Assembly: GCA_019912545.1 (NCBI GenBank)
Contig: JAIOIK010000204.1
Coordinates: 79-64,078, forward strand
Length of the DNA: 64,000 nucleotides
From: Ignavibacteria bacterium
Lineage (GTDB): Bacteria; Bacteroidota; Ignavibacteria; Tepidaquicellales; OLB5
Direction: 5' to 3'
Shown here: positions 1-64,000 of the stretch, piece after piece
Numbering within the stretch: position 1 is the first letter of the stretch
How the letters are laid out: each line of letters starts with the position of its first letter
The notes under the pieces: model-generated
Seen by the model: the letters and a program-made list of their open reading frames with translations, nothing else
What the model was told of the DNA's origin: nothing
Databases searched by the model: none
Made by a program: the position numbers and the translations under genes

Positions 1-12
1 AAAATTGATTAT

Positions 13-291
13 ATGAAGGGTAAACCAGAATTTGGTAATTTGCTCTATGATTCATATATGAACGAATTAATTGCAAATAGTATTAGATTAAAGAGTAAAA
101 AGGTAATTGAAAGCAGTCGAAAATATTACAGCAAACAAGAGTACTTAAAAAGATTATTAATCATTAGAACGAATTTAAGGAAATTACCAAAACCAGCGCA
201 ACAAAGCAGATTGCATAATGCTATTAATCAAGAAATTATGAAATTGTTAAAGAAGGAAAAAAACAACAGAAAATCTAAAATTAGTAGATGA
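13..291 (+). CDS. hypothetical small basic protein (92 aa)
   Basis: ORF track only. The protein is Lys/Arg-rich and no family was recognised. It lies in a visibly AT-rich segment at the window edge. Confidence 0.3.
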   Translation: MKGKPEFGNLLYDSYMNELIANSIRLKSKKVIESSRKYYSKQEYLKRLLIIRTNLRKLPKPAQQSRLHNAINQEIMKLLKKEKNNRKSKISR

Positions 292-601
292 ATATTGTTA
301 GTTTTAGTTATAGTATAGATAAGAAAAAAGAAGATGCCAAAAAATACAATTACACTGTTTTGTTATTAATTAATTAAAGTCCCATGGAATGAAATCAACA
401 GCATGATATTAAAATAATATAACTCCCTTAATAACTAGTTTAAAAATATGGAAATGTAAGAGTAATCACTCGAATTTGACTAGTCCTCAAAATTAATTTT
501 AAAAAAAATCGTATCGTGAATAATAAGTTGTCTTAGAAAGTTAAGGATATAATAGTATTCGAAAATTAGTTCAACTATTAACTATCCGAAGGAAAAATCA
601 A

Positions 602-1708
602 ATGAAATATACCATTATCTCAATAATATTACTAATTTCTGTATCTCATATTTATAGTCAAAACAACGCGATTATTAACAATAGATATTCAGTAAGATTC
701 ATCATTGGCGGCATGGATACGACAATAAATTTTGATAACACAAGTCAAAAAATCGAGTTTGATTTTAAAATTATAGAAACAATATATAGAAAATCCGAAA
801 AAAACAAAATGTCAGGCGATAAATTTTCGTTTAAAGTAGGTATCTTTATTCCAGATAGTTTAGCTGGAATATTATTTAATCCCTTCATTAAAATCTCTGC
901 ATACAATAAAGGCAAAGAACTACTTCCAAAAGATAGCTGTAATCATTATTTTACTTTTTATAAGAATAGAAATGAGAATTTCATAAATTCATTTACAGGA
1001 AGTCTATTTTGGTATGATAACGATAAGAGATTTTTAGGTGCTAAAATATTGTATGACGAAGATTACGAGTATAAGAAATCAAGTAATTACAAATTATCTT
1101 TCATTCTGTACAAAGATTCTGTCCGAACACCGTCTTATCTTCGAAATAATCATGATATATTTTCTAGCGAAATTGATGAATATAATAAAGCTACCGATTG
1201 GATTAATCAATTAATTCAAATATCTAGTGAAAAAGAAATAAAGGAAAATGAAAAAGAAGAAAGAATTCAAAGAATCCTGTCCGGAGAGATTCAGCCAAAA
1301 GTTACTGTTAATCTCATTATCAGACAGTATTTTAAAGCAAATACTCTTTCACATAATACATATAATGATGAATACTTCTTTAGTGAATCCTCTACTGCAT
1401 TAATTGAAAAAGAAATAGTATATACCCATTTCCCTATTAATGAAACATTTGAGTTCAAAACTCAAGGTTCTGTTATTTCTGTAGGTACAACTTATACAAC
1501 AGTTGGTATGAAAATGTATTTTGAAGTTCGTTGGGAAGGTCTTGCTTTTCCTTTAATAACTTCATTCGATATAAAAGATACTGATATTAAAGATACTAAA
1601 ATAATAAATATGGATGGGTCTAAATATGATGGGGTACATACTAATTCAGGTTTGATAAGTTTAGATTTTTCTAAAAAATACAAAATTGAGTTTTCTATCT
1701 CTAATTAG
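602..1708 (+). CDS. hypothetical secreted protein (368 aa)
   Basis: It has a signal-like N-terminus, MKYTIISIILLISVSHIYSQ. The palindrome agggaatattccct (about 1780-1793) lies downstream. No family was recognised. Confidence 0.5.
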   Translation: MKYTIISIILLISVSHIYSQNNAIINNRYSVRFIIGGMDTTINFDNTSQKIEFDFKIIETIYRKSEKNKMSGDKFSFKVGIFIPDSLAGILFNPFIKISAYNKGKELLPKDSCNHYFTFYKNRNENFINSFTGSLFWYDNDKRFLGAKILYDEDYEYKKSSNYKLSFILYKDSVRTPSYLRNNHDIFSSEIDEYNKATDWINQLIQISSEKEIKENEKEERIQRILSGEIQPKVTVNLIIRQYFKANTLSHNTYNDEYFFSESSTALIEKEIVYTHFPINETFEFKTQGSVISVGTTYTTVGMKMYFEVRWEGLAFPLITSFDIKDTDIKDTKIINMDGSKYDGVHTNSGLISLDFSKKYKIEFSISN

Positions 1709-1928
1709 AAAAGTAAACAAAAAATTAATTATCAATTCTGAATAATAATTAGTTCTAAAAGGTTAATAATATATTAAGAAGGGAATATTCCCTAAAAATA
1801 CACAGAATCTCTTACAGATATAGGTAATTTAGTAGTTAGTTTAGTAGTAAGTTGTAGGGGATTAATTTGTAAACATTCTATTTTAGCTAATTATCTATTT
1901 GTCGAAAAACGCTTAAATTTACACTTTG

Positions 1929-2080
1929 CGGAGAAGGTGGGATTCCTCCGAGGGAGTCCCTTCGGGAGAACCCACGTAGCGCTTTTGAGGTTAACACACT
2001 TTCCAGGCGTGCCTCTTCAGCCACTCCTCCAAAGGAGCCCCCTTTGTCCGCAGGACTTCTTTGGAGGGGAGCACCATTCC
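1929..2080 (-). pseudogene. decayed full-length copy of tRNA-Ser(GGA) carrying a 22-nt insertion in the T-loop and a 42-nt insertion in the D-loop
   Basis: It is collinear with the intact tRNA at 2367..2454 over its whole length, and the anticodon arm is identical. The extra blocks are at 1946..1967 and 2027..2068. Substitutions break acceptor pairing (5' GGAATGG against 3' CTTCTCC) and the variable-arm stem (TAACC against CGCTA). Confidence 0.65.
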
Positions 2081-2099
2081 AGTTTGGTTTTTTAGGGAA

Positions 2100-2342
2100 T
2101 TAGATAATGCCTTTTTGCTTTAACCAAATATAACCATCAATGGACTTGAAGAATCTTTCTCTTTGTTCAGCTTCTTTCCTTGTCGAGTACTTTTCGCTGT
2201 AATGTAATTTAAGAGGTTTCCTGTTCTTAGTAGATTTTACTTTGCCTGAATTATGATGAATTAATCTCTTATCAATATTACCGGATGAACCATAGTAATA
2301 TCTTCCGTCTCTAAGGCTTACTAAAATATAAGCATAATACAT
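2100..2342 (-). CDS. small GIY-YIG nuclease family protein (80 aa, stand-alone URI domain, COG2827-like)
   Basis: The N-terminus reads YYAYILVS..DGRYYYGSSGNIDKRLIHHN, which fits the GIY...YxG motifs. It is followed by a conserved R/E region (RKEAEQRERFFK). The start lies 24 nt after the tRNA 3' end. Confidence 0.8.
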   Translation of the reverse strand: MYYAYILVSLRDGRYYYGSSGNIDKRLIHHNSGKVKSTKNRKPLKLHYSEKYSTRKEAEQRERFFKSIDGYIWLKQKGII

Positions 2343-2366
2343 AATTATCTTTTTGTAAGGATTTTG

Positions 2367-2454
2367 CGGAGAAGGTGGGATTCGAACCCACGTAGCGCTT
2401 TTGACGCTAACACACTTTCCAGGCGTGCCTCTTCAACCACTCGAGCACCTCTCC
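2367..2454 (-). tRNA. tRNA-Ser (anticodon GGA)
   Basis: Hand-folded reverse complement: acceptor GGAGAGG/CTTCTCC, anticodon arm CACGC-CTGGAAA-GTGTG, long variable arm TAGCG..CGCTA, T arm GTGGG-TTCGAAT-CCCAC. Confidence 0.9.
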
Positions 2455-2500
2455 AAGCTATTACAGAACAGGAATTTAGAAGGAATACTTGAAAAATCAG

Positions 2501-2582
2501 CGGAGAGCGAGGGACTCGAACCCCCACAGGCTTACACCCGGCGGTTTTCAAGACCGCTGCAATACCATTATGCGAGCTCTCC
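2501..2582 (-). tRNA. tRNA-Ser (anticodon UGA)
   Basis: Hand-folded reverse complement: acceptor GGAGAGC/GCTCTCC, anticodon arm GCGGT-CTTGAAA-ACCGC, a long variable arm, and T arm GGGGG-TTCGAGT-CCCTC. Confidence 0.85.
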
Positions 2583-2596
2583 TGTTGCGAATTGCA

Positions 2597-2625
2597 AATA
2601 TAACTCAACTAATTGCCTTTTTCAA
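2597..2625 (-). promoter_or_regulatory. candidate promoter of the tRNA-Ser/tRNA-Ser/GIY-YIG unit
   Basis: The minus strand reads TTGAAA-N17-TATATT, about 14 nt upstream of the tRNA-Ser(UGA) 5' end. The -10 region also reads TATATTTG, which fits the Bacteroidota-type TAnnTTTG motif. Confidence 0.45.
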
Positions 2626-2708
2626 TGAAAATATAATACTGGAGATCCGGAATTGTTCAGGTTTATCAATAGCACAGAAGCTATGATCAGCGAATTAAAC
2701 CAAATTAT

Positions 2709-3524
2709 TCAAGGTACGAAGAAATAAATATAAGGAGTGCCATTGCTTGTAATGCATCTGTTATTGTAATAAATAGAATCATATACTGACCAGCGGCCGG
2801 AATTATCAAAATTTACTTTTCCTTTATAAAGCCCATCACCAATATAAACAGGATTTACATTCCCGCCTGATGTGTGATTCAATGAATCAAGTTTTACGGT
2901 AAGATTCATTGAAGCTGTATTTACCTGAGTAAAATAATTAAAATCCGGGGATTCATGCAGCAGGCAGTAAAAATCATTCATTCCTTTTATTGGTTCCTCA
3001 GGTGCAGTCATTGTGATAAGATAGCTCAGCTGCGCCGTCAGATCGGTAAAGATCTTGAATTTTGTTTTCTGATCCCACCCAACATCAAATCTAACTGAGT
3101 CTATTGATAACTCATCATTATAATTGTAATAAGCGTACCAGCGGCTTGTACTATCAGAAGGCATAAGCATTATCAAATAACCAGTAAACATTCCAAGCGA
3201 ACTATTGTAATTATAAAGCGGCTCAACCGGAGTAGCGTGAAAGCTTGTAGAATTAAAATGAAACATCTTTGCGAAGAATTTTACAAACCCGCCGGTCTTT
3301 GGATTTCCATTCTCAAATACTTTGAATCCTATCTTATTATATCCTGTCATTAGGGTATCATCATCTACTGCCCAAACCTCGAATTTTATATTCCCGTTTT
3401 CAACAGTAGCAATTTTTTCATAAATATCACCTGTATTAGTATTATCAACCGGATTAGAATTCTCTCCGCAGCCAATAATTGATACAGCTATTCCCGTTAT
3501 TAATAATGCAATAAACTTCTTCAA
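2709..3524 (-). CDS. hypothetical lipoprotein (271 aa)
   Basis: It has a signal peptide with a lipobox-like IIGC. No family was recognised. Confidence 0.6.
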   Translation of the reverse strand: MKKFIALLITGIAVSIIGCGENSNPVDNTNTGDIYEKIATVENGNIKFEVWAVDDDTLMTGYNKIGFKVFENGNPKTGGFVKFFAKMFHFNSTSFHATPVEPLYNYNSSLGMFTGYLIMLMPSDSTSRWYAYYNYNDELSIDSVRFDVGWDQKTKFKIFTDLTAQLSYLITMTAPEEPIKGMNDFYCLLHESPDFNYFTQVNTASMNLTVKLDSLNHTSGGNVNPVYIGDGLYKGKVNFDNSGRWSVYDSIYYNNRCITSNGTPYIYFFVP

Positions 3525-3634
3525 ATTGAATTTGTATTATGCTTACGTGCAAATTAATCATATTATAGCAGACATAGAATGACAATTGTCATATACTTAA
3601 ATGACCAATATCTACATGGCAATAACAAACATAT

Positions 3635-6600
3635 TTATTTTACAAGAATCATTCTTTTGACATTAGTATAATTTCCGGCATTCAGCCTGTAGAAATAAAC
3701 ACCGCTTGAGACATATGATGCATCCCAGTCAACTAAATACACGCCCGGCTGAAGCTGCTGGTCAATAAGCGTAATAACTTCACGGCCCAGAATATCATAC
3801 ACGATCAACCTGGTAATAGCTGTCTTTGGAATATCCACTTTTATTTTTGTAACTGGGTTAAACGGATTTGGATAGTTGTTATACAGCTTAAACTCCTTAG
3901 GTATGATATTTGTAATTTGCGTTAAGCCAATTGGCGCAATCCTGAATGACCAGACTTCGCTCCAAACGCTGTAACCTCCCGGATTGTATGACCTCACCCG
4001 CCAATAATATGCAGAGTCGTTTTGCAAACTTCCGGCCGGTACCATAATGCCTGATGTTGTGATCTCTGTGGAATCATATGCAATAGATGTAAAGCCTGTA
4101 TCTCTGGCTACCTGCACCTGGTATCCTGTTGCAGTTGAAATGCTGTCCCAATCCAAAACCGGAGTTAATGATAGTCCTTGAGTGCCGTCTAAAGGAGAAA
4201 CCAGATTAGGCGCTGCAGGCGGAACAGGAACAGTTGTGAAATTCCACGTTTGGCTGAACTGGCTGTAGCCGCCCACATTTTTTGCGCGTACCTTCCAGTA
4301 ATAAACCGTTAAGGGATTAAGTCCGCTTACGTTTCTCACTGAATCTGTTACCAATGAATCATCCACGACCATTTGTGTAAATACCGAGTCTCTTGCAAGC
4401 ATTACATGATAATGAGTTGCGCTTGGAAGCCTGTACCATATCATTTGCATATTCAGCGGAATATTAATGGCATTATCCTGTGGTGAAAATTGCAGTGGTA
4501 TTGTCGGATTCTGTATAATTGTATTAAAACGGAACCACCGTGAAAAACCGCCCCAGCCGATCTCGTTCTTTGCCTTAACACGCCAGTAATATCTTGTCTG
4601 GTTTACAAGTGAGTTTACGGTCTTAAATGAATCAACTAAGTTGGAATCAATTACAACAGATGCTCCAAGTGTATCAAGATTCAGTTCAAACCAATACTTC
4701 TGAATACTCTCAGCGCCAAAGAAGGTGTTTTTTACAAATGGAGCGCGGTCGGTCTGATCGTTTGCAATAGCCCAGCGGAATGTAATATTCACCGGCTGGT
4801 TAACTGCGCTATCGGGCGGTGAAAGCAGCTCTACCTGGTAAGGCGAGCCAAGTGTCCTGAATTTCCACGCAGGGGAGTAACTGCTTGTGCCGCCAACATT
4901 TTTGGCATTAACACGCCACCAGTAATTTGTGAGCGGCTGCAAACCCGCTACCGACTTGATGCTATCAGTTAATGTTGAATCATTTACAATGATACTTGTG
5001 AACAGAGAATCACTTGCCAATTGCACTCTGTATGTTTGTGCTGTTGGCCTTTTTAACCAAACGAGATTCAAAGAAAGCAATAATCCGGTCTGATTATTGA
5101 GCGGCGAAAACAGAACCGGCGCTGTTGGTGCCGCAATAATAGTTGTGAATTTGAAGGCAGTTGAAAAACCGCTTGTACCTGCAATATTTTTTGCATTAAC
5201 GCGCCACCAATAGCCTGTAAGGTTGCTTAAGGCTGAAATATTTTTTGTTGTATCTGTAAGAGTAGAGTCATTTACAATAATATTGCTGAAACCGGCATCA
5301 GTAGAAACCTGCAGGCGGTATGTAACGGCAAATTGCGGTTTACTCCAAACCAGATTAAGAGATAATGGCTGATTAACAGAATTATCCGGCGGCAAAAGTG
5401 GATTTGGCGAAGCCGGAACAGGAGGTATTGTTGTAAATTGCCAAACAGAAGAATATCCGCTAGTGCCCGCTGCATTTTTGGCGTTAACACGCCAGTAATA
5501 AGTTGTGTTGTTATTTAAGCCGCTCACAGATTTTGTTGTATCGGTTATGGTTGAATCATTCACGATAAGATTGCTAAAACCTGCATCAGTTGCAAGCTGA
5601 ACACGGTATGTAGCAGCAAATTGCGGTTTAGACCAAACCATAGTAAGGGATAACGGCTGATTAGCAGAATTATTTGGCGGAGAAATAGGATTGGGTGAAG
5701 CAGAAACAGGCGGCATGGTTGTAAACTGCCATGCAGAAGAATAGCCGCTTGTTCCCACTGCATTTTTTGCATTTACACGCCAGTAATAAGTTGTGTTACT
5801 ATTTAATCCGCTTACAGATTTTGTAGTATCGGTTACAGTTGAATCATTAACTATGAGATTGCTGAACCCGGCATCTGTTGCAACCTGTACGCGATAGGAT
5901 GTACCTGATGTTTTGCGCCAAATTAAATTTAGAGTGGTTGGTTGGCTAAGAGAATTGTGAAAAGGTGAAATCAACGTTGGAGGGAACGGTACCTGATGAT
6001 ATTTTAGTATGTTAATATCGAAATTGCCACTAACAGCAATTTGACCAGCCAAATAGACGTTACCATAAACATCAACAAAAATGTCTTTTACTTCATCAAA
6101 AGTATTGCCGCCGGGTGTATTATATACTGTGGACCAACTTAGATTACCAATCAGATCATACTTTAAACAATACAAATCTCTTAGGCTTGGATTGCTTTCA
6201 TTTGCCCAGCCTATCACATATGCATTGCCCTGATTGTCGGCAGAAAGGCCGGTTCCACCTTGATTACCTCCATAACTTGGTGCATAAATCTGTGACCATA
6301 TTTGGTTACCGCTAGTATCATATTTTATAGTCAGTGTTTGCGAGCCCGTCATGCCTGCCACAAATAAATCGTTATCACTATTGATCGCGATATTCCAACC
6401 GTGATCACTGCTAGTAGTCGGTCCGGCAAAACGCCTTTCCCAAATTAGGCTTCCAGAATTAGAATATTTCAAAGTTGTACAATCATCCCCTGTTCCACTG
6501 CCATTACTAGAGCCAGTTACATATAGGTTACCTAAATTATCCAATACTAATTCATTTGCAATGTCAAGCGCGTTGCCAGGCCCATTGTATCTTTGTGTCC

Positions 6601-7327
6601 ATAGTTGATTACCGCTGGCGTCATACTTTACAGTAGCATAATCAACACTTGTGCCACTGCCGTCACTCCATCCTGTTACATACACATTGCCTGAATTATC
6701 AACACGTATGGAATATGCATAATCATTACCATTACCTGTTCCGTTATATGTTACAGCCCATAATTGATTTCCGTTTAAATCATATTTAATAGTTATATAA
6801 TCATTGCTTGATATTCCGGCACATAAACCCGTTACATAAACATTGCCTGAATTATCTGTTGCCATTGAATAAGGAATCTCATTTGCATTATTTGCTGCAT
6901 TGTTATACCTCGCAAGCCAAATCTGATTTCCATTGGTATCCAGTTTTAAAGTTGCAATATCACCATTGGTTGCACTCGTACTTGTGCCAGTGATACATAA
7001 GAATCCTGAATTGTCAAGAGTAATATAGTATGGATTATCTGTCGCATTCCCTGGTCCATTATAGCGCTTTTCCCAAATCAAAGCTCCATTTGAATTGAAT
7101 TTTAGGATCACATAATCATTTCCGGTTCCAATTCCAGCACTGCTACCAAGTGAATAGACATTACCAGTTTTATCGGCTATGATGTATTTCCCATATATAA
7201 AATCTTGTTCACCGTCAAAACCATTTCCTGGCCCATTATATCTATATACCCATTGCTGGGCGACCTGTGCATCAAGAATTTTTAACGAAAAGATCAGTAC
7301 TAAAAAAAAGAATATTATTCTCTTCAT
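3635..7327 (-). CDS. large secreted beta-propeller (SBBP-like repeats) / FN3-like repeat protein with a T9SS C-terminal sorting domain
   Basis: It has a signal peptide and about 10 copies of the 'YNGPGNxxD...VTG' motif. These are followed by seven roughly 95-aa repeats ('YRVQLATDAGFSN..YYWRVNAKN'). The C-terminus reads 'YNNYPNPFNPVTKI...GVYFYRL'. Confidence 0.85.
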   Translation of the reverse strand: MKRIIFFFLVLIFSLKILDAQVAQQWVYRYNGPGNGFDGEQDFIYGKYIIADKTGNVYSLGSSAGIGTGNDYVILKFNSNGALIWEKRYNGPGNATDNPYYITLDNSGFLCITGTSTSATNGDIATLKLDTNGNQIWLARYNNAANNANEIPYSMATDNSGNVYVTGLCAGISSNDYITIKYDLNGNQLWAVTYNGTGNGNDYAYSIRVDNSGNVYVTGWSDGSGTSVDYATVKYDASGNQLWTQRYNGPGNALDIANELVLDNLGNLYVTGSSNGSGTGDDCTTLKYSNSGSLIWERRFAGPTTSSDHGWNIAINSDNDLFVAGMTGSQTLTIKYDTSGNQIWSQIYAPSYGGNQGGTGLSADNQGNAYVIGWANESNPSLRDLYCLKYDLIGNLSWSTVYNTPGGNTFDEVKDIFVDVYGNVYLAGQIAVSGNFDINILKYHQVPFPPTLISPFHNSLSQPTTLNLIWRKTSGTSYRVQVATDAGFSNLIVNDSTVTDTTKSVSGLNSNTTYYWRVNAKNAVGTSGYSSAWQFTTMPPVSASPNPISPPNNSANQPLSLTMVWSKPQFAATYRVQLATDAGFSNLIVNDSTITDTTKSVSGLNNNTTYYWRVNAKNAAGTSGYSSVWQFTTIPPVPASPNPLLPPDNSVNQPLSLNLVWSKPQFAVTYRLQVSTDAGFSNIIVNDSTLTDTTKNISALSNLTGYWWRVNAKNIAGTSGFSTAFKFTTIIAAPTAPVLFSPLNNQTGLLLSLNLVWLKRPTAQTYRVQLASDSLFTSIIVNDSTLTDSIKSVAGLQPLTNYWWRVNAKNVGGTSSYSPAWKFRTLGSPYQVELLSPPDSAVNQPVNITFRWAIANDQTDRAPFVKNTFFGAESIQKYWFELNLDTLGASVVIDSNLVDSFKTVNSLVNQTRYYWRVKAKNEIGWGGFSRWFRFNTIIQNPTIPLQFSPQDNAINIPLNMQMIWYRLPSATHYHVMLARDSVFTQMVVDDSLVTDSVRNVSGLNPLTVYYWKVRAKNVGGYSQFSQTWNFTTVPVPPAAPNLVSPLDGTQGLSLTPVLDWDSISTATGYQVQVARDTGFTSIAYDSTEITTSGIMVPAGSLQNDSAYYWRVRSYNPGGYSVWSEVWSFRIAPIGLTQITNIIPKEFKLYNNYPNPFNPVTKIKVDIPKTAITRLIVYDILGREVITLIDQQLQPGVYLVDWDASYVSSGVYFYRLNAGNYTNVKRMILVK
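3945..5985 (-). repeat. intragenic tandem array of seven ~285-bp (FN3-like) coding repeats
   Basis: The protein-level repeats are listed above. The first three copies are nearly identical at protein level. Boundaries are approximate. Confidence 0.7.
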
Positions 7328-7485
7328 TTTATTCTAGTGGTTAAATTGTGCTGAAATTATTTTATTCGGAAAACTATTAAGCCTGATTCAATATGCAAAT
7401 TAATATTAGTAAGGCCGGCTCCATAGGGTAAGTTCAATATCTAAAGATTCTTGATTTTCAATATAAACTATATTTGCTGCATATC

Positions 7486-7503
7486 ATTTGACTTAAGTCA
7501 AAT
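7486..7503. promoter_or_regulatory. 18-bp perfect palindrome ATTTGACTTAAGTCAAAT in the 5' region of the large T9SS protein gene
   Basis: Read directly from the sequence. It lies about 160 nt upstream of the start at 7327. A role as a dimeric regulator site is speculative. Confidence 0.3.
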
Positions 7504-7783
7504 AATGTATTCTATTGTTTAACATGAATTTCCGCAACTAAAAAATTAAATGGGTTCTTCTGCAAAGGTGGGTATTTTCCGGCATTTCATTCCGGAAACA
7601 GGTAATTTCATCTTTCTGATTGTTCTGAAGTTTAATATAAATGTGCTTTTTTAGAAACGCAAGGAGGCAAAACCGGCTATGTGAATCTGGAAATTTCATT
7701 TTTAAGTGAATATGGGCTATTTTATATGATTATTATATTTTATGTGAATTTCTTGGATTAAAATTCTTTTTTTCCGCAGTGTT

Positions 7784-8368
7784 TTACTTACATTTTCCAA
7801 CCATTTTATACCTGTGGCAGTCAATCAAATGGTCATTCACCATTCCGATAGCCTGCATGTTTGCATAACAAATTGTTGAACCGACAAATTTGAATCCGTC
7901 TTTTAAAAGAGTTTTGCTCATTTCATCTGATTCTTTTGTTCTAGCCGGCAGATCTTTAAGTGATTTCCTTGTATTCTTAATTGTTCTTCCTTCTGTAAAT
8001 TTCCAAATATACTTATCAAATGAACCATACTTATCCTGTATATCCAGGAACGCTCTTGCGTTAGTAACAGCGGCATTTACTTTAAGTTTATTCCTTATAA
8101 TTCCGGCATCCTCAAGAAGTGAAGCGATCTTCTTATCCTTATAACGCGCAATTTTCTCAGCATTAAATCCATCGAATGCTTTTCGGAAATTCTCTCGCTT
8201 GTAAAGTATCGTCCGCCAGCTTAATCCTGCCTGGAATCCTTCCAGTATCAGGAATTCAAAAAGCTTCTTATCATCATGAACCGGTACACCCCACTCTTCA
8301 TCATGATATTTAACATAAAGCGGATCTTCGCCGCACCATGGGCATCGTATGATTTCTTTTTTTGGCAT
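7784..8368 (-). CDS. tag: DNA-3-methyladenine glycosylase I
   Basis: It contains CPWCGEDPLYVKYHDEEWGVPVHDD...EGFQAGLSWRTIL, the typical Tag signature. Confidence 0.9.
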   Translation of the reverse strand: MPKKEIIRCPWCGEDPLYVKYHDEEWGVPVHDDKKLFEFLILEGFQAGLSWRTILYKRENFRKAFDGFNAEKIARYKDKKIASLLEDAGIIRNKLKVNAAVTNARAFLDIQDKYGSFDKYIWKFTEGRTIKNTRKSLKDLPARTKESDEMSKTLLKDGFKFVGSTICYANMQAIGMVNDHLIDCHRYKMVGKCK

Positions 8369-8564
8369 AATTTCTTAATTATTTTTTTGTGGTTCTAATA
8401 CTCGTGCCGCGAATAAAACACTGCAAAGTTATAATTATACTTTTAAATAATAATGCCAAAATTATAAGTCAGCATTTAAAGGTTATATGACTTGATAAAA
8501 TTAGTTAATTACAATAATTTCGATGAAACAGAAGCAATGAATTGCACATTACCTGATAGGATTA

Positions 8565-9614
8565 TTGGATTCTAAAATTCTGAAAATTCTCGGCAAAAAA
8601 TTCCCTAATGAAAAGTTTCCTCCTCTAATTATACATTTATCATATCTGCTGATTTCTTTGGCATTTTGTCTGTTGTATTATCTGCTGATAATAACTTTTC
8701 ATGATTTTTATAATTATGAGTATTGCAGTATATATAAGGTACTTAATGGAGAGGCTCTTCATTCTATGCAATACAGGGTTCTAATTCCATATATCTTTAA
8801 AGGACTTTCGTATGTACTGCCCTTATCCGATGTATCACTGTTTGTTTTGATAATTGTAGTGATTACATATTTTACTTTGCTGTGCTTCCGTTCAGTCTTA
8901 AACGTTTATTTTGAAAACAGAACAGTCAATAGTATTTCTGCAATAATTATAATTTATCCAATGTTATGGAATTTTATGTTATTGAACAGCATATTCTTTT
9001 TTGTCGATAGCGCTGTTGTGCTGTTTATGACGGCCGGCTTCTATTTTATTGTGTCCAAAAAGAATTACTGGCTATTGTTAACAGTCTTTTTTGCCACGCT
9101 GAATCACTATTCTTCAGCATTTATAATCATGGCATTTGTTCTTTTCAATTACAAAACCCTGTTTAAAAAACAGACTTTAATTTTTTCGGCAGCGCTTTCT
9201 GCTGTATTTTTGATTTGCTTATTGGGGTTCAAATTGAAGTATCCATATTTTCCTCCGGAAAGAGAAGACGGCTTCGTTATGGCAATGCCCCTGCTTGCAA
9301 TAGAGGCAATTACTGACATGCCTATGAGTATCCTTCTGAAATACGTAATACTGAATTTTGGCGGTCTTCATTTGCTTGCACTGTTGGTTATGGTAACAGG
9401 ATTGTGGAAAAAGATCAAGCCCGAGTTTCTTGTTATCTTTTTATTTTTTGTGCCATATTGTTTAATAGCAATACTAAGGCTGGGTATAAGGCTGGAAGAA
9501 ATGCGAAACTGGATACCGTTAATTCCGTTTATAACAATTCTTGCTTTAATACTTTTTACCGGTTTTAAAAATCCGCTTTTCACCCTTTCAAAAACTGTTT
9601 TAAAAGAAAAATAG
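8565..9614 (+). CDS. polytopic membrane protein, function unknown (TTG start)
   Basis: About 9-10 hydrophobic segments. No family was recognised. Confidence 0.55.
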   Translation: MDSKILKILGKKFPNEKFPPLIIHLSYLLISLAFCLLYYLLIITFHDFYNYEYCSIYKVLNGEALHSMQYRVLIPYIFKGLSYVLPLSDVSLFVLIIVVITYFTLLCFRSVLNVYFENRTVNSISAIIIIYPMLWNFMLLNSIFFFVDSAVVLFMTAGFYFIVSKKNYWLLLTVFFATLNHYSSAFIIMAFVLFNYKTLFKKQTLIFSAALSAVFLICLLGFKLKYPYFPPEREDGFVMAMPLLAIEAITDMPMSILLKYVILNFGGLHLLALLVMVTGLWKKIKPEFLVIFLFFVPYCLIAILRLGIRLEEMRNWIPLIPFITILALILFTGFKNPLFTLSKTVLKEK

Positions 9615-9803
9615 GCAGCACCAAGGTTTTAAACCTTTCTCTTAGATTTTACTGGTCCTTTCCGGTTTGCAATTTAGCGCTGAATTCATTCATGCCATAG
9701 AACCGGAAAAGTCAATTTTCTAAATTAATCATTTTTAGCTATTAAGTAAAAACACAAATCATTAAATTTATCGGTTAGATAATCTTCCGGATAAGCGTGG
9801 GCA

Positions 9804-10619
9804 ATGGAGCTTTTTAAAATTGGATTCATTTCGGTAAGCTTAATAGATATAATTGATATAATCATTGTCACTTATATTTTCTACAAGCTGTATCTCGTAA
9901 TGCGTGGTACCATTGCATCCCAGATATTCCTGGGTTTAACACTTATTATCATAGCCTCATTAATAGCACAGACATTTAACATGAAATCTCTTGGCTGGAT
10001 CTTCAGCCGCTTAACTGATATATGGGTCATAGCTTTTATTATATTGTTCCAGCCTGAAATACGCAGATTATTGCTTGTAATTGGAAGAACGCGTATTGCG
10101 AGATATTTCCTTAAGTTCAACGCCAGTGAAACAATTAACGAAATAACAGACGCAATCAAAGAGCTTAAGGAGCGCGAACAGGGTGCCTTAATTGTTGTCT
10201 CTAAGGGTGATCGGCTCACATCTTTTGTTGAAACAGGTGAACCTCTTCAGGCAAAGGTAAGCAAAGAGCTCCTCATCTCTATTTTCAATAACCGCTCACC
10301 GCTGCACGATGGCGCAGTAATAATTAATAATAACACAATTGAAGCCGCAAGATGCATCCTGCCGCTATCTTCTATAGAGAGATCCGGAATTCGCAAGCTG
10401 GGCACAAGGCACAGGGCAGGGCTTGGCGCATCAGAAGATGTAAATGCTATTGTGATTATCCTTTCTGAAGAGACCGGTGATATATCCATTGCTGATGACG
10501 GCAGACTGAAATTCCTTTCAGGCCTCGAAGAGCTTAAGCGTGAGCTGCAGAAAGAACTTGAAACCTCTGATGTAAAAGAAGAAGTAAAGGAAATTTTCGA
10601 AGAAATGGAAGAAGAATAA
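9804..10619 (+). CDS. cdaA: diadenylate cyclase CdaA (three TM segments plus a DAC domain)
   Basis: DAC motifs are present: LHDGAVII, GTRHRAGLGASE and IVIILSEETGDIS. Confidence 0.9.
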   Translation: MELFKIGFISVSLIDIIDIIIVTYIFYKLYLVMRGTIASQIFLGLTLIIIASLIAQTFNMKSLGWIFSRLTDIWVIAFIILFQPEIRRLLLVIGRTRIARYFLKFNASETINEITDAIKELKEREQGALIVVSKGDRLTSFVETGEPLQAKVSKELLISIFNNRSPLHDGAVIINNNTIEAARCILPLSSIERSGIRKLGTRHRAGLGASEDVNAIVIILSEETGDISIADDGRLKFLSGLEELKRELQKELETSDVKEEVKEIFEEMEEE

Positions 10620-10634
10620 CAGGAGAGATTACCC

Positions 10635-11279
10635 ATGCTTCTGGTTGAAGAAGAAAAAAGAAAACTGGTAGAGCATCTTTGGTCGAAGGGAATAAAGAAC
10701 GAAGATATCCTTAAGGCAATTTATAAAGTTAACCGTGAAAGATTCATTTCATCAGCCCTTAGAAAACTTGCATATGACGATAATGCTTTGCCAATTGAGT
10801 GCGCTCAGACTATTTCGCAGCCCTTTACTGTTGCTTATATGACTCAGGCTTTGGAGGTAAAACCCGGTGATAAAATACTTGAGATCGGAACGGGCTCAGG
10901 TTACCAGGCTGCAATTTTATGCGAGCTTGGCGGTGAAGTTTATACTATTGAGCGTATCGAAAAGCTTCACGAAAATTCGAAAAAACTGCTTGCTTCACTT
11001 GGCTACAAAGTACATCTAAAGCTTTGTGACGGCACTCTAGGATGGGAAGAATTTGCCCCTTATGATAAGATAATTGTTACTGCCGGCGCGCCGGTAGTAC
11101 CCGAAAACCTTTTAACACAACTTAGTACCGGCGGAATACTAGTAATCCCTGTCGGTTCAATTGAATCGCAAAGGCTGCATGTTATTACAAAGACAGAAGA
11201 TGGTACAAGTGAAAAAAAATTCGAGCACTTCAAGTTTGTTCCATTGATTGGCGAAGAAGGCTGGAAGCCGGAAGATTAG
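10635..11279 (+). CDS. pcm: protein-L-isoaspartate O-methyltransferase
   Basis: It contains QTISQP and the SAM motif EIGTGSGYQAA. Confidence 0.9.
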   Translation: MLLVEEEKRKLVEHLWSKGIKNEDILKAIYKVNRERFISSALRKLAYDDNALPIECAQTISQPFTVAYMTQALEVKPGDKILEIGTGSGYQAAILCELGGEVYTIERIEKLHENSKKLLASLGYKVHLKLCDGTLGWEEFAPYDKIIVTAGAPVVPENLLTQLSTGGILVIPVGSIESQRLHVITKTEDGTSEKKFEHFKFVPLIGEEGWKPED

Positions 11280-11280
11280 T

Positions 11281-12243
11281 ATGCAGCATCCTAAACCTAA
11301 GATCCTCGTAATAACTGGTCCTACGGCATCAGGTAAAACTGACCTTGCTCTTAAGCTTGCAAAGGAGATTGAAAACAATTACGGGAAAAAAGTTGAGATA
11401 ATTTCAGCCGATTCACGGCAGGTGTATAAATATATCCCGATAACTACAGCACAACCTGCAGCTGAAGAATTAGATCAATTCAAACATTATTTTGTAAATG
11501 AGCTTGAGCTTGATGCAGAATTCAATGCCGGTGAATTCGGCTCAAAAGCCAGGATCCTGATAGATAAAATATTAAGTGAAGGTAAAATTCCTTTAGTTTC
11601 CGGCGGAAGCGGTCTGTACATAAATTCATTAGTGTATGGATTCTTCGAAATAGGTAGTGATGACAAACAGCTTGATGAAAAATTCAAATCAAAAAGAGAC
11701 GAGATATATAAAATAAAAGATGAAAAAGGATTTGAGTACTTACTTGATGAATTGAAACGGCATGACCCGCTCACTTTTAACAGGATGACGGAGATCAAGG
11801 AAAGAAGAGTCATCCGCGCGCTTGAAGTTTTTTATGTTACAGGTATTCCGATCTCAGTGCATCAAAGCAAAAAGATCGAGGTAGATTTTGAGCCGCGTCT
11901 ATATGCAATCCAAACCGAACGAAGTGAATTATATGACAGGATAAACAAAAGAACTGATGTAATGCTGTCGGCGGGAATGATCGAGGAAATAGAAAGGCTG
12001 AAAAGTAATGGTTATCATTACAAAACTCATAATTCGCTGAACACCGTGGGCGCAAAAGAAGTATTCGACTATCTTGATGGAATTTTAACAAAAGAACGTA
12101 TGAGGGAACTTATCAAACAGAATACAAGGCGATTTGCAAAGAGGCAAATGACATGGTTCAGAAGAGATGGAAATATTAAGTGGATTTCAAACAGCGCTAA
12201 GGATCGTGCAGAAGTTTTGGATGGAATATTAGAGAATCAATAA
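11281..12243 (+). CDS. miaA: tRNA dimethylallyltransferase
   Basis: It has the P-loop GPTASGKT. The ATG at 11281 is preferred over the TTG at 11248, which overlaps pcm. Confidence 0.9.
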   Translation: MQHPKPKILVITGPTASGKTDLALKLAKEIENNYGKKVEIISADSRQVYKYIPITTAQPAAEELDQFKHYFVNELELDAEFNAGEFGSKARILIDKILSEGKIPLVSGGSGLYINSLVYGFFEIGSDDKQLDEKFKSKRDEIYKIKDEKGFEYLLDELKRHDPLTFNRMTEIKERRVIRALEVFYVTGIPISVHQSKKIEVDFEPRLYAIQTERSELYDRINKRTDVMLSAGMIEEIERLKSNGYHYKTHNSLNTVGAKEVFDYLDGILTKERMRELIKQNTRRFAKRQMTWFRRDGNIKWISNSAKDRAEVLDGILENQ

Positions 12244-12908
12244 AAACTTTTTTTAAGATCGATCATTTCTTTAAGCAATGGATGCGGCCTGTAGCGGTCT
12301 TCTCCAAAATCCCTTTGCAAACCTGCCAGAATATTGCAAACAAGCTCAATACCAAGCCTATCTGCCCACTCAAGCGGGCCGAAAGGATAATTAGTTCCAA
12401 GCTTCATTGCAGTATCAATATCTTCCTTAGATGCGATCAGTTCACTAAATACCTGTACCGCCTCATTAATTATCATAGAAACTATCCTGGGAAATATCAG
12501 CCCAACTCTATCAGGTACAATCGAGTAATTAATCCCGGCTTCGCTTAAGAAATTTTCTGCATTTTTAAGTATTTTATCATCTGTTATTTTTGAGGGCGCT
12601 ATTTCAATTCTTTTTGCTATAGAAAATGTATCATATAAGCCAATGCCTATCAATCTTTCGGGGTTTTCCTGGAGTGAAGATTGAGCAGAGACAGATGAGC
12701 ACAATGATGAAGTGAATATCGGGATGTTCTTTGCTGAGTTTGCCTCTATATATTGGAGCTCTTCAGTTTTTTCGTATTCCGGAAAGTTGGTTGAATTGAT
12801 GATTATACCGGCTGATTCTATATTTTCCGTGAATTCAGCCTTACCGCTCATAAATTCTTTGACCTCGTTATTAATTGATTCTGAACCTGATAAGTAAACT
12901 TTAGTCAT
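12237..12908 (-). CDS. 3-hydroxyacyl-CoA dehydrogenase-like protein lacking the NAD-binding Gly motif
   Basis: The C-terminal domain is conserved (DIDTAMKLGTNYPFGPLEWADRLGIE...YRPHPLLKEM). The N-terminus reads VYLSGSES where GxGxxG is expected. Confidence 0.6.
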   Translation of the reverse strand: MTKVYLSGSESINNEVKEFMSGKAEFTENIESAGIIINSTNFPEYEKTEELQYIEANSAKNIPIFTSSLCSSVSAQSSLQENPERLIGIGLYDTFSIAKRIEIAPSKITDDKILKNAENFLSEAGINYSIVPDRVGLIFPRIVSMIINEAVQVFSELIASKEDIDTAMKLGTNYPFGPLEWADRLGIELVCNILAGLQRDFGEDRYRPHPLLKEMIDLKKSFY

Positions 12909-12915
12909 TTTTTAA

Positions 12916-13692
12916 TTGAATAATTCTGAATTAAAAGAAAAATTAGAAGCACATTACATAACCTATAAGCAAAAATTCTCATCAAAAGATCCTGTATGGA
13001 TACTTCACAGGTTCACTGATGAAAAAGATATTGAGCTTGTTGCCTTAATTACCGCGGCATATGCTTATGGTTCAGTGGACCAAATTAACATGTTTATAAA
13101 TGCACTCCTGCAGAAAACCGGTAATAAACCATACGAATTTACCATTAATTTTTCCAAACGAAAAGATAAAAATCATTTATCGGGTTTATATTATAGATTC
13201 AATTCTCACATAGACCTGCTTGATATGTTCAGTACTTTGAACAAAGCGCTCTTAAAATTTGGCTCACTAAAGAATTTATTCCTGAGCCATTATCAACCTT
13301 CACACAAAAACATCATTCCTGCACTTAGCGGATTTACAGATGAGCTGAATAAGAACATCCGGAGTTCTGAAAGCAGTTATTACCACTATCTTTTTTCAAA
13401 CCCGGTAAATAAAAGCGCATGTAAACGTATGAACCTGTTCTTAAGATGGATGGTGCGTAAGGATGAGATTGATACAGGGTTGTGGAAAGGCATTAAAACA
13501 TCAAAACTTGTTATGCCTGTTGATACGCATATAGCATGGATATCTAAGAAGATGAAATTAGTAACCCGCAAAACCATTGATCTGAAATTTGCTTTGGAAT
13601 TGACGGATAAACTGAAAGAATTTGACCCGGTTGATCCTGTAAAATATGATTTTGCATTATGCCATATAGGTATTGATAAAAAAGAATTTTGA
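12916..13692 (+). CDS. TIGR02757/DUF2400-like conserved hypothetical protein (TTG start)
   Basis: Recognised from memory only, based on the pattern LFLRWMVRKD..D.GLW....LVMPVDTH. Confidence 0.5.
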   Translation: MNNSELKEKLEAHYITYKQKFSSKDPVWILHRFTDEKDIELVALITAAYAYGSVDQINMFINALLQKTGNKPYEFTINFSKRKDKNHLSGLYYRFNSHIDLLDMFSTLNKALLKFGSLKNLFLSHYQPSHKNIIPALSGFTDELNKNIRSSESSYYHYLFSNPVNKSACKRMNLFLRWMVRKDEIDTGLWKGIKTSKLVMPVDTHIAWISKKMKLVTRKTIDLKFALELTDKLKEFDPVDPVKYDFALCHIGIDKKEF

Positions 13693-13719
13693 TGCCTGTC
13701 ATTAATGGGTGTTTAAACA

Positions 13720-13804
13720 GTGTCAGGTCTGCACAAAGTCCCCCTTCGGGGAGGACCTGACACAAACAATCTTCCGTACCCGTCAGGTCCTCAGACATGA
13801 CGGG
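13720..13804 (+). repeat. two adjacent GC-rich hairpins sharing a GTCAGGTC core; probable terminator/REP-like element
   Basis: Hairpin 1 is GTGTCAGGTC...GACCTGACAC, a 10-bp perfect stem with an inner TCCCC-TTCG-GGGGA. Hairpin 2 is CCCGTCA...TGACGGG. A T-run follows at about 13812. Confidence 0.55.
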
Positions 13805-13937
13805 AAATTAATGGTTTTTTTCAGCGTCTTTTAAATTAGTAGGTTAAGGCTGAGTGTTAGTAACTATAAACATTAATTCTTATTTTACAACTCTCAACTA
13901 ATTGCGAGTTTGAAATTCTTCTAAACATACGTTATTT

Positions 13938-15098
13938 ATGAAAATAGGTATTCTTTGTTATCCAACTTACGGCGGAAGCGGTGTTGTTGCAACCGAGCTT
14001 GGTATTGAGCTTGCTGCGCGCGGACACCAGGTTCATTTCATTTCATACAGTATGCCCATGCGGCTTAATATGGGATTTTCTGATAATATTTTCTTTCACA
14101 AAGTAGAGATTGCCTCTTATCCATTGTTCGATTTTCCGCTATACAGCATAGCACTTGCAAGTAAAATTGTTGAAGTAGCAAAATTTAACGGACTGGATCT
14201 GGTTCACGCTCACTATGCAATACCTCATGCTACAAGCGCTTACCTTGCCAGAGAAATTATTAAAGAAGAAGTTCTTTCAAAAAAGAAGAATAACAGGAAT
14301 ATAAAAATTATAACAACCCTGCATGGTACAGATATCACACTCACCGGGCTTGAGATCAGTTTCCTGCCTACAATGAAGTTTTCCATCAGGCAATCCGATG
14401 GCGTTACCGCAGTATCTGAATTCCTAAGAACAAAAACACAGTCACAATACGAGATCTTCAAAGAGATAAAAGTAATACCTAACTTCATTAATCTTGATAT
14501 ATACAAAAGAATAAACAACAAGGAAACTGAGTGCCTTAAGGCAAGATTTTCTAAGAATGGCGAGAAGATACTTGTTCATACATCAAACTTCCGCCCTTTG
14601 AAGCGGGTTGATGATGCAATACGTGTTTTTAAGAAAATTCATGACAAAATTCCTTCAAAGCTCTTGTTGATAGGAGACGGCCCTGAACGAAGCAAATGCG
14701 AGTATCTTGCCAAAGATCTTGGTGTGGATGCAGATGTTAAGTTTTACGGCGAGCAGGAATCTTTTACAGAGATTCTTTCCATTGCAGACCTGTTCTTAAT
14801 GCCGTCACAATCTGAAAGCTTTGGTCTCTCAGCGCTTGAAGCCATGGCATGCGGCGTTCCCGTTATTTCATCAAATGCCGGGGGATTGCCCGAGCTGAAT
14901 CTGCACGGTGAAACAGGATACATTGCAGAAATTGGCGATGTTGATAAAATGGCAGATTATGCTTTAAGCTTACTTGAAAACCCTAATAAGTATAAGATCT
15001 TTTCCGAGAATACTCTTGAAAGGGCAACCACGCTCTTTTCGGCTGAAAAAATAATCCCGGAATATGAAAAATATTACGAGGAAGTGCTGGGTTCATAG
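13938..15098 (+). CDS. bshA: N-acetyl-alpha-D-glucosaminyl L-malate synthase (bacillithiol biosynthesis glycosyltransferase, GT4)
   Basis: It contains KIGILCYPTYGGSGVVATELG..RGHQVHF, HAHYAIPHA, TTLHGTDIT, LLLIGDGPE and ESFGLSALEAMACGVP. This matches BshA as I recall it. Confidence 0.8.
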   Translation: MKIGILCYPTYGGSGVVATELGIELAARGHQVHFISYSMPMRLNMGFSDNIFFHKVEIASYPLFDFPLYSIALASKIVEVAKFNGLDLVHAHYAIPHATSAYLAREIIKEEVLSKKKNNRNIKIITTLHGTDITLTGLEISFLPTMKFSIRQSDGVTAVSEFLRTKTQSQYEIFKEIKVIPNFINLDIYKRINNKETECLKARFSKNGEKILVHTSNFRPLKRVDDAIRVFKKIHDKIPSKLLLIGDGPERSKCEYLAKDLGVDADVKFYGEQESFTEILSIADLFLMPSQSESFGLSALEAMACGVPVISSNAGGLPELNLHGETGYIAEIGDVDKMADYALSLLENPNKYKIFSENTLERATTLFSAEKIIPEYEKYYEEVLGS

Positions 15099-15170
15099 AT
15101 TTGCTTTTTTTTTGGGGGAGATATTGTTTATATTAGAGTATTCCCAAAAACATAAAAGCGGAGCAGAAAA

Positions 15171-17324
15171 ATGAAACAGAAATACATTTTTTTAGCTATG
15201 TTGTTTTCCTTAATCTCCTCAATCACCTTTAGCCAGATGTTTTGGCACCAGGCAGCAAGTTTTAACGGTACAAGCGATATAACAATCCCTGCATCACCTT
15301 CAACAGATATAACAGGAAGCTTTACGGTTGAAGCATGGGTGAGCCCTACTACAACTGGATTGCAGAACATAATGGCAAAAGGTAATTCAAGATACGATTT
15401 CAGGATATCTTCATCCTCTCCCGGAGGCAGGATAGCCATTAGGACAAATGGTACTACTAGACTTACTGCAAAAGTTTCAAGTTCTCTAACCCCAAATGTG
15501 TGGACTCATGTTGCAGCAACTTATAATGTAGGTACTAATACTTTTTCACTTTTTATAAATGGAGTACTGGATACTTCTGCAGTAATTGCAGGCGCAGCCC
15601 CTACTTCAGCAGTTGAAACAGTGACAATTGGAGATGGATTTAACGGAAATTTTACAGGATTGATTGATGAAGCCAGAATTTGGAACCGTGCACTTACTGC
15701 TACTGAGTTATCAAACAATATGTTTGTTTCACTTGGTGCTACAGGCGGCGTATACAACGGACTTGTACTTTCAATGACTATGCAGAATAGTTATGGTTCT
15801 TCTCCAACAAGTTTAACAGATTGGTCAGGTAACGGGAATACCGGTACTAATAATGGCGCCGTTTTTGTTAATTACAGCGGTAAACCTTCGAGGACAACGT
15901 ACCAGAATCAAAGCCTGGTTTTTGACGGAGCTTCGTGGGTTGCAGGGCCTGATAACGCAGCAGTTAGTCCAACTGCAGCTATAACTTTGGAAGCATGGAT
16001 CTTTCCAAAAACTAATGTTGGCACACAGCCTTTTATAAACAAAGGAAACGCACTTTCAAACTACCAGCTTAGGCTTATAAGCACAACAAATGTTTTGGCA
16101 GCAGTTATAAATGGTGTGCTTATCAGTTCAACAACAGTTGCAGTACCTGTAAACAGGTGGAGCCATGTGGCGTTTACTTATACGCCCGGCGGCACATATA
16201 AATTCTTCCTGAATGGAAACCTTGGCGGTACAGGCACAAATGCGGCTCCTCTTCTTGATGGGGCGGATTCTTTGATCATAGGCAGATATCCGGGAGGCTC
16301 TTTATTTACCGGTTACGTTGATGAAGTGAGAATTTCCAATTATGCAAAGCCGGATAGCACTATACAGCAATATGTTTACAGGTCTATTGATCAAAGCAAT
16401 GAACCTTTTTCAGGAAATGTTAATGTTGTCTATAATTTTGATGGTTATGGAGTTGATAATTGTTCCGATGGCGGTCCAAGAATGTATTTCAGGAATAATG
16501 CAAGATTCTCTATTCACAATATAACAGGCAGCAGCAGTGAAGATGAAAGTTCTACATCACCTCTTAACAGGTGGGATGCCGGCAATTTCTCAAGAGGCTG
16601 GTATATGAAAACTTCAGACAGGCTTATCCCGAATGTTGGAGTTATGACCGTGGATAGCCTAAATGTTTCCCCGGGGGTTTCTATGACAGATGTAAATTTA
16701 TTCATTGGTCTCAATCATACATATGTAAATGACCTCAGAATTACACTTGTTGCACCTAATGGCGATAGCTCAGTTGTATTTAACGGTAATGGTGGAAGTG
16801 AAAATGACCTGGTAACAATTTTTGATGACCAGGCCGATAGCACTATTGCTGGTTTGGGTAATACTTACATTGGGGGTTACACGCGTATAAAGCCTTCGGG
16901 TGTGCTTAATACACCATTTTCCGGCGACCAATCAGCTGGTATCTGGAGATTAAGAATTATTGATGGCTTTGCGGGTGATGAAGGCAGAGTCTATTCATGG
17001 GGTATCCAGATAAATAATGCAGTCTTTACAGGTGTAAATCAGATCGCATCTGAAATACCGCTGAAATTCATGCTGCATCAAAATTATCCGAATCCGTTTA
17101 ACCCTGTGACGAGCATTAAGTTCGCGATCCCAAGTTCTGCTTTTACTGTAATAAAAGTGTATGATATTATTGGCAGGGAAGTAGCTAAACTGGTTGATAA
17201 GCAATTAAGTGCAGGTACTTACGAAGTGACATTTGACGGCAAAGACCTTGCTTCAGGTGTTTATTTCTACAGGATCGAATCAGCTGATTTTGTTGATGTG
17301 AAGAAAATGATGCTGGTTAAATAA
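15171..17324 (+). CDS. secreted LamG/concanavalin-like lectin domain protein with a proprotein-convertase P-domain and a T9SS sorting domain
   Basis: There are two LamG-like modules ('DEARIWNRALT', 'VDEVRISNYA') and a P-domain-like 'LNHTYVNDLRITLVAPNG'. The tail reads 'YPNPFNPVTSIKF...GVYFYRIE'. Confidence 0.75.
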   Translation: MKQKYIFLAMLFSLISSITFSQMFWHQAASFNGTSDITIPASPSTDITGSFTVEAWVSPTTTGLQNIMAKGNSRYDFRISSSSPGGRIAIRTNGTTRLTAKVSSSLTPNVWTHVAATYNVGTNTFSLFINGVLDTSAVIAGAAPTSAVETVTIGDGFNGNFTGLIDEARIWNRALTATELSNNMFVSLGATGGVYNGLVLSMTMQNSYGSSPTSLTDWSGNGNTGTNNGAVFVNYSGKPSRTTYQNQSLVFDGASWVAGPDNAAVSPTAAITLEAWIFPKTNVGTQPFINKGNALSNYQLRLISTTNVLAAVINGVLISSTTVAVPVNRWSHVAFTYTPGGTYKFFLNGNLGGTGTNAAPLLDGADSLIIGRYPGGSLFTGYVDEVRISNYAKPDSTIQQYVYRSIDQSNEPFSGNVNVVYNFDGYGVDNCSDGGPRMYFRNNARFSIHNITGSSSEDESSTSPLNRWDAGNFSRGWYMKTSDRLIPNVGVMTVDSLNVSPGVSMTDVNLFIGLNHTYVNDLRITLVAPNGDSSVVFNGNGGSENDLVTIFDDQADSTIAGLGNTYIGGYTRIKPSGVLNTPFSGDQSAGIWRLRIIDGFAGDEGRVYSWGIQINNAVFTGVNQIASEIPLKFMLHQNYPNPFNPVTSIKFAIPSSAFTVIKVYDIIGREVAKLVDKQLSAGTYEVTFDGKDLASGVYFYRIESADFVDVKKMMLVK

Positions 17325-17368
17325 GTATTGCAAGTAACTATGTAGTGAACAAATAGTCTAACATTGTG

Positions 17369-17404
17369 AGGGGGGCTTCTTCTTATAGAAGTTCCCTTTT
17401 TTTA
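17369..17404. terminator. hairpin plus T-run between convergent genes
   Basis: The sequence is gaGGGGGCTTCTtcttatAGAAGTTCCCttttttt. Confidence 0.55.
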
Positions 17405-17459
17405 TTTTGGTGAAATTTCTTGAACAAGAAATTATTGTGAGCAGATATTGAATGGGCAG

Positions 17460-19010
17460 CTAATCCGGAACTTCTGTCTTTTCTGCCAGTATCTCTGCAA
17501 ATGGCCTCTTTTTCATTTTACCTTCTGCCCAGCTTATCATGTCAAATTGTTCTATTGCATTTCTTTCAAAAGGATCTGCTTTTAGCTTTATGAGGTCTTT
17601 TTTGAACATACCAAAAATCTCCATCTTCGTTTTTTCATCATTTGTATTCATTGCCTTTGTTACGAATGCCAAAACAGTCTTTTCAAAGCCATGAAATCTT
17701 TCAGCTTTCGAGAGATATCTCTTCGTTGATTTCACAGCATATTCAAGATGGTCATAATTACCGCTTTCGAAATGAATAATCAGGTTCTTTATTCTGGCTA
17801 TACTGTGCTGTTCCGGCTCTTTGCCGGCATCTTTCGAATTCAGTATCCTGCTTATATAATGCAAACCTCGTTCAAGATCGTTCATTATGAAACACGCATA
17901 AGCCAGCTTATTGTACAATGAAAGCTTCCTGCTTTCCTGTAAATGCCTGGAGAATCTTTCTAGTCCCTTATTGATATCTTCAATTGATCGTATGATCTTG
18001 CCAAACAGGCAAAACTTGATATTATATGTCAATTCAAGATCCGATACCAGCAGGAAAGTTCTTGTCTGAAGGTCTATAAACTCTTTCCTGTTCTCAAACT
18101 GTGCGGCAAAATTCTTTAGTTTCTGAATCCCGTTCTCGAATTCTTTTCTGAATCCCTGAATAACACATGCATTCAGATAATTATTCAGTGCAAGCACATA
18201 ACTTCTTGGATTCTCACGGATAAACCTCTTATCACTTTCCAAAAGGTCAAGTAAAGCCTTGCGGTATTTGATCCAGCTCTTGTTGTCATTTACTATTCTG
18301 TAATAATGCCCGAGAATTGAATAATGCTTGAATTTAGCATCAAAGTTATCCGCTTTTGATTCACCCCTCAATAATGGGTTATTGGCAATTAAATTCAGCC
18401 TGTCCAGATCGCTCTTTGTTCTTATTGATCCCATCTCTTTTGAGAGAAGAAATAACTCGTTATACAGCAAATTGTATTCTTCGTTTACTGTTATTGATCT
18501 CAGGTTATCCAAACTGCGCTTTTTCAGCTCTTCGAAATTAACTCCCTTTTCAGTGGTGTAGTAATCAGTGGTCAGGGCAGTCATTTCTTTGTTGTAAAGC
18601 AGAGCAAGGTAAAATGGTTTATCATTTTCCTTTGCGATCTCTATTGCCTTATTAAGAAGAGTCTTGAACTGTTTATAAAGTCCCTTTTCAAATAGTACAT
18701 TAAGCTCTGTCAGTATGTTATTAAGTTTTGAAACTGCAAATTTTTCTGAGTGGTATGCACTGAGTGACTTTAGTACAAGATTGAACAGATAATTTTTTGT
18801 TGAATACAGGGTGGCTGCAAATTTTTCACCTTTAAACTTTGTCTTTATCTGTTCTTCGTCATACTCATTCTGCAGTTCAATTGCTTCAAAAAGCCTTACA
18901 TAAACATTTTTACTTCCAATTGTTTGTTTTGATGCAAATTTTTTGAAATATCCTTTTTCAGTTTTCGACATAGCCTTTATTAGCTGAAAAAGGTCATCGG
19001 TGGCTTTCAT
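17460..19010 (-). CDS. hypothetical all-alpha (TPR-like) protein, 516 aa
   Basis: It is a long uninterrupted ORF with a helical repeat character. No catalytic motif or signal peptide was recognised. Confidence 0.6.
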   Translation of the reverse strand: MKATDDLFQLIKAMSKTEKGYFKKFASKQTIGSKNVYVRLFEAIELQNEYDEEQIKTKFKGEKFAATLYSTKNYLFNLVLKSLSAYHSEKFAVSKLNNILTELNVLFEKGLYKQFKTLLNKAIEIAKENDKPFYLALLYNKEMTALTTDYYTTEKGVNFEELKKRSLDNLRSITVNEEYNLLYNELFLLSKEMGSIRTKSDLDRLNLIANNPLLRGESKADNFDAKFKHYSILGHYYRIVNDNKSWIKYRKALLDLLESDKRFIRENPRSYVLALNNYLNACVIQGFRKEFENGIQKLKNFAAQFENRKEFIDLQTRTFLLVSDLELTYNIKFCLFGKIIRSIEDINKGLERFSRHLQESRKLSLYNKLAYACFIMNDLERGLHYISRILNSKDAGKEPEQHSIARIKNLIIHFESGNYDHLEYAVKSTKRYLSKAERFHGFEKTVLAFVTKAMNTNDEKTKMEIFGMFKKDLIKLKADPFERNAIEQFDMISWAEGKMKKRPFAEILAEKTEVPD

Positions 19011-19109
19011 TGATTTCTTTGATTAAATGATCTGAATAACCAAAAATAATCATTTTTATCCCAAAAAAGCCATTAGGATGAATTATTGGACTTATGAGAA
19101 TGCGCCAAA

Positions 19110-19357
19110 GTTAGTTTTGTTTGGCAGTTCATTAAATCTATATTTGAACATGGAAAATATAGTAACAGAGAGATTCATCAATCAAACCCATGAAAGCGGA
19201 CTAACGCCTCCAGTCGTAGTCAGCCCCAGGGACTTTCCATAAATCCCGATTTAAAGGAGAAGTTGAATAATTTAACCGATTTAATTATTTAATTTGTCTC
19301 CAGGCCGTATCCAAACAGAAAAGGGGGAACTTTTAATCAAAATTCCCTCTTTTTCTA
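19110..19357 (+). ncRNA. candidate small structured RNA or 5' leader (unclassified)
   Basis: It lies in a 480-nt non-coding gap. Long-range pairing is possible between ATGGAAA (about 19150) and TTTCCAT (about 19234). An AT-rich hairpin GGAGA..TCTCC sits at about 19256-19301. A terminator-like AGGGGGAA-N13-TTCCCTCTTTTT sits at about 19321-19355. Confidence 0.2.
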
Positions 19358-19491
19358 TATATAAAGCCTACTGATATTTCAGGAAAGTTGATTGCAACCC
19401 TGTATTTACAACATTTTACATTTAGATGCATTTTAGTCAATTGATTTATTTAGCTTAATTAGTTATTCTGTAATCAAATTAAACTCAAAAA

Positions 19492-19989
19492 ATGAGAAGA
19501 TTATCATTAATAGTTTTGATCATTGCCTTGGTTTCAAGCGTTTCCTTTTCACAGTTTAAAGATATTCCCACTGAAACGAAATCAAAGCTAAAAAGCAATA
19601 GTGGAATGATCCTCGGATTTATCAATCCTAAGAATTTCTCTATCTCACACCAGATTAATATGTCTTATCAAACCGGCGGAAATTCTTCCGTTAGCTTAAC
19701 TTCTTATACAGCTACTTTGAATTATAAAATATTGAAGAACATGAATATCAGCGCTGATGTCACTATGCAGTATTCACCATATGCAAGCATTGGCTCTAAC
19801 AACCCGGCAATTAATAAGGATTTCCAGAGCTCATTTAACGGAATAAACTTAAGCCGTGTATCTTTGGATTACAAACCGTTTAAGAACATGTACATCAGTA
19901 TAAATTATGTTAATAATAAATATAATTCTAACTGGTACGATAATAATTATTACAATAACAGGTTTCTGAATAACACGTTTCCATACTAA
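19492..19989 (+). CDS. hypothetical secreted Asn/Tyr-rich protein (165 aa)
   Basis: It has a signal peptide and a beta-rich composition. Confidence 0.5.
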   Translation: MRRLSLIVLIIALVSSVSFSQFKDIPTETKSKLKSNSGMILGFINPKNFSISHQINMSYQTGGNSSVSLTSYTATLNYKILKNMNISADVTMQYSPYASIGSNNPAINKDFQSSFNGINLSRVSLDYKPFKNMYISINYVNNKYNSNWYDNNYYNNRFLNNTFPY

Positions 19990-19995
19990 AAATAA

Positions 19996-20511
19996 ATGCC
20001 CAAGGCAAATTCCGGTGAATTTGTAACCAAGTTTAAAAATTATTCAATAAACATTTTAATTGTTCTTCTTGCAGTTATAACAATTTACCTGTTCTATAAT
20101 CTATTTAAGCGCCTTACAACTCCCCACCAGGATATCAAAACCCAGGTTGTTGATTCAACTACTTACTTAACTAAACAGCCATCAGGCGGTACGCTGCAAA
20201 TTGACGTACAAAACGGGTGCGGTGTATCAGGCATTGCCGATAAGTTTACGGAGTTTCTGCGATCCAAAGGATTTGATGTAGTTGAAATGGGAAACTTTAC
20301 AACTCAGGATATCAAAACCACTATGGTGATAGATAGGGCGGGTAATATGAAGAACGCAAAACGAGTTGCCGCCTCAATTGGAGTGAATGATAAATATGTT
20401 ATTCAGCAAATGAATAAGAATTATTTCCTTGATGCAACAGTTGTGATAGGGAAGGATTACCAGGACCTGCTTCCGTTTAAAACGCAGGTTGAAACACAAA
20501 CCAATCCATAG
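19996..20511 (+). CDS. LytR_C domain-containing membrane-anchored protein
   Basis: It has one TM segment followed by 'VQNGCGVSGIADKFTEFLRSKGFDVVEMGN'. Confidence 0.65.
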   Translation: MPKANSGEFVTKFKNYSINILIVLLAVITIYLFYNLFKRLTTPHQDIKTQVVDSTTYLTKQPSGGTLQIDVQNGCGVSGIADKFTEFLRSKGFDVVEMGNFTTQDIKTTMVIDRAGNMKNAKRVAASIGVNDKYVIQQMNKNYFLDATVVIGKDYQDLLPFKTQVETQTNP

Positions 20512-20523
20512 ATGTTTCTTTTT

Positions 20524-20555
20524 GGAGTGCCTGCCTGCAGCAGGCAGGCTTTGAC
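20524..20555 (+). repeat. 32-bp palindromic element, copy 1 (GGAGTGCCTGCCTGCAGCAGGCAGGCTTTGAC)
   Basis: It has a 9-bp stem GCCTGCCTG/CAGGCAGGC. An inverted copy is at 21105..21136. Confidence 0.8.
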
Positions 20556-20607
20556 TGTATCAAAGCATATTAAAAATTAAATTTAATATATAGAAAGATT
20601 TTACAAT

Positions 20608-21060
20608 TTGGATTCTAAAAAATTAGCTTTTAAACTGGCTGAATTTGCATTAAGTAAAAAGGCTGAAGATATTAAGATACTTGATCTGCGCGGGATCACT
20701 CCGATCGCAGATTTTTTTGTGATCTGTTCTGCGCAATCAGAGCCGCAGGTTAAAGCTGTCTCCGATGCCGTTCTTATCGGCGCAAAAAATGAAGGGGAAA
20801 CTATCTGGCATAAAGAAGGCATGAACATGCGCTCATGGGTGCTGCTGGATTTTGTTGATGTGGTTGTGCATATTTTCCTGCGCGATACACGGCAGTTTTA
20901 CTCTCTTGAAAAGCTTTGGGGTGATGCAAAGATAACCGAAGTGAGCGATGAGGTGCCCGTCAAAAAAGCGGTTAAGAAAGCTGCCAAGCCCAAAGCTGTA
21001 AAGAAACCGACTGTAAAAAGTCCGGCAAAACCTAAGAAGAATATCGTAAAGAAGAAATAA
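20608..21060 (+). CDS. rsfS: ribosome silencing factor RsfS with a Lys/Ala/Pro-rich C-terminal tail (TTG start)
   Basis: It contains DIKILDLRGITPIADFFVICS...W.LLDFVDVVVHIF, and the tail reads KKAVKKAAKPKAVKKPTVKSPAKPKKNIVKKK. Confidence 0.85.
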   Translation: MDSKKLAFKLAEFALSKKAEDIKILDLRGITPIADFFVICSAQSEPQVKAVSDAVLIGAKNEGETIWHKEGMNMRSWVLLDFVDVVVHIFLRDTRQFYSLEKLWGDAKITEVSDEVPVKKAVKKAAKPKAVKKPTVKSPAKPKKNIVKKK

Positions 21061-21104
21061 AGTTTTTGGAGTACATCAACGCAGTTATTGGTTGCATTGA
21101 CGCG

Positions 21105-21136
21105 GTCAAAGCCTGCCTGCAGCAGGCAGGCACTCC
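21105..21136 (-). repeat. 32-bp palindromic element, copy 2 (inverted flanks)
   Basis: The sequence is GTCAAAGCCTGCCTGCAGCAGGCAGGCACTCC. Confidence 0.8.
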
Positions 21137-21146
21137 GAAAGATTAC

Positions 21147-21174
21147 AAAAAAGACGGGCCTAAAACCCGTCTTT
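21147..21174. terminator. bidirectional intrinsic terminator, copy 1
   Basis: The sequence is AAAAAAGACGGGcctaaaaCCCGTCTTT, an 8-bp stem flanked by A- and T-runs. Confidence 0.75.
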
Positions 21175-21279
21175 TCTCAAAATAGCCGTACAAAAGAGCC
21201 ATTTTTGTTTATACACTAAAACTTTAATATTCTTTTTTGTATTTTAGATATTATATTAACAAAGACAGGGAAGGACAAT

Positions 21280-21522
21280 ATGGAAAACTCAGAAACTGCA
21301 AAATTGTTAGAAAGGATCACTTTTGATCCCCGGGTAATGGGAGGAAAGGCACTCATTCGCGGACTCCGTATTTCTGTAAAACAGGTAATAAAAGCGCTTG
21401 CATCAGGTGTTCCTGAAAAAGATATATTATCCGACTATCCTGAGCTCGAGAAAGAGGATATACAGGCAGTATTATTGTATGCCTCCAATCTTGTTGAAGA
21501 AGAGCGGGTATTTGAAGTATAA
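21280..21522 (+). CDS. DUF433-family antitoxin-like protein
   Basis: It contains DPRVMGGKALIRGLRISV...ILSDYPELEKEDIQAVLLYA. Confidence 0.8.
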   Translation: MENSETAKLLERITFDPRVMGGKALIRGLRISVKQVIKALASGVPEKDILSDYPELEKEDIQAVLLYASNLVEEERVFEV

Positions 21523-21540
21523 CAACTATCTCTTTACAAT

Positions 21541-21894
21541 ATGAAATTCCTGGTTGATGTTGGTGTAAGTAACAAAGTTGAAGAATATTTGAAGAGCATT
21601 GGGTTTGATACAAGTTGCATTAGGCATATCAACGCAAGAATGAATGATCTTGAGATAATCCAAATTGCATCCGAAGAGAACAGGATTATCTTAACAATGG
21701 ATAAAGATTTTGGTGATTTAGTTTTTAAATCAGGCAAGTCCCATGCAGGTGTTCTATTGCTGCGTTTAGAAGATGAGAGTTCTGATAATAAGGTAAAAAT
21801 TGTGAGATCAATTATTGAAAATTTCTCAAATGAATTGAGTAATAATTTTTGTGTTTTCCATAAGGGGAAATTGAGAATTAGAAAAATGCTTTGA
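21541..21894 (+). CDS. DUF5615 / Mut7-C PIN-like toxin partner of DUF433
   Basis: It contains MKFLVDVGVS...ILTMDKDFGDLV and lies 18 nt after the DUF433 gene. Confidence 0.7.
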   Translation: MKFLVDVGVSNKVEEYLKSIGFDTSCIRHINARMNDLEIIQIASEENRIILTMDKDFGDLVFKSGKSHAGVLLLRLEDESSDNKVKIVRSIIENFSNELSNNFCVFHKGKLRIRKML

Positions 21895-21946
21895 TAGTTT
21901 AATATTTGTTTCAACTATTTAGCAATGAACTCCATGAAGTTACCAT

Positions 21947-21974
21947 AAAAAAGACGGGCCAAAAACCCGTCTTT
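21947..21974. terminator. bidirectional intrinsic terminator, copy 2 (27/28 identical to copy 1, offset exactly 800 bp)
   Basis: The sequence is AAAAAAGACGGGccaaaaaCCCGTCTTT. Confidence 0.75.
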
Positions 21975-22014
21975 CAATTTTTCAAACTGTAATCTGATGA
22001 ATCTTCAAATCCTT

Positions 22015-23352
22015 CTATGCTAACTCATACTTCTCAATAAAGCTTGTATCGTAATCGCCGTCTATGAATTTTTCATGGCGCATAACTTTCTTATGGAAAG
22101 GTATTGTTGTGTGTATGCCCTCAATTATGAATTCATCCAATGCACGGTACATCCTTTTGATCGCTTCATCGCGGTCATCGGCTGTTACAATAAGCTTGGC
22201 TATCATGCTGTCATAATAGGGGGGAATGTAATAATTTGCATATGCATGTGTATCAACTCTTATTCCAAGTCCGCCCGGCATGTGGAAAGATGTTATTCTG
22301 CCCGGTGAAGGCGCAAAATTTTTATCCGGATTCTCTGCGTTTATTCTGCACTCTATACAGTGCCCATTACGTTTTACTTCTGTGACTTTAAGTTTCAGCC
22401 CGCTGGCAACTGCTATCTGTTCACGGATAAGGTCAACTCCCGTAACCTGCTCGGTTACCGGGTGCTCAACCTGTACGCGTGTATTCATTTCCATGAAATA
22501 GAAATTCTTATTCTTATCTACTATGAACTCGACTGTACCCGCGCCTTCATAGTTAACCGATTTAGCGCCTTTAACCGCCGCCGCACCCATCGCGTCGCGA
22601 ATCTCCTCTGTGATAAATGGTGAAGGGGTTTCTTCAATAAGTTTCTGATGTCTTCTTTGAACCGTACAATCGCGTTCACCTAAGTGAACCACATTGCCGA
22701 ACTGGTCACCGAGTACCTGTATTTCAATATGTCTTGGATTTTCAACAAACTTCTCTACATATACTTCACCGTTTCCAAATGCGCTCAAAGCTTCATTTGT
22801 AGCCATAACAAAAGCATTTTCAAGCTCACTCTCCTCAGCAACTACTCTCATTCCTTTGCCGCCTCCGCCTGCCGATGCTTTTATCAGCACCGGATAACCG
22901 AATTCTGCAGCAATTCTTTTCGCTTCTTCAACTTCTTTTACAACTCCGTCGCTTCCCGGTACAACAGGAACGTCGGATTTTCTCATTGTTTCCTTTGCGT
23001 ATGCCTTATCACCCATAGAACGTATCATTTGAGGCGACGGGCCTATGAATTTGATCTCGGAGTCATGGCAAATCTCAGAAAATTCAGCGTTTTCAGCCAG
23101 GAAGCCGTAGCCCGGGTGGATTGCATCTGCATTCGTAATTTCAGCCGCTGCTATGATCCTTGGTATGCTTAAGTAACTTTCTCTTGAAGGGGGAGGGCCT
23201 ATGCATACAGCCTCATCGGCAAATCTGACATGAAGTGATTCTTTGTCTGCTTCGGAATACACGGCAACTGTCTTGATGCCCATATCCCTGCAGGTTCGTA
23301 TTATTCTCAGGGCAATTTCGCCCCTGTTTGCTATAAGTATTTTATTGAACAA
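22015..23352 (-). CDS. accC: acetyl-CoA carboxylase biotin carboxylase subunit
   Basis: It starts [19 protein letters not shown] and has the ATP-grasp motifs, over the full length of 445 aa. Confidence 0.95.
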
Positions 23353-23369
23353 TTTTTTTCTGGTCTGTT

Positions 23370-23879
23370 TTAATTGGGTTCTACTAAAAAGAGCACCTGG
23401 TTATATTCAACAGGCTGCCCGTTTTCAACCATGATCTTAACAATTTTACCTTCATGTTCACATTCTATTTCGTTCATAAGTTTCATTGCCTCAATGATAC
23501 ATAGAATGGTGCTTTTTTGTACCTGCTGGCCTACCTGTACATATGGGTCTGCATTTGGCGAGGGCGCGCGGTAAAATGTACCTACAATTGGTGAGCGTAT
23601 CTCTATCAAATTATCACCAGCCGGAGGTGCCGGTGTCTCTTTCTTCTCTTCGGTCTTGGGAGCCGGTAAGCTTGGCTGTGGTGCAGCTGGAGTCCCCGCG
23701 CCCATTGCCTGCTGCGGCATGGCATAAGTGACCATTTGAGGCTGTGGAGCCTGCTGCTCTGCCGGTTTTGATTTTATAACTTTGACCCGGGTTCCTTCTT
23801 CTTCTATTTCGATTTCATTGATATCACCGGATTCCAGAATTTTTAAAAGCTTCTTGATGTAATTCAGATCAGTTTTCAT
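23370..23879 (-). CDS. accB: acetyl-CoA carboxylase biotin carboxyl carrier protein
   Basis: It has a Pro/Ala linker and the [10 protein letters not shown] biotinylation motif. Confidence 0.9.
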
Positions 23880-23964
23880 TGGATTTTATATCCTCACATT
23901 TTTTTTGAATTGTGTTGAAAGTATAGTATGCACTATTTGTTTTTTTGTATCTATTTTTCTTACT

Positions 23965-24528
23965 CTATTTCTTAACTCTTTCCAGGTATGCTGATGTCCT
24001 GGTATCCACTTTTATTATATCACCTTCACTTATAAACATAGGTGCATTTACAGTTGCCCCGGTTTCTACCTTAACAGGTTTTGTGCCGCCGGTTGCAGTA
24101 TCACCCTTATTCCCCGGAGGCGCTTCAACTACTTTAAGCTCAACATGCGGGGGGATCTCAACTGTAATCGGGATTTCGCCATCGAACATTATCAGAACAT
24201 TTTCACTTTCTTTCATGAACTGTGCCTGGTCGCCAACAATGTCATCGGCAATAGAGACCTGGTCAAAATCATCGTTATTCATAAATACAAAGCCGGAGCC
24301 GTCGTGGTAAAGGTATTGGTAGTTCTTTGTTTCCATTCTGATTATTTCGATCTCTTCACCTGAGCGGAAACGGTTTTCTATTGTCTTCCCGTTTTTCAGG
24401 TTTTTCATCTTTACCTGGTAAAATGCCCGCAGATTACCCGGAGTTCTGTGTTCCCACTTAATAATTACATGTAATTCACCGTTGTATTTTATAACTAAGC
24501 CGTTTCGTAAGTCTGATGTTGAACCCAT
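23965..24528 (-). CDS. efp: elongation factor P
   Basis: It contains DLRNGLVIKYNGELH...KPVKVETGATVNAP.FI. Confidence 0.95.
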   Translation of the reverse strand: MGSTSDLRNGLVIKYNGELHVIIKWEHRTPGNLRAFYQVKMKNLKNGKTIENRFRSGEEIEIIRMETKNYQYLYHDGSGFVFMNNDDFDQVSIADDIVGDQAQFMKESENVLIMFDGEIPITVEIPPHVELKVVEAPPGNKGDTATGGTKPVKVETGATVNAPMFISEGDIIKVDTRTSAYLERVKK

Positions 24529-24775
24529 AAAATGCTAAAATTCTCCTTATTATGTTGTTATCGGTTTTTGAGTGATTTTTGCCTGATTTCGAGTAAAAAT
24601 AAGTGGTTTTTGATCGATTTCGTGTCAAAATCCGCGACTTTTTGTGATTTGTGTATGCAAATATAGGTATAGAATGGCCTAATATCAATGTTATATATCA
24701 TGGATTTTTTGTGTAAATACTTAAAAAGGGTGGTGTAAGCAAAAACTAGATAATTTGCAGGCAATAACAAATAAG

Positions 24776-25342
24776 CTACTTCAGCTTCTTTACTGTCTCC
24801 CAGTAAATATCGGTTTCTTCATTGCTGAAATCTGACCCGATTTCCTTTGCGCGGTTGAATTCGGTCATAGCGTAATCAAATTCACCCATTCCGTAATAAC
24901 TTAGTCCAATGTACTTGTAATAATCTCCTTTATCACTGATCTTCAGCGCTTCTCTCAGGTACAGCACTGCATTTGAATAGTTACCCAGTTCATAATTCGA
25001 AACTCCAATTGCATAATAGCTGAACTCAAATTTTTCTCGGTCGTAGTCCAGTGTTCTCAAAGAAAGCTTAAGAAAGTCTATGGTATCCCAGTAAGACTCT
25101 GTTTTAAAGCTTAGCCAGCCAACATCAAAATACAACTGCGGGCACTGGTTGCCATATTTAACGATCAGAATTTTTCCCCGTATTCTGGCATCACCATACA
25201 AGCCGTTATTCATACTGAATCTCATCTGTTCATAAACTCCTTCATCTTCTTCACCCATATTACATTGGGCTTTTATGCCAATATTGGAAAAAATACAGAC
25301 ACAAAACAGAATTAAGAGTATTATAAATTTTGAAGTTTTCAT
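24776..25342 (-). CDS. secreted TPR-repeat protein
   Basis: It has a signal peptide and TPR-like 'YYAIGVSNYELGNYSNAVLYLREAL' units. Confidence 0.55.
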   Translation of the reverse strand: MKTSKFIILLILFCVCIFSNIGIKAQCNMGEEDEGVYEQMRFSMNNGLYGDARIRGKILIVKYGNQCPQLYFDVGWLSFKTESYWDTIDFLKLSLRTLDYDREKFEFSYYAIGVSNYELGNYSNAVLYLREALKISDKGDYYKYIGLSYYGMGEFDYAMTEFNRAKEIGSDFSNEETDIYWETVKKLK

Positions 25343-25553
25343 TGCCTGAGAATTTATTGATATAAATTATGAGAATTAGTCAACTTTAGATATATTAAAA
25401 TAGGGCACATTTTGTAAAAATGTTTTCAAATATCTGAATTTTCAGCTATTTATACAGCTTGTAAATTTATGTAAATTGCATAATTAATGTTGGAGATTCA
25501 CTTTTTATTAGTTATCTTTGCTAACACTTTTTTAAACTAAACTATAAAAATAA

Positions 25554-25913
25554 ATGAAAAGGATTCTCATTGCAGCATCATTGTTCGCATTTATGTTTCT
25601 TTTTGCTCCCAGCAGTTCTAACTCACAGGCGCTTTATTTTTTTGTTACGAATAATACAGGCGTAACTTTAAATAACATATACGTTACTCCAAATGAAACA
25701 ACTAATTGGGGAAATGATATATTACCGAGTGACCTTTTCGAGAATTCAACATCGGTAAGAGTTGATATTCCTGCCGATTATGGCACTACGTGCTTATTTG
25801 ATATGAAGATAACAGACCTCGAAGGAAACGCTGTTACATTTACGGGAATGGATGCTTGTAAACTGCATACTTTGATACTCAACGGAGATGGCACATACTC
25901 TGCGATGGAGTAA
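25554..25913 (+). CDS. hypothetical small secreted protein (119 aa)
   Basis: It has a signal peptide. No family was recognised. Confidence 0.5.
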   Translation: MKRILIAASLFAFMFLFAPSSSNSQALYFFVTNNTGVTLNNIYVTPNETTNWGNDILPSDLFENSTSVRVDIPADYGTTCLFDMKITDLEGNAVTFTGMDACKLHTLILNGDGTYSAME

Positions 25914-25946
25914 CCGGGCAACATTAATTTTTCATCAAAGAATTTG

Positions 25947-25975
25947 AAGGTCCTGCTTTTGGGGACCTTTTTTTA
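25947..25975 (+). terminator. intrinsic terminator
   Basis: The sequence is AAGGTCCtgcttttggGGACCTTttttt. Confidence 0.7.
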
Positions 25976-26074
25976 TGCCATTTATTCTGCCGAGGTGATG
26001 ATTTGCTCTTACATTGAATAAATCTGCATTTATCGGTAATTTCGTATTCTATTCAATATTAAAATTAACTGTAG

Positions 26075-27139
<1,065 letters not shown>

Positions 27140-27181
27140 TTTTTTTGAAACCGTTTCAACGGTATTTAGCATAAACTAAAA

Positions 27182-28384
27182 ATGAACAAACTAACAATAG
27201 ACGATCTTTCTGCCGGTGATTTGAAAGGCAAGAGAGTACTTGTAAGAGTTGATTTCAATGTGCCGATGTCCAAAGATGAAGCCGGGAAGATCACAGATGA
27301 TAAAAGGATAGTAGAATCTCTTCCAACAATAAGGAAGATCATTTCTGAAGGCGGAAGAGCAATACTTATGAGCCATATGGGCAGGCCAAAGGGTGAAAAG
27401 AACCTTAAATATTCACTGCGCCCTGTTGCAGAGCACCTTTCAATGCTGCTGGATAAACCAATACTGTTTGCAGATGACTGTATTGGCGACTCAACGGCAG
27501 CAATTGTTAACGATCTGCAGAACGGTGATGTACTGCTTCTTGAAAACCTTCGCTTTTACAATGAAGAAGAGAATAATAACGAAGAGTTCGCAAAAAAACT
27601 TGCTTCATATGGTGAGGTTTACATAAATGATGCATTCGGAACCGCTCACCGTGCACATGCTTCAACTGAGGGAGTTACAAAGTTTATCAGTAAGTGTGCT
27701 GCGGGATATTTGATGCAAAAAGAATTAGAGTATCTTTCAAAAGCTGTTTCTAATCCTGAACATCCCTATGCTGCGATACTGGGCGGCAGCAAAATATCAG
27801 GCAAGATCGATGTAATTAAGAATTTGCTCGCTAAGGCGGATAAGGTCCTCATTGGCGGGGGAATGGTATTCACATTCTACAAAGCAATGGGTTACGAAAT
27901 AGGAAACTCACTGCTTGAAGAAGACAAAATAGATCTTGCAAAAGAGCTTTTATCAAATGCCGGGGGTAAGTTAATGCTTCCGGTTGATATTGTAATTGCA
28001 GATAAATTCGAAAATGATTCTCCTCACGCTATTGTTGCATCAAATGCAATTCCGGCAGGCAAGATAGGAATGGATATTGGCCCGGAGACAATTAAGCAAT
28101 TCCGCGATGAAATTTTAGAAGCCAAAACAATTGTATGGAACGGCCCCATGGGTGTATTTGAAATGGATAACTTTGCAAAAGGTACTTTTGAGGTTGCCAA
28201 AGCGCTTGCAGAAGCAACCAAAAAAGGCGCAATTACTGTTATAGGTGGCGGGGATTCAGCAGCTGCAATTGCCAAAGCCGGACTTGAAAACGATGTTAGC
28301 CATGTTTCTACCGGCGGCGGAGCAAGCCTTGAATTCCTTGAGGGTAAAGTCCTTCCCGGAGTTGAGGCGCTAACTAATAAATAA
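27182..28384 (+). CDS. pgk: phosphoglycerate kinase
   Basis: It contains RVDFNVP and GGGDSAAA, over the full length of 400 aa. Confidence 0.95.
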
Positions 28385-28387
28385 AAA

Positions 28388-29503
28388 ATGGGTAAAGAAA
28401 AGAAAAAAAGCAAATCTGCAAAAAAGCAGAAAGATTCAAAATTTCCAAAAGAGCCTTTATTCTTAGATAGAAATGAATCACAAACAGGGCCCGTACCTGA
28501 AGTATATAAATTCCTTAAGAAAACTGATATGCAGCTTTTATCATGGTATTCCCGTGATTTCATGAAAGGGATCAAGTCTGCCTTATCTAAAAAAATTGCT
28601 GACGAATACGGGTTTGATGAGAAGTATGTTTTGCTAAGCTATGGAAGCGAGGACCTGCTGAAACAGATCATACACTGTTATGTGAATCCGGGCGATAAAA
28701 TTCTCATCCCCCGCGAAGCATGGTGGTATTACAAGAAAGTTGCCTCAGAACGCGGCGGTACAAATGTTGAATATCCCATGAAAAAGGGAACTGAAGATGG
28801 TATCCCGTATTACTTATATGATGTTGATACGATGATAGATATTTATAACGATACAAAACCAAAGATCGTTGTAATTGCTTCACCTAACAATCCAACCGGA
28901 AACCGAATAGATTACAAAGATCTTAAAAGATTCCTTGATGCAACGAAAGATACAGTTACTATGATAGACGAGGCGTATTGGGGATTTGGCTCTACAGATA
29001 ATTCATATGTTAAACCTTATATTGATGAATTTCCAAACCTAGTTATTTGCAGAACTTTTTCAAAACTCTTCGCGCTTGCAGGTTTCCGTATCGGCTTTGC
29101 ATTCGCCGGGAAAAATCTGGATGTGCTTATTAACTTCACAACAAGATATCTTGGATATAACAGGGTATCAGAAAAACTGGGTGAAATTGCACTGGATAAT
29201 CTTAAATGGTATTTGAAGATCGGAAAGCAATATGAGAAGGATAAAGAAATGATGTATAGAGAGTTTGGAAGGCTTAAAGGATTTGTACCATTTAAATCAT
29301 ATGCAAATTTTATACTTGTTGATATACCGGTTGATATTCGTGCAGGCCTCAAAAAATACCTTGATGAGCGCAACCTGAGGATCAAATTCCTGGATGAGGA
29401 TGCATTCCGGACTGAAGCAAGACTTTCACTCGGAACAAAACAGCAGAATAAACTGCTGATGGATACTATAAAGCAATACTGCAAAGAGGTAAATTGGAAA
29501 TAA
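28388..29503 (+). CDS. class I/II PLP-dependent aminotransferase (HisC/CobD-like) with a Lys-rich N-terminal extension
   Basis: It contains LDRNES..GP, SPNNPTG and the PLP-Lys context RTFSKLFALAGFRIGF. The start lies 3 nt after the pgk stop. Confidence 0.7.
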   Translation: MGKEKKKSKSAKKQKDSKFPKEPLFLDRNESQTGPVPEVYKFLKKTDMQLLSWYSRDFMKGIKSALSKKIADEYGFDEKYVLLSYGSEDLLKQIIHCYVNPGDKILIPREAWWYYKKVASERGGTNVEYPMKKGTEDGIPYYLYDVDTMIDIYNDTKPKIVVIASPNNPTGNRIDYKDLKRFLDATKDTVTMIDEAYWGFGSTDNSYVKPYIDEFPNLVICRTFSKLFALAGFRIGFAFAGKNLDVLINFTTRYLGYNRVSEKLGEIALDNLKWYLKIGKQYEKDKEMMYREFGRLKGFVPFKSYANFILVDIPVDIRAGLKKYLDERNLRIKFLDEDAFRTEARLSLGTKQQNKLLMDTIKQYCKEVNWK

Positions 29504-29525
29504 GCAGACATTTATTGCTGAATTA

Positions 29526-30446
29526 TTGAGCCTATTCAGCGAATATAAATCTTCACTGAAAGCTGTTGAGGTCGAAGAGATCTTCGACCTTATTCTTTAC
29601 AGGCCGCTTGCATTCCTGTTTGTAAAAGCAACCTATTCAATAAACTTAACACCCGATAGAGTATCGGTTGCTGCGCTTCTCGTAGGCTCTACAGCAGGCA
29701 TCATGTTTGGTCTTGGGGCATTTACTTTTCTGGCAATTGGCGCTGTACTTTATTTTACAAGTAATGTGCTTGATTGTGCTGACGGGCAGATCGCAAGGCT
29801 TAAGAAGAACGGCACTAAAGTCGGAAGAATAGTTGACGGTGTTGTAGATTATGTTGTGAGCACTTTTGTATTCTTTGGCATAACTATAGGCCTTACAAGT
29901 CAGTATCATGCACATAATGTAAATCTTTGGGGGAACTCGCTGCTAATGTGGAATCCCGTGACCTATATTTGGGTGATTGGAATATTAGGAGGAATATCAT
30001 CGGCGGCACAGGCATTTTACTTTGATTTTTACAGGAATAAATTCCTTGAGATAGTTTACGGCAAAGCGACCAATATCATCGAAGAGATCAGGGAATACGA
30101 AGATGAGCAGAAGAAATTTGAGGATAATCCCGGCAGTTCCAATATTTTCGAAAGATTCCTTATAAATGTATACTTAAAGTATTCCCGGCTTCAGCTTAAG
30201 ATCCAGAAAAAACATGAAGAGCAGAATTCAAATAAGTGCCCTGATCCAAAAGCTTATTACACTAACAACAAACTGCTTTTAAGGCTGTGGAGCTTTGCGG
30301 GCTCAACAACCCACATCACATTATGCATAGTTTGTGCCTTTTTTAACAATATGGAATTATTCCTCTTGATCTGCATTTTGCCTTTAAATTTATTAATGTT
30401 AGTTTTATTTTTCGTTCAGAAAAAGGTTAATAAAATATTAACTTAA
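29526..30446 (+). CDS. CDP-alcohol phosphatidyltransferase family membrane protein (TTG start)
   Basis: The complete signature D-x2-DG-x2-AR-x8-G-x3-D-x3-D is present in DCADGQIARLKKNGTKVGRIVDGVVD. Confidence 0.7.
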   Translation: MSLFSEYKSSLKAVEVEEIFDLILYRPLAFLFVKATYSINLTPDRVSVAALLVGSTAGIMFGLGAFTFLAIGAVLYFTSNVLDCADGQIARLKKNGTKVGRIVDGVVDYVVSTFVFFGITIGLTSQYHAHNVNLWGNSLLMWNPVTYIWVIGILGGISSAAQAFYFDFYRNKFLEIVYGKATNIIEEIREYEDEQKKFEDNPGSSNIFERFLINVYLKYSRLQLKIQKKHEEQNSNKCPDPKAYYTNNKLLLRLWSFAGSTTHITLCIVCAFFNNMELFLLICILPLNLLMLVLFFVQKKVNKILT

Positions 30447-30456
30447 AAACACAACT

Positions 30457-31767
30457 ATGACCTCAGTAAAATACAAATTATCTTATCTGCTGCCGGTTTT
30501 GTTTTTGGTTCTTTTTTCTTCATCGGGATGCTTTGATGTCAAAAGAGAGATAAAGATGAATCCTGACGGAACGGGTCTGGAAAATATGTATATTACTCTA
30601 GATAAAGATTTTTATGATAGAATGAATACTCTTGCTGATCTGGATAAAACTGGAAAGTGGAAGAAGAAGCTTGATTCACTTAGTGATGACGGGATAATAG
30701 AAAGGGGAATCACTGCTAGTCTTCAGCGTGTTGGCGGAACTTCGGTAAAAGAACTAAAGGTTACACTTAATCCGGACGCCTCAAAACAGATATATCTGCA
30801 GTATTCTTTTGATGAACCAGGCGTGCTTGCTAAAGTTGTTAAAGAAGGAACATTTTTCTGGTCTAATCAGCTTCCCGTTATATGGAATACTATCAAATTC
30901 CAGTATGAAGAGGATAACCTGACTTTCAAACAGACTATCCGTAAAGCTGAACGCAGCTTTGACGATGAGCTTATGCACACTGTGTTTTCTTCTACTTATC
31001 CCGGGAAAAAGATCACATATGCTATTGAATTCCCGTTTGAAGTAAAGGAATCCAATGCAATGACTGCATCAGGAAATATGCTTACCTGGGAGATGTCGAT
31101 AGAAGATGTCATCCACAACCAGCAGACAGATACTGCCGGGCTTGTAAAAGATGCAAGTCTTGAACTTACTTATGCAGAAAAGATAGACAGAACTGTAGGC
31201 AAAGTCAGCCAGAAAGAAAACCCGCTAATCCGTGTGCAGGTTTATAACCGCAATAAGGAGCCGGTCAAGATCGGTACCGGAGTAGTTCTAAAAGACGGGA
31301 TGCTTGTAACAAATTTTAAACTGATGAATCTTATAGAAGGCGCAGGGTATTTCAGTGTGATACTTCCCTCTGATTCACTTGCCGGAATTGACGATATGAC
31401 AGAAAAAGACCTTGATGAAAAGCAGGACCTCGTATTTTTGAGATACGGAAGTTCGGATAAATTTAAACCAATAAAGTACGCTGTTACCGGCAATATCAAA
31501 TATGGAGATAAGGTGAAGCTCTTCTACTATCCCAATACACTTTCTTCAACAGTTTATTCTATGGATGGCAATATTGCAGCTACAAAAAAATGGACGAAGA
31601 AAACCAGTGTCATTGAGATAAAACCTTCGAAGCCTATAACACTTGAAGGCGGCGCAGTATTTAATGAAGCCGGGGAGTTTTTGGGAATGATCACTCAGGC
31701 GTTTGACGGAGAAGTTGGCAAACTTTATCTAGTGCCTGCAGATTATATAAAATCGCAAATGCCATAG
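30457..31767 (+). CDS. lipoprotein with a C-terminal trypsin-like fold that appears catalytically dead
   Basis: It has the lipobox SSGC. The segments 'GTGVVLKDGMLVTNFKLM' and 'LEGGAVFNEAGEFLGMI' resemble S1C protease motifs but lack the His and Ser. Confidence 0.5.
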   Translation: MTSVKYKLSYLLPVLFLVLFSSSGCFDVKREIKMNPDGTGLENMYITLDKDFYDRMNTLADLDKTGKWKKKLDSLSDDGIIERGITASLQRVGGTSVKELKVTLNPDASKQIYLQYSFDEPGVLAKVVKEGTFFWSNQLPVIWNTIKFQYEEDNLTFKQTIRKAERSFDDELMHTVFSSTYPGKKITYAIEFPFEVKESNAMTASGNMLTWEMSIEDVIHNQQTDTAGLVKDASLELTYAEKIDRTVGKVSQKENPLIRVQVYNRNKEPVKIGTGVVLKDGMLVTNFKLMNLIEGAGYFSVILPSDSLAGIDDMTEKDLDEKQDLVFLRYGSSDKFKPIKYAVTGNIKYGDKVKLFYYPNTLSSTVYSMDGNIAATKKWTKKTSVIEIKPSKPITLEGGAVFNEAGEFLGMITQAFDGEVGKLYLVPADYIKSQMP

Positions 31768-31792
31768 TATAAGAGATCAGGTTCAAGAATAG

Positions 31793-31827
31793 AAACGGAT
31801 TTCCTGAAAGGGGAAACCGTTTTTTTT
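31793..31827. terminator. hairpin plus T8 between convergent genes
   Basis: The sequence is AAACGGATTTCCtgaaaGGGGAAACCGTTTTTTTT, a 12-bp stem with one A-A mismatch. Confidence 0.7.
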
Positions 31828-31830
31828 ATG

Positions 31831-32331
31831 CTATGATACAGGTTTGAATTGTTCAAACGCGTTCAAACAATCACTGCAGTAGTGAAGTGAGCGGCAAAGT
31901 GTAGGGCCGAATGGAGATTTCAATAGTGTGTTCCTGCTTCCGCAATGCGGGCATTTTACTTTTTCAAGCATTTCTATTTGTACAAGTTCGCTAAAATGCT
32001 CCGGCGGTGCAAGCCCATGCTTCTTCAGCGCCTCGCGGCCTTTTTCGGTGATCATATTCGTATTCCACTGGGTATCAAAGTTAGTTATAACCTCATATCC
32101 TGCTACGTCAAGTTTTTCGATCCTCTCTTTAACCATACTCTCCATGATCTTTAATGCGGGACAGCCTGAAAAAGTCGGTGTTAGCCTTACTGATACAAAA
32201 TTATCTTCCGAGACCTCAATACCGGTGACAATTCCAAGATCTACAATAGATATAGTCGGAATTTCCGGATCCTTTACATCATCCAGCGCTTTCAATATAT
32301 CATTTTTTGTCTGAACCGTTTTAATTTCCAT
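31831..32331 (-). CDS. paaD: 1,2-phenylacetyl-CoA epoxidase subunit PaaD
   Basis: It has a MIP18-like 'DPEIPTISIVDLGIV' and a C-terminal Cys cluster CPHCGS...CSDC. Confidence 0.8.
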   Translation of the reverse strand: MEIKTVQTKNDILKALDDVKDPEIPTISIVDLGIVTGIEVSEDNFVSVRLTPTFSGCPALKIMESMVKERIEKLDVAGYEVITNFDTQWNTNMITEKGREALKKHGLAPPEHFSELVQIEMLEKVKCPHCGSRNTLLKSPFGPTLCRSLHYCSDCLNAFEQFKPVS

Positions 32332-32359
32332 TATCTATCTTGTTCTTGTAATGCATGAT

Positions 32360-32401
32360 CCTGCAACTTGAAACCTGCTATCTGTAACTTACATCCTGTA
32401 A
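32360..32401 (-). repeat. six degenerate tandem heptamers (minus sense TTACAGG ATGTAAG TTACAGA TAGCAGG TTTCAAG TTGCAGG) in the paaC-paaD spacer
   Basis: Read directly from the sequence. They belong to the same YYNCARG family as the arrays at 33614 and 34088. Confidence 0.6.
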
Positions 32402-32406
32402 CCAAC

Positions 32407-33180
32407 TTACCACTCTGCTTTCGGGTCAAGCCTGAATACTTCACCCATTTCTTCCAGCATAGGCTGCAGATATTCGGTATGGGTGCCCGTTCTGCCGCCA
32501 TAAGCTGGTTTCCAATCAGCAGGATCCGGTAAAACAAGTTTTGCCTTTTCCAGAACAGGTAAAATTGCCTCTATCCACTTATTTTGAAGAGTCTTTTCTC
32601 CCTCAAAAATATTCATACTATTTAATTCTGACGTAAACGGACTCTCTTCGAAAATTCCAAGAGCCAGGTTAAACGAATTGTCAATAGTATCCTGCATCCT
32701 CTTATGACTTTCTTCATTTGCGCGTCCAAGCTGTTTTACCCAGGTATCAGCATGCATAACGTGGTACTTAATTTCACCTCGGTATTTTTTGGCAAGCTTT
32801 GCAAGCGGATCAAGAGAGGACTCAGCCAGCATATTAAACCTGATATGCTCTGCGTGGCAAAAGAAAAAGTTTCTTATCAGACTAAAATCATATTCGCCGA
32901 TCGGGTATTCAACTAAATGACAGCATTTGAATTCATTGGCATTGCGGGTAAATGCAATTGTGTCAGGATCTTTCTCGCCAAGGGCATGGAGTATCTCATA
33001 AATGTGGAGTGACTGGCCTATCTTATCCTGAGCAATAGATGAAAATGCTATGTCTTCTTCAAGCACTGGGCCCAAACCTGTCCATTCGCTGTCTCTGTGA
33101 CCCAGAATCAGCTGGTCGTCCGCTATTTTATACAGAAATTCTTTTACAGCTTCAAGCTGAGTCTTTGTATATTTCATCAC
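32407..33180 (-). CDS. paaC: 1,2-phenylacetyl-CoA epoxidase subunit PaaC
   Basis: It is a ferritin-like PaaC/PaaI homologue ('IADDQLILGHRDSEW'). Its start overlaps the paaB stop as ATGA. Confidence 0.8.
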   Translation of the reverse strand: MMKYTKTQLEAVKEFLYKIADDQLILGHRDSEWTGLGPVLEEDIAFSSIAQDKIGQSLHIYEILHALGEKDPDTIAFTRNANEFKCCHLVEYPIGEYDFSLIRNFFFCHAEHIRFNMLAESSLDPLAKLAKKYRGEIKYHVMHADTWVKQLGRANEESHKRMQDTIDNSFNLALGIFEESPFTSELNSMNIFEGEKTLQNKWIEAILPVLEKAKLVLPDPADWKPAYGGRTGTHTEYLQPMLEEMGEVFRLDPKAEW

Positions 33181-33605
33181 TTCTTTACCTCTTTATTTGC
33201 TTTCTGTACATTTCTTCTTTCTTCTTTCCTGTCTTTAATGCCATGCTCCTGCTGGTACTTTCTAATTCTATCCATACAGTAATAATCGCTCGCCTCGCGG
33301 TAAGTTTTCTCAGGTGTTGTTTCAAAAACATCCTGGTCTTCGTAATCAGAAGCTGTTACAGCCGCGCTTTTTATTACCCATAAATTCGCCGTTTGCCTCC
33401 TTCTGCCGAAAGCCTCCTTGGCCATGATCAGAGCCATCTCCGGAGAAGCTGCGTGCACTATGCCGACGTGAATATGCTGCTCACCGCGCTTTTTCTGGTG
33501 GAAAACCTCGTAAGTTTCCCAGTTTTCCTGTTCTTCCAGTATTTCTTTCCCGTCTTCATTCGAGGGAAGGTCCATTCTGTTTACTCGTGGGTCTATTGAT
33601 TTCAT
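33177..33605 (-). CDS. paaB: 1,2-phenylacetyl-CoA epoxidase subunit PaaB (with N- and C-terminal extensions)
   Basis: The core reads YEVFHQKKRGEQHIHVGIVHAASPEMALIMAKEAFGRR..LWVI. The ATG at 33605 is preferred over the TTG at 33620. Confidence 0.8.
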   Translation of the reverse strand: MKSIDPRVNRMDLPSNEDGKEILEEQENWETYEVFHQKKRGEQHIHVGIVHAASPEMALIMAKEAFGRRRQTANLWVIKSAAVTASDYEDQDVFETTPEKTYREASDYYCMDRIRKYQQEHGIKDRKEERRNVQKANKEVKK

Positions 33606-33613
33606 TTGCTTAT

Positions 33614-33648
33614 GTTTCAAGTTTCAGGCCGCAAGTCTCAGGTTGCCT
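33614..33648 (+). repeat. five degenerate tandem heptamers (plus sense GTTTCAA GTTTCAG GCCGCAA GTCTCAG GTTGCCT)
   Basis: Read directly from the sequence. The array is inverted relative to the one at 34088..34115. Confidence 0.6.
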
Positions 33649-33666
33649 GAGTTCAATAAAATTTGT

Positions 33667-34044
33667 TTATTTTTCAGGTGGATTCTTTTTTAAATAATTA
33701 ATAAAAGCATAAAGCTGTTTAGATAATACAACAAGTTCATTTGTAGTTTTCAAGTAGAATTCTTCGTTTACTAGCCCAATTCTTTTTAGGAAAATGATCA
33801 TATTCCTTACTTCTCCTGTTGATCCTTTAGAGTATCTCAGAAATTTAATCAGATCCTTATGATTATCATACTCAAAACCTTCAGAAATATTGTTGGATAT
33901 TGATATTGCTGCGCGTATAATCTGGTCTTTTATACTATACTCCCGTGCAAATTTTTCCTCTCTGGTCAACAGATAAATATCTTCAGCGATTTTCATCGCT
34001 TTTTGCCAAACTTCAAGATCTTCAAACCTATTTGCCTTTGCCAT
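33667..34044 (-). CDS. four-helix-bundle protein ('23S rRNA intervening-sequence protein' family, TIGR02436-like)
   Basis: It contains FEDLEVWQKAMKIAEDIY.LT...REYSIKDQIIRAAISISNNISEGF......FLRYSKGSTGEVRN. Confidence 0.85.
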   Translation of the reverse strand: MAKANRFEDLEVWQKAMKIAEDIYLLTREEKFAREYSIKDQIIRAAISISNNISEGFEYDNHKDLIKFLRYSKGSTGEVRNMIIFLKRIGLVNEEFYLKTTNELVVLSKQLYAFINYLKKNPPEK

Positions 34045-34087
34045 TCCGGGTTATTGTGAGTTTTACACTTTAATTTTTTTGCTTTTA

Positions 34088-34115
34088 CTTGAAACCTGTA
34101 GCGTGCAGCTTGCAG
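34088..34115 (-). repeat. four degenerate tandem heptamers (minus sense CTGCAAG CTGCACG CTACAGG TTTCAAG)
   Basis: Read directly from the sequence. They lie in the spacer between the paaA stop and the four-helix-bundle gene start. Confidence 0.6.
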
Positions 34116-34117
34116 TT

Positions 34118-35107
34118 TTACGCCAACGGAACTGTATATTTCTGCTCTGCTTTCTGCAGTGCTCTTCTTACCCATGCGCCGCGTTCTTCTGCCCATCTTC
34201 TTACCTGCAGGCGTTCTTTGTTACAAGGACCGTCACCGTTTATTACACGTTTGAATTCGTCCCAATCGGGCTCTGTGTATTCCCACTGGCCGGTTTGTTC
34301 ATTCTTCTTCAAGTTAGGATCAGGAATACTTAGGCCAAGATCCCATATTTTAGGCACATATTCATCAAGGAATTTCCGGCGCATTTCATCATTTGTAGCC
34401 AATTTGACTTTCCACTTCATCAGTATCTCTGTGTGTTGAGAAACTTTATCCGGCGGGCCGTGGAAATGCATTATCGGAGTCCACCACCTGTTGAGAGCAT
34501 CTTGCACAAGCTCGCGCTGTGCCGGAGTTCCCGTAGCCAAAAATACAACATTATCATGCCCGTACTTAAGATGAAAAGATTCTTCACTGCAAATTCTTTC
34601 CAGTGCGCGGCAATAAGGTCCGTATGAACCTTTTGAGTTAGTTACCTGGTTAATTATCGCACCGGCATCTATAAGCCATGCAATGATTGCCGTATCACCC
34701 CACGTCATTGCGGGGTAATTAAATACATTTGAGTACTTCGATTTACCGCTTATCAGATCATTGATCATATCCTCACGGGTTTTGCCCAGGGTTTCGGCTG
34801 CGCTGTACAATAATTGACCGTGCCCAACTTCATCCTGCACCTTTGCCATTAGAGCCAGCTTCCTTCTGAAGCCCGGTGCGCGGGTTATCCATGTTCCCTC
34901 AGGCAGTGCGCCAATTATTTCGGAGTGAGCGTGCTGTTCAATCATGCGGATAAGCTGCTTCCGGTAAGCCTTTGGCATCCAGTCCTTAGGCTCGATCTTT
35001 TCGCCGCGCTGAATGCGTTCTTCAAACTCAGCAAGTTTTACGGGGTCTTCACCTTCGGTTAAAGATGAAACCTTTTGTTTTGGGTCAACGTATGCGTTTT
35101 CGTACAT
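34118..35107 (-). CDS. paaA: 1,2-phenylacetyl-CoA epoxidase catalytic subunit PaaA
   Basis: It has di-iron ferritin-like motifs ([19 protein letters not shown]) and is 329 aa. Confidence 0.9.
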
Positions 35108-35188
35108 ATTATTTTCATTCTGAGCGTAGCGAAGATCCCACTATCGCTTTTTTTGATTAATAAATTATTTCAAAGATAATTTTTTCTA

Positions 35189-35219
35189 TTCATCCGATGA
35201 CATCAAGTCATCGGATGAA
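35189..35219. promoter_or_regulatory. perfect 13-bp inverted repeat TTCATCCGATGAC-N5-GTCATCGGATGAA between the TetR gene and paaA
   Basis: Read directly from the sequence. No clear U-run follows, so it could be an operator or an RNA hairpin. Confidence 0.4.
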
Positions 35220-35227
35220 TTTAATTT

Positions 35228-35812
35228 TCAAGCAATTGATTTAACTTTCAACCCAGACATAATAAATTCCGTCAAATGCTCTGCAATTTCATCCGGCTGC
35301 ATTTTGCCTTTTGGGTCATACCATTCGATAATCCAGTTAACCGCTGAAAGTATTGTCAACACGGCGAATTTCTTATCAGTTGCCTCAAAAACATTTTCGT
35401 TCTCGCCGTTTACAAGTATCTGCGTGAAACCTTCTTCATACCTGTTACGAAGCTTTATGAAATCTTTAAGTTTTAGCTTTGCTATGTGCCGCCACTCCCT
35501 TAAGAAAACTGAAGATGCATCAAGATCGCCAGTAATAATCCGTACGTGATTCTTGATAGCAAGTGTAAGTTTCTCAGCGGCATTAAAGTATATGTCGTTC
35601 ACTTCATCAATTGCTTTTATCAGCTCATCAGCCATCTTGAAGCAAATAGTTTCAAGTATTTCATCTTTTGATTTTATGTGACTGTAAAGGCTCGCCGCTT
35701 CAATCCCCATTGCTCCTGCAATATCACGCATGCTAGCTGCTTCAAAGCCCTTTTCTTTAAAAAGCTTTGCTGAGACCCTTAATATCTGCTCTTTTCGAGA
35801 TAAATTTTCCAT
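35228..35812 (-). CDS. TetR/AcrR family regulator (PaaR-like by position)
   Basis: It has the HTH 'FEAASMRDIAGAMGIEAASLYSHIKSKDEIL' and lies directly upstream of paaA in the same orientation. Confidence 0.8.
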   Translation of the reverse strand: MENLSRKEQILRVSAKLFKEKGFEAASMRDIAGAMGIEAASLYSHIKSKDEILETICFKMADELIKAIDEVNDIYFNAAEKLTLAIKNHVRIITGDLDASSVFLREWRHIAKLKLKDFIKLRNRYEEGFTQILVNGENENVFEATDKKFAVLTILSAVNWIIEWYDPKGKMQPDEIAEHLTEFIMSGLKVKSIA

Positions 35813-35819
35813 AAGTCAC

Positions 35820-35835
35820 CCTAACGTTTGTTAGG
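35820..35835. promoter_or_regulatory. candidate TetR operator CCTAAC-GTTT-GTTAGG
   Basis: It is a perfect 6-bp inverted repeat ending 8 nt upstream of the TetR start codon. Confidence 0.4.
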
Positions 35836-36041
35836 CAAAATAATGAAATTAGTTTGTAAAAGCAAATGTCCTGTGAAGTTATGATAAGGCCGCTTTTGGG
35901 AGCAAATATCTGAAATGGATTTTTTTACTTTATAAAGTAAATCTTGTTTTTTGAATAATTGTGAATTTGTGATTTAAATTCACCAAGCAAAGGAGTAATT
36001 AGCTCAATTTTGTTTTTTTGTGACATCAAACACAACAATTG

Positions 36042-36245
36042 TTATGTTAACAACTCCATGTTCTGTTCATACTTCAATTTCTTATCAACGGTCAAAAGTA
36101 TATCAAAATTATCATCAATGGCAGCCTTCAGCAAACTTCCGTTCTTTAAGTTTGCCCATCCCTTTTCTCCTACAGTAAATGTATCATATTCAATAAGATG
36201 AAATTTTAGCTTTCTTGGTAAACATTCATCTAACAGAATTTTCAT
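36042..36245 (-). CDS. DUF5615/PIN-like toxin, apparently truncated or frameshifted at the C-terminus (67 aa)
   Basis: It reads MKILLDECLP...FDILLTVDKKLKYEQN. After the stop, another frame continues 'NITIVVFDVTKKQN*', which looks like the displaced family C-terminus. Confidence 0.55.
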   Translation of the reverse strand: MKILLDECLPRKLKFHLIEYDTFTVGEKGWANLKNGSLLKAAIDDNFDILLTVDKKLKYEQNMELLT

Positions 36246-36461
36246 TTAGTCCGGGTTTGTTTCAATCAGGAGTTTTTCAGCAGTTTCCAGCAATATAAGA
36301 GCCTGCTTTCTATTCACGGAAGAAAAGTCCTCAAGAAATGTTTCGATAGTCTCACCTGTCTCTATATAGTCAAACAAATTCTTAATTGGGACTCTTGTTC
36401 CATTAAAAACCAGAGTTCCACTGAGAATTTCAGGATCTATATTTATTACTTTTTGACTCAT
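36246..36461 (-). CDS. DUF433-family antitoxin-like protein
   Basis: It contains DPEILSGTLVFNGTRVPIKNLFDYIETGETIETFLEDF, and its stop abuts the toxin start. Confidence 0.75.
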   Translation of the reverse strand: MSQKVINIDPEILSGTLVFNGTRVPIKNLFDYIETGETIETFLEDFSSVNRKQALILLETAEKLLIETNPD

Positions 36462-36483
36462 ATTGTTAATCTAAACAAAAGAT

Positions 36484-36508
36484 ACTTAATTTTGAATCCA
36501 AATTAAGT
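36484..36508. promoter_or_regulatory. palindrome ACTTAATTT-N7-AAATTAAGT upstream of the TA pair
   Basis: It has perfect 9-bp arms and lies about 25-45 nt upstream of the antitoxin start. This is the typical position for TA autoregulation. Confidence 0.4.
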
Positions 36509-36611
36509 TGAATATTTTGATTCTAAGCAAAATCCTTCAAATTGTACAGATTGACGGCAAAATTCACTAACAATTTAATGGATTCCTTCCTTCGTGGAAA
36601 TTGCTATCTAA

Positions 36612-38009
36612 TTAATGTATGTCAAACTTCTCAATCGGCGATTCTATTGGCTCAACTGGCTTCCTCCCCAAAGCAAATTTCCGGTTCTTCCATCTGCCGA
36701 GATACCACCAAATTGCGATCATCACACCCTTAGCCATAGATGTCGAGAATATCGCTATCCATATACCATTCATTCCGTAAATTGGCGCAAGCAGTGCTGC
36801 TAAAGGAATCCTCAGTGCCGTGACAGGTAAATATATGGCAAGCGGCGGCAATGAATTTCCCGCTCCTGCAAATGCGCCGGAAAATATCTGTTCACTCATT
36901 GCGAAGAATATTCCGAAAGCTGCAATAGTGTTATAAACTTTTGCAGTTTCGATAACCGCTTGATCTGTAGTGAAAATTCCTGCAATTTCTGCCGGAAAGA
37001 AAAACAACACTATACTATATAGCGACATCGGTATCCACGATATAAACAATACCCGCCAGGCGCCTTTGTTTGCACGCTCAATATTACCCGCGCCAATATT
37101 CTGTCCCACAACAATTGAAGCGGTGACTGCAAATGCTTCTCCGACCTGGTAGGGAATTGCCTCAGAGCGGTGCCCGATACCAAGCGCAGCAAGTCCAGTT
37201 GTGCCAAAATCTGCTACATAGCGGCTAATGAAAATGTATATGAATGAAAACGCAAGCCCTTCAAGCGAAAGAGGCAGCCCGATCTTTATTGTTTCTTTTG
37301 TGACCTTCCAGTTGTACTTAGTATCGGTAATGATCTTTGAAAATTTCTTCTGAACCGATGTTATGAGTCCGCGCCTTTTCAGCAGAATAAGCTGAATGCC
37401 AAACACTAGTCCGTAAGAGGCCACCGTTGCACCTGAAGCGCCGCTTATGCCGAAATCAAATGTGAAAATTAACAGGGGAGAGAGAATTATTTTCAAAGCA
37501 AAAACAAGAAGCAACAGCCTGAATGGAGTTTGTGTGTTACCGTGGCCGCGGAAAATCGCACTTCCCGATTCAAATAAAATTATCGCCGGAAGCAGAACCA
37601 GCAGCGGGAACAAGTATGCGTTTGCAAGTAATTCCTTGGGTGCGTCAAGATTTGTGAAACTGTATAAAACAGGAAGAAGGGGGATCATAATCGCCGCTAT
37701 GAATATTCCCCATAAAACAGAATTTATGAGATTTAAAGTGCCGATGTGCCTTGCAGTGTCTTCATCCTTTGCGCCTACTGATTGTGAAACCAGCGCATTT
37801 GTCCCTATTGGCACAAGCTCCCCCAGCGCAAATGCTCCCCATGAAAGAAATGTTCCAACAGCAATTGCAGCCAGATGTTCACTTCCAAGCTTACCTATCC
37901 AGAATGAATCAAGTATGGCGATTGCAAGGCTTCTACCCAGGTTCTGAAAAAAAACAGGCCATGCAAGCCTGATTATCTGCCTATTTAAATTTCCTGTTGT
38001 AGTTAGCAA
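36612..38009 (-). CDS. MATE family efflux transporter
   Basis: It has 12 TM segments, and the N-terminus reads 'LAWPVFFQNLGRSLAIAILDSFWIGKLG'. Confidence 0.85.
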   Translation of the reverse strand: MLTTTGNLNRQIIRLAWPVFFQNLGRSLAIAILDSFWIGKLGSEHLAAIAVGTFLSWGAFALGELVPIGTNALVSQSVGAKDEDTARHIGTLNLINSVLWGIFIAAIMIPLLPVLYSFTNLDAPKELLANAYLFPLLVLLPAIILFESGSAIFRGHGNTQTPFRLLLLVFALKIILSPLLIFTFDFGISGASGATVASYGLVFGIQLILLKRRGLITSVQKKFSKIITDTKYNWKVTKETIKIGLPLSLEGLAFSFIYIFISRYVADFGTTGLAALGIGHRSEAIPYQVGEAFAVTASIVVGQNIGAGNIERANKGAWRVLFISWIPMSLYSIVLFFFPAEIAGIFTTDQAVIETAKVYNTIAAFGIFFAMSEQIFSGAFAGAGNSLPPLAIYLPVTALRIPLAALLAPIYGMNGIWIAIFSTSMAKGVMIAIWWYLGRWKNRKFALGRKPVEPIESPIEKFDIH

Positions 38010-38031
38010 GTTATTACAAGTAATTATTTTT

Positions 38032-38084
38032 TTGCGAGGAGCGTAAAGCGATACTGTGCCCGCCCGCTGGCGGGAAGCAATCTC
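38032..38084. repeat. REP-like intergenic element with an embedded CCCGCC-CGCT-GGCGGG hairpin
   Basis: The sequence is TTGCGAGGAGCGTAAAGCGA...GAAGCAATCTC. Confidence 0.4.
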
Positions 38085-38114
38085 TAAAATAGAATCATGT
38101 TTTTAGAAAACAAA

Positions 38115-38564
38115 TTATCTTTTCACTTCAAAAAAGCTTCTTATGATCTCTCCGCACTTCTCATGCATTATTCCGCCCGTAACACTTAAACTGTGATTAA
38201 GAGATGAATTGTTCGTAATGTTAAGCACTGAGCCGCATGCCCCTGACTTGTTATCAAACGCGCCAAAATACAATGCTTCCATTTTTGAAAGCACTATTGC
38301 ACCCGCACACATTGAACATGGCTCAAGTGTAACATACATTGTGCAGCCAAGCAGTACTTTTGATGAAAGATATCCTGCTGCAGATGTTATGGCTATTATT
38401 TCGGCATGAGCCGTCGGGTCGTGCAGTGTTTCAACCTGGTTATATCCTTTGCCAATAATACGGTTTTCAAAAACCACAACTGCTCCAATCGGAATTTCCT
38501 TCATTTCATAAGCATTCTCGGCTTCCTTGTACGCGTGCTGCATCCATATTTCGTGTTTTGTCAT
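38115..38564 (-). CDS. tadA: tRNA adenosine(34) deaminase
   Basis: It contains the HAEI and PCSMCAGA zinc motifs. Confidence 0.9.
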   Translation of the reverse strand: MTKHEIWMQHAYKEAENAYEMKEIPIGAVVVFENRIIGKGYNQVETLHDPTAHAEIIAITSAAGYLSSKVLLGCTMYVTLEPCSMCAGAIVLSKMEALYFGAFDNKSGACGSVLNITNNSSLNHSLSVTGGIMHEKCGEIIRSFFEVKR

Positions 38565-38571
38565 AATTTGA

Positions 38572-38997
38572 TCACTGATTATTCTGATTGATGGATTTCG
38601 CAGATTTTGATTCTAAATTAGAGCTTATAAATCTTTTGAATTGCAGGCTCTTAGATCCAAAATTTATTAACAGTCCAATTTCAAGTTTGAATGCTTTAAG
38701 ATAATTAATGATCTGGGCATAATGCTGGTCGTTAAGCTCACTAACAGCTTTTAGTTCAATCAAGACCTTTTCCTCAACCTTGAAATCAACAATTCGAGTG
38801 CCCACAAGTACATCATCATAGTAAACACTCTGTTCAATTTCCCTTGAAAAATTAAGTCCGGATTTTTTTAGTTCAATTGCCAGGCTTCTTTGGTAAATTA
38901 CTTCCGGAAATCCATTACCAAGAAATGAATGAACTTTCATTGCACATCCAATAATTTTTTCTGTTAAATCGGAATATTTATATTTTTCGTTAATCAA
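38572..38997 (-). CDS. GxxExxY protein (TIGR04256-like; TTG start)
   Basis: It contains IIGCAMKVHSFLGNGFPEVIYQRSLAIEL...VDFKVEEKVLIELKAV...INYLKAFKLEIGLLINFG. Confidence 0.8.
   Translation of the reverse strand: MINEKYKYSDLTEKIIGCAMKVHSFLGNGFPEVIYQRSLAIELKKSGLNFSREIEQSVYYDDVLVGTRIVDFKVEEKVLIELKAVSELNDQHYAQIINYLKAFKLEIGLLINFGSKSLQFKRFISSNLESKSAKSINQNNQ
38573..38613 (+). repeat. left inverted repeat of the GxxExxY cassette
   Basis: The sequence is CACTGATTATTCTGATTGATGGATTTCGCAGATTTTGATTC. It matches the reverse complement of 38990..39031 at 31/41 positions, ungapped and hand-counted. Confidence 0.65.
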
Positions 38998-39031
38998 AAT
39001 CAGTGTAATCCGTTAATCAGTTAAATCAGCG
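38990..39031 (-). repeat. right inverted repeat of the GxxExxY cassette (covers the mutS stop codon)
   Basis: The sequence is TTAATCAAAATCAGTGTAATCCGTTAATCAGTTAAATCAGCG. Confidence 0.65.
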
Positions 39032-41641
39032 ATTTTTGGTGAGCTTCTTCAGTTCCTGCAATTTATTCAATGCGTCAAGCGGAGTCATATTTTCAAGATC
39101 GATCTTACTTAGTATATCATTCAGCTCATTATCTTTATATTCAAACAGGTTGATCTGGAATTCATCTTTTCGCCTTGAGCGTTCTTCGCGCTTTTCAAGG
39201 TTGCCAAGTATTTCCTTCGCGCGCTTAGTAACTACATCCGGCAGCCCTGCCATTTGCGCAACGTGTATTCCAAAACTATGATCTGCTGTGCCGTCATTTA
39301 TTTTATGAAGGAAAATTACTTTATCGCCAATTTCTTTGACTTCAACCCTGGAGTTCTTTATTCTTGGGTAAAGACTTGCAAGTGCATTTAACTCATGATA
39401 ATGTGTTGCAAAAAGAGTCTTGGCTTTTGCCAAAGGATTTTCGTGAATATATTCTGTTATAGCCCATGCAATAGAAATCCCGTCATAAGTACTTGTGCCG
39501 CGGCCAACTTCATCAAGCAGTACGAGGCTTTTTGTTGTTAGGTTATTGAGTATGTTAGCCGACTCCTGCATTTCCACAAGGAAGGTACTTTCACCCCTTG
39601 CAATGTTGTCCATTGCGCCAACTCTGGTGAAAATTCTGTCGCAAATTCCGATCGAAGCTTTTTTTGCCGGAACAAACGAACCTATCTGCGCTAAGAGAAC
39701 AATGAGCCCAAGTTGTCTTAGGTACGAAGATTTACCGCTCATGTTAGGTCCTGTAATAATAATAACCTGGTTCACTTCGGGATTGAGATTTGTATCATTT
39801 GGTACATATTTTTCACCTGCCGGCAGAAGTTGTTCTATTACCGGGTGGCGGCCATCTTCAATCTGAATAATATCAGAATCATTTACAACCGGCCGGATGT
39901 ATTTATATTGCTCGGCGATTTCTGCAAATCCAATCAGCACATCCAGAATACCTATCATTGCGGCATTTAGCTGAATATCACCGGCAAACTCCACAACATT
40001 TAGGCGAATATCATTAAACAGCTTGGCCTCAAGCACAGAAACTTTGTCATGAGCGCTGAGTATCTTCTCTTCATACTCCTTAAGCTCCTGTGTAATAAAT
40101 CTTTCTGCGTTTACCAAGGTTTGCTTGCGAATATAGCCTTCGGTCTTATCAGCCTTAACAAGATTTGCTTTGGATATTTCTATATAATAACCAAAAACCC
40201 TGTTGTAGCTTACCTTTAAAGAGTTTATCTTCGTCCTTTCCCGTTCCTTGCGCTGATAATTCTCAAGCCATGCCTCACCTGAATTCATTATACCTATCAG
40301 TTCATCAAGCTCTTTATTGTAACCCTGTTTTATTAGACCCTTCCCGCCAATGTTTGTATCTGATGGAACAGTTACATCTTCATTAATTGAACTCTCTATC
40401 AGCATTGCAAGTTCATCAAGCTGCTTTAAATTATTATTAATATCGCTTAGTGTCTTTACCTCACTGCCTGCAAGGTATCCCTTTACTTCTGTAATTGTCT
40501 TCAGTGAATATTTCAGATTTATAAGATCCCTTGCAACGGCACGTGCAGTGGCGATCTTGGATATTAATCTTTCAAGGTCACCAATGTTTTTGAAAATAGT
40601 AATTAAATTTTTTCTTAACGGTTTATTCTCGTAGAATTCTGTAACGCATTCCTGCCGCTTTTGGATTTGCGTTAATTTCTTTAAAGGGCGGGATATCCAG
40701 TTCTTCAAAAGCCGTGCACCCATTGCAGTCTGGGTTCTATCCATGATTGATATCAGCGTACCATCACGGCTGCCTTCGGAGAGTGAAGAGATTATCTCCA
40801 GATTGCGCTTTGTGGAGTTATCCAGAACAATGTAATCACTTGTATCATATAAGGATATTTTGTTAATATGCGAGAGGTTTCCCTTTTGTGTTTCGTTTAT
40901 GTAATTCAGAATTCCTCCGGCTGCAATTGTGCCAAGCGGGTAATCTTCTACGCCAAAACCCTTAAGTGATTTTGTCTTAAATTGTGTAAGGAGTAACTCT
41001 GTGCAGTAATCGTGATTAAATATCCATTCATCCAGCTTTGTCACTGTTATTCTGTTATGAAAAACCGGATTGGGATCCATATCCAGCACACCGGCAAATA
41101 AACTCTTCTGTGATTTTGATATTATTACCTCGGCGGGATTGATAAGCTCTAGCTGATCTTTAATATTCCTAAAGGCTATCTCGCATGCAGAAAATTCTCC
41201 CGTGGATATATCGCAAAATGCAAGCCCGCATCTTTCATCCTTTACGAAAAAACATGCAATGTAGTTATTGCTTTTGTGGTCAAGCAGCTTATCCGAAAAT
41301 GTTAAGCCCGGCGTTACAACTTCAACTACATCACGCTTTACGATTCCTTTTGCAAGCTTAGGGTCTTCCATTTGCTCGCAAACTGCCACTTTATAACCTG
41401 CTTTTACCAGTTTCGGGAGGTAATTATCAATTGCGTGGTGTGGAAATCCGGCAAGGGCAACATCGCTTGCAGCGCCGTGAGCGCGCTTGGTTAAGGTTAT
41501 CCCCAGCACTTTCGAGGCAATATGTGCGTCTGTATCAAAGGTCTCGAAAAAATCGCCCATGCGGAAAAGCAGCACAGTATCAGGGTACTTAGCTTTAATT
41601 TGGGAATACTGCCGCATAAGCGGGGTCTGGGTTTCTGCCAT
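39026..41641 (-). CDS. mutS: DNA mismatch repair protein MutS
   Basis: It starts TPLMRQY..IK, has the Walker A motif GPNMSGKS, and is 871 aa. Confidence 0.95.
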   Translation of the reverse strand: MAETQTPLMRQYSQIKAKYPDTVLLFRMGDFFETFDTDAHIASKVLGITLTKRAHGAASDVALAGFPHHAIDNYLPKLVKAGYKVAVCEQMEDPKLAKGIVKRDVVEVVTPGLTFSDKLLDHKSNNYIACFFVKDERCGLAFCDISTGEFSACEIAFRNIKDQLELINPAEVIISKSQKSLFAGVLDMDPNPVFHNRITVTKLDEWIFNHDYCTELLLTQFKTKSLKGFGVEDYPLGTIAAGGILNYINETQKGNLSHINKISLYDTSDYIVLDNSTKRNLEIISSLSEGSRDGTLISIMDRTQTAMGARLLKNWISRPLKKLTQIQKRQECVTEFYENKPLRKNLITIFKNIGDLERLISKIATARAVARDLINLKYSLKTITEVKGYLAGSEVKTLSDINNNLKQLDELAMLIESSINEDVTVPSDTNIGGKGLIKQGYNKELDELIGIMNSGEAWLENYQRKERERTKINSLKVSYNRVFGYYIEISKANLVKADKTEGYIRKQTLVNAERFITQELKEYEEKILSAHDKVSVLEAKLFNDIRLNVVEFAGDIQLNAAMIGILDVLIGFAEIAEQYKYIRPVVNDSDIIQIEDGRHPVIEQLLPAGEKYVPNDTNLNPEVNQVIIITGPNMSGKSSYLRQLGLIVLLAQIGSFVPAKKASIGICDRIFTRVGAMDNIARGESTFLVEMQESANILNNLTTKSLVLLDEVGRGTSTYDGISIAWAITEYIHENPLAKAKTLFATHYHELNALASLYPRIKNSRVEVKEIGDKVIFLHKINDGTADHSFGIHVAQMAGLPDVVTKRAKEILGNLEKREERSRRKDEFQINLFEYKDNELNDILSKIDLENMTPLDALNKLQELKKLTKNR

Positions 41642-41727
41642 TAAACGTAGTTTAAAAATTGGGAATCAGCAAAAATACCTTAAAATTGGGGGAGATTCAA
41701 TTGAGAAAGGAGTATGTCCATATTGTA

Positions 41728-41805
41728 TTAACTTCTATTATTGCAGTTTTCAACTTCTATTGTATTCAGTATTGCTTTGTACTTGAAGAATTTCGGATAC
41801 TTCAT
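41728..41805 (-). pseudogene. 25-codon stub, possibly a truncated RelE/ParE-type toxin
   Basis: Its ATG overlaps the antitoxin stop as ATGA, and it reads MKYPKFFKYKAILNTIEVENCNNRS*. The toxin identity is only positional inference. Confidence 0.25.
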
Positions 41806-42020
41806 TTTCTACCAAGCAATTCAGCTTTAACTTCCTCCCATGATGAACCGCTATTTGGATTCCTGAAATGAGCCTTCAGCCTTCTGTCCAATTCTTCTTT
41901 TTGTTCATCTGTTAAAGGAATTTCTTCGGGCTTTGAGAGACTCTCCCAAAGGTCTTCTATTAACTCCAGTTTTTCGCTATCCGGCAGTTTCAACGCTTCT
42001 TTTAATATGTTTTGTTCCAT
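41802..42020 (-). CDS. putative addiction-module antitoxin component (TIGR02574-like)
   Basis: It contains LPDSEKLELIEDLWESL.....PLTDEQKEELDRRL. Confidence 0.65.
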   Translation of the reverse strand: MEQNILKEALKLPDSEKLELIEDLWESLSKPEEIPLTDEQKEELDRRLKAHFRNPNSGSSWEEVKAELLGRK

Positions 42021-42087
42021 AATTATATAGTTTATTAGTTAAATCTAAGAGAACAGTCCTGTAGATTCAAGTCAAAGTAATTGTGAA

Positions 42088-42627
42088 TCACTCCTGTATC
42101 AAATACAGCCTGTTATCTTCCACAAGGTACAGCATAGGTGCGATCTGTATTTTTGGATACACTTTCCTTAAACGAATGGTCTCGCTCAGGATAAAATCAA
42201 TTTCGTTGCCAATCTCATACATTGAAGAAAATTTCTCAAAATGTTCCTTTGCCTGCTGTTTTGTCCATCCGGCATTCTCAATCAATCCTTCAATAAATAC
42301 ATCTTTCTTTGAGGCTAAATTCACCATTCCGCAATGATTATGCCCGATCAGAGCTATTTGTTTCACTCCACCAACGGAAATTGCAAATGATACCTTAAAC
42401 TCACTATTTCTCAAATTCGCGCCCCCTGCACGTATGATAAATGCGAAGTTATCGGGAATACTCAGATGCTTGCGGTTATCCATGCACATCCCAATAAGCA
42501 GTTGAGCACTGGAATAGGTATCAAAAGGTTTGCTTAGATTGTGATATTCAAGTAAATTACCAATTGGTGTATCAGTATATCGCTCAGGAACTGACTCCCG
42601 CGAATTTATTTCAATTAATCTATCCAT
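42088..42627 (-). CDS. beta-class carbonic anhydrase-like protein
   Basis: It has a CxDxR-type motif 'CMDNR' and an HxxC motif 'HNHCG'. Confidence 0.45.
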   Translation of the reverse strand: MDRLIEINSRESVPERYTDTPIGNLLEYHNLSKPFDTYSSAQLLIGMCMDNRKHLSIPDNFAFIIRAGGANLRNSEFKVSFAISVGGVKQIALIGHNHCGMVNLASKKDVFIEGLIENAGWTKQQAKEHFEKFSSMYEIGNEIDFILSETIRLRKVYPKIQIAPMLYLVEDNRLYLIQE

Positions 42628-42747
42628 TTTTAATTAATTTCTTATAATATCCGGCAAAATATGAATTAAAATTATACCATAAAATGTCAATTTAATTAAA
42701 CTATATAAATGGTTAATTTACCAAAATTTTTAGGTTGAAAAGACTAT

Positions 42748-43365
42748 ATGTTTATTACATTTGAGGGACTCGATTTTTCAGGCAAATCTACACAGGCAAA
42801 ATTGCTTGGTGATTATCTAAGCTCACTTAAGATCAAGAACATTCTGCTTCGCGAGCCCGGAGGCACAACGATCTCAGAAAAAGTTCGAGAGATTATTTTG
42901 GACCGTGAACACATTGAAATGACTCCACTCACAGAGTTTATGCTCTTTTCCGCATCGCGCTCTCAGCTTGTTAGCCAGATAATAAAACCGCATCTGAAAA
43001 AAGGGCATGTAGTCATTTGTGACAGATACTATGATTCATCCACAGCGTACCAGTCATACGGCGGGAGCCTGGAACTAAAGGCTGTTAAAGAAGTTAATGA
43101 GATAGCGACCGGCGGCTTAAAGCCTGATATTACTTTCCTCATTGATATTTCACCAATAAAGGCATTTGAGCGGGCTAATTTAAGAGGAAACGCCAAAGAC
43201 AGAATGGAAAACAAGAATTTAAAGTTCTATAATAAGGTTTATAAAGGTTTCAGGGATATTGCAAACAAGAATAAGAAAAGATTTGTTGTAATAAATGGCT
43301 CGCTTACCATTGGGCAAATTCACACAATAATAACAGAAACAGTAAATAAGAAACTAAAATCATAA
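42748..43365 (+). CDS. tmk: dTMP kinase
   Basis: It contains FITFEGLDFSGKSTQ and DRYYDSS.AYQ. Confidence 0.9.
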   Translation: MFITFEGLDFSGKSTQAKLLGDYLSSLKIKNILLREPGGTTISEKVREIILDREHIEMTPLTEFMLFSASRSQLVSQIIKPHLKKGHVVICDRYYDSSTAYQSYGGSLELKAVKEVNEIATGGLKPDITFLIDISPIKAFERANLRGNAKDRMENKNLKFYNKVYKGFRDIANKNKKRFVVINGSLTIGQIHTIITETVNKKLKS

Positions 43366-43366
43366 T

Positions 43367-45028
43367 ATGATCAAACTAATTTCTCTCAGAAAGCTCTCCT
43401 TATTCTTCGCAGCATTGTTTATCTTAAGCAGCTCTATTGCTTACAGCGGCGGCGATGATGATGCTTATACGCAGATAAACAAGAACATGGATGTATTCGG
43501 CAAATTATATAAAGAAATAATGCTGGATTACGTTGATGAGATAGACGGCGATAAGTTCATGAAAGCGGGTATTGAAGGAATGCTTGGAACGCTTGATCCC
43601 TATACAAACTTCCTCGATGAATCGCGCAAAGATGAGGTTGATCTGATCACAACCGGTAAATACGGTGGAGTTGGCATAACAGTAGGAATGAAAGACAGTA
43701 TGATCATTATTACCGATATTCTTGAGGGTTATTCTGCACAAAGAGAAGGGTTAAGGCGCGGCGATAAGATCCTTGATGTTGACGGCAACTCAATGACAGG
43801 CAGAAAAATGGGAGATGTAAGATCTTTCACACGCGGCGAACCCGGTACGAAAATGAATATGAAAGTTCAGCGCGGAGATAGGGAACTTGATTTTACCCTC
43901 ACCCGCCAGGAAATACAGCTAAAAAATGTTAGCTACAAAGGCACTATAGAAGATGGCATTGGTTATATCAAACTTGATAGATTCAGCCGCTATGCGGAAA
44001 ATGAAATTGTTGATGCAATTAATGAGATAAAATCCAAAGGTGATTTAAAAGGGATCATTCTGGATATGCGCGGAAATCCGGGAGGCTTACTGGATGCAGC
44101 AATAGGTATTTTAAATAAGTTTGTGGATAAAGGTAACTTGCTTCTTACCACCAAAGGAAGAAAGCTGGATTCTGAGCGCAAGTATTTCTCTTCCGAAACA
44201 CCACTTGTGAACAAAGATGTGTCGCTTGTTATCTTAATTGATGAAGGAACCGCTTCGGCAAGTGAGATCGTTGCTGGCGCTATTCAGGATCTTGACAGGG
44301 GAGTGATAGTTGGCACAAAATCTTTCGGTAAAGGGCTTGTACAGGTCTTCCAGCCGCTGAGCTTCGGCAATCAGCTTAAAATAACCAACCAAAAATATTA
44401 TACTCCAAGCGGCAGGTGGATACAGTCAAAGAACTATTTCAAGGAAAATAAATATGGTGTATTTAAGCCAAATCCTTATTTTAACCAGAAGGAGTTCAAG
44501 ACCCTTGGCGGAAGAATAGTTTTCGCAGAAGGAGGAATTACTCCCGACCGTATAATAGATGTTGTTAAGAATAATGAACTTCTGGAAGCTCTTAATTATG
44601 AAGATATGTATTTCAGGTTTGCTGCCAAATATACTGAAGAAAATCCCGACGCAAGCCGTTTTGTAATGAGCGATGATATCCTGAACCAGTTTTACCAGTA
44701 TGTTAGTAATTCCGATTTTGTTTTCAATACCGATGCAGAACAGGAACTGGCACTGCTCAAAAAAGATGCCGATGATAAACAGTATTCCGAAAAGGTAAAA
44801 AGCTATATAGGGCTTCTTGAGGGTGAATTGAAAGCTGAGAAATTCAAGGATTTTGAGAAATCCAAACCGGTGATCGCACAGAAGCTTGAGTATGAAATAC
44901 TTAAGAAATTCAGCATGCCTGAAAGGGTTGTAATTGAATCGGGCTTAAAAGGAGACCAACAGGTACAGGAAGCTATTCTGATAATAAAAGACAGAGGATT
45001 GTATAACAGCCTCCTGGAACCGAGATAA
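43367..45028 (+). CDS. S41 family C-terminal processing peptidase with a PDZ domain
   Basis: It contains DMRGNPGG, GTASASEI and GTKSFGKGLVQ. Confidence 0.85.
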   Translation: MIKLISLRKLSLFFAALFILSSSIAYSGGDDDAYTQINKNMDVFGKLYKEIMLDYVDEIDGDKFMKAGIEGMLGTLDPYTNFLDESRKDEVDLITTGKYGGVGITVGMKDSMIIITDILEGYSAQREGLRRGDKILDVDGNSMTGRKMGDVRSFTRGEPGTKMNMKVQRGDRELDFTLTRQEIQLKNVSYKGTIEDGIGYIKLDRFSRYAENEIVDAINEIKSKGDLKGIILDMRGNPGGLLDAAIGILNKFVDKGNLLLTTKGRKLDSERKYFSSETPLVNKDVSLVILIDEGTASASEIVAGAIQDLDRGVIVGTKSFGKGLVQVFQPLSFGNQLKITNQKYYTPSGRWIQSKNYFKENKYGVFKPNPYFNQKEFKTLGGRIVFAEGGITPDRIIDVVKNNELLEALNYEDMYFRFAAKYTEENPDASRFVMSDDILNQFYQYVSNSDFVFNTDAEQELALLKKDADDKQYSEKVKSYIGLLEGELKAEKFKDFEKSKPVIAQKLEYEILKKFSMPERVVIESGLKGDQQVQEAILIIKDRGLYNSLLEPR

Positions 45029-45029
45029 G

Positions 45030-45845
45030 TTGAGCATTGAAGTTATTTTGATCCTGCTGTGTGTTGGAGTTGCAGCAGGGGTTCTATCCGGAATGTTCGG
45101 AGTTGGGGGCGGTATTATTATCGTTCCTTCTTTAATTGCAGTTTATACATTTACTGGTTTTGACTCTCCTTACCTCGTTCACATTGCAATTGCAACCAGT
45201 CTTTTTACCATAATTTTTACAAGTCTTTCATCATCGCACAAACATTTCGGCCACGGTAATGTTGAGTGGAAAGCAGCTCTTATAATTGGGCTATCAAGCG
45301 CAATAACGGTCTATCTTTTTTCAAGAATTGCAATACTTTTGCCGGGCGATACCTTGAAGAAGATTTTTTCCATTATACTTGCAATTGTTGCAGTAAAAAT
45401 GCTGTTTGATAAGAAGATTGAACCGGCATTAAGGGATGACAGTAAGCCGGAAGTTCTTAATAAATGGATTTGTTTTGGAATCGGGATATTGAGCGGAGCC
45501 ATAGCAGCCTTTTCAGGGCTGGGCGGAGGTGTATTTGTTATCCCGCTCATGCACTATCTCATGAAAGTACCATTCAAAAAAGCTGTTGGGACCTCATCAG
45601 CCGCAATATTACTTACTGCAATTGCCGGAGTGTTCAGCTATTATTTGAACACACCCTCAGGGCTCATTAATATTCCATATTCTTTCGGAATGGTTGATAC
45701 GGTTTCGGCACTGCCTGTTATTGCTGCTTCAATTCCAATGGCCAGATTAGGGGTTTATATAAACAGAAAGACGCATCACTATTTGCTTACTAAAATGTTT
45801 GCTCTATTTATCCTTATTGTTTCCTTCAAGCTGATTTTTTTCTGA
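45030..45845 (+). CDS. TauE/SafE family sulfite-exporter-like membrane protein (TTG start)
   Basis: It has a duplicated 'GVGGGIIIVP' / 'GLGGGVFVIPL' 4-TM module. Confidence 0.75.
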   Translation: MSIEVILILLCVGVAAGVLSGMFGVGGGIIIVPSLIAVYTFTGFDSPYLVHIAIATSLFTIIFTSLSSSHKHFGHGNVEWKAALIIGLSSAITVYLFSRIAILLPGDTLKKIFSIILAIVAVKMLFDKKIEPALRDDSKPEVLNKWICFGIGILSGAIAAFSGLGGGVFVIPLMHYLMKVPFKKAVGTSSAAILLTAIAGVFSYYLNTPSGLINIPYSFGMVDTVSALPVIAASIPMARLGVYINRKTHHYLLTKMFALFILIVSFKLIFF

Positions 45846-46850
45846 GCCCCCGCCTGTTGAAATTGAGATGCCGTTATTCTTAACCGAGAACTCTTCGTAA
45901 GCATTGATAATATCCTTTACCAGCCTGTGGCGCACAACGTCTTTTTTATCAAGATACACAAAAGCGACCCCGTCAACATTCTGTAATATATTCTGTATCT
46001 GCACAAGTCCCGAGGTTTGTTTCGCCGGCAGGTCTATCTGTGTAATATCACCGTTAATAATTGCACGGGAATTTACTCCAAGCCTTGTTAAGAACATTTT
46101 CATCTGCATAGCAGTGGCATTCTGAGCTTCGTCAAGGATCAAAAAGGCATTATTAAGCGTTCTTCCCCGCATATATGCAAGAGGAATAATCTCTATGATA
46201 TTACGTTCGAAATACATTTTCAGCTTATCCGAGGGAACCATGTCTTCAAGTGCATCAAACAGTGGTTTCAGGTAAGGATTAACTTTTTCCGAGAGATCTC
46301 CTGGCAGGAAGCCCAGGCTTTCGCCTGCTTCGACAGCCGGCCTTGAAAGCAGTATTCTGTCTATTCTCTTTGCTTTTAGCGCGGCAAGGGCTATTGCAAC
46401 TGCAAGGTATGTTTTGCCTGTTCCTGCCGGCCCGATGGCAAACACGATCTCGTTTTCCTTTGAACTTCGGAATAATTCAAGCTGCCCCATGGTTTTGGGC
46501 TTAATGAAGTCGCTCTTTTCTACCAGAATCACATCATCAAGCTCATCTCTTTTGATACCAACTTTCTTTTCAAGAGCTGCATCCTGTGAGCCTGTAACCA
46601 GCTCAAGTATCAGGTTTACATCTCCTTCGGTTATCTTTCCCTGTCTTTTTTGCAAAAGCATAAGTTCTTTGAAGATTGTTTCGATCATTGCCAGTTCTTC
46701 AACTTCACCTTTTAGGTAAACATTCTCTCCCCTTACTGTAATGTTAGAACTAAAGCGTTCCCTGATCGTATCTATATTCTTGTCATTAAACCCTGCAAAA
46801 TTTACAAGGTCAATGCCGTAAAGCGAAATGTTCTTTTCCGTTACTATCAA
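45804..46850 (-). CDS. phoH: PhoH family ATPase (YbeZ-like)
   Basis: It has the Walker A motif GPAGTGKTYLAVA and contains ILDEAQN. Its 3' end overlaps the convergent gene by 42 nt. Confidence 0.9.
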   Translation of the reverse strand: MIVTEKNISLYGIDLVNFAGFNDKNIDTIRERFSSNITVRGENVYLKGEVEELAMIETIFKELMLLQKRQGKITEGDVNLILELVTGSQDAALEKKVGIKRDELDDVILVEKSDFIKPKTMGQLELFRSSKENEIVFAIGPAGTGKTYLAVAIALAALKAKRIDRILLSRPAVEAGESLGFLPGDLSEKVNPYLKPLFDALEDMVPSDKLKMYFERNIIEIIPLAYMRGRTLNNAFLILDEAQNATAMQMKMFLTRLGVNSRAIINGDITQIDLPAKQTSGLVQIQNILQNVDGVAFVYLDKKDVVRHRLVKDIINAYEEFSVKNNGISISTGGGSEKNQLEGNNKDK

Positions 46851-46873
46851 TATTGCACGCTATAATGTTCTTG

Positions 46874-46910
46874 TTAAATAAACAAGCCCTTGAACCGGAG
46901 TCCAAGGGCC
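46874..46910 (-). terminator. intrinsic terminator after the LysM gene
   Basis: The minus strand reads GCCCTTGgactccggttCAAGGGCttgtttattt. Confidence 0.6.
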
Positions 46911-46954
46911 TGTAAAATACTTTGTTTATTAAGCAAAGTGAAATAAGAAGTTAA

Positions 46955-47809
46955 TTATTTCTTAACGTCTTTCTTTTCATCTTTCTTAACGTCTTTCTTT
47001 TCATCTTTCTTTTCATCTTTCTTTACGTCAGTAGTCGTGGTCTTTGTTTTTCTTACTTTTCTGTATCTCTTTGAACTGTTCTCAGCTTCTTTTTTCTGAG
47101 CATCGGTGAGTGTTGGGATCTTCAAGCACTGTCCAGGATAGATCAAGTTAGGATTGGTTACCTTTTTGTGTCTGTTGATTTTTCTTGAATCCATGTTGGC
47201 AACGCCATTTTTGTTAGCATCCCAAATTGCCGGCCAGTAATACGGTGAACCGTATTTCATCTTGGAGATCTTCCAGAGGCAATCACCTTTTACTACAGTG
47301 TAGCAAGATTCAGGCGGTTTAACTTCCCAATCAGCAAGTTTTTTGGTCATTGAAGCATACCTATCTGCGAATTCAGGTAAGCAACGAGCTTTATCTTTTG
47401 TGATCTCGTCGTAGTACATTTTCCTTGCATCTGCAGGTGTACCAACTTTACCGTTGATCTTCTTTTCAGTCTCTTCAAATTTCTTACGGAAATCAGCTAC
47501 GCCGCTTTTGGTTGTTCCAACCATTGCGTATAAGTCGTTTTCGCATTTTTCGAGCTCTTTATCTTTGTTAGCTGATGTGCTCTTTAAGCCGTCGATCTCG
47601 CTGTTTAAAGCGCTTAATCTTGACTGTAAGTTGTTCTTTTCAGCATTAAGCTCGTCCATCTGTCTCTGCCACTCTTCTTCATCCATTTCTTCCATCTGCT
47701 GGTCGTCATCATCATCGTCATCATCATCATCCTGTGCAAGTAAATTAGCGTTGCTCATGGTCAAGCCAAACGCTATAAAGAATAGTAAAAATAATTTATG
47801 TAATTTCAT
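46955..47809 (-). CDS. secreted coiled-coil / LysM domain protein with a poly-Asp tract and a KKDEKK-repeat tail
   Basis: It has a signal peptide, a D9 tract and a coiled coil. The LysM domain reads 'YTVVKGDCLWKISKMKYGSPYYWPAIWDANK...LIYPGQCLKIP'. Confidence 0.75.
   Translation of the reverse strand: MKLHKLFLLFFIAFGLTMSNANLLAQDDDDDDDDDDQQMEEMDEEEWQRQMDELNAEKNNLQSRLSALNSEIDGLKSTSANKDKELEKCENDLYAMVGTTKSGVADFRKKFEETEKKINGKVGTPADARKMYYDEITKDKARCLPEFADRYASMTKKLADWEVKPPESCYTVVKGDCLWKISKMKYGSPYYWPAIWDANKNGVANMDSRKINRHKKVTNPNLIYPGQCLKIPTLTDAQKKEAENSSKRYRKVRKTKTTTTDVKKDEKKDEKKDVKKDEKKDVKK
46961..47029 (-). repeat. 24-nt tandem repeat (~2.9 copies) encoding the (KKDEKKDV)n tail
   Basis: The unit cttaacgtctttcttttcatcttt occurs twice exactly (46961..46984 and 46985..47008), followed by a partial copy. 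Confidence 0.8.
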
Positions 47810-48088
47810 TTATTTACCCATCCCGTCTAAGCATGCTTTGGTTTTCGCCATATCATCGCCGCATTTTTTGATTTTTGCATCTTTGTCTGAAATCTGTTTC
47901 TGCAAAGAAGCTTTTTCGTCTTCTTTAGCTTTTACCTGTGAGCGTAAGCTTTCAACTTCTGCTTTCAGGTTATTTAAAGCTTCCATCTGCTCTTCGTCAA
48001 CACCGCCACCGCAACCAACCAAAAAAGCTGATCCGGTGAACATTGTTGCAATTAAGAGCATATAAAGCTTGCTTCTTAAATTTGCCAT
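47810..48088 (-). CDS. small coiled-coil lipoprotein (Lpp-like), paralogous to the N-terminal coil of the LysM proteins
   Basis: It has the lipobox LVGC, a heptad-rich sequence and a 'KKCGDDM' motif (compare 'EKCENDL' and 'ENCTDEL'). Its stop abuts the next start. Confidence 0.6.
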   Translation of the reverse strand: MANLRSKLYMLLIATMFTGSAFLVGCGGGVDEEQMEALNNLKAEVESLRSQVKAKEDEKASLQKQISDKDAKIKKCGDDMAKTKACLDGMGK

Positions 48089-48268
48089 TGAAATACCTCC
48101 TGTATTTTATTGGCGTTATTGGAATTATGGTTAATTAACATAGCAAATATAAACAAATTGTTTGCCTTTGTCAAGCGAATTTCTAAAAAACTATACACTA
48201 AATAATTCAAAATTAGGGGAATTTAGCCATTATTGCCAATTTGTACTAAAATTAGGACACTCGTACCG

Positions 48269-49024
48269 TCAATCTTCTTTCCTGCTTCTTAACTTACGGA
48301 AATTCCTGGATCTCTCCTCTGCCTCTTTTCTGCTTTCATCATTAAGTGCAGGGACTTTCAAAACCTGTCCGGGATATATTAAATTGGGGTCAGATACTTT
48401 TCTGTAAATAAAGTCTTCAAAATTATCCGGGTTAACAATTGTTACTCTGTTAGCGTCCCAAATTGCCGGCCATAAATAAGGATTATTGTAACTGGTCTTT
48501 GAAATCCTCCATAAACAGTCACCCTTCACTACTGAATACATGTCCGAGCCTCTGGTTTCAACAACCTGGAAATCGGTCAGGATATTTTTCATCTTTGCAA
48601 ATCTTTCATAAAATTCCGGAAGGCATTTAATTTTTGAATCGGCAATTTCATCATAATAATATTTGTGTGATTCGGCAGGAGTACCAATTCGCCCGATGAT
48701 CCTTTTCTCGGTCTCAGTAAACTTAATCCTGAAATTTTCCACTTCTTCCTTTGATGCACCAACAATTGCATGTAGTTCGTCAGTACAATTTTCTGCTTCA
48801 AGTGATTCATTCAATGCACGTATGCTATCTATTTGCAGGCTGAGTGTATCAATCCTGGCAAGCATCTTGATCGCTTCTATGACGTATATATCCCTGATGG
48901 CTTCCCATTGTTCCTGGTTAAGGTCATCGGGGAGCTTATCGGGCAAATTATTCCTAACCTGTGATATAATTGCGCAGGGTATAAGTATAATGAACAGAAA
49001 AAATATTTTTAATGCTTTTGGCAA
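48269..49024 (-). CDS. secreted coiled-coil / LysM domain protein (paralogue of 46955..47809)
   Basis: The two proteins share blocks: F(R)xKFxETEKxIxGxxGTPA, CLPEF, VVKGDCLW.ISK..Y..PY.WPAIWDAN and LIYPGQ.LK.P. Confidence 0.75.
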   Translation of the reverse strand: MPKALKIFFLFIILIPCAIISQVRNNLPDKLPDDLNQEQWEAIRDIYVIEAIKMLARIDTLSLQIDSIRALNESLEAENCTDELHAIVGASKEEVENFRIKFTETEKRIIGRIGTPAESHKYYYDEIADSKIKCLPEFYERFAKMKNILTDFQVVETRGSDMYSVVKGDCLWRISKTSYNNPYLWPAIWDANRVTIVNPDNFEDFIYRKVSDPNLIYPGQVLKVPALNDESRKEAEERSRNFRKLRSRKED

Positions 49025-49030
49025 CTATAA

Positions 49031-50407
49031 TTATTTAGTGATTTTATAGGTTTCAACAAGCTTAATGCCATCTTCATACCTTAAAATATTCAGCTCAGAA
49101 TTGATACCGTGGTAATCTAATGAAATTTTTGATTTAATTGCATCGTAATTGACCAGATTTTTCAAAGCAGTGTTAAGACCCTCGCGTGTCTTGGAACCGT
49201 CTCCAATAAGCCTGAAGATCAGTTTAGCCGCATCAAAACCGAAGAGAAAATTCTTTGAAAGTTTGAATTTAGTCTTCTTTAGCTTTTCTTTAAGATCGCT
49301 AAAATCCGGGTCATCTTCGCGGGGGTAGTACTCTGATTCAAACACCAGGTTCTTAAGATACACTCCGTTATCCTGCAGCGTCTTTTCATTATTCCAGTCT
49401 CCGGTGCCGGCAATGTACATGCTTAGTCCATCAGAAAACAGCTGGGGAACAATCACATTGATCTCATTTGGATTGGCGATCGGTATGTAAATAGCATCTA
49501 TAACTCCCTGCACAAATTTAGTTGTTTCAGGCTTAAGCTTGTAAGGCTTGATATTCATAGTATCAATGATCTTTTTGGCATTAGCCCCAAACATGTAATA
49601 GATACTGATATCCATATTAAATGAAATAGACGAATCTATCAGGCTCCACCGCACTCCTGCATTTTCAAGCTTTTGTTTCTGTGTTAAATTCAGATTTGCG
49701 GCATTAACGAACATATCGTTTTCACGGATGTACTTTACGATCTTGCCTATCTGTTCAGTTATCTCCTTCGGGTCTTTTGGGTATGATTCTGCAAGCAGAA
49801 CCTTCCCTCCCATGGTTTTAACTTCATTCTCAAAATACTTCTTAAAATTTTCGCCATAGGTCTCTTCGTAAATAACAGCAAAATTCTTCAGCCCGTTTTT
49901 TTTGATAAGGTAATCTGCCATTAATTTACCACGGACCTCGTAGCTTGGATTGAGCTGGTAAACATAATTGTGAGCAGAAGCAAGCTCGTCTCCAGTTGCA
50001 GTAGGGGAGATTATCGGGATCTTGAACTGCGGGCCGTTTATTGCCGATTCGCTTAACTCACTGCTGAATACCGGTCCTATTACCCCGATCATTTCTTCAT
50101 TTTCACCAAAAGATTTGATAATTTCTGCGGCAACTACGGGATCACGCCTGGTATCCATGACTTCAAGAGTTATCTTTACCGGTGCATTCTTGCTGTATTC
50201 TGTTAAGGCAAACTTTATTCCGTCAAGAATTTCTCCGCCAAGTTGTTTCTTTGAATTATCATCACTTTCCGTAAAGAGCGGCAGGGCAACTCCAATTTTC
50301 ACTGTTGATTGCGAATGCAAAGCTGAAAAATTTGCAAAGAGTGCAAACAGCGAAATAATGAAAAACTTGGTATTTAGTATTTGATATTTGATTTTTGTTA
50401 CTCCCAT
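49031..50407 (-). CDS. periplasmic binding protein type 1 (Leu/Ile/Val-binding or LpoA-like)
   Basis: It has a signal peptide followed by 'VKIGVALPLFTES...ITLEVMDTRRDPVVAAE'. Confidence 0.6.
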   Translation of the reverse strand: MGVTKIKYQILNTKFFIISLFALFANFSALHSQSTVKIGVALPLFTESDDNSKKQLGGEILDGIKFALTEYSKNAPVKITLEVMDTRRDPVVAAEIIKSFGENEEMIGVIGPVFSSELSESAINGPQFKIPIISPTATGDELASAHNYVYQLNPSYEVRGKLMADYLIKKNGLKNFAVIYEETYGENFKKYFENEVKTMGGKVLLAESYPKDPKEITEQIGKIVKYIRENDMFVNAANLNLTQKQKLENAGVRWSLIDSSISFNMDISIYYMFGANAKKIIDTMNIKPYKLKPETTKFVQGVIDAIYIPIANPNEINVIVPQLFSDGLSMYIAGTGDWNNEKTLQDNGVYLKNLVFESEYYPREDDPDFSDLKEKLKKTKFKLSKNFLFGFDAAKLIFRLIGDGSKTREGLNTALKNLVNYDAIKSKISLDYHGINSELNILRYEDGIKLVETYKITK

Positions 50408-51963
50408 TCAATTGTTGATGGCGGTTTGTTGCTTATATCATATACAACGCGGTTTATTCCCTTTACGTTGTTGGTGATCTTTGTTGAGATCTCTTCCAAA
50501 GCGGCCGGTGGCATGTGAAACCAGTTTGCAGTCATGCCGTCAACGCTTTCAACAGCCCTAAGTGCAAGAACTCTTTCATAAGTTCTTACATCACCCATTA
50601 CTCCCACGGTTGATACAGGCAATAATACACAAAATGCCTGCCATATCCTGTTGTAAAGCTTATGTTTATGCAGGCTTTCTCTGTAAATATAATCTGCATC
50701 CCGTAATATATCAAGTTTTTCTTTTGTAACACTACCTAATATTCTTACTCCAAGTCCCGGCCCGGGGAAGGGATGCCGTTCAAGTATTACTGCAGGTACC
50801 TTTAACAGCTTACCGGTTATACGAACTTCGTCTTTGAACAGTTCCCTGAATGGCTCAATCAGGCTCATATGCAGCGATTTGGGCAAGCCGCCCACATTGT
50901 GGTGTGATTTGATCGTCACAGAGGCACCCTGAAATGATGATGACTCAATTACATCGGGATACAATGTGCCCTGAACAAGGAACTTTATCTTGTGCGTTTT
51001 CTTTCTGCTGCTTAATCTCCTGCTTTCTTTCCGGGCAAAATCCTGGAATACATCTATGAACGCCTTACCGATTATTTTCCTCTTTTTTTCCGGATCAGTT
51101 ACTCCTTTTAAACGGGTTAAAAAAATCTTTGACGCATCTATAAACCTTAGGTTAAGTTTCTTTGAGAAATATTTTATGATCTCTTTGCTTTCATTTTTTC
51201 GCATCAGCCCGTTATCGATATGTACGCATATCAGGCGTTTTCCTATGGCTTTATTTATGAGATATGCCGCCACTGCAGAATCAACTCCGCCGCTCATTGC
51301 GCAAATAGCGTATTCATCTCCAACCTTAGCGCATATCTCCTTAACCTTCTCATCAATAAATGAACCCATCTTCCATTGATTCTTTATCCTGCAGACCCTG
51401 TACAGGAAATTCCTTAAAATTCTGGTCCCTTCCTGTGTGTGGTTAACTTCAGGGTGGAACTGAACACCGTATATCATTCCTTTTTTGGATTCAAAACTGC
51501 TGATAAGCCCGTTCTCACTCCGGGAAGTCACTTTAAATTCTTTCGGAAGAGTTTTAATATGATCATGGTGGCTCATCCAAACTGTTAATTTTTTTGAAAC
51601 CCCTTCAAGTATTACAGTTCTTGCTGTAATTTGAATATTTGTCTTGCCGAATTCACGGGTCTTGCCGCCCTTTACAGTTCCCTTGAAGTGATGTGAAAGC
51701 AATTGCAGTCCGTAGCAAATTCCAAGAATTGGCAATTTAAGATCGAGTATTGAGTTTGCAAGCCGGTTTGCGTTTTTCATATAAACGCTTTGCGGCCCGC
51801 CTGAGAGAATTATTCCTTTGAGCGACTTATCATTCTTTAAGTATGTCAGATCAGCCGTACAGGGCAAAATTTCTGAATATACATGACACTCCCTTACCTT
51901 ACGGGCGATCAGCTTGGTATATTGCGAACCGAAATCTATTATTATTATTTTATCTGCTGTCAT
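50398..51963 (-). CDS. guaA: glutamine-hydrolysing GMP synthase
   Basis: The GATase domain starts 'IIIIDFGSQYTKLIARKVRE', with a PP-loop 'SGGVDS' and a C-terminal 'TIEWE'. The ATG at 51963 is preferred over the upstream start at 52026. Confidence 0.95.
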   Translation of the reverse strand: MTADKIIIIDFGSQYTKLIARKVRECHVYSEILPCTADLTYLKNDKSLKGIILSGGPQSVYMKNANRLANSILDLKLPILGICYGLQLLSHHFKGTVKGGKTREFGKTNIQITARTVILEGVSKKLTVWMSHHDHIKTLPKEFKVTSRSENGLISSFESKKGMIYGVQFHPEVNHTQEGTRILRNFLYRVCRIKNQWKMGSFIDEKVKEICAKVGDEYAICAMSGGVDSAVAAYLINKAIGKRLICVHIDNGLMRKNESKEIIKYFSKKLNLRFIDASKIFLTRLKGVTDPEKKRKIIGKAFIDVFQDFARKESRRLSSRKKTHKIKFLVQGTLYPDVIESSSFQGASVTIKSHHNVGGLPKSLHMSLIEPFRELFKDEVRITGKLLKVPAVILERHPFPGPGLGVRILGSVTKEKLDILRDADYIYRESLHKHKLYNRIWQAFCVLLPVSTVGVMGDVRTYERVLALRAVESVDGMTANWFHMPPAALEEISTKITNNVKGINRVVYDISNKPPSTIEWE

Positions 51964-52065
51964 TCTCGCCTTGTCATTCCCGTCCCGCAACAAGTGCGGG
52001 ATAAACTGCGGCTGGAATACATTCATGGGATTACATGAATTTCTCCAAAAATTGATATTTGCTAT

Positions 52066-52986
52066 TTACAATTTACTATTTGCTATCAGGTATTTACTAT
52101 TTGCAATAGCAAGTTTAACTGCTCCCCAAACAGGCTTATACTTTGCCCTGAAGAGTTCAATCTTTCCGTATTTCTTTCTTGCCGGTGCTGTTAAATATTT
52201 CTCAAGAAGCTTCTCTTCTGTAAACAGTGAACCCATAAGCGCTATTCTGCATTTCCTGTTCTTTAAAGGGATAAAGTGTGTAAGGAGATTTTCTGCTGCA
52301 CTTTTGAGAATTTCGATCGAAACTTTATCGCCCTTTTCCGCAGCCCTGAAGACATGTCGGGTGATTTTCGAAATTTCAAACTGATTTATGTAAACTTCCT
52401 GAATTATGTTCGTTGAATCAATGCAAAATTCTTTTTTCAATATCTCTACAAGCCTTGTTCTTGCGGCTCTGCCATCATAATACCTTGTTACCTTATACAA
52501 AGCCTCTCTTGCAATCCAGTGTCCGCTTCCTTCATCACCAATATGCCTGCCCCAGCCGCCTATTCTGATCAGTTTGCCTTTGCTATCTATATAATAGAGT
52601 ATTGAACCTGTCCCGGCAATCAGTATCCCGCAATTTTTATCTCCCGGCTCAAACGCAGAGGCAAATGCTGTTTCTGTATCGCTAAGTACTTTGATATTTC
52701 TGATGCCGGTTTGTTTTGTTACTGCAACCTCAAGCTTTTTTCTGTCCTTCTCAAATCTTGCCCCTGATATTCCCGCTGCAACTGATACTACTTCTTCTTT
52801 CCCAATACCTCTTGCCGAATCATTAACAATATGAGCCAGTCTTTTGGCGGATTCCTCAAATCCCAGCACATTTAGATTAATTGAAGCATACTTCTTCAGC
52901 TCTCCTTTTTTCTCTGCAGAGCCAATCGGTAAAATGAATGCTTCGCTTTTTGTAGCGCCGGAATCTATTCCTAAGACGTATTTCAA
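52066..52986 (-). CDS. BadF/BadG/BcrA/BcrD-type ATPase (N-acetylglucosamine kinase-like)
   Basis: It contains LGIDSGATKSE, IAGTGS and GGWGRHIGDEGSGHWIA. Confidence 0.75.
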   Translation of the reverse strand: MKYVLGIDSGATKSEAFILPIGSAEKKGELKKYASINLNVLGFEESAKRLAHIVNDSARGIGKEEVVSVAAGISGARFEKDRKKLEVAVTKQTGIRNIKVLSDTETAFASAFEPGDKNCGILIAGTGSILYYIDSKGKLIRIGGWGRHIGDEGSGHWIAREALYKVTRYYDGRAARTRLVEILKKEFCIDSTNIIQEVYINQFEISKITRHVFRAAEKGDKVSIEILKSAAENLLTHFIPLKNRKCRIALMGSLFTEEKLLEKYLTAPARKKYGKIELFRAKYKPVWGAVKLAIANSKYLIANSKL

Positions 52987-53129
52987 TTAATGTTTTGGAA
53001 AATTATTGAGAAGTACACAAAAATAAGGATATTTGAACAAAAAGGATATGAAGTAATAATCATTATCTTCCAAATGCAATTCGGTCCAAATTGTATCATA
53101 AAATTTTATATATTGACACTTGACAATTC

Positions 53130-53143
53130 AAACATTAATGTTT
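53130..53143. promoter_or_regulatory. 14-bp perfect palindrome AAACATTAATGTTT next to tandem TTGACA boxes, upstream of the T9SS cargo cluster
   Basis: Read directly from the sequence. The TTGACAcTTGACA boxes are at about 53113-53125. Confidence 0.3.
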
Positions 53144-53269
53144 ATGTTTACTGTGAATACAAATTCTGTTATTATTATCAAATGAAACGATTGATTGGTT
53201 GATAATCCTTAGACCCTGAAACAGATATAATCTTTACGACCGGACTTCCATAAATTTTTAGATTTTCAA

Positions 53270-54502
53270 ATGAAAAAAGTGACCTTAATTGCGCTAGCCC
53301 TCCTGTTGCAGCAGGCATTGCTATATACACAGTGGCAGCAGATTGCCACAATCGGCAATAATGACCTGAGGGCTGTGAAATTCTTCAATGAATTTACAGG
53401 CATTGTTGTTGGACAAGGCGGTATTTGGCGCTCAACAAATGCTGGGGTCAACTGGACTCCAGTTCAAAATGGCGTAAATCTAAATAGCATTTCTTTTCCC
53501 GACATAAATAATGGTTATGCGGTTGGCGATAGCGGCAAGATATTTAAGAGCACCGATAATGGACAAACTTGGTATTCTCAAATAAGTAATGTTCAGTTTG
53601 ATTTATATAGCGTTAGTTTCATTAATAACAATACTGGACATGCTGTTGGTAATAATGGAATTATTCTTAGAACTCAATTAGGAGGTTCCTCTTGGTATCA
53701 AAATACAAATCCAGTTGCAGAGAATGTAAATTGTATACAAATGATCACAAATTCCACTGTGATAGCATGCGGAAGTGTAAGTAGTGAGACTTTTCTCTCA
53801 ACAGGAAATGGCGGCACTAATTGGATATATACTTTGGGTGTTGCAGGAAATCATTTGAATGCGCTGAGTAAAATACCAATGCAGCCTAATGGAAGTAATA
53901 TAGTTGCAGTGGGAAGTAATGGGAGAATTAGGAAATCCACCAATTCCGGTGGTTCATGGGCAATAATCAATAGTCCGGTTAGCTACCAATTTAATGGAAT
54001 TATTTTTATCGATTCATTAATAGGTTATATTGCTGGTGATAATGGTGCTATTCTATTCACTTCTACCGGCGGAAATAACTGGATTACACAGTCATCTTCC
54101 TCACCGAGTAATCTGAAGTCTTTATCGTTTATAAATTCTTTAACTGGATGGGTAGTTGGAAGCAGTGGTGTGGTATTGAGGAAAGGAATTCCAGTGGGAG
54201 TACCTGAACAAGAAGTAAGTTTACCAGAATCTTTTTATTTATACCAGAATTATCCAAACCCATTTAACCCAAGTACAATTATTAGATTCAAAATTTTCAA
54301 GCCTGCACATTATGATTTAAAGGTATTCGAAATTAAAGGGGGGTTAATTTCAACATTATTTGATAAATTTCTACAAAACGGAACGTATGAAATGAGTTTT
54401 TTTAGTAACTATTCTTTTCAAGAATTGCCTACCGGAGTTTATTTTTATACCTTAAAAAGTTCAAAGGAAACAATTTCTAAAAAAATGTTATTAATCAAAT
54501 AA
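53270..54502 (+). CDS. secreted Ycf48/BNR-like beta-propeller protein with a T9SS sorting domain
   Basis: It has repeated 'G.I..ST(D/N)GG..W' blades, and the tail reads 'YQNYPNPFNPSTIIRF...GVYFYTL'. Confidence 0.7.
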   Translation: MKKVTLIALALLLQQALLYTQWQQIATIGNNDLRAVKFFNEFTGIVVGQGGIWRSTNAGVNWTPVQNGVNLNSISFPDINNGYAVGDSGKIFKSTDNGQTWYSQISNVQFDLYSVSFINNNTGHAVGNNGIILRTQLGGSSWYQNTNPVAENVNCIQMITNSTVIACGSVSSETFLSTGNGGTNWIYTLGVAGNHLNALSKIPMQPNGSNIVAVGSNGRIRKSTNSGGSWAIINSPVSYQFNGIIFIDSLIGYIAGDNGAILFTSTGGNNWITQSSSSPSNLKSLSFINSLTGWVVGSSGVVLRKGIPVGVPEQEVSLPESFYLYQNYPNPFNPSTIIRFKIFKPAHYDLKVFEIKGGLISTLFDKFLQNGTYEMSFFSNYSFQELPTGVYFYTLKSSKETISKKMLLIK

Positions 54503-54510
54503 TTATAAAG

Positions 54511-56130
54511 ATGAAGAAAAAAATATTACGCTATATTGCAGTTTTATTTTGCTTCTGGAATGCATTAGGTTGTAGTGATAGTGAACCAACGGATGATGAC
54601 GAAAATCCTATAATGGAAATTGATTGTAATTGTATAACAGGTGCAGATAAATTCGCACATGTTGAATATGATTACATGCATAACTCAACTACAAATAAAA
54701 GCTACTACACAATAGAACCAGGACAATTCAGTAAATTGACAAGTGCTTTTTATGATCGAGTTAGAGTTAATCTAGTTTTTAATCAAGGACCTAATGCAGG
54801 TGAAATTGGGACCAAAATACCTTGGAAGATCATGTATAATGAAGTTATCGCAAGTTTAGACTCTATTGAGGTAGAAAACAGAAATACAGGTACTTTGTTT
54901 TATATCGCCATCATTGATCATTGTACGATTAATCCAAACCCCGATCAATTAGGGAAAACCAAAACATATTCAAACGGATCACCTTATTTTTGGACAACAA
55001 GGGGTTATTCCGTTGTTTTCGCTGGCAAGATAGAGCAATATCCAAATATTCAAAAAGTAGAAAACTGCAGAACACAAGCTACGGCGCATGAATTAGGACA
55101 TTTGATCGGTGTTTATGGTGATAATGAAACACATGAGGGGAATTACGATGATTGCTGTATAATGGCGTACTTTAATCCTACAGAGCCACTAAATTGTATT
55201 CGCGATGATTTTACTTTTTGTGATAAGCACGCTTGCCATAACAACTGTTTTGCAAGTCAGCCGCAATTTGCAGGTAGCACGGTGTCAATTTCAAAATCTA
55301 ACTTGATTTATAATATTTCATTGAACAAAGACAAATTTGTAGAGGCTGAACCAATTTTGATTTCTCTAAAAGTACAAAATAATGGACCCAATTTAGATTC
55401 TGTGAGCTACTTTGACTTTGAAGAGTTTCATAATAATCTGGTAGTAACCAATTCTGAAGATATAGCCGGACTTAAAAAGTCTTTGTTTACATATTTTGGA
55501 AAAGTTCCTTATACATTAATCAAACCGAATTCTGGTATCTCAATAACATTTGAACTTCAAGAATTTTTTGGATATAAAATGTTACCCCATTCCTTTTATT
55601 CAAAGGAAACTTTTTTCAGTGAAGGAGAATATTCTGTTCAATTGGTGAAGAATGGTATAAATTCTAATAAAATTAAGTTTATTGTTGAAAAACCAACCGA
55701 TAATGAATCGGTAATTTTCAATAAATTGATAAATATTTACAATATGATCGAAGTTGATATGAAGGCACCCGAAGGAAAAAGATATCAAGAAAAAGTCATT
55801 CAGGCAAAGTATGATTCAGTAAAAACACTTGTCAATAACTTAAATAAGAACGCTTACACTGAGGAAATATTTCAAATTTATAATAAAATGAGTGCTTCTT
55901 TTGGTCTAAAAGATGAAATAATTGATAGAAACTTATGGTTTATAAGAAACTATCCTGATTCTTATTTTCTAAAAGACATAATTTATAATACTACTCGTGC
56001 ATTGTTCTATATCAGAGATGGAGACGTATCTGTAAAATCAGTGTTAAATGGAATAATACAGGAATTTCCCAACTCGAAAGCTGCAAATATTTCTCAGGAA
56101 TTCTTAACAAATGAAAATTATAAAAAGTAA
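54511..56130 (+). CDS. lipoprotein with a zinc-metallopeptidase-like HExxH motif
   Basis: It has the lipobox LGCS and contains 'ATAHELGHLIGVYGDNETHEG'. No family was assigned. Confidence 0.5.
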   Translation: MKKKILRYIAVLFCFWNALGCSDSEPTDDDENPIMEIDCNCITGADKFAHVEYDYMHNSTTNKSYYTIEPGQFSKLTSAFYDRVRVNLVFNQGPNAGEIGTKIPWKIMYNEVIASLDSIEVENRNTGTLFYIAIIDHCTINPNPDQLGKTKTYSNGSPYFWTTRGYSVVFAGKIEQYPNIQKVENCRTQATAHELGHLIGVYGDNETHEGNYDDCCIMAYFNPTEPLNCIRDDFTFCDKHACHNNCFASQPQFAGSTVSISKSNLIYNISLNKDKFVEAEPILISLKVQNNGPNLDSVSYFDFEEFHNNLVVTNSEDIAGLKKSLFTYFGKVPYTLIKPNSGISITFELQEFFGYKMLPHSFYSKETFFSEGEYSVQLVKNGINSNKIKFIVEKPTDNESVIFNKLINIYNMIEVDMKAPEGKRYQEKVIQAKYDSVKTLVNNLNKNAYTEEIFQIYNKMSASFGLKDEIIDRNLWFIRNYPDSYFLKDIIYNTTRALFYIRDGDVSVKSVLNGIIQEFPNSKAANISQEFLTNENYKK

Positions 56131-56139
56131 CCTTAAAAA

Positions 56140-59100
56140 ATGTCTATGAAAATGAAAATACTCTTTATTCCCATTATCTTGTTAATAGTATCAGTTTCCG
56201 TATCTTCACAAAACTTAACAACATTCACTAATAATGATTTGGTAACACTCAAGAAACCTTTGCAACTATCGGATGAAGAACTTATCAAGTTAAGCATTCA
56301 GAATATTTTACACTTTTATGATGTCAAATTAAATGTAAAAAATGATTTGATTAGAGGAAATTATACCGCAAAGAAGATTAATGAAGGAAAAGACGGGTAC
56401 AAAATTGAACTTTGGGATTCAAAGATAAACAACCAGAGCAACACCATAGTTTTGAAAAGAAAAAAGGACAAAAACGGTACAACTTTTCTTGAATTTGATG
56501 AAAAAGGTTTAAGTCAATGGATAATATCGAAATTTAAGACATCGGAATTTCTTGATAAAAGCTCTCTGTTTGGTTCGTTTTATGTTGATAGACCCGATAT
56601 ACTATGGGACAAAGAAATATTGGACTTAGGCAGATACGGAAATTATGGAAAAATTCTAAATCGCCAGATTTGTATGGAACATTTAGTTTATTCAGAATCC
56701 AAAACGCATAGTCCTTTATTTGTTTATGTAGTTGGTGGTTCTCTGGTTCCATTTGATAATGGAAATAGGGCTAAAATAATGTATGTTGACAAGTATCATA
56801 ACGTCATAAAATATGCAGATAGAGACATGATGAAAAATGGAATATTTACATATGGTGAGCGTGGTTCAAGTAACAATCAGCTGGCTGCACCAACAAGTAT
56901 TACTTTCGGCATAGACACTAATTCTGAAAATGTTTTCCCAATGTATATTACCGATCAAAATAACAACAGAATTATCAAAATTAACTATGATGTGTTTTCA
57001 GATGCAGGAGGGGGTTTTGATAAAAATTCCTTTACAGTTCTAAATGATTCAGTGCAATCGCCATATAATATTTCCTATTTTGGTTATGGTGCACCTCTAT
57101 CTAATAATAAATTATGGGTAAGTTGTGCTTCGGGTAACAGACCTCATATCTTATGCTTAGATTTGGAAGGTAATGTTCTACAGCGTATTGATGGATTCAG
57201 ATGGGCAAATCAGGATTACATGTTTCTAGCAAACTCCCAAATATATCTGACAACATATTCTGATGGGTTTAGTAGTCTAGTATTCATTGATAATATTAGA
57301 AATTATGTAGTAAGTTGTCTCTTAGAGGGAGATGGAACAGCAAACCTGATATCTGCTGGCAGTAATGAGTTTATAATTCAAACTGCACATGTTCTATATC
57401 TGCCTAATGATCATAAACTAAATTCTGTAAACTTTCTGAAAACATCCCATTTGACACTGCAGTGGCCTTACTTAATTGTCACTTCTGGTGTCTCAAATTT
57501 TAGTGAACAGGATATTTCGAAAGTACATTTATTCAAAATCAATAAAAGTGCAATTTTTCAATATTTGGCCTCAACGAATCTTCCACGTAATACAGATGGC
57601 AATAGACCTTTCAACAGTATGCTCAATTCTATTTCTGCCAACGGTCATTATGATATATTTACAGTTGAACAGTGGTCTAATACACACGGTATAAGAAAAT
57701 ACTTTCTATTTGCAGATATATATAACGATGTGTTCTATCCATATTGCAGCGATAGCCTTGATCAGATAAAACTAGAAGGTACGTTTACAAATGATTGTTG
57801 GGCAAAATTTAGCGTGGAAACATTGAGTCCAGACTCTCAGTGGATTCCAGTTGAAATTAAGAGTATTGAAAAGGGCACGGTTGAAATCTTACCATCTAAT
57901 ACTTATCAAGCAAAAGTATATTGTTATGCAGGTTGGACAAATGAATTTCCCGTAAAACTGCAACTCAGTCTCCCTATAGAAAATTATGCTTTAGGTGGAC
58001 GCTTAAGAATAAAGATGAAGTTATACCCTGAATATGCCGATACAAATTTTTATGAATTCACTGAAAGAACATATGAAGTTAATATCAAAAAAACCTGTCT
58101 CCCGAAACCTGGCGGCTGCCCATTTTTGTATATAAAAAATGACAGTCTTGAGTATAAAGTTGATAACAATTTACTCCATCGTTCAGAGTTTTCAACACCA
58201 GAAATTGATATTAGGGATTTATACAAGATACAAATAAAGCCCACTTTTTCAAATCACAGTCAATTGGAAGCTGCAATTATTGAAAATGAGAATGATGTGA
58301 GCTATATTAATCAGGTAAAAATGTATGCAGTTGACTACCCAATTGGCAAAAAGCTTGCTGTTACAGAAGGCAATGATATTGTATTATATGATTCAATCTA
58401 TGTTACAGCCAGCGATTCCGTTATGCGGTATGTGAATGGGTTTTCTATTAATGCAACAAGTAATGTAAATTACCATAATCCGGGAAGTCCGATCATTGCA
58501 AGTGCTGATGATAGTATGTACGCAAATTTTTCTTATGGCGATAAAAGATTGAATTCGAAAAACAAAGACAATGCGAAGAGACTTATTGATCTTAATCGCG
58601 CAAAAGCAATTAATTCAGATATCCGTGCACCATTAAATGTGGCTTTTGTTTCAGACTTGTCAAATATAAACCCGCTTATTCCTGCTGCTAAGGATACTTC
58701 AGGGTATTTGATTGCAAATTCAGTTAATTTGGAAGTGTTTACAGGTATTTTTTCGCGTCGGGAGTTAAATTCAACAGTTGTTCTTCCACTATTTCAAACA
58801 GAGGATATTGTGGATAATTTTAAAATTCATTGGCAGAGTGATTTTACAATGAAAAATTTAGGAATAGCTTATCTTGATTATGAAGGTTTTACACAAACAG
58901 AAATGACACTCAACGAGGGTAATTCACTGACAATTTCAACCGATAGCAGCAAGATAGAAGAACTTATTGATAACGATAACAATTATGCTATTGTAAATGC
59001 AGAAACTATGTTGAAGCTAAAGTTCGGAACTTCTAATCTTCCTGAGTTACCAAAGGAATCGAAAAGGGAATACATAATAGAAGTTAACGGATATTATTTA

Positions 59101-59415
59101 AATGGCGACACTAGTTCATTATTAAGAAAGTCCGTTGTAGAAATACCGGCTGTTTATAAATTATCTCAGAATTATCCTAATCCGTTCAATCCGGTAACAA
59201 AAATAAACTATGAATTACCAAAAAATAGTATAGTTAATTTAGTCATTTATGATATTCTCGGAAGGGAAGTTATAAAGCTAGTAAATAATGAAATTCAACA
59301 GGCAGGCAGATTTACTGTTGAGTTCAACGCACAGAATTATGCTAGTGGTGTCTACTTCTATCGAATTGAAGCAGGCAGCTTTGTTCAATCAAAAAAAATG
59401 ATCCTGCTTAAATGA
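56140..59415 (+). CDS. large secreted protein (NHL-like repeat region) with a T9SS sorting domain
   Basis: It has a signal peptide and contains 'MYITDQNNNRIIKINY'. The tail reads 'SQNYPNPFNPVTKINY...GVYFYRIE'. Confidence 0.7.
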   Translation: MSMKMKILFIPIILLIVSVSVSSQNLTTFTNNDLVTLKKPLQLSDEELIKLSIQNILHFYDVKLNVKNDLIRGNYTAKKINEGKDGYKIELWDSKINNQSNTIVLKRKKDKNGTTFLEFDEKGLSQWIISKFKTSEFLDKSSLFGSFYVDRPDILWDKEILDLGRYGNYGKILNRQICMEHLVYSESKTHSPLFVYVVGGSLVPFDNGNRAKIMYVDKYHNVIKYADRDMMKNGIFTYGERGSSNNQLAAPTSITFGIDTNSENVFPMYITDQNNNRIIKINYDVFSDAGGGFDKNSFTVLNDSVQSPYNISYFGYGAPLSNNKLWVSCASGNRPHILCLDLEGNVLQRIDGFRWANQDYMFLANSQIYLTTYSDGFSSLVFIDNIRNYVVSCLLEGDGTANLISAGSNEFIIQTAHVLYLPNDHKLNSVNFLKTSHLTLQWPYLIVTSGVSNFSEQDISKVHLFKINKSAIFQYLASTNLPRNTDGNRPFNSMLNSISANGHYDIFTVEQWSNTHGIRKYFLFADIYNDVFYPYCSDSLDQIKLEGTFTNDCWAKFSVETLSPDSQWIPVEIKSIEKGTVEILPSNTYQAKVYCYAGWTNEFPVKLQLSLPIENYALGGRLRIKMKLYPEYADTNFYEFTERTYEVNIKKTCLPKPGGCPFLYIKNDSLEYKVDNNLLHRSEFSTPEIDIRDLYKIQIKPTFSNHSQLEAAIIENENDVSYINQVKMYAVDYPIGKKLAVTEGNDIVLYDSIYVTASDSVMRYVNGFSINATSNVNYHNPGSPIIASADDSMYANFSYGDKRLNSKNKDNAKRLIDLNRAKAINSDIRAPLNVAFVSDLSNINPLIPAAKDTSGYLIANSVNLEVFTGIFSRRELNSTVVLPLFQTEDIVDNFKIHWQSDFTMKNLGIAYLDYEGFTQTEMTLNEGNSLTISTDSSKIEELIDNDNNYAIVNAETMLKLKFGTSNLPELPKESKREYIIEVNGYYLNGDTSSLLRKSVVEIPAVYKLSQNYPNPFNPVTKINYELPKNSIVNLVIYDILGREVIKLVNNEIQQAGRFTVEFNAQNYASGVYFYRIEAGSFVQSKKMILLK

Positions 59416-60418
59416 TCTGATCTATATCATAACTAGGGAGTGCAATAATTTTCTTTCCGTCCCATATGATGTTCTGAGTTGCGGGTTCTTTTCGCACTTT
59501 GCACTCGGGCATGTTGCATAAAAAGCAGCATCTCGGATTGCATGGATCCAGATGAACAAATAATTCAACCTTTCCCGTATCCAATTCTTTCTTAGCTACA
59601 GCTTCCAGGCGGTGGAATGAATCATGGCTTTCGCTCACGCTTTGATAGTACGGTACTATTAAATGAAAATCGACCATGAAAGTATCGCCGGATTTCCAGT
59701 ACCTTAGCCTGTGTACATCTATCCAGTTTGGATGTGTGTTCCTTTCGCTCTCAAGTACAGCAGCAATACTTTCAATAATTGTCTTGTCAGTTTCATTCAT
59801 TAATCCGCCAACAGATTCTTTCAGCAAATCTTTTCCTGTCCATAATATATTAAGGGCGAGTATAATAGCGATTATAGGATCGAACAGAGTGATATCTGTA
59901 ATCAACACCAGTATCAGCGCCGCAACAGCGCCAAAGCTTGTAATTGAATCAGTTAATACATGTTTGCCGTCTGCAATCAGTACAATACTTTTTGTTCTTT
60001 TGCCGGTCCGTATCAGGTACAATCCAAGCAATAGATTAACCACGCTTGCCACTGTAATTATTGCCGCACCTGAATCAAGTGAAGATATTTCCCTGCCAAC
60101 AATAATATCCCTTACGGCATAAAAAATAATAGAGATCGCCGCAATAATAATTAACGCGCCCTCAAAACCGGCTGAGAAGAATTCAACTTTCCCGTGGCCG
60201 TAGGGATGCTCAAGGTCCGGAGGCTTAGTAGCAAGGTGCAGGCTATAAAATGCAAACGAAGTTGCGAAAATATGGACTACGGATTCAAGGGCATCTGAAA
60301 GTACTGCTGCGGATCCTGTCAAAACATAAGCGCCCATCTTACCAAAGAACATTAGAAATCCTATGATGAGTGAGATAAGAGCAGCCTTCTTCTTAAGCGC
60401 GATTTGTGCAGTTTCCAT
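59408..60418 (-). CDS. cation diffusion facilitator transporter with a Cys-rich C-terminal extension
   Basis: It contains 'SAAVLSDALESVVH' and 'HVLTDSITS'. The tail reads 'DPCNPRCCFLCNMPECK'. Confidence 0.85.
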   Translation of the reverse strand: METAQIALKKKAALISLIIGFLMFFGKMGAYVLTGSAAVLSDALESVVHIFATSFAFYSLHLATKPPDLEHPYGHGKVEFFSAGFEGALIIIAAISIIFYAVRDIIVGREISSLDSGAAIITVASVVNLLLGLYLIRTGKRTKSIVLIADGKHVLTDSITSFGAVAALILVLITDITLFDPIIAIILALNILWTGKDLLKESVGGLMNETDKTIIESIAAVLESERNTHPNWIDVHRLRYWKSGDTFMVDFHLIVPYYQSVSESHDSFHRLEAVAKKELDTGKVELFVHLDPCNPRCCFLCNMPECKVRKEPATQNIIWDGKKIIALPSYDIDQII

Positions 60419-60482
60419 TACTTCACAAATATAGCTTAAAATTACAGTATTTTAATAATTACTTTTTTAGCTCTTGACAAAA

Positions 60483-60530
60483 AAGTTTCCTTTTGTTATT
60501 TTGGAAACTTAAGAAACGAAAATAGTTTCC
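60483..60530. promoter_or_regulatory. candidate TetR operator: AAGTTTCC-N12-GGAAACTT plus a third half-site TAGTTTCC
   Basis: Read directly from the sequence, 40-85 nt upstream of the TetR start at 60568. Confidence 0.4.
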
Positions 60531-60567
60531 TAAATGTAAGAGATTACATATTTACAGTAATTTAAGA

Positions 60568-61194
60568 ATGCCAGAAGTTACCGAAAGAGAAAAAATCCTG
60601 TATTTCACCCATGCAAAGTTCATTACCGAAGGGTTTTATAAGACCACTATGGATGAAATTGCGCGTGACCTTCAGATCAGTAAAAAAACAATATATAAAC
60701 ATTTTGAATCCAAGGAAGATCTGCTGGGAAGTGTATGCGATGCAAGAATAGAAATGATCCATAAGTTTATGGATGATATAGTTGATTCCGATGAAGATTC
60801 CATTACGAAATTTCTCCGCATACTTAACAAACAAAAGAGTATGTCAATGAACTGCAGTGTTACCTGGTTTAAGGACCTTCAAGTCCACGCTCCGCATCTG
60901 GCAAAGAAATTTGATGAGGTAAGGTCAAACAAGGTTACCAATATGCTTGTTAAACTGCTTGAACAGGGCAAAAGAGAGAATATGATTGAAGATGTTCCAA
61001 ATGATATATTAATAACTGCAATAAACGGGGCAATGGAAGCTGTAACAAAAGCAGATTTTATTCTCAACAGCAAATACTCTTTTCATGAAGCGATGAGAAT
61101 TACTGCTGAGATATTTTTTAACGGATTTCTGACTCCGCTTGGCAGGGACAAATATTCAAATACAAAAAAGCTTTTTGATAATGCACTTCAATAA
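60568..61194 (+). CDS. TetR/AcrR family regulator of the efflux operon
   Basis: It has the HTH 'FYKTTMDEIARDLQISKKTIYKHFESKEDLL'. Confidence 0.85.
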   Translation: MPEVTEREKILYFTHAKFITEGFYKTTMDEIARDLQISKKTIYKHFESKEDLLGSVCDARIEMIHKFMDDIVDSDEDSITKFLRILNKQKSMSMNCSVTWFKDLQVHAPHLAKKFDEVRSNKVTNMLVKLLEQGKRENMIEDVPNDILITAINGAMEAVTKADFILNSKYSFHEAMRITAEIFFNGFLTPLGRDKYSNTKKLFDNALQ

Positions 61195-61212
61195 AGTTCT
61201 ATAATTCATAAT

Positions 61213-62517
61213 ATGAATAAATTAACTTCAGCGGTCATAATACTGCTTTTAGCCGGATTAACTTACTCGCAGGGCGTAACTACATTAAATCTTTCCGAGG
61301 CTATTAATCTTGCTAAGAAAAATAACCCCGATTATGTAATAGCAAAACTTGATCTTATGAAGGCTGATAAAAAGGTCTCTGAGGTTTATAGTGAAAATCT
61401 TCTTCCAACAATTACGCTGAACTCAAGATATTCAAGGTCCTTCAAAAAGCAGGTCATTAATATCTTTGGGCAAAGCATAGAAATGGGCTCGGATAATAGT
61501 ATAACAACTACGATTGACGTCGCCGAGCCTATTCCTTTTTTAGGTACCCCTGTTTTTAACGGGATAAGAATTGCGGAGTACTATTCAAACATACAAAAAG
61601 AAAATGTTAACCAGGTAGAGGCAAAAATAAAATCTGATGTTAAGAAGTCTTTTTATAATGTTCTGCTGCTTAAAGAACTAATAAGGCTTAACCAGCAGAG
61701 TATTGATAATGCCACCGAAAACCTCAGGGTAGTAGAAGCCAGGTATAAAGCCGGCGTTGCTTTGGAATATGACTATCTTAGGGCAAAAGTTAAAGCCGAA
61801 ACACTTGTTCCTCAGCTTACACAATCACAGAATAACCTGCAGATCGCCAAGAAATATCTTAAAAATACCGTTGGCCTAAAAGATAATAATGATGTTGATG
61901 CCACCGGGATCTTGTTTTATGACAGCACCGAAGTTTGGGGTACGATGGATAACCTCATCAGCAGTATTTCAGAAAAAAATGTTGCTGTTCGCCAGCTTAA
62001 ATTGGGTAAACAGATCAATGAACAGCTTGCTGAGGTCACTTATTCAAACTACCTGCCGAAATTTTATTTGTTCGGGCAGTATTCATTGCAGGCAAGTGAA
62101 AATGACGATGTATCAATAGCAAGATATCGTTTCTATAATATAGTAACCGCCGGAATAGGCTTAACGTGGAATCTCAACCTTTTCCGCAACAGCTACGCTG
62201 AAGACCAGTCTTTGCTTGAAGTAAGAAAATCAGAAGAGCAGATATCAAAAGTGAAAGAGCTTTTAAAAACTCAGGCAGAAAGTGTTGTGCTCAGAATTGA
62301 AGATGCAAAAAACAGGATCCGCTCACAGCAGGAAATTGTCTCTACCGCCGAGCGCGGCTATGAGCTTGCAGTTATCAGCTACAAAAACGGCGTGCTTAAC
62401 CAGATAGATGTTGTTGATGCAGAGCTTGCATTAAGCCAGGTTAAGCTTGCTTACGTGCAGGCTATTTATGATTACCTTATTGCCCGGACAGATCTTGAAC
62501 AGCTTCTGGAAAAGTAA
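61213..62517 (+). CDS. TolC family outer-membrane efflux protein
   Basis: It has a signal peptide and two OEP repeats ('L.L.EAI..A..NN'). Confidence 0.85.
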   Translation: MNKLTSAVIILLLAGLTYSQGVTTLNLSEAINLAKKNNPDYVIAKLDLMKADKKVSEVYSENLLPTITLNSRYSRSFKKQVINIFGQSIEMGSDNSITTTIDVAEPIPFLGTPVFNGIRIAEYYSNIQKENVNQVEAKIKSDVKKSFYNVLLLKELIRLNQQSIDNATENLRVVEARYKAGVALEYDYLRAKVKAETLVPQLTQSQNNLQIAKKYLKNTVGLKDNNDVDATGILFYDSTEVWGTMDNLISSISEKNVAVRQLKLGKQINEQLAEVTYSNYLPKFYLFGQYSLQASENDDVSIARYRFYNIVTAGIGLTWNLNLFRNSYAEDQSLLEVRKSEEQISKVKELLKTQAESVVLRIEDAKNRIRSQQEIVSTAERGYELAVISYKNGVLNQIDVVDAELALSQVKLAYVQAIYDYLIARTDLEQLLEK

Positions 62518-62519
62518 AA

Positions 62520-63638
62520 ATGAAACCAAATAACAATAATTACTTGAAATCCACAATTATTAATAATTCATCCATCATGAAATCTAAAATCTTTCTGTCG
62601 TTAATACTGATCATATTTTTTGGCTTAAGCTTATTATCAGGCTGCGGCGATACCGGCGGTGAAACCAAAAACGATGAAAAAGACTCCGAAAACAAAAAAC
62701 TTCCCGTAGTTAAAGTAATGGAAGTGAATACTTCGCCGTTTTCAGAAAATCTGAAAGTTGTTGGTATTGTAAAACCGTTGGCCGCTGCCAAACTATCTTC
62801 TGAAGAAGGAGGACTCATCACTTACTTAACCAAAGATAAAGGAAGTAGTGTAAGAAAAGGCGAGCTTGTTGCCCGAATAAAAAAAGATTTTGAGAGCGCT
62901 TCACTGGAGCAAAGTGAAGCCCAGGTTGAGCTTGCCAGGATGAATTATGAAAAACAAAAACAGCTTTACGAAGAAAATGCTACAACAGAAATTCAGTACT
63001 TAACAGCAAAATGGCAGTATGAAGCAGCTGTGAGAGGCACTGATATTCTTAAAACAAGATTAAAAACAGGATTTGTCCGCTCACCGATAAATGGTATTGT
63101 AAATGAAAAATATATGAATAAAGGTGAGATGTCAGCGCCCGGGGCGCCGATAATGAATATAATAGATATTTCAAGCGTAAAAATCTCAGCCGGTGTACCC
63201 GAAAGATTTATCGAACAGATCAAAATGGGTTTGCTGGTTAATGTTACCGTTGATGTTCTACCCGGTGTGGAATTTACAGGGAAGATAAGTTACATCGCAC
63301 CGGATCTTTCTTCGGTAAACCGCACAATGGAAATAGAAGTGATAATCCCGAACCGTGATAAGATATTGAAACCGGAAATGAGTGCAAATGTTACGATCAC
63401 ACAGGCTGTTAATAATTCTGCAATAGTATTACCGCAGGATTATTTAATTGATTTTGGAGAGAATAACAAATATTTATTTGTGCTCGAAGGAAACACTGCC
63501 AGAAAACGTATGATAACTATAGGAGGTAGGAACGGAAATAATGTGTTGATTATTTCCGGGTTAAACCCCGGTGAAAATGTGATATTTGAAGGTTTTCAGC
63601 AGCTTGCTGATAATGACAAAGTTCAGGTTATAAATTAA
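62520..63638 (+). CDS. efflux RND periplasmic adaptor (MFP/HlyD family) lipoprotein
   Basis: It has the lipobox LSGC plus biotinyl-lipoyl-like and beta-barrel segments. The start may be the internal MKSKIF at 62577. Confidence 0.85.
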   Translation: MKPNNNNYLKSTIINNSSIMKSKIFLSLILIIFFGLSLLSGCGDTGGETKNDEKDSENKKLPVVKVMEVNTSPFSENLKVVGIVKPLAAAKLSSEEGGLITYLTKDKGSSVRKGELVARIKKDFESASLEQSEAQVELARMNYEKQKQLYEENATTEIQYLTAKWQYEAAVRGTDILKTRLKTGFVRSPINGIVNEKYMNKGEMSAPGAPIMNIIDISSVKISAGVPERFIEQIKMGLLVNVTVDVLPGVEFTGKISYIAPDLSSVNRTMEIEVIIPNRDKILKPEMSANVTITQAVNNSAIVLPQDYLIDFGENNKYLFVLEGNTARKRMITIGGRNGNNVLIISGLNPGENVIFEGFQQLADNDKVQVIN

Positions 63639-63661
63639 CGGGAAATATAAAAGATATAAAA

Positions 63662-64000
63662 ATGAATATTGCAAAATTTTCCATAAAAAATAAAGTTACA
63701 GTCTATATTTTTATGGCTATAATAGTCATCTACGGCGCAATATCTTATATATCGATGCCGCGCGAAGCAGCTCCTTCAATCACTATCCCTTTTGTGTTTG
63801 TTAATACACCATATATCGGTGTATCTCCTGCTGATATTGAGAACCTCGTAACGCAGAAAATTGAATCTGAAGTAAAAGGTATAAAAGATATTAAGAAGAT
63901 AACATCTGTATCTCAGGAAAGTTTTTCCAATGTTTCTATTGAGTTTAACCCGGATGTAAAAATTGAAGATGCTCTCCAGAAAGTCAGAGATAAGGTTTCA
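63662..64000 (+). CDS. efflux RND permease (AcrB/HAE1-like), 5' partial, runs off the window
   Basis: My own translation gives MNIAKFSIKNKVTVYIFMAIIVIYGAISYISMPREAAPSITIPFVFV. The frame stays open to the window end. Confidence 0.85.
   Translation, partial: MNIAKFSIKNKVTVYIFMAIIVIYGAISYISMPREAAPSITIPFVFVNTPYIGVSPADIENLVTQKIESEVKGIKDIKKITSVSQESFSNVSIEFNPDVKIEDALQKVRDKVS

Follow-up and report, generated by a model that had tools for sequence, protein, structure and literature searches.

A candidate tRNA-targeting GIY-YIG nuclease cassette in Ignavibacteria, with target duplication and mini-palindrome inserts in the redundant tRNA copy

The locus described here is best read as one copy of a cassette that is widespread in the FCB group (Ignavibacteria, Bacteroidota, Calditrichia and Balneolaceae). 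Its sole gene encodes a predicted 80-aa stand-alone GIY-YIG protein of the UPF0213/Slx1 type. Comparison of related loci shows that the cassette is bounded by the duplication of part or all of a tRNA gene, with one intact tRNA and a redundant copy beyond the ORF, and that it is optional, as judged from the same tRNA pair in close relatives, some of which carry it and some of which lack it. The explanation that we favor, with a probability of roughly 55%, is that of a selfish nuclease cassette which targets tRNA genes and duplicates its target, and whose redundant tRNA copy collects mini-palindromes. The connection between the nuclease and these inserts is one that we infer.

The locus was analyzed within the window, that is, the whole stretch of 64 kb of DNA, and its features are collected in Table 1. 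The layout put forward in the original prediction was borne out base for base by ARAGORN, Rfam and alignment, including the 24 nt that separate the start of the ORF from tRNA-Ser(GGA) and the 19 nt between its stop codon and the copy.

Table 1. Features of the cassette locus and its surroundings in the window.
Feature	Position	Strand	Basis
sigma-70-like promoter match, TTGAAA-17-TATATT, just 5' of tRNA-Ser(UGA)	2597..2625	-	consensus match only
tRNA-Ser(UGA), intact, first of the tRNA pair	2500/2501..2582	-	ARAGORN; Rfam tRNA, 54.5 bits
tRNA-Ser(GGA), intact, functional copy adjoining the cassette	2366/2367..2454	-	ARAGORN; Rfam tRNA, 53.1 bits
A-rich leader from the 3' end of tRNA-Ser(GGA) to the ATG, 23-24 nt	2343..2365	-	
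GIY-YIG ORF, 80 aa, stand-alone, predicted UPF0213/YhbQ/Slx1-like type	2100..2342	-	Pfam PF01541
Spacer from the GIY-YIG stop codon to the tRNA copy, 19 nt	2081..2099	-	
Displaced full-length copy of tRNA-Ser(GGA)	1929..2080	-	alignment to the intact tRNA
D-arm insert, 42 nt, composite, site CTC|GAG	2027..2068	-	alignment
Decayed double-palindrome unit nested in the D-arm insert, 19 nt	2047..2065	-	comparison with the 19-nt class
T-loop insert, canonical 22-nt double palindrome, site TTC|GAA	1946..1967	-	alignment

In the window, the duplication comprises the whole tRNA, and the copy carries one unit in the T-loop and one nested unit in the D-arm. Its alignment with the intact tRNA-Ser(GGA) spans the entire tRNA and reveals, besides the two inserts, 5-6 substitutions, by which two pairs are lost in the acceptor stem and two in the variable arm; in the D-loop, TTGAA has become CTGAA. 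The copy is not called as a tRNA by ARAGORN, nor by Rfam even at E≤10. When tRNA finding was carried out with and without the inserts, as had been proposed, ARAGORN recognized the copy only after both of them had been deleted, and then with two acceptor mispairs. Judged by its sequence, the copy is a target duplication that is non-functional as a tRNA gene and, given its 5-6 substitutions, appears older than most displaced copies. The same architecture (tRNA, ORF and full copy with inserts) is found in the relative L001.

The T-loop insert consists of TCCC-GAA-GGGA followed by CTCC-CTC-GGAG, placed between the TTC and the GAA of the T-loop, while the D-arm insert stands after the 5' D-stem strand of the copy. 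The outer unit of the latter is a 23-nt double palindrome (CCCC-AAA-GGGG, G, CTCC-TTT-GGAG) that is split by a nested unit reading TCCAAAGAAGTCCTGCGGA, to be compared with the consensus of the 19-nt class, TCCRAAGGACTCCTTYGGA. In L001, the counterpart of the outer unit is an un-nested plain 22-mer, CCCCATAGGGGCTCCTTCGGAG, at the same site. The perfect stem originally noticed in this insert (CTCCAAAG/CTTTGGAG) is present, but it is a side effect of the nesting of a decayed 19-nt unit inside the 23-nt unit. The minimum-energy fold of the window inserts is a single hairpin, and, taken singly, they fold no better than shuffled sequences do (z -0.7 to -1.0); the evidence for structure is therefore comparative and not thermodynamic. 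A count of the inserts found both to be single-copy within the 64-kb window, yet they belong to a family conserved in other loci.

The comparison was based on 80 genome loci encoding homologues 58-83% identical. In about 65 of the 80, a same-strand tRNA lies within ~100 nt of the ORF and is matched by a copy of itself on the opposite side. The association with tRNA genes, which was to be checked among relatives, proved consistent. The tRNAs beside the cassette are those for Ser (GGA, UGA, CGA, GCU), Glu (CUC) or His. When the ORF lies downstream of the tRNA, the duplicate on the far flank is a 3' part of the gene; when it lies upstream, the duplicate is a 5' part together with the promoter flank. 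Most displaced copies are short fragments, almost all of them interrupted (60/63 with at least one insert of ≥15 nt), and in 35 of the 63 loci the aligned displaced segments are 100% identical to the neighboring tRNA. At least 60 independent loci, from several phyla, combine ORF, tRNA and interrupted copy. The boundaries of the duplication show microhomology with the end of the ORF, and the idea that they coincide with TTN|NAA sites found no support. Tandem arrays and ORF-less units have also been observed. In a neighbor-joining tree of the 80-aa proteins, which is not robust, all the Glu-associated ORFs form one clade. Phages carry essentially no such cassettes, with one match in 2.9 million viral contigs.

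Empty sites, which had been named as something to look for in relatives, were found. The tRNA-Ser(UGA)/tRNA-Ser(GGA) pair is common to L001, L006, L056, L204, L206 and L207; it is filled in L206, L001, L006 and L056, as in the window, and empty in L204 and L207. Since close relatives have the same tRNA pair without the cassette, the cassette is an insertion. The upstream neighbor of the window locus is not kept in synteny in L205, and the informative loci are L204, L206 and L207. Together, the ~65 loci and the two empty sites support the first of the readings originally offered, namely that the cassette targets this tRNA gene and duplicates it.

Comparison of the inserts shows that they represent one family, built of two tandem 4-bp palindromes with 3-nt centers and 19-22 bp long in total. 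Among 71 inserts, 37 are exactly 22 nt long and 10 are 19 nt long; 27 lie in the T-loop, 22 in the anticodon loop and 17 in the D-arm. In 29 distinct 22-mers, defined by alignment gaps alone, 99.1% of the positions expected to pair do so (26-57% in slid controls), with double changes in six of the eight pairs, 51 compensatory cells, and no wobble (G-U) pair in any of the 232 cells. The single-hairpin alternative finds no comparative support. The lack of wobble, together with 99% pairing and 51 compensatory cells, indicates a DNA-level element. Moreover, the loops of the unit are mirror images (RNA then TNY, in nucleotide codes), so that both strands read the same, and the units occur in both orientations. 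By these sequence criteria, they behave as DNA-level dyad elements and not as RNA structures. The earlier suggestion that a redundant tRNA copy is being colonized by a small hairpin element is thus right in that a conserved, covarying family with a TTN|NAA target sits in the redundant copy, but the element consists of two mini-palindromes acting at the DNA level and not of one hairpin.

Among 110 solitary sites, position -3 is T in 58% and position -2 in 79%, and A is found in 64% at +2 and in 63% at +3; the background is ~30%, and the apparent target motif is thus TTN|NAA. The sites taken in tRNA sequences are TTC|GAA in the T-loop, TTG|AAA in the Ser anticodon loop and sites in the D-arm, and it is this target that accounts for the T-loop and other "loop" positions of the inserts. 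The anticodon loop is occupied in 25 of 31 Ser copies and in none of 10 Glu copies, which are without the motif. A strict location in hairpin loops was considered and rejected, as D-arm sites are at stem edges and one unit stands in a duplicated promoter spacer (L018), both of which are better explained by TTN|NAA; hairpins flanking solitary units are only in weak excess over controls. Compared with intact tRNAs, insertion is clean and without target duplication. A one-base duplication, in which the last base of the insert equals the next base, seemed real at tRNA sites, but it fails by eye at solitary sites. Units nested in one another are also found in L004, L009, L056 and L077.

These units are concentrated around the ORF, with 124 of 164 motif matches within 300 nt of it, in 11% of the bases, where shuffles give 19, and the inserts occur on the flank opposite the intact tRNA. 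Farther from the ORF, few canonical units are present, whether in the 64-kb window or in ~380 kb of DNA flanking the cassettes. A confinement to GIY-YIG neighborhoods was nevertheless discarded after a metagenome scan, in which units also stand alone, at low density, in other contigs: no GIY-YIG gene of this family lies within 600 nt of ~88% of the palindrome matches, and a local duplicate is missing at ~70% of them. Hence a cassette in cis is not needed for the inserts to exist, and probably not for them to move. The contig L182 holds 11 units in 14 kb, and there a divergent GIY-YIG gene is flanked by units.

The 80-aa protein matches the Pfam GIY-YIG family (PF01541) with E=9.6e-14 and 51.9 bits, for a cut-off of 22.6; its best PDB profile matches are 1zg2 and 1ywl (E ~2e-11), followed by Slx1. 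Neither NCBIfam nor PADLOC gives any match. The AlphaFold2 model (pLDDT 94.7) contains the beta-beta-alpha-beta-alpha-alpha core fold, and Foldseek relates it to BH0048, Slx1 (TMq 0.71-0.73, rmsd 1.4 Å) and At-HIGLE, and more weakly to I-TevI. Y5, Y16, G18, R26 and E62 are invariant in 29 homologues and Y17, H30 and N31 nearly so; the window protein carries all of these motif residues, whose catalytic roles are assigned by analogy. Sequence and model agree in predicting a stand-alone UPF0213/Slx1-like nuclease domain. The catalytic domain takes up the whole 80 aa. Thus, although the gene is optional at a fixed site, as expected of a homing endonuclease, no sequence-specific DNA-binding domain is joined to it, unlike in known homing endonucleases, and this counts against the cassette reading.

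With regard to transcription, the original prediction had located the only obvious promoter upstream of tRNA-Ser(UGA). The match there, just 5' of this gene, is indeed the sole sigma-70-like one in the region; three sites in all were found where shuffles give 2.8. This consensus match is likely the start of a tRNA-tRNA-ORF-copy transcript. No match to a separate promoter or to a terminator for the ORF was found in the window, and the leader is too short to contain an obvious promoter. In the related loci, the ORF is always co-oriented with the adjoining tRNA, its ATG falls 0-3 nt past the tRNA 3' end in 13 of the 32 loci of the downstream type, and the median gap from stop codon to copy is 7 nt. 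Co-transcription with the tRNA and a near-leaderless mRNA hence have indirect support from the arrangement of the genes. A role of the pseudo-tRNA as a processing signal is unlikely, because copies are mostly fragments and T-loop inserts are expected to spoil the tRNA elbow, which is read by processing enzymes.

Under the favored cassette reading, the ORF would owe its expression to transcripts that start at the tRNA promoter and run on through it, its mRNA often being almost without a leader, and the nuclease would break the DNA of tRNA genes; that it cuts tRNA genes, TTN|NAA sites or palindromes is something we purely infer. The break might then be repaired from a cassette-bearing copy, with the conserved tRNA sequence providing the homology arms for a homing-like spread, and microhomology junctions would create the tRNA duplication. 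The clustering of ORFs by tRNA type and the microhomology at the junctions hint at this indirectly. The mini-palindromes could be substrates or products of the same nuclease, gathering in the redundant copy only, insertion in a working tRNA being presumably lethal. There, they would destroy TTN|NAA sites and break up a direct repeat that might otherwise delete the ORF, an idea weakened by some full-length Glu copies, which retain ~65 bp of uninterrupted repeat. Further observations count against the cassette reading: L038 and L063 show no duplication, most palindrome matches in metagenome contigs have no GIY-YIG gene of this family nearby, the duplication boundaries follow microhomology and not TTN|NAA, and the intact neighboring tRNA retains all its TTN|NAA sites, which would leave the host gene exposed if the enzyme cuts them. 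More tentatively, the 80-aa GIY-YIG protein and the 22-bp double palindrome could together constitute a mobile system in two parts, of a hitherto undescribed kind, in which a Slx1-like nuclease, structure- or TTN|NAA-specific, would home into tRNA genes, using their sequence as universal homology arms, and would also insert or mobilize the units.

Among the alternatives, one reverses the roles, with the 22-bp double palindrome as the true mobile element, minimal and non-autonomous, which is directed to TTN|NAA and mobilized in trans by the GIY-YIG protein, as REPs may be by RAYTs; the tRNA duplicates would then be no more than the closest and safest sites for insertion, with the gene being carried along or domesticated. 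This deserves consideration, although we regard it as rather improbable. It agrees with the palindromes dispersed alone in many contigs, sometimes densely (L182), with their palindromic target preference, nesting and lack of target duplication, and with their very high density beside the nuclease gene, as of REPs around RAYT genes; in addition, the closest folds of the model are those of the structure-specific nucleases Slx1 and HIGLE, which could plausibly recognize extruded mini-hairpins. On the other hand, we know of no GIY-YIG enzyme that catalyzes transposition, nor of any strand-transfer chemistry in this family. The rarity of canonical units away from the ORF also speaks against it, as does the AT-rich intergenic DNA near cassettes, which is rich in TTNNAA but unoccupied, the inserts being specific to duplicated segments, and it leaves unexplained the presence or absence of the ORF at tRNA genes with target duplication. 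A function at the RNA level, in which tRNA processing would release a leaderless nuclease mRNA and the disrupted copy, escaping RNase P/Z, would form a stabilizing structured end, is considerably less probable. The invariable co-orientation, the short distances from tRNA to ATG and from stop codon to copy, the lack of an own promoter or terminator match in the window and the fold of the 152-nt copy, somewhat better than that of shuffles (z -2.45), are all compatible with it. Nevertheless, the absence of G-U pairs, the mirror-image loops and the two orientations are hallmarks of DNA palindromes and not of RNA helices; most copies are too short for a tRNA-like fold, and units are also found in untranscribed-looking and promoter-spacer positions (L018) and alone elsewhere.

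That the interrupted copy still works as a tRNA gene, the 22-nt inserts being removed from its RNA, possibly by the GIY-YIG protein and in the manner of multi-intron archaeal tRNAs, is very hard to sustain. It is true that the inserts have defined positions and that the tRNA sequence around them is otherwise perfect, that the window copy can be called as a tRNA once they are deleted, and that in L071 a full-length tRNA-Ser(GGA) has a T-loop unit as its sole flaw, with no intact copy within 3 kb. Yet most interrupted copies are truncated and have an intact tRNA alongside, the acceptor and variable-arm pairs of the window copy are broken, and the units, which also occur in non-tRNA DNA, lack wobble pairing and, at 22 nt, any bulge-helix-bulge or group I feature. 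Finally, ordinary decay, that is, a chance tandem duplication of the tRNA around an unrelated small gene followed by random indels in the spare copy, would fit the helix-breaking substitutions of the window copy and inserts that are single-copy in 64 kb and do not fold significantly alone. It is the least credible of all and is refuted by the recurrent architecture in at least 60 loci of several phyla, by the fixed length, conserved sequence, strong covariation and TTN|NAA target of the inserts, and by displaced segments that mostly remain 100% identical to the neighboring tRNA.

Several known systems resemble parts of the cassette. In phage T4, segB is a free-standing GIY-YIG homing endonuclease gene located between tRNA genes, with its target in the tRNA region (PMC2988022). 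The Seg genes of T-even phages share with the cassette the intergenic slot in a tRNA cluster, the optional presence among relatives, the transcription from host genes and a spread thought to occur via break repair with flanking homology (PMC2988022), which here would be assumed. Unlike them, the cassette encodes no more than an 80-aa catalytic domain, from the UPF0213/Slx1 branch, while Seg proteins have DNA-binding domains and ~200 aa or more; it resides on bacterial chromosomes and not in phages, and its target duplication and mini-palindrome inserts have no counterpart in Seg loci. Another parallel in layout is atp6/ORF360 of Allomyces fungal mitochondria, where a mobile endonuclease ORF is said to have brought along a duplicated host-gene end (reportedly Paquin et al. 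1994). In both, an intact gene is followed by a GIY-YIG ORF and then by a displaced duplicate of the gene's own end; the cassette differs in that its target is a bacterial tRNA gene, that either the 3' or the 5' end can be duplicated, and that inserts of one specific family systematically interrupt the displaced piece. Islands inserted at tRNA genes by integrases (attL/attR) likewise reconstitute the gene and leave a partial tRNA repeat at the far end, but no tyrosine or serine integrase ORF was found between or beside the repeats, the 243-bp ORF being the whole payload, and these repeats vary in length, can be 5' parts with a promoter and are insert-interrupted.

As for the units, the double-hairpin elements of Allomyces mtDNA reportedly insert into one another (Paquin et al. 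2000). These elements, the G+C clusters of yeast mitochondria and other repetitive hairpin elements are short units, rich in G+C and made of two stem-loops, within A+T-rich DNA, with compensatory stem changes and no flanking duplication (PMC2800124, citing Paquin, Laforest & Lang 2000). The bacterial units have all these traits, nesting included, but the likeness is one of form only: they are much shorter and more uniform (19-22 bp), have TTN|NAA as a defined target and cluster next to a single nuclease gene. REPs are also short extragenic palindromes, dispersed and clustered around a small nuclease gene proposed to move them; RAYTs, however, are HUH/Y1 enzymes acting on single-stranded hairpins, whereas here the candidate is a GIY-YIG protein, the only gene of the cassette, which has no IS200/IS605-type transposase, each unit comprises two 11-bp palindromes, and copies appear to be few. 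MITEs (50-500 bp) have terminal inverted repeats and target-site duplications, in contrast to these 19-22 bp units without duplication, and tRNA introns have a group I core of ~200 nt or more or a bulge-helix-bulge, in contrast to inserts of 19-22 nt that also lie outside tRNA sequence. The protein itself has its best sequence and fold matches, with the same catalytic core, in Slx1, plant HIGLE and the UPF0213 proteins BH0048 and EF2693, although Slx1 depends on Slx4 and carries a RING/PHD domain. To our knowledge, nothing links any of these proteins to tRNA genes.

The arrangement of tRNA, GIY-YIG gene and interrupted copy is apparently undescribed, although it recurs in hundreds of genomes of Bacteroidota, Ignavibacteria and related groups; the FCB genomes found include isolates of Pedobacter, Niabella and Melioribacter. 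In the window locus, Rfam at E≤10 finds only true tRNAs, and at the gathering threshold it finds no palindrome family in 18 palindrome-bearing loci, where two unrelated TPP riboswitches were its only other hits; the open-access literature yielded no account of a GIY-YIG cassette associated with tRNA genes in bacteria, nor of the palindrome sequence. The original prediction knew of no bacterial precedent for such insertions, which holds for these databases and this literature, but the feature is widespread and not unique to this genome. We know of no established function for UPF0213/YhbQ-type GIY-YIG proteins, and 17,560 clusters (50% identity) match this profile. Loci of this type provide them with a candidate DNA partner, whose target motif is defined, and with a concrete genomic behavior: they are encoded in optional, duplicating cassettes associated with tRNA genes. 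If the link between nuclease and inserts is true, tRNA genes would have a new route of duplication and rearrangement, ultra-short insertion elements would form a new class, and a very small nuclease of simple palindromic or structural specificity could be obtained; were the two-part system real, its 22-bp units would rank among the smallest bacterial mobile elements known. Gene callers extend these GIY-YIG ORFs through the upstream tRNA, a recurrent mis-annotation that this locus type explains. Many homologues are encoded on very short contigs, of about 500 bp to 2 kb, which suggests that assemblies may break at the cassette repeats.

The layout that had been described for this locus, an intact tRNA-Ser(GGA), a GIY-YIG ORF and a full-length copy of the tRNA with two inserts, matches the sequence as read with ARAGORN, Rfam, Pfam and alignment. 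The copy shows 5-6 substitutions relative to tRNA-Ser(GGA), and these break acceptor and variable-arm pairs, as had also been claimed. When the copy is called with and without its inserts, as originally suggested, ARAGORN recovers it only after deletion of both, and neither ARAGORN nor Rfam calls a tRNA while they are in place. Each insert is single-copy within the 64-kb window, and neither folds alone better than shuffled sequence. In the D-loop of the copy, an unoccupied TTGAA site is mutated to CTGAA, a single case that may be due to chance.

Features of the tRNA-Ser/GIY-YIG locus in the window
Feature	Position	Strand	Evidence
tRNA-Ser(UGA)	2500..2582	-	ARAGORN, Rfam
tRNA-Ser(GGA), intact	2366..2454	-	ARAGORN, Rfam
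GIY-YIG ORF, 80 aa	2100..2342	-	Pfam GIY-YIG E=9.6e-14
Displaced copy of whole tRNA-Ser(GGA)	1929..2080	-	Alignment
22-nt insert, T-loop, between TTC and GAA	1946..1967	-	Alignment to intact tRNA
42-nt insert, 3' of D-stem 5' strand	2027..2068	-	Alignment to intact tRNA
Decayed 19-nt unit nested in 23-nt unit, inside 42-nt insert	2047..2065	-	Sequence comparison

The cassette with the GIY-YIG ORF is an insertion, optional at tRNA genes, co-oriented with them and accompanied by target duplication. The gene upstream of the locus has orthologues in related Ignavibacteria, and the comparison of tRNA-Ser(GGA) loci proposed in the original prediction did reveal empty sites: in the related contigs L204 (neighbour gene 80% identical) and L207, ordinary intergenic DNA comes directly after the tRNA-Ser(UGA)/tRNA-Ser(GGA) pair, and neither an ORF nor a tRNA copy is present. 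The site is filled in a third contig, L206, where the ORF starts 3 nt past the tRNA.

This type of locus is widespread and real, since it is present in isolate genomes, which in the genome scan include Pedobacter puniceum, Niabella and Melioribacter; viral contigs are essentially free of the cassette. A protein search recovered 94 homologues, mainly 80 aa in length, in Ignavibacteria, Bacteroidota, Balneolaceae and relatives, and scanning species-representative genomes yielded over 590 loci, 80 of which were fetched for locus analysis. About 65 of these 80 have an intact tRNA on the same strand, directly upstream or downstream of the ORF and no more than about 100 nt away, and the adjoining tRNAs are Ser (all four isoacceptors), Glu(CUC) or His. 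The opposite flank holds, in nearly all cases, a copy of that tRNA, located either downstream of the ORF and comprising the tRNA 3' part (type A, which includes the window) or upstream of it and comprising the 5' part, often plus promoter flank (type B). In 35 of 63 loci the aligned parts of the copy match the neighbouring tRNA without a difference, and one or more inserts of at least 15 nt are present in 60 of the 63 copies. The closest relative (L001, 83% protein identity) has exactly the architecture of the window, with an un-nested 22-mer at the site of the 42-nt insert.

Minimal cassettes consist of the ORF alone. In type A loci the ATG follows the tRNA by 0-3 nt (13/32), and the gap between stop codon and displaced copy has a median of 7 nt; microhomology, such as TTGA or GGTTGA, is found at the junction between ORF end and tRNA. 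Loci L015, L066, L076 and L029 contain tandem arrays, made up of ORF plus fragment or of fragments only. Metagenomes also hold ORF-less units of a tRNA plus an interrupted fragment beside Arg, Ala, Pro and Ser tRNAs, which may be remnants of lost cassettes or may have been made by an enzyme acting in trans. On contigs L147, L117, L094, L167, L114 and L199, such units, some in tandem, comprise an intact tRNA (Arg, Ala, Ser or Pro), a short spacer and a 3' fragment with a T-loop unit.

Two further loci deserve mention. The contig L034 (JBQGCI010000336.1), labelled as an Acinetobacter pittii MAG, is probably mis-binned; its cassette and tRNA are nearly identical to those of the Niabella loci L028 and L080. 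In L071 (2581-3570), a full-length tRNA-Ser(GGA) whose sole defect is a T-loop unit stands upstream of the ORF, and no intact copy was found within 3 kb, so that either a working gene lies elsewhere or the interrupted gene is used somehow.

The redundant copy is riddled with a specific, DNA-level family of inserts that target TTN|NAA. With alignment gaps against the intact tRNA as the sole criterion, 71 inserts were collected, exactly 22 nt long in 37 cases and 19 nt in 10, with a consensus of two tandem 11-nt palindromes, TCCC-GAA-GGGA and then CTCC-TTC-GGAG. In a pairing test on the 29 distinct 22-mers, this two-hairpin model paired 99.1% of cells, with both-side changes in six of the eight pairs, 51 compensatory cells and no G-T wobble cells, while slid controls reached just 26-57%. 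The earlier idea of a small hairpin family therefore holds as regards one conserved family, but its form is two tandem palindromes and not a single hairpin. The single long hairpin preferred by energy minimisation pairs 73.6% of cells against 72.9% in shuffles and has no comparative support. The first loop reads R-N-A and the second T-N-Y, and therefore the unit is identical when read from either strand; both orientations are found. The symmetry between strands and the strictly Watson-Crick pairing argue for a DNA-level dyad element rather than an RNA structure. Units also insert into one another.

Regarding their location, 27 of the 71 inserts lie in the T-loop, at GGTTC|GAATCC, 22 in the Ser anticodon loop (e.g., TTG|AAA), 17 in the D-arm and two in the variable-arm loop. 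A consensus scan of metagenomes gave matches in more than 120 contigs; just ~12% of the matches are near a GIY-YIG gene of the cassette family, and the majority are solitary and intergenic, with many units on some contigs. In the flanks of 110 distinct solitary sites, position -3 is T in 58% and -2 in 79%, and A occupies +2 in 64% and +3 in 63%. Judged from these sequences, the target is the palindromic TTN|NAA, which agrees with the tRNA sites and explains the occupation of tRNA "loops". In tRNA copies, 25 of 31 Ser anticodon loops, where the motif is present, hold a unit, as do 26 of 42 T-loops, against 0 of 10 Glu anticodon loops, where it is absent. Comparison with intact tRNAs reveals insertion without target duplication. 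Around cassettes, 124 of 164 motif hits fall within 300 nt of the ORF, that is, in 11% of the sequence (19 in shuffles), and the units are invariably on the redundant-copy side.

Units also appear in other settings. On a metagenome contig (L182:6150-7150), a divergent GIY-YIG gene for a protein of roughly 95 aa, which matches the family profile at E=6.6e-7, has both repeated 'gtcattctga...gaagaatctc' units and double-palindrome units (11 in 14 kb) on its flanks, a sign that other UPF0213 subfamilies may have different short repeats as partners. Four unrelated contigs (L099, L105, L190 and L178) share a solitary unit in a conserved context, GTACAAGTGTG[unit]CGACGCAAC, which has no match in Rfam and may be an unrecognised conserved non-coding element. 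A second recurring context, CTTTTTACATAACAACTTG[unit]AGCGCCTGGTTAGAACG..., is found on L170, L177, L198 and L087, two of which bear TPP riboswitches elsewhere. Locus L031 (1490-2473) holds tRNA-Glu-like copies with a T-loop unit plus a different 16-nt hairpin, TCCCGAC-AA-GTCGGGA, in place of the anticodon loop.

The ORF product is a bare catalytic domain, with motif residues invariant among 29 homologues. The top PDB profile hits are BH0048 and EF2693, both of them UPF0213 proteins (E about 2e-11), with Slx1 next. The AlphaFold model is of high confidence (pLDDT 94.7); its best superpositions are with BH0048, plant HIGLE and Slx1 (TMq 0.71-0.73, rmsd 1.4 A over 74 columns), and that with I-TevI is poorer. 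The wider family comprises 17,560 clusters at E<=1e-3. A neighbour-joining tree, weak with only 80 residues, groups every Glu-associated ORF into a single clade and has types A and B interspersed within clades. Over-extension of cassette ORFs is a systematic annotation artefact: several over-extended homologue calls start with translated tRNA T-arms, some including an insert. Gene callers often lengthen these ORFs by 20-60 residues (P0008, P0055, P0075, P0081 and many wider-family entries), because translation runs through the upstream tRNA or interrupted copy (e.g., 'VGSNPT', 'VGSPEGTPTEESHP').

The ORF is probably transcribed by read-through from the tRNA promoter; many loci leave no room for an ORF promoter, and none was detected at the window locus. 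The nuclease would break tRNA-gene DNA, to be repaired from a cassette-bearing copy with the tRNA sequence as homology arms. The mini-palindromes may be substrates or products of the same enzyme, persisting only in the redundant copy, where they would abolish sites open to cleavage and interrupt the direct repeat. The closest characterised relatives are structure-specific nucleases, which would suit an enzyme that acts on small extruded palindromes or on branched DNA, though this is conjectural. The chief alternative is a REP/RAYT-like arrangement, with the 22-bp unit as the mobile element and the nuclease as its mobilising enzyme; the cassette differs from REP/RAYT systems in having no HUH transposase. 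An RNA-processing role of the tRNA flanks or copy, one of the readings first offered, is made less likely by the truncation of copies and by the DNA-like character of the inserts, and an intron-like role of the inserts is very unlikely. Random decay of a spare tRNA is excluded.

Fungal mitochondrial endonuclease ORFs, which duplicate the end of their host gene, are among the nearest analogues of the locus, together with T4 segB, mitochondrial double-hairpin and G+C-cluster elements, and REP/RAYT systems. The gene segB encodes a free-standing GIY-YIG homing endonuclease between tRNA genes (PMC2988022). The mitochondrial elements lack flank duplications (PMC2800124), a feature common to them and the cassette inserts; the latter have no terminal repeats either. 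The cassette protein differs from homing endonucleases in lacking a DNA-binding domain, and the cassette from integrase-type tRNA-site elements in lacking an integrase. Rfam, NCBIfam, PADLOC and the searchable open-access literature contain nothing specific to cassette or inserts, and the locus is rated as a selfish nuclease cassette accompanied by short inserts of palindromic form, a variant not previously described in the sources searched.

Elsewhere in the window, positions 3635-7327 (-) encode a secreted 1230-aa protein with many repeated modules of roughly 90 aa. Its orthologue context in L204 has a Por_Secre_tail C-terminus (type IX secretion), which fits an Ignavibacteria/FCB origin of the window.

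Follow-up and report, generated by a model that had tools for sequence, protein, structure and literature searches.

A four-helix-bundle gene between inverted heptamer arrays in the paa operon of an Ignavibacteria bacterium

Genes and heptamer arrays of the paa operon

The window is a 64,000-nucleotide stretch of DNA from an Ignavibacteria bacterium, and it contains a paa operon in which NCBIfam and Pfam profiles give the minus-strand order paaA, a gene coding for a 125-aa four-helix-bundle (4HB) protein, paaB, paaC and paaD. A TetR-family regulator lies 5' of paaA, a position that is kept in most related loci. The features of the locus are as follows.

35228..35812, minus strand: TetR-family regulator (PF00440 and PF17932), upstream of the paa operon
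34118..35107, minus strand: paaA, 1,2-phenylacetyl-CoA epoxidase subunit A (TIGR02156, 449 bits)
34088..34115, minus strand: U array (upstream arm), four degenerate heptamers, starting 2 nt after the paaA stop codon
34045..34087, minus strand: A-rich leader of 43 nt, leading from the U array to the 4HB start codon
33667..34044, minus strand: 125-aa 4HB gene, the cargo (TIGR02436, 102.6 bits against a cut-off of 24; PF05635, 106.5 bits against a cut-off of 33.8, residues 8-112)
33614..33648, minus strand: D array (downstream arm), four clean heptamers and one degenerate one, complementary in type to U, with its end 9 nt from the paaB ATG
33177..33605, minus strand: paaB (PF06243; TIGR02157, 76.1 bits, below its 85.45 cutoff)
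32407..33177/33180, minus strand: paaC (TIGR02158, 220 bits), overlapping the paaB stop codon
32360..32401, minus strand: lone array in the spacer between paaC and paaD, six heptamers oriented like those of the U array
31831..32331, minus strand: paaD (TIGR02159, 160.6 bits)

An earlier note on this DNA had described a 4HB gene between inverted heptamer arrays inside the paa operon, and re-reading of the genes and arrays confirms this arrangement. In the mRNA (minus) sense the U array, from 34115 to 34088, reads CTGCAAG, CTGCACG, CTACAGG and TTTCAAG, and the D array has the opposite orientation, with TTTCAAG, TTTCAGG, CCGCAAG and TCTCAGG on the plus strand from 33615 to 33642. Of five YYNCARG units previously assigned to the D array these four stand, and the fifth (TTGCCTG) is off-consensus. 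A small 6-bp hairpin (CTCAGG/CCTGAG) lies within the D array, and we place the paaB start at the ATG, the TTG start at 33620 of the listed ORF being one that would extend paaB into the array. The lone array, in minus sense from 32401 to 32360, comprises TTACAGG, ATGTAAG, TTACAGA, TAGCAGG, TTTCAAG and TTGCAGG; it is 93% complementary to the D array over 15 nt, a better match than that of D with U. With an array defined as a tandem run of four or more units that each agree with YYNCARG or its complement at six or more of the seven positions, the 64 kb contains three, all of them in the paa operon; 300 first-order Markov simulations yielded 0.047 on average, and not one of them gave as many as three. 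The paaB-paaC junction, previously given as an ATGA overlap, instead reads GTGATGA, such that the TGA stop of paaB shares 1 nt with an ATG start of paaC or, if GTG is the start, 4 nt.

The 4HB protein belongs to the PF05635/TIGR02436 family, whose members are named '23S rRNA intervening sequence (IVS) protein' or Avd-like, and it is the sole member of the family within the window. It is related to two proteins of solved structure, 2GSC (XCC0516; E 1.3e-10, residues 7-120) and 2RLD (E 0.009). Its gene has a GC content of 0.30-0.35, as against 0.42-0.50 for the paa genes. The cassette is compact. One array abuts the stop codon of the upstream gene and is followed by a short leader and the 4HB ORF, and a complementary array comes right before the downstream start codon. 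No structure was obtained when the leader spacer was folded alone, and the median distance from the end of the U array to the 4HB ATG is 22 nt across 50 related cassettes.

As the earlier note supposed, paaA and paaB are normally adjacent, with a gap of no more than 150 nt in 43 of 68 related loci (median 88 nt), and the 4HB gene is not a conserved component of paa operons, being present in 5 of 80 paaA loci and at two different junctions. A jackhmmer search over the ORFs of these 80 loci recovered no additional 4HB genes; their other large paa-operon gaps hold unrelated genes, which code for membrane proteins or for secreted proteins bearing a type IX secretion tail. The related 4HB inserts in paa operons (L001, L004, L005, L017 and L075) are all flanked by inverted arrays with lineage-specific units, and two sister Ignavibacteria (L016 and L021) have neither the 4HB gene nor arrays in this spacer.

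Recurrence and separate history of the cassette

Arrays beside relatives of the 4HB gene were surveyed in 80 independent metagenomic loci; these were chosen by similarity to the window's protein, and the family as a whole is therefore not evenly sampled. Of the 102 spacers adjacent to a 4HB gene, 69 contain an array of period 7 or 8, and for other spacers within these loci the figure is 13 of 77 (at the spacer level, odds ratio 10.3 with p 8.5e-12), which supports the association with 4HB genes that had been proposed, and about one third of the 4HB-adjacent spacers have no array at the threshold used. With a lag of 7, arrays are found upstream in 39 of 79 cases and downstream in 33 of 74, and none are found at lags of 5, 6, 10 or 11. 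An array lies on at least one side in 27 of 34 protein clusters (70% identity), with a median of 5-6 units beside the 4HB gene, and complementarity of the two flanks exceeds a z of 3 in 42 of 77 loci. The arrays follow an orientation rule, coming after stop codons and before start codons. None of the 80 loci contains rRNA.

Inverted array pairs fall into two groups, those with a gap of 2-90 nt, which constitute empty hairpins, and those 390-430 nt apart, which without exception enclose a 4HB gene. One further pair, 413 nt apart in L017 (6253-6724), was set aside as lying inside an ordinary minus-strand gene. The layout is seen in metagenomic loci with GC contents from 0.32 to 0.66, in Ignavibacteria- and Bacteroidota-labelled loci, in Nostoc and in Xanthomonas. 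4HB genes recur at the same junctions (paaA-paaB, sufA-sufB and trpE-trpG) in separate lineages whose repeat units are not the same; the units differ even within one locus, and also between cassettes with a protein identity of 40-60%.

Among named isolates, the Xanthomonas orthologues of 2GSC are positioned between accB and accC and flanked by inverted GGGAATC-type arrays, which were predicted blind and then confirmed. Riemerella (sufA-4HB-sufB) and Nostoc have the same layout. In Xanthomonas 186 heptamer arrays have been reported, most commonly four units long (PMC4692102), and these published array counts, taken alone, suggest that arrays there far outnumber 4HB genes.

The two closest relatives of the window locus, L001 and L081, are informative as to the history of the cassette. 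Their 4HB genes are 96% identical in protein and 90% in nucleotide sequence (dS 0.64), and the nucleotide identity spans the arrays, the leader and the ORF, whereas the flanking genes are 72-81% identical in nucleotide sequence with saturated dS values of 1.5-2.9. The block of high identity begins at the U array, and the contrast between the cassette and its immediate flanks is significant (p 3e-4). Conversely, the 4HB allele of the window is 55-58% identical in protein to those of L001 and L081, although paaA is 87-90% identical. A second case of discordant history is the cassette turnover at sufA-sufB. The view that this is a foreign TIGR02436 cassette bracketed by inverted arrays is upheld, and the comparisons at the two junctions show a cassette which, including its arms, has an evolutionary history separate from that of the flanking genes and is exchanged or replaced at a fixed junction. 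For the allele shared by L001 and L081 dN/dS is 0.027, which shows the protein to be under strong purifying selection. With the same layout around most of the sampled 4HB relatives in several phyla, the 4HB gene and its arrays look like a widespread, exchangeable gene cassette, one not described as such in the literature searched.

Arrays that carry no gene

Two further arrays of the same family, missed in the first reading of the sequence, flank guaA in the window.

52047..52110, minus strand: about eight units of TAGCAAA/TAGTAAA/TTGTAAA (mRNA sense), at the end of a BadF-like ATPase gene and upstream of guaA
50363..50402, minus strand: five units of TAACAAA/TATCAAA/TACTAAA, extending across the guaA stop codon into the 5' end of the following ORF

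No 4HB gene is located near the guaA arrays in the window or in five relatives, six genomes in all. Across the five relatives the size of the array in the guaA spacer ranges from 0 to about 24 units, and lone arrays therefore behave as fast-evolving, hypervariable repeats in their own right. In each of the four DNA runs the contigs are interrupted at the 52047-52110 array.

The lone array of the paa operon is similarly changeable. In 4 of 4 DNA runs examined it has a 14-nt (two-unit) insertion, CTGTAACTTACATC, after position 32381, giving eight units, and it is missing from L001 and L081. Arrays thus gain and lose whole units, and the proposal that this third, 'empty' array is a landing pad or a scar finds no direct support. 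Gene-less array hairpins are common among the 4HB loci, and no 4HB remnant of at least 50 aa was found in the empty hairpins of the 80 loci. The idea that lone arrays are scars of lost cassettes therefore finds no support, there being also no 4HB gene at the guaA arrays of the five relatives, with the reservation that short remnants could be present.

Interpretation and known systems

We favor the interpretation that the 4HB gene and its arms constitute an IVS-type cassette, of the same kind as the ORF-bearing IVSs of 23S rRNA but living in the spacer of an mRNA operon, and we give this a probability of roughly 0.6. Several extensions of this interpretation are held more tentatively. The cassette may be co-transcribed with the paa operon; in four wastewater metatranscriptomes a few short contigs cover parts of paaA and paaC and leave the arrays uncovered. 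It is conceivable, if somewhat less probable than the alternative, that the U and D arms pair in the transcript and insulate the insertion. An RNA stem formed by the arms would loop out the ORF, and either the stem would be cut by RNase III, as in the 23S IVS, or the paaA stop codon would be brought to the paaB start. A role of the downstream arm as part of the paaB translation-initiation region is likewise tentative.

Computed pairing of the arms is weak in the window and strong in several relatives. The U-D RNA duplex of the window has an energy of -23.4 kcal/mol compared with -15.2 +/- 3.9 for shuffled sequences (z -2.1), a weak complementarity, whereas the arm-arm duplexes of L005 (z -8.4), L087 (z -5.1) and L082 (z -4.5) are strong, as is that of L081. 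The minimum-free-energy fold of the spacer-ORF-spacer RNA pairs U with D in both the window and L001, although folding of this RNA as a whole is no better than that of shuffled sequences (z +0.14 in the window and -0.30 in L001); for arm pairing, the arm-arm duplex test alone is informative. The asymmetry between G-U and A-C mismatches expected as a signature of an RNA stem (68 versus 49) is not significant (p 0.10). Rfam contains no family matching the arrays or spacers, and all that it matches at gathering level in the window is a pair of tRNAs distant from the locus.

A DNA landing pad and an RNA-level element are not mutually exclusive. We consider it unlikely, though worth stating, that cassette exchange uses the arms or pre-existing lone arrays as sites of homology or recognition, perhaps with participation of the Avd-like, nucleic-acid-binding pentamer. 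A broader proposal, to which we give similarly little weight, is that stand-alone PF05635 genes and heptamer hairpins form a widespread two-part mobile system in several phyla, in which the gene-less hairpins are far more numerous and the pentamer would recognize the heptamers and mediate or license site-specific insertion or exchange in spacers and rRNA helices; if so, the classic 23S rRNA IVS would be its rRNA-resident minority.

The strongest rival is a DNA-level mobile element, in which the 4HB cassette would be the autonomous form and the gene-less hairpins the non-autonomous one, targeting or creating array hairpins in single-stranded DNA or cruciforms, with the arrays as recombination sites and any RNA stem incidental. 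The discordant history with its left boundary at the array, the turnover at sufA-sufB, the low GC of the cassette, the occupation of the same junctions by 4HB genes with different units in different lineages, the bimodal spacing (array pairs either empty or about 400 nt apart, with no cargo other than 4HB), and the lack of arrays where L016 and L021 lack the gene are all as such an element would have it. However, profile searches of the neighbors revealed no recombinase or transposase in or beside the cassette, and neither a target-site duplication nor identical or near-identical dispersed copies were found, the units differing even within one locus. There is also no presence/absence polymorphism in four related metagenome populations, all of which carry the cassette, and the lone guaA arrays are unoccupied in all six genomes. 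Moreover, an array orientation tied to the direction of transcription is not predicted by a purely DNA-level site. On balance we regard this explanation as unlikely. A candidate cassette-less allele from the X7 'skip 645' joint, with a 20-nt side, a depth of 2.8 and imprecise boundaries, was not counted.

A second rival, which we judge improbable, is that the 4HB protein binds to the arrays, an Avd-like pentamer contacting about one unit per subunit and regulating its own and flanking genes or acting as a genome-wide factor on every heptamer array. In its favor, arrays beside 4HB genes have a median of 5-6 units and those of Xanthomonas most commonly four (PMC4692102), 2GSC and 2RLD have five chains each, the protein is strongly conserved, its family includes Avd, an accessory protein of diversity-generating retroelements (DGRs; PMC10053308), and arrays and 4HB genes co-occur in Xanthomonas, Nostoc, Bacteroidota and Coxiella. 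Against this, the units differ within one genome and between cassettes with 40-60% identical proteins, there is no obvious motif for base-specific recognition, and the published Xanthomonas counts suggest a great excess of arrays over 4HB genes.

It is very improbable that the association is a coincidence, with slippage-prone repeats accumulating as neutral filler in tolerant spacers and the 4HB gene unlinked to them. The existence of arrays without 4HB genes, with anything from 0 to about 24 units depending on the relative, the two-unit polymorphism between populations, and the over-representation of heptamers in many genomes (PMC4679880, PMC4692102) would all fit, but not the ten-fold enrichment beside 4HB genes (p 8.5e-12), the complementarity of upstream and downstream arrays, the presence of 4HB as sole cargo between arrays about 400 nt apart, the successful prediction in Xanthomonas, the heptamers in the rRNA IVS of Coxiella (PMC4990558), or the sharing by the arrays of the cassette's separate history. 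A DGR remnant, with the 4HB protein as an orphaned Avd, is suggested by the Avd-like proteins within PF05635 (PMC10053308) and is effectively refuted at this locus, where the neighbors are paa genes with no reverse transcriptase, no template/variable repeat pair or long direct repeats are found in 31700-35300, and purifying selection acts on the protein in its present setting.

These results connect three questions hitherto kept apart, namely the presence of ORF-bearing IVSs in some 23S rRNA genes, the role of the very common 4HB genes, dispersed here among operons in Ignavibacteria, Bacteroidota, Nostoc and Xanthomonas, and the over-representation in certain genomes of intergenic heptamers, often as inverted pairs. 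Heptamer-array hairpins have the 4HB gene as their characteristic cargo, and the whole behaves as an exchangeable cassette located in paaABCD, accBC, sufAB and trpEG, which are essential or conserved, without breaking these operons. If the arms do insulate, or RNase III does process the stem, this would be a general route by which a polycistronic mRNA could accommodate a foreign ORF; should the protein act on the arrays, the stand-alone relatives of Avd would acquire a first function. Cultured carriers exist in Xanthomonas, with accB-XCC0516-accC and its solved crystal structure, and in Riemerella, with sufA-4HB-sufB.

The closest known counterpart is the 23S rRNA IVS of Coxiella burnetii and Leptospira, which also has an S23p/PF05635 ORF, is bordered by complementary termini able to enclose it in a stem, and, like the cassette, is sporadic, horizontally acquired and lower in GC than its host (PMC4990558). 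In Coxiella the S23p ORF follows two to three GACAGAT heptamers, so that tandem heptamers of variable copy number lie just 5' of the ORF there too, and the terminal stem is cut by RNase III (PMC4990558). The 23S IVS differs in sitting in helix 9, 25 or 45 of the rRNA, whereas the window element lies in a protein-operon spacer, both of its arms are degenerate tandem heptamers, and its predicted stem is weak; RNase III excision has been demonstrated for the IVS and is hypothetical for the window element.

REP/BIME and REPIN-RAYT elements resemble the cassette as dispersed hairpin repeats in operon spacers, with many gene-less copies and a possible pairing of protein-coding and gene-less forms. 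Unlike REPIN-RAYT, the window cassette has no adjacent RAYT or IS200-type transposase, its unit sequence changes from site to site rather than forming one palindrome, and the candidate protein is encoded inside the hairpin loop. Avd, the accessory variability determinant of DGRs and a nucleic-acid-binding cofactor in the PF05635 superfamily (PMC10053308), shares the four-helix-bundle fold and pentameric state, as reflected in the five chains of PDB entries 2GSC and 2RLD, but the 4HB gene stands alone in a catabolic operon, with no reverse transcriptase, template or variable repeat.

Finally, heptamer simple repeats are over-represented in many genomes (PMC4679880, PMC4692102), with units such as GGGAATC in Xanthomonas and GGGGAYT in Nostoc (PMC4692102), and TAACTGA in Beggiatoaceae, cyanobacteria and Bacteroidetes (PMC4679880). 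Like the arrays described here, these intergenic repeats have about 4-6 tandem 7-nt units between co-directional ORFs, no more than about 50 nt from a stop or start codon, with strand-specific orientation, frequent inverted pairs and a length that varies between relatives; those of Xanthomonas and Nostoc are mostly transcribed, and the stop/start orientation rule was reported for them independently (PMC4692102). The YYNCARG units differ in lacking G-tracts, and no window unit (CTGCAAG, TTACAGG, TAGCAAA and others) has a GGG run, so a G-quadruplex explanation is not applicable to them. Neither PMC4692102 nor PMC4679880 mentions 4HB, S23 or IVS proteins, and the new element is the link of heptamer arrays to one specific cargo gene.

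The paa operon of the window and its heptamer arrays

Features of the paa operon (gene assignments from NCBIfam/Pfam profiles; arrays in order of the mRNA)
35228-35812, minus strand: TetR regulator gene
34118-35107, minus strand: paaA
34115-34088: U array (upstream of the four-helix-bundle gene), mRNA sense CTGCAAG CTGCACG CTACAGG TTTCAAG, beginning 2 nt past the paaA stop
33667-34044, minus strand: four-helix-bundle (4HB) protein gene, 125 aa, PF05635/TIGR02436
33648-33614: D array (downstream of the 4HB gene), of complementary type, four clean units and a degenerate fifth, stopping 9 nt short of the paaB ATG
33177-33605, minus strand: paaB
32407-33180, minus strand: paaC
32401-32360: paaC-paaD spacer array, six units, oriented as the U array
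31831-32331, minus strand: paaD

The protein encoded between paaA and paaB is a member of PF05635/TIGR02436 and is similar to two proteins of known structure, 2GSC (E 1.3e-10) and 2RLD, whose entries contain five chains each. Direct reading of the sequence confirmed the three heptamer arrays where the earlier note had placed them; the paaB/paaC junction, described there as an ATGA overlap, reads GTGATGA. The window has three YYNCARG arrays (at least four units, each matching at 6/7 or better) where 0.047 are expected; no simulation out of 300 gave as many as three. Two more arrays of this family, previously missed, lie at 52047-52110 and 50363-50402 on either side of guaA, with no 4HB gene near.

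Several other features were observed in the window. A toxin-antitoxin-like DUF433/DUF5615 gene pair (36042-36461) is flanked by the MATE transporter and TetR genes and is absent from the orthologous spacer of the metagenomic locus L081, and a tandem repeat (5243-5887; 288-bp unit, 2.2 copies, 82% identity) lies within a 1230-aa ORF at 3635-7327. Between the TetR gene and paaA is a perfect 14-nt palindrome (35188-35220; ATTCATCCGATGAC ... GTCATCGGATGAAT), where four metagenome runs show a 5-30-fold jump in depth and many contig ends with unrelated flanks, which makes it a dispersed repeat present in many copies. A second short dispersed hairpin type sits directly upstream of start codons, with CAGTTTATCCCGCACTTGTTGCGGGACGGGAATGACA before guaA (about 51955-52000) and related copies before guaA in the relative L174 (2455-2495) and before paaA in L001 (5950-5995); the window's paaA leader (about 35126-35150) carries GGGATCTTCGCTACGCTCAGAATGA.

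Association of 4HB genes with inverted arrays

A paaA scan with one genome per species gave 80 related loci (L001-L080), the top match (90% identity) coming from a metagenome-assembled genome of Ignavibacteria. As the earlier note had held, paaA and paaB are normally adjacent (gap of at most 150 nt in 43 of 68 related loci). Only five of the 80 loci have the 4HB gene, at paaA-paaB in L001, L004, L017 and L075 and at paaB-paaC in L005, and the L017 and L075 copies are decayed (frameshifted and truncated, respectively). Found in so few relatives and at two junctions, it is not a conserved or normal component of paa operons. All five copies lie between inverted tandem arrays whose units, 7-8 nt long, vary with the lineage: TTNCARA (L001), AAGATTG-like (L004, L005 and L017) and GGTAATC (L075).

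Intercistronic paa spacers in other lineages hold quite different genes. In genomes labelled Flavobacteriales or Chitinophaga these are other foreign genes. At paaA-paaB (L008, L012, L020, L023, L025, L052) they encode secreted proteins, about 450-480 aa long, with sequences suggestive of a signal peptide and of a C-terminal tail for type IX secretion. At paaB-paaC (L002, L003, L009, L052) they encode membrane proteins, about 350-470 aa long, that appear to be polytopic. L052 has one of each kind.

Bracketing by inverted arrays is general in the 4HB gene family. Among 80 independent metagenomic 4HB loci (L081-L160; GC 0.32 to 0.66), picked by similarity to the window's 4HB protein, period-7 arrays (at least 15 of 21 matches at lag 7, within 130 nt of the gene) are present upstream in 39/79 and downstream in 33/74, frequencies that are lower bounds because the detector is strict; no arrays with lags of 5, 6, 10 or 11 were found in these flanks. 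Lag-7 or lag-8 arrays occupy 69 of 102 spacers adjacent to 4HB genes versus 13 of 77 other spacers in the same loci (odds ratio 10.3, p 8.5e-12; gene calls for the control spacers are crude, being the longest ORFs), which bears out the association with TIGR02436-family genes that the earlier note had raised. When the loci are dereplicated at 70% protein identity, arrays accompany 27 of the 34 clusters on one side or more, and 15 of them on both. The arms are complementary: upstream and downstream flanks match with z above 3 in 42 of 77 loci, and in many loci the arm-arm RNA duplex is much more stable than in shuffled controls (e.g. z -8.4 in L005). Arrays have a median of 5-6 units, the median distances being 22 nt from the end of the U array to the 4HB ATG and 10 nt from the 4HB stop to the D array.

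The architecture is widely distributed and recurs at the same junctions in different organisms (trpE-trpG, sufA-sufB, upstream of ruvA, paaA-paaB), and the neighboring genes are mostly co-directional. None of the 80 metagenomic loci (0/80) contains rRNA, and 'IVS protein', for intervening sequence, is therefore a misnomer for that part of the family.

For Xanthomonas campestris, Rehm et al. (PMC4692102) reported 186 heptamer repeats of GGGAATC, mostly of four units and about 70 as convergent pairs, located between co-directional ORFs either right after stops (sense strand) or right before starts (antisense), and mostly transcribed; that paper on the Xanthomonas repeats makes no mention of 4HB genes. 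As the 2GSC protein comes from X. campestris, we predicted beforehand that its gene would lie between GGGAATC-type arrays. The prediction held: in Xanthomonas genomes the gene is located between accB and accC with arrays on both sides, the accB stop being followed by GGGAATCGGGAGTGGAGAATCGGGAATCGG, and CCCATTCCCCATTCTCGACTCCCTATTCCC extending to the accC ATG. In annotated records from named isolates, a 4HB gene lies between sufA and sufB with AAGGTTY/RAACCTT arrays in Riemerella anatipestifer, and another has GGGAAAA/TTTTCCC arrays on a Nostoc plasmid.

Array pairs, lone arrays and the history of the cassette

Inverted array pairs in the 80 paaA loci fall into two spacing classes, with arms either 2-90 nt or 390-430 nt apart. 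The longer class encloses a 4HB gene in every case, and the cargo is thus specific. The shorter comprises about 14 cases of gene-less hairpins, several of which fold far better than shuffled sequences (z -9.2 in L070, -6.3 in L047, -3.7 in L004). Some pairs, neither empty nor with a 4HB gene, enclose 130-180 nt of non-coding DNA, containing several small REP-like hairpins in L071 (Adhaeribacter, 6985-7260) and a terminator-like hairpin in L074 (Hymenobacter, 3700-3915).

Arrays standing alone are unstructured in folding and evolve quickly, by gain and loss of units. The paaC-paaD array has two extra units in all four related metagenome populations and is absent in L001 and L081. The spacer between the BadF-like ATPase gene and guaA (52047-52110) has eight units in the window, 3-4 in the relative L170, none in L172-L174, and roughly 24 of TAACAAA/TAGCAAA/TATCAAA in L171 (310-536, an array of about 170 nt). 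The array at 50363-50402 covers the guaA stop as well as the opening codons of the following ORF, which encodes a periplasmic binding protein (ATG called at 50407), and the repeat is therefore translated as part of the N-terminal stretch of a probable signal peptide; the matching spacer in relatives has other units and numbers, with four AATTACA in L174 and none in L173. No 4HB gene is present at the guaA arrays of five relatives. Given this rapid variation, and guaA arrays lacking the gene, arrays occur more widely than the cassette (array, leader, ORF and array), and neither the guaA arrays in five relatives nor the paaC-paaD array gave support for lone arrays as scars of lost cassettes.

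The order paaA-4HB-paaB is common to the window, L001 and L081, whose flanking genes are roughly equidistant, with 66-81% nucleotide identity and saturated dS.

Protein identity among the three loci (window-L001; window-L081; L001-L081)
TetR: 75%; 71%; 76%
paaA: 90%; 87%; 92%
4HB: 58%; 55%; 96%
paaB: 75%; 81%; 80%
paaC: 76%; 72%; 78%

The 4HB genes of L001 and L081 have 90% nucleotide identity (dS 0.64, dN/dS 0.027), and the window gene has about 63% to each. The high-identity block between L001 and L081 starts at the U array and includes array and leader (86.7%), ORF (89.9%) and D array (89.7%), compared with 77.5% and 80% in the adjoining ends of paaA and paaB (cassette versus flanks, p 3e-4); the cassette as a whole has an independent history. 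Because the discordance goes both ways, uniform constraint cannot account for it, and these comparisons show exchange or replacement of the cassette, arms included, at one fixed junction. The sufA-sufB loci (L090, L100, L110 and the Riemerella locus L162) provide a second case of such turnover: L090 and L162 have the most similar flanks (SufB 88%), yet their 4HB proteins are only 35% identical, whereas more distant pairs have 4HB identities of 54-62% (e.g. L100 versus L090, SufB 81%, 4HB 54%). GC is 0.30-0.35 in the cassette versus 0.42-0.50 in the paa genes. The 4HB protein is under strong purifying selection and is thus clearly functional. No recombinase, target duplication or empty/filled polymorphism for cassette exchange was seen at the locus or in four metagenome populations. 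The observation made in the earlier note thus stands, and its idea of a cassette is supported in part; a role of the third array as a landing pad or scar has no direct support.

Proposed working and comparison with known systems

The cassette would be transcribed together with its operon, and the arms would then pair in the transcript so as to loop out the ORF, an arrangement like that of 23S IVSs, in which the stem is cut by RNase III. Minimum-free-energy folds of the window and L001 suggest such arm-arm pairing; wobble asymmetry, as a sign of RNA- versus DNA-level pairing, was not significant. The D arm may double as leader of the next cistron, consistent with the published placement of such arrays directly against start codons. 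In the window the U-D stem is weak (duplex z -2.1) and the D arm could instead pair with the paaC-paaD array, and therefore the function may be degenerate in this copy.

The window arrays fall among the intergenic heptamer repeats, a known class that includes the TAACTGA arrays located directly upstream of start codons (MacGregor, PMC4679880), for which no link to the 4HB family was made. In the Coxiella 23S IVS, GACAGAT heptamers, two or three in tandem and strain-variable, lie directly upstream of the S23p ORF, and the terminal stem of 28 bp is cleaved by RNase III (PMC4990558). Of PMC10053308 and PMC4990558, both on the protein family, only the Coxiella paper reports heptamers by the ORF, and the general association appears in neither. 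The element described here would work as an ORF-bearing 23S IVS does, but is located outside 23S rRNA, the defining location, and for this reason we do not class it as one. The connection among the protein family, the IVS-like element and the heptamer repeats appears to be new: heptamer-array hairpins have the 4HB gene as their characteristic cargo, and it forms an exchangeable cassette in operons of many phyla.

Follow-up and report, generated by a model that had tools for sequence, protein, structure and literature searches.

A small gene of a predicted nuclease family, located between mutS and tadA, lies between two inverted arrays of short TGATT repeats, and this layout recurs throughout its large uncharacterised family, the repeat word changing with the protein subfamily. 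We consider that it points to an undescribed compact, REP/RAYT-like selfish palindromic element, whose mechanism is inferred. The locus was examined in a stretch of 64,000 nucleotides of an Ignavibacteria bacterium (GCA_019912545.1, contig JAIOIK010000204.1, positions 79 to 64,078), hereafter the window, in which all coordinates are given.

Structure of the cassette

The region is organised as follows:
39026..41641 (-), mutS, the upstream host gene (NF003810, score 1035.7), whose stop codon is supplied by the first repeat unit of the arm
38992..39033 (-), upstream (mutS-proximal) arm, five (C)TGATT units on the transcribed strand, with the mutS stop codon (39026-39028) at its outer end and the TTG start of the cassette gene (38995-38997) at its inner end
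38572..38997 (-), GxxExxY / PDDEXK_3 gene, 141 aa, with a predicted RecB/Cas4-like PD-(D/E)XK nuclease core
38571..38612 (-), downstream (tadA-proximal) arm, which encodes the last 13 codons and the stop codon of the cassette gene
38115..38564 (-), tadA, the downstream host gene (NF008113, E 1.4e-49), which starts directly beyond the arm

An earlier note, made from the sequence alone, had described here a GxxExxY gene bounded by imperfect inverted repeats of about 41 nt built from CTGATT-like units, and this observation is correct. Positions 38573..38613 match the reverse complement of 38990..39031 at 31/41 without gaps, as the note had counted, and a repeat finder extends the arms to 38571-38612 and 38992-39033, with 33/42 complementary positions (79%). 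The tadA ATG (38562-38564) lies 6 nt outside the left arm defined in this way, or 8 nt outside the boundary at 38573 used in the note. The units are real: each arm has five of them at an 8-9 nt period, with GATT cores on the + strand at 38577, 38586, 38594, 38603 and 38609, mirrored by AATC cores at 38992, 38998, 39007, 39015 and 39024.

Chance complementarity of low-complexity sequence was considered first, since the arms are internally repetitive and the window is 62% A+T. In 30 dinucleotide-preserving shuffles of the window the best score was 26-29 and none reached 31/41. A scan of the whole window for 41-nt ungapped inverted repeats with a span of at most 1100 found only two pairs at 29/41 or more: this pair (32/41) and an unrelated GC-rich palindrome pair around rsfS. 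As the same units are moreover conserved in both arms across orthologues with saturated synonymous sites, and across phyla, chance is practically excluded.

The encoded protein belongs to TIGR04256 (E 4.5e-40, 136.6 bits against a cut-off of 35) and PF13366 (E 5.5e-38, 130.4 bits against a cut-off of 22). Residues G29, E32, Y35, D71, E81, K83, Q95 and Y99, which include the GxxExxY motif and the catalytic D71, E81-x-K83 and Q95xxxY99 of PD-(D/E)XK nucleases, are invariant in alignments of 28-30 members and present in the window protein. The AlphaFold model has a pLDDT of 86.6, except for the arm-encoded tail (residues 125-141), which is predicted with low confidence (below 50). The best Foldseek hit of this predicted fold is Cas4 SSO0001 (4ic1, E 9e-5), together with lambda exonuclease, MGME1 and AdnAB, whereas a sequence search of the PDB returned nothing. 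No transposase family matched the cassette gene, which is the only gene between the arms. No PADLOC defence model matched either protein subfamily, and PHROGs gave one weak family of unknown function. No second copy of the gene and no other TGATT array were found in the window.

State of the mutS-tadA junction in related genomes

Related Ignavibacteria show four states at this junction: the same cassette, a 32%-identical paralogue with CAGAG-unit arms, or repeat arms alone. Loci are designated below by L numbers. The junctions of L001 and L005 lack the gene, and those of L003 and L011 carry the other paralogue, so that both the TGATT and CAGAG types occur at the same junction in sister genomes, each with its own protein. 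In addition, one metagenome contig joins 38565 to 39045 with 96 other letters between. All these "empty" sites still hold repeat-arm remnants or another hairpin. L001 keeps the arms of the L011 type but lacks the ORF, and is nested among ORF-bearing relatives on the tree. The mutS stop codon within the arm is seen in all TGATT-type orthologues, and in one of them, L044, the cassette stop codon and the tadA start overlap as ATGA.

On a MutS tree the cassette is the ancestral state in this clade, so it is not a recent insertion. Synonymous sites are saturated and dN/dS is about 0.07. The GATT cores are nevertheless intact in every arm of the seven orthologues, except for one unit in the upstream arm of L081 (GATG) and GATA/GATG variants at the innermost unit of the upstream arms of L084, L044 and L085 and of the downstream arm of L083.

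These data could suggest a domesticated host gene, i.e. an ordinary, immobile nuclease gene, perhaps linked to DNA repair next to mutS, with unit arrays serving as binding sites for its own regulation or translational control. Vertical inheritance, strong purifying selection, conserved cores and the absence of further copies in the window are in line with this reading, as are the stable contexts of another member, the exact protein P0086, which always had the same ruvX-...-methyltransferase neighbourhood across samples. However, the junction loses or swaps the gene in a derived clade, contexts elsewhere are unrelated to mutS (at least 39 groups), and gene-less hairpins spread and nest in many phyla, which regulation of a single gene does not explain. 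We therefore regard this reading as improbable.

Generality of the layout in the family

Flanking inverted repeats at z>4 were found in 57-77% of about 207 family loci. They were present in 57% of 83 close-relative genes, against 1.9% of 670 control ORFs (24% against 0.15% at z>10), in 37 of 48 loci of a second subfamily, and in 55 of 76 loci from an independent metagenome collection. Conversely, of 95 ORFs of 80-260 aa with strong flanking repeats in 2.3 Mb of collected DNA plus the window, 87 are GxxExxY-like. GATT-unit arrays number 141 in 393 kb of family loci, against 3 in 733 kb of mutS-selected loci.

The units track the protein. TGATT, GGATT and CAGAATT are found at about 55-80% identity to the window protein, CAGGAT at about 52%, CGCAGAT and CACAGATT at about 47%, CACGAA at about 40-47%, and CAGAG at about 32%. 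Concerning mobility over evolutionary time, at least 39 distinct genomic contexts were counted among 80 loci, and relatives at 55-70% identity occur in many phyla. Cultured carriers include Hymenobacter and Fodinibius strains and, for PF05635, Elizabethkingia. Only 4 hits, all distant, were found in 2.9 million viral contigs, so there is no obvious vehicle for transfer.

Gene-less hairpins

Gene-less hairpins of 90-100 nt made of the same units are scattered, tandem or nested in many phyla. Of 120 loci holding GTCTGAACTGTGATT, 87 carry at least 3 adjacent units, and only 8 of those have the gene within 8 kb. Several genomes hold several copies, although these counts did not cover whole genomes. 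Tandem arrays occur in L156, L094, L266 and L276, and L200 is a hairpin nested in another hairpin's loop. These hairpins have a conserved terminus (TTGTCTGAACTGTGATT...) and occur in Bacteroidota, Chloroflexota, Poribacteria, Leptospiraceae, Desulfobacterales and cyanobacteria. A search of Rfam with the window region and the hairpin arrays gave only sub-threshold microRNA-like hairpin hits. No target-site duplication was seen at 42 gene-less hairpins or at the window cassette.

Recent movement was looked for. Among metagenome runs, whose contigs are fragmentary, no near-identical copies in different contexts and no excision or insertion variants were found. They showed only a gene-less allele in a relative, arm-like 38-mers in other contexts, and a contig with two direct arm copies. 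Within single genomes, L287/L290 is a 3.3-kb duplicate or haplotype, the L102/L125 copies are 75% identical, and the Chlamydiae copies are truncated.

An alternative is that the gene, and not the hairpin, is the mobile unit, as for a free-standing homing-endonuclease gene: the nuclease would cut gene-less hairpins of its cognate unit type, and the gene would then be copied into the loop by repair, using the arms as homology. The usual position of the gene in the loop, the clean absence or presence of the ORF between retained arms in L001 and L011, the covariation of units and subfamily, the nested hairpin of L200 and the occupation of one junction by different paralogues all agree with this. 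On the other hand, L001 looks like a loss on the MutS tree and not like an unfilled target, several loci (L156, L098, L122) have the gene beside or between complete hairpins rather than inside one, 40-nt arms are short for recombinational repair, and no two loci with the same gene in different hairpins of one genome were found. This possibility seems unlikely.

Evidence at the RNA level

The earlier note had proposed that in a mutS-tadA read-through transcript the arms form a long stem looping out the ORF, as for the RNase III-processed stems of rRNA intervening sequences, with which it associated the protein family. In a generalised form, the stem would be a processing site, or would juxtapose the upstream stop codon and the downstream start codon so that the insertion does not disturb expression of the host operon. 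It would also occlude the cassette's own start codon. Such a role is compatible with the element being mobile as well.

Several results are consistent with this view. The long-range stem is present in both the minimum-energy and the centroid fold of window:38555-39050(-) (-111.1 kcal/mol, z -2.7). Genes are co-oriented with both neighbours in 58 of 72 loci, and both neighbours are opposite in only 3. In loci with z>=5, the upstream stop codon ends a median 4 nt from the outer start of the arm, and the downstream ATG lies a median 3 nt beyond the other arm. No promoter-like or terminator-like site was found on the minus strand. Among a few low-depth metatranscriptome contigs, which carry no information on RNA ends, one spans tadA, the arm and the cassette's 3' end.

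However, the seven orthologous cassettes show no compensatory change: pairing within loci is 27.6/38 against 28.0 +/- 1.3 between loci, with fixed up/down differences at columns 24 and 29. The signal is weak in 24 gene-less hairpins, where the within-hairpin match is 0.71 against 0.66 between hairpins. The arms are thus conserved as a sequence motif, not demonstrably as a helix. None of the about 207 family loci carries any of six rRNA signature motifs, and L211, located 2.6 kb from an rRNA operon, is a chance 15-mer hit. The Pfam family named "23S rRNA-intervening sequence protein" is PF05635, a four-helix bundle, and not PF13366. PF05635 genes nevertheless show an analogous layout of inverted heptamer arrays with the same tight wedging, so the analogy keeps some value. 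On present evidence an RNA-level element remains a possible but rather unlikely explanation.

Interpretation

The interpretation of the earlier note is therefore supported only in part. A single-gene cassette bounded by inverted repeats and without transposase is supported, and the outcomes of the checks it had named (flanking repeats of the same unit type around other members, junctions without the gene, shuffled controls) agree with it. A recent insertion and the link to rRNA are not supported, and the stem is predicted only.

Our preferred explanation, which we hold with moderate confidence, is that the cassette is an old, vertically inherited copy of a widespread and apparently undescribed class of compact palindromic elements, made of two inverted arrays of 3-6 short periodic units flanking one small gene for a minimal RecB/Cas4-like PD-(D/E)XK nuclease of the GxxExxY family. 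In this view the nuclease would recognise its own unit arrays, which would explain why the repeat word changes together with the protein subfamily. By nicking or cutting them it would promote copying of the arms, with or without the gene, and this copying would produce the gene-less hairpins. In this it would resemble a RAYT transposase with its REPIN hairpins, but with an unrelated enzyme. The element sits in the spacer of an operon, co-oriented with its neighbours, and would be transcribed by read-through. Its arm ends touch the upstream stop codon and the downstream start codon, so it fills the whole spacer. At this locus the copy has been fixed since before the divergence of several Ignavibacteria species.

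The architecture, its generality, the covariation of unit and subfamily, the gene-less derivatives, presence, absence and replacement at this junction, and purifying selection on gene and unit cores are shown by the analysis, whereas recognition of the repeats by the protein, their cleavage and any copying mechanism are inferred. Some points weigh against the proposal: a PD-(D/E)XK nuclease alone cannot carry out strand transfer, no repeat population is visible in this window, and, as an unrelated non-nuclease family (PF05635) has a similar layout, the arms need not be nuclease substrates. The literature searched reports no biochemical activity for any family member and lists PDDEXK_3 as "unknown". 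No description of this architecture was found in it, either under the family or in work on MITE, RAYT and small dispersed repeats.

A broader and more speculative reading, which we consider doubtful, is that GxxExxY nucleases and, in parallel, the four-helix-bundle "23S rRNA IVS proteins" are the protein partners of an unrecognised cross-phylum class of operon-wedged palindromic elements, with arms made of subfamily-specific 7-9 nt units. Each protein would recognise its own units and drive copying of the arms in a REPIN/RAYT-like or homing-like way, and the arm-arm stem would bring the host stop codon next to the host start codon, making the insertion phenotypically silent. If so, two very large protein families of unknown function would gain a common, testable role.

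PF13366/TIGR04256 is a very large family, with at least 8000 hits at E<1e-5 in one search, and no function is reported for it in the literature searched. The association of its genes with subfamily-specific repeat words gives a concrete biochemical hypothesis, i.e. that the protein binds or cuts its own units, together with the substrate sequences needed to test it. The parallel layout around PF05635 genes suggests a general way in which small selfish genes sit silently inside operons, and ties the old observation of ORFs in rRNA intervening sequences to a broader class. For annotation, the variable C- or N-terminal tails of these proteins are simply read-through into the arms.

Comparison with known systems

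Cas4 and RecB-family nucleases share with the cassette protein the PD-(D/E)XK core with the D, ExK and QxxxY motifs. Cas4 SSO0001 and lambda exonuclease are toroidal oligomers. The protein has only about 125 residues, shows no sequence-level match to any solved structure, and has no CRISPR or helicase partner in its neighbourhood.

Free-standing homing endonuclease genes, such as the phage seg/mob genes and that of the PD-(D/E)XK homing enzyme I-Ssp6803I, are likewise small nuclease genes inserted between conserved, co-oriented host genes, with presence/absence polymorphism and replacement by different paralogues at the same junction. Flanking periodic inverted arrays are not known as a feature of those genes, and the cassette here is ancestral and vertically inherited; cleavage would be by analogy only.

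Bacterial MITEs and palindromic repeats (Correia/NEMIS, ERIC, RPE) are also short gene-less palindromic elements with conserved termini, intergenic and transcribed with neighbouring genes. Here the termini are TTGTCTGAAC...GTTCAGACAA, TTGTCTGAAC being conserved in many copies. The present hairpins show no target-site duplication and have no IS-type transposase partner, their arms have an internal periodic unit structure, and a cognate nuclease gene is found inside or beside a subset.

The 23S rRNA intervening sequences of Leptospira and Coxiella that bear an ORF (PF05635/TIGR02436) also consist of a small ORF bounded by inverted repeats that can form a long stem in a host transcript. The PF05635 genes sampled here carry inverted arrays of GTTAAT(G/T) heptamers and are wedged tightly between co-oriented host genes. 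The cassette ORF is PF13366, an unrelated fold, none of about 207 family loci is in or beside rRNA, and the stem, whose processing by RNase III would be by analogy, is not supported by compensatory change at this locus.

In REP/REPIN-RAYT systems (PMC3116915), each RAYT has its own REPIN class beside it, REPINs insert into or next to other REPINs, and RAYTs are single-copy and inherited vertically. The system described here similarly has a small single gene with palindromic repeats in inverted orientation beside it, a repeat class for each protein lineage, gene-less doublets that form hairpins, occur several times per genome in other phyla, cluster in tandem and insert into or next to each other, and vertical inheritance and long persistence, although no repeat population is visible in this window. 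It differs in that the enzyme is a predicted RecB/Cas4-like PD-(D/E)XK nuclease and not an HUH/Y1 IS200-like transposase, that the arms are arrays of 3-6 short units at a 7-9 nt period and not a single 20-40 nt palindrome, that the gene often lies inside the hairpin loop, and that close relatives occur across phyla.

The mutS-tadA junction and its inverted repeats

The arrangement of genes around the repeats was first examined. Three genes lie head to tail on the minus strand, and are distributed as follows:

39026..41641, minus strand: mutS
38572..38997, minus strand: a 141-aa TIGR04256/PF13366 (GxxExxY) gene
38115..38564, minus strand: tadA

An earlier note, made from the sequence alone, had described this gene as flanked by two arms of about 41 nt complementary at 31 of 41 positions. 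This observation holds exactly, and a repeat finder extends the arms to 38571-38612 and 38992-39033, with 33/42 complementarity. A scan of the whole window for 41-nt inverted repeats within 1100 nt found only two pairs at >=29/41, one of which is this pair, and thirty dinucleotide-preserving shuffles gave maxima of 26-29. The other pair is unrelated: two copies of a GC-rich self-palindromic sequence (GCCTGCCTGCAGCAGGCAGGC within about 40 nt, 36/41 as an inverted pair), at 20520-20560 and 21100-21140, bracket the rsfS gene (20608..21060, PF02410). No other copies are present in the window, and this looks like a REP-like hairpin on each side of one gene. Each arm of the cassette is composed of five units with core GATT/AATC, spaced 9, 8, 9 and 6 nt. 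Nine of the ten mismatches in the 41-nt register of the note fall between the GATT cores, and the tenth is the base after the innermost core, outside the arm defined by the repeat finder. The mutS stop codon lies in the outermost unit of one arm, and the TTG start of the cassette gene in the innermost unit of the same arm. The last 13 codons and the stop codon of the cassette gene are in the other arm, and tadA starts 6 nt beyond it. Elsewhere in the window, at 36042..36461 (-), 21280..21894 (+) and 41802..42020 (-), two DUF433 + DUF5615 (PIN-like, Mut7-C) gene pairs and a lone "Unstab_antitox" gene (PF09720) lie between housekeeping genes. The first DUF5615 gene is truncated to 67 aa, and these are probable toxin-antitoxin modules.

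The window comes from an Ignavibacteria bacterium, and the nearest genomes have MutS at 82-84% identity. Loci fetched from relatives (designated L001, L002 and so on) show four states downstream of mutS. In L002/L084, L044, L081, L082, L083, L085 and L086, the orthologous cassette (73-80% protein identity) is present with the same unit arms. L082 holds two tandem copies, the second of which (L082:2984-3363) is a frameshifted copy of the cassette gene between mutS and tadA, and L081, L082 and L084 carry extra partial copies of the downstream arm. In L003 and L011, a different paralogue (32% identity) is flanked by its own inverted arrays of CAGAG units. In L001, the arms of that second type are present without any ORF, and this remnant folds only weakly. 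In L005 (Ignavibacteria UBA2360), the gene-less mutS-tadA spacer at 6601-6683 is a distinct and significant hairpin (CCTCACTC...GAGTGAAGG; -20.1 kcal/mol, z -3.55), which belongs to neither the TGATT nor the CAGAG type. On a MutS tree the TGATT cassette is the ancestral grade, and the three other states form one derived clade; L001 is nested beside L011, so it reads as an ORF loss. The cassette is therefore old at this site. Synonymous sites between orthologues are saturated and dN/dS is about 0.07. The GATT cores are nevertheless intact in every arm of the seven orthologues except one unit in the upstream arm of L081 (GATG), plus GATA/GATG variants at the innermost unit of the upstream arms of L084, L044 and L085 and of the downstream arm of L083.

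Sequences resembling the arms (window 38571-38608 and 38997-39034) were also observed in metagenome runs. Contigs from sludge metagenomes hold arm-like 38-mers (4-5 mismatches) in unrelated flanking sequence, and one contig holds two direct copies of the arm 85 nt apart. Another run has a contig joining 38565 to 39045 with 96 other letters, which is a gene-less allele in a relative.

Distribution of flanking repeats in the GxxExxY family

The family is very large, with relatives at 55-70% identity in many phyla. To test whether flanking repeats are a general property of the family, we compared the 150 nt upstream of the domain with the reverse complement of the 200 nt downstream, with z-scores computed against mononucleotide shuffles of one flank. 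Flanking repeats at z>4 were observed in 57% of 83 genes among close relatives from species genomes (24% at z>10), in 37 of 48 loci of the L011-type subfamily, and in 55 of 76 loci from an independent metagenome collection. They were observed in only 1.9% of 670 control ORFs of 90-260 aa in the same DNA (0.15% at z>10). Across all fetched DNA (2.3 Mb) plus the window, 95 ORFs of 80-260 aa have strong flanking repeats, and 87 of these are GxxExxY-like. GATT-unit arrays number 141 in 393 kb of family loci, but 3 in 733 kb of mutS-selected loci. The 80 close-relative loci fall into at least 39 unrelated genomic contexts, of which only the Ignavibacteria copies sit at mutS-tadA.

The repeat word tracks the protein

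Unit classes were read directly from the arms. In Ignavibacteria, Hymenobacter, Cyclobacteriaceae, Paludibacter, Desulfobacteraceae and cyanobacteria the arms are 3-6 TGATT units at an 8-9 nt period, often with the outer terminus (T)GTCTGAAC(T)GTGATT. As identity to the window protein falls, the word shifts as follows: GGATT and CAGAATT at about 59-62%; CAGGAT at about 52-54%; CGCAGAT and CACAGATT at about 46-47%; CACGAA at about 40-47% (Luteolibacter, Rhodocyclaceae), and also in locus L014 at 26%; and (R)CGCAGAG or CACAGAG at about 32%. This is covariation between a protein lineage and its flanking repeat word, and the clearest case is that of the two types occupying the same junction in sister genomes. 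In one Chlamydiae MAG, several contigs (L330, L332, L334, L335, L338) carry 99-100% identical segments of 200-230 nt, each of which holds a CAGAG-type arm plus only the first 30-45 codons of the gene, followed by unrelated sequence. These may be truncated repeated derivatives.

Gene-less hairpins

Around the gene in two family loci, L156 (283-1943) and L094 (1647-3300), we observed tandem arrays of ~97-117-nt hairpins made of the same units, with periods of 148 and 133 nt. The 15-mer GTCTGAACTGTGATT was searched in species genomes, and at least 120 loci were found. By our arithmetic chance alone would give roughly a thousand hits in 596 Gb, but 87 of the 120 loci examined have at least 3 GATT units next to the match, and only 8 of those 87 have the gene within the 8-kb locus. 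They are hairpins of 90-100 nt found in Dehalococcoidia, Poribacteria, Caldilineaceae, Bacteroidales, Leptospiraceae and others, and several come from one genome. L266 and L276 hold arrays, and the tandem arrays of these four loci (periods 148, 133 and 66-107 nt) lie next to or far from a GxxExxY gene. In L200 (7141-7413, Chitinophaga niastensis) a GGATT-unit hairpin is nested in the loop of a TGATT-unit hairpin, which gives a near-perfect (one mismatch) 277-nt palindrome. No target-site duplication is visible at the gene-less hairpins. In some loci a complete hairpin abuts the start of the gene, and the first codons, ATGATTAAT, themselves look like a unit.

Conservation of the arms and operon setting

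As RNA, the transcribed strand is predicted to fold with the two arms paired around the whole ORF, in both the minimum-energy and the centroid structures. However, in the seven orthologous cassettes the match between upstream and downstream arms within a locus is 27.6/38 (29.0 allowing G-U), which equals the match between arms of different loci (28.0 +/- 1.3). The variable positions (R and W in C-R-C-W-GATT) flip independently, and two columns differ consistently between the upstream and downstream arms. Gene-less hairpins show only a small excess, 0.71 within against 0.66 between. What is conserved at this locus is therefore the word and its inverted arrangement, although some young-looking copies (Hymenobacter, and several gene-less hairpins) are near-perfect palindromes.

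Both neighbours are co-oriented with the gene in 58 of 72 loci, and both are opposite in 3. No promoter-like or terminator-like site was found on the minus strand at the window locus. In loci with z>=5, the stop codon of the upstream neighbour ends a median 4 nt (IQR -4 to 8) from the outer start of the arm, and the downstream ATG lies a median 3 nt (IQR 0 to 10) beyond the other arm. The element thus fills the entire spacer, and a stem would place the host stop codon next to the host start codon. One metatranscriptome contig from a relative spans tadA, the arm and the 3' end of the cassette. A reading at the RNA level (looping-out, processing or preserved coupling), which generalises an idea of the earlier note, remains possible and is not exclusive, but it lacks covariation support.

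The predicted nuclease

The AlphaFold model of the protein is confident (pLDDT 86.6) except for the arm-encoded tail, and its nearest solved folds are Cas4 SSO0001, lambda exonuclease, MGME1 and AdnAB. E32, D71, E81-x-K83 and Q95xxxY99 are invariant. From this predicted fold and these residues we read the protein as a catalytically intact minimal RecB/Cas4-type DNase. The length of the tail varies among orthologues, which range from 128 to 141 aa, the stop codon falling either before or inside the arm, and in the L011 type the arm is translated as an N-terminal extension. The arms are therefore not constrained as coding sequence.

Relation to rRNA intervening sequences

The earlier note had associated this protein family with rRNA intervening sequences. 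None of the ~207 family loci tested holds any of six rRNA signature motifs, and the Pfam family named for these sequences ("23S rRNA-intervening sequence protein") is PF05635. The interpretation of the note as a whole is partly supported. By chance, one of the eight non-GxxExxY ORFs with strong flanking repeats is a PF05635 four-helix-bundle gene, L138:4000-4359, which lies between inverted arrays of the heptamer TTAATTG (L138:3963-4444). Homologues sampled from six further contexts, which include type I restriction-modification operons (hsdS-hsdR), an Eco57I-like gene and trpE-trpG in Elizabethkingia, carry GTTAAT(G/T) heptamer arrays on both sides. The arrays are inverted in L428, L434, L437 and L443 (z 5.7-13.5), visible in L440 and direct in L431; in L428, L434, L437, L440 and L443 they lie around positions 940-1440. 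The genes are wedged between co-oriented host genes, the stop and start codons of which abut the arrays. L274 also shows a weak heptamer-unit repeat (z 4.5), and L329 shows none. The sample is small, but the layout is the same.

Interpretation and comparison with REP/REPIN-RAYT systems

The best-supported reading is a compact selfish palindromic element with its own nuclease, long fixed at this junction. Chance is excluded as an explanation of the repeats, and a homing-type model and a domesticated-regulator model are weaker rivals. The layout and its recurrence were observed directly, whereas recognition of the repeats by the protein, its DNase activity and any copying chemistry are inferred. 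The closest analogue is REP/REPIN-RAYT (PMC3116915), with which the element shares lineage-specific repeats beside a single small gene, gene-less hairpins that in other phyla occur several times per genome, cluster and nest, and vertical persistence. It is not a member of that family, because the enzyme is unrelated and the arms are periodic arrays.
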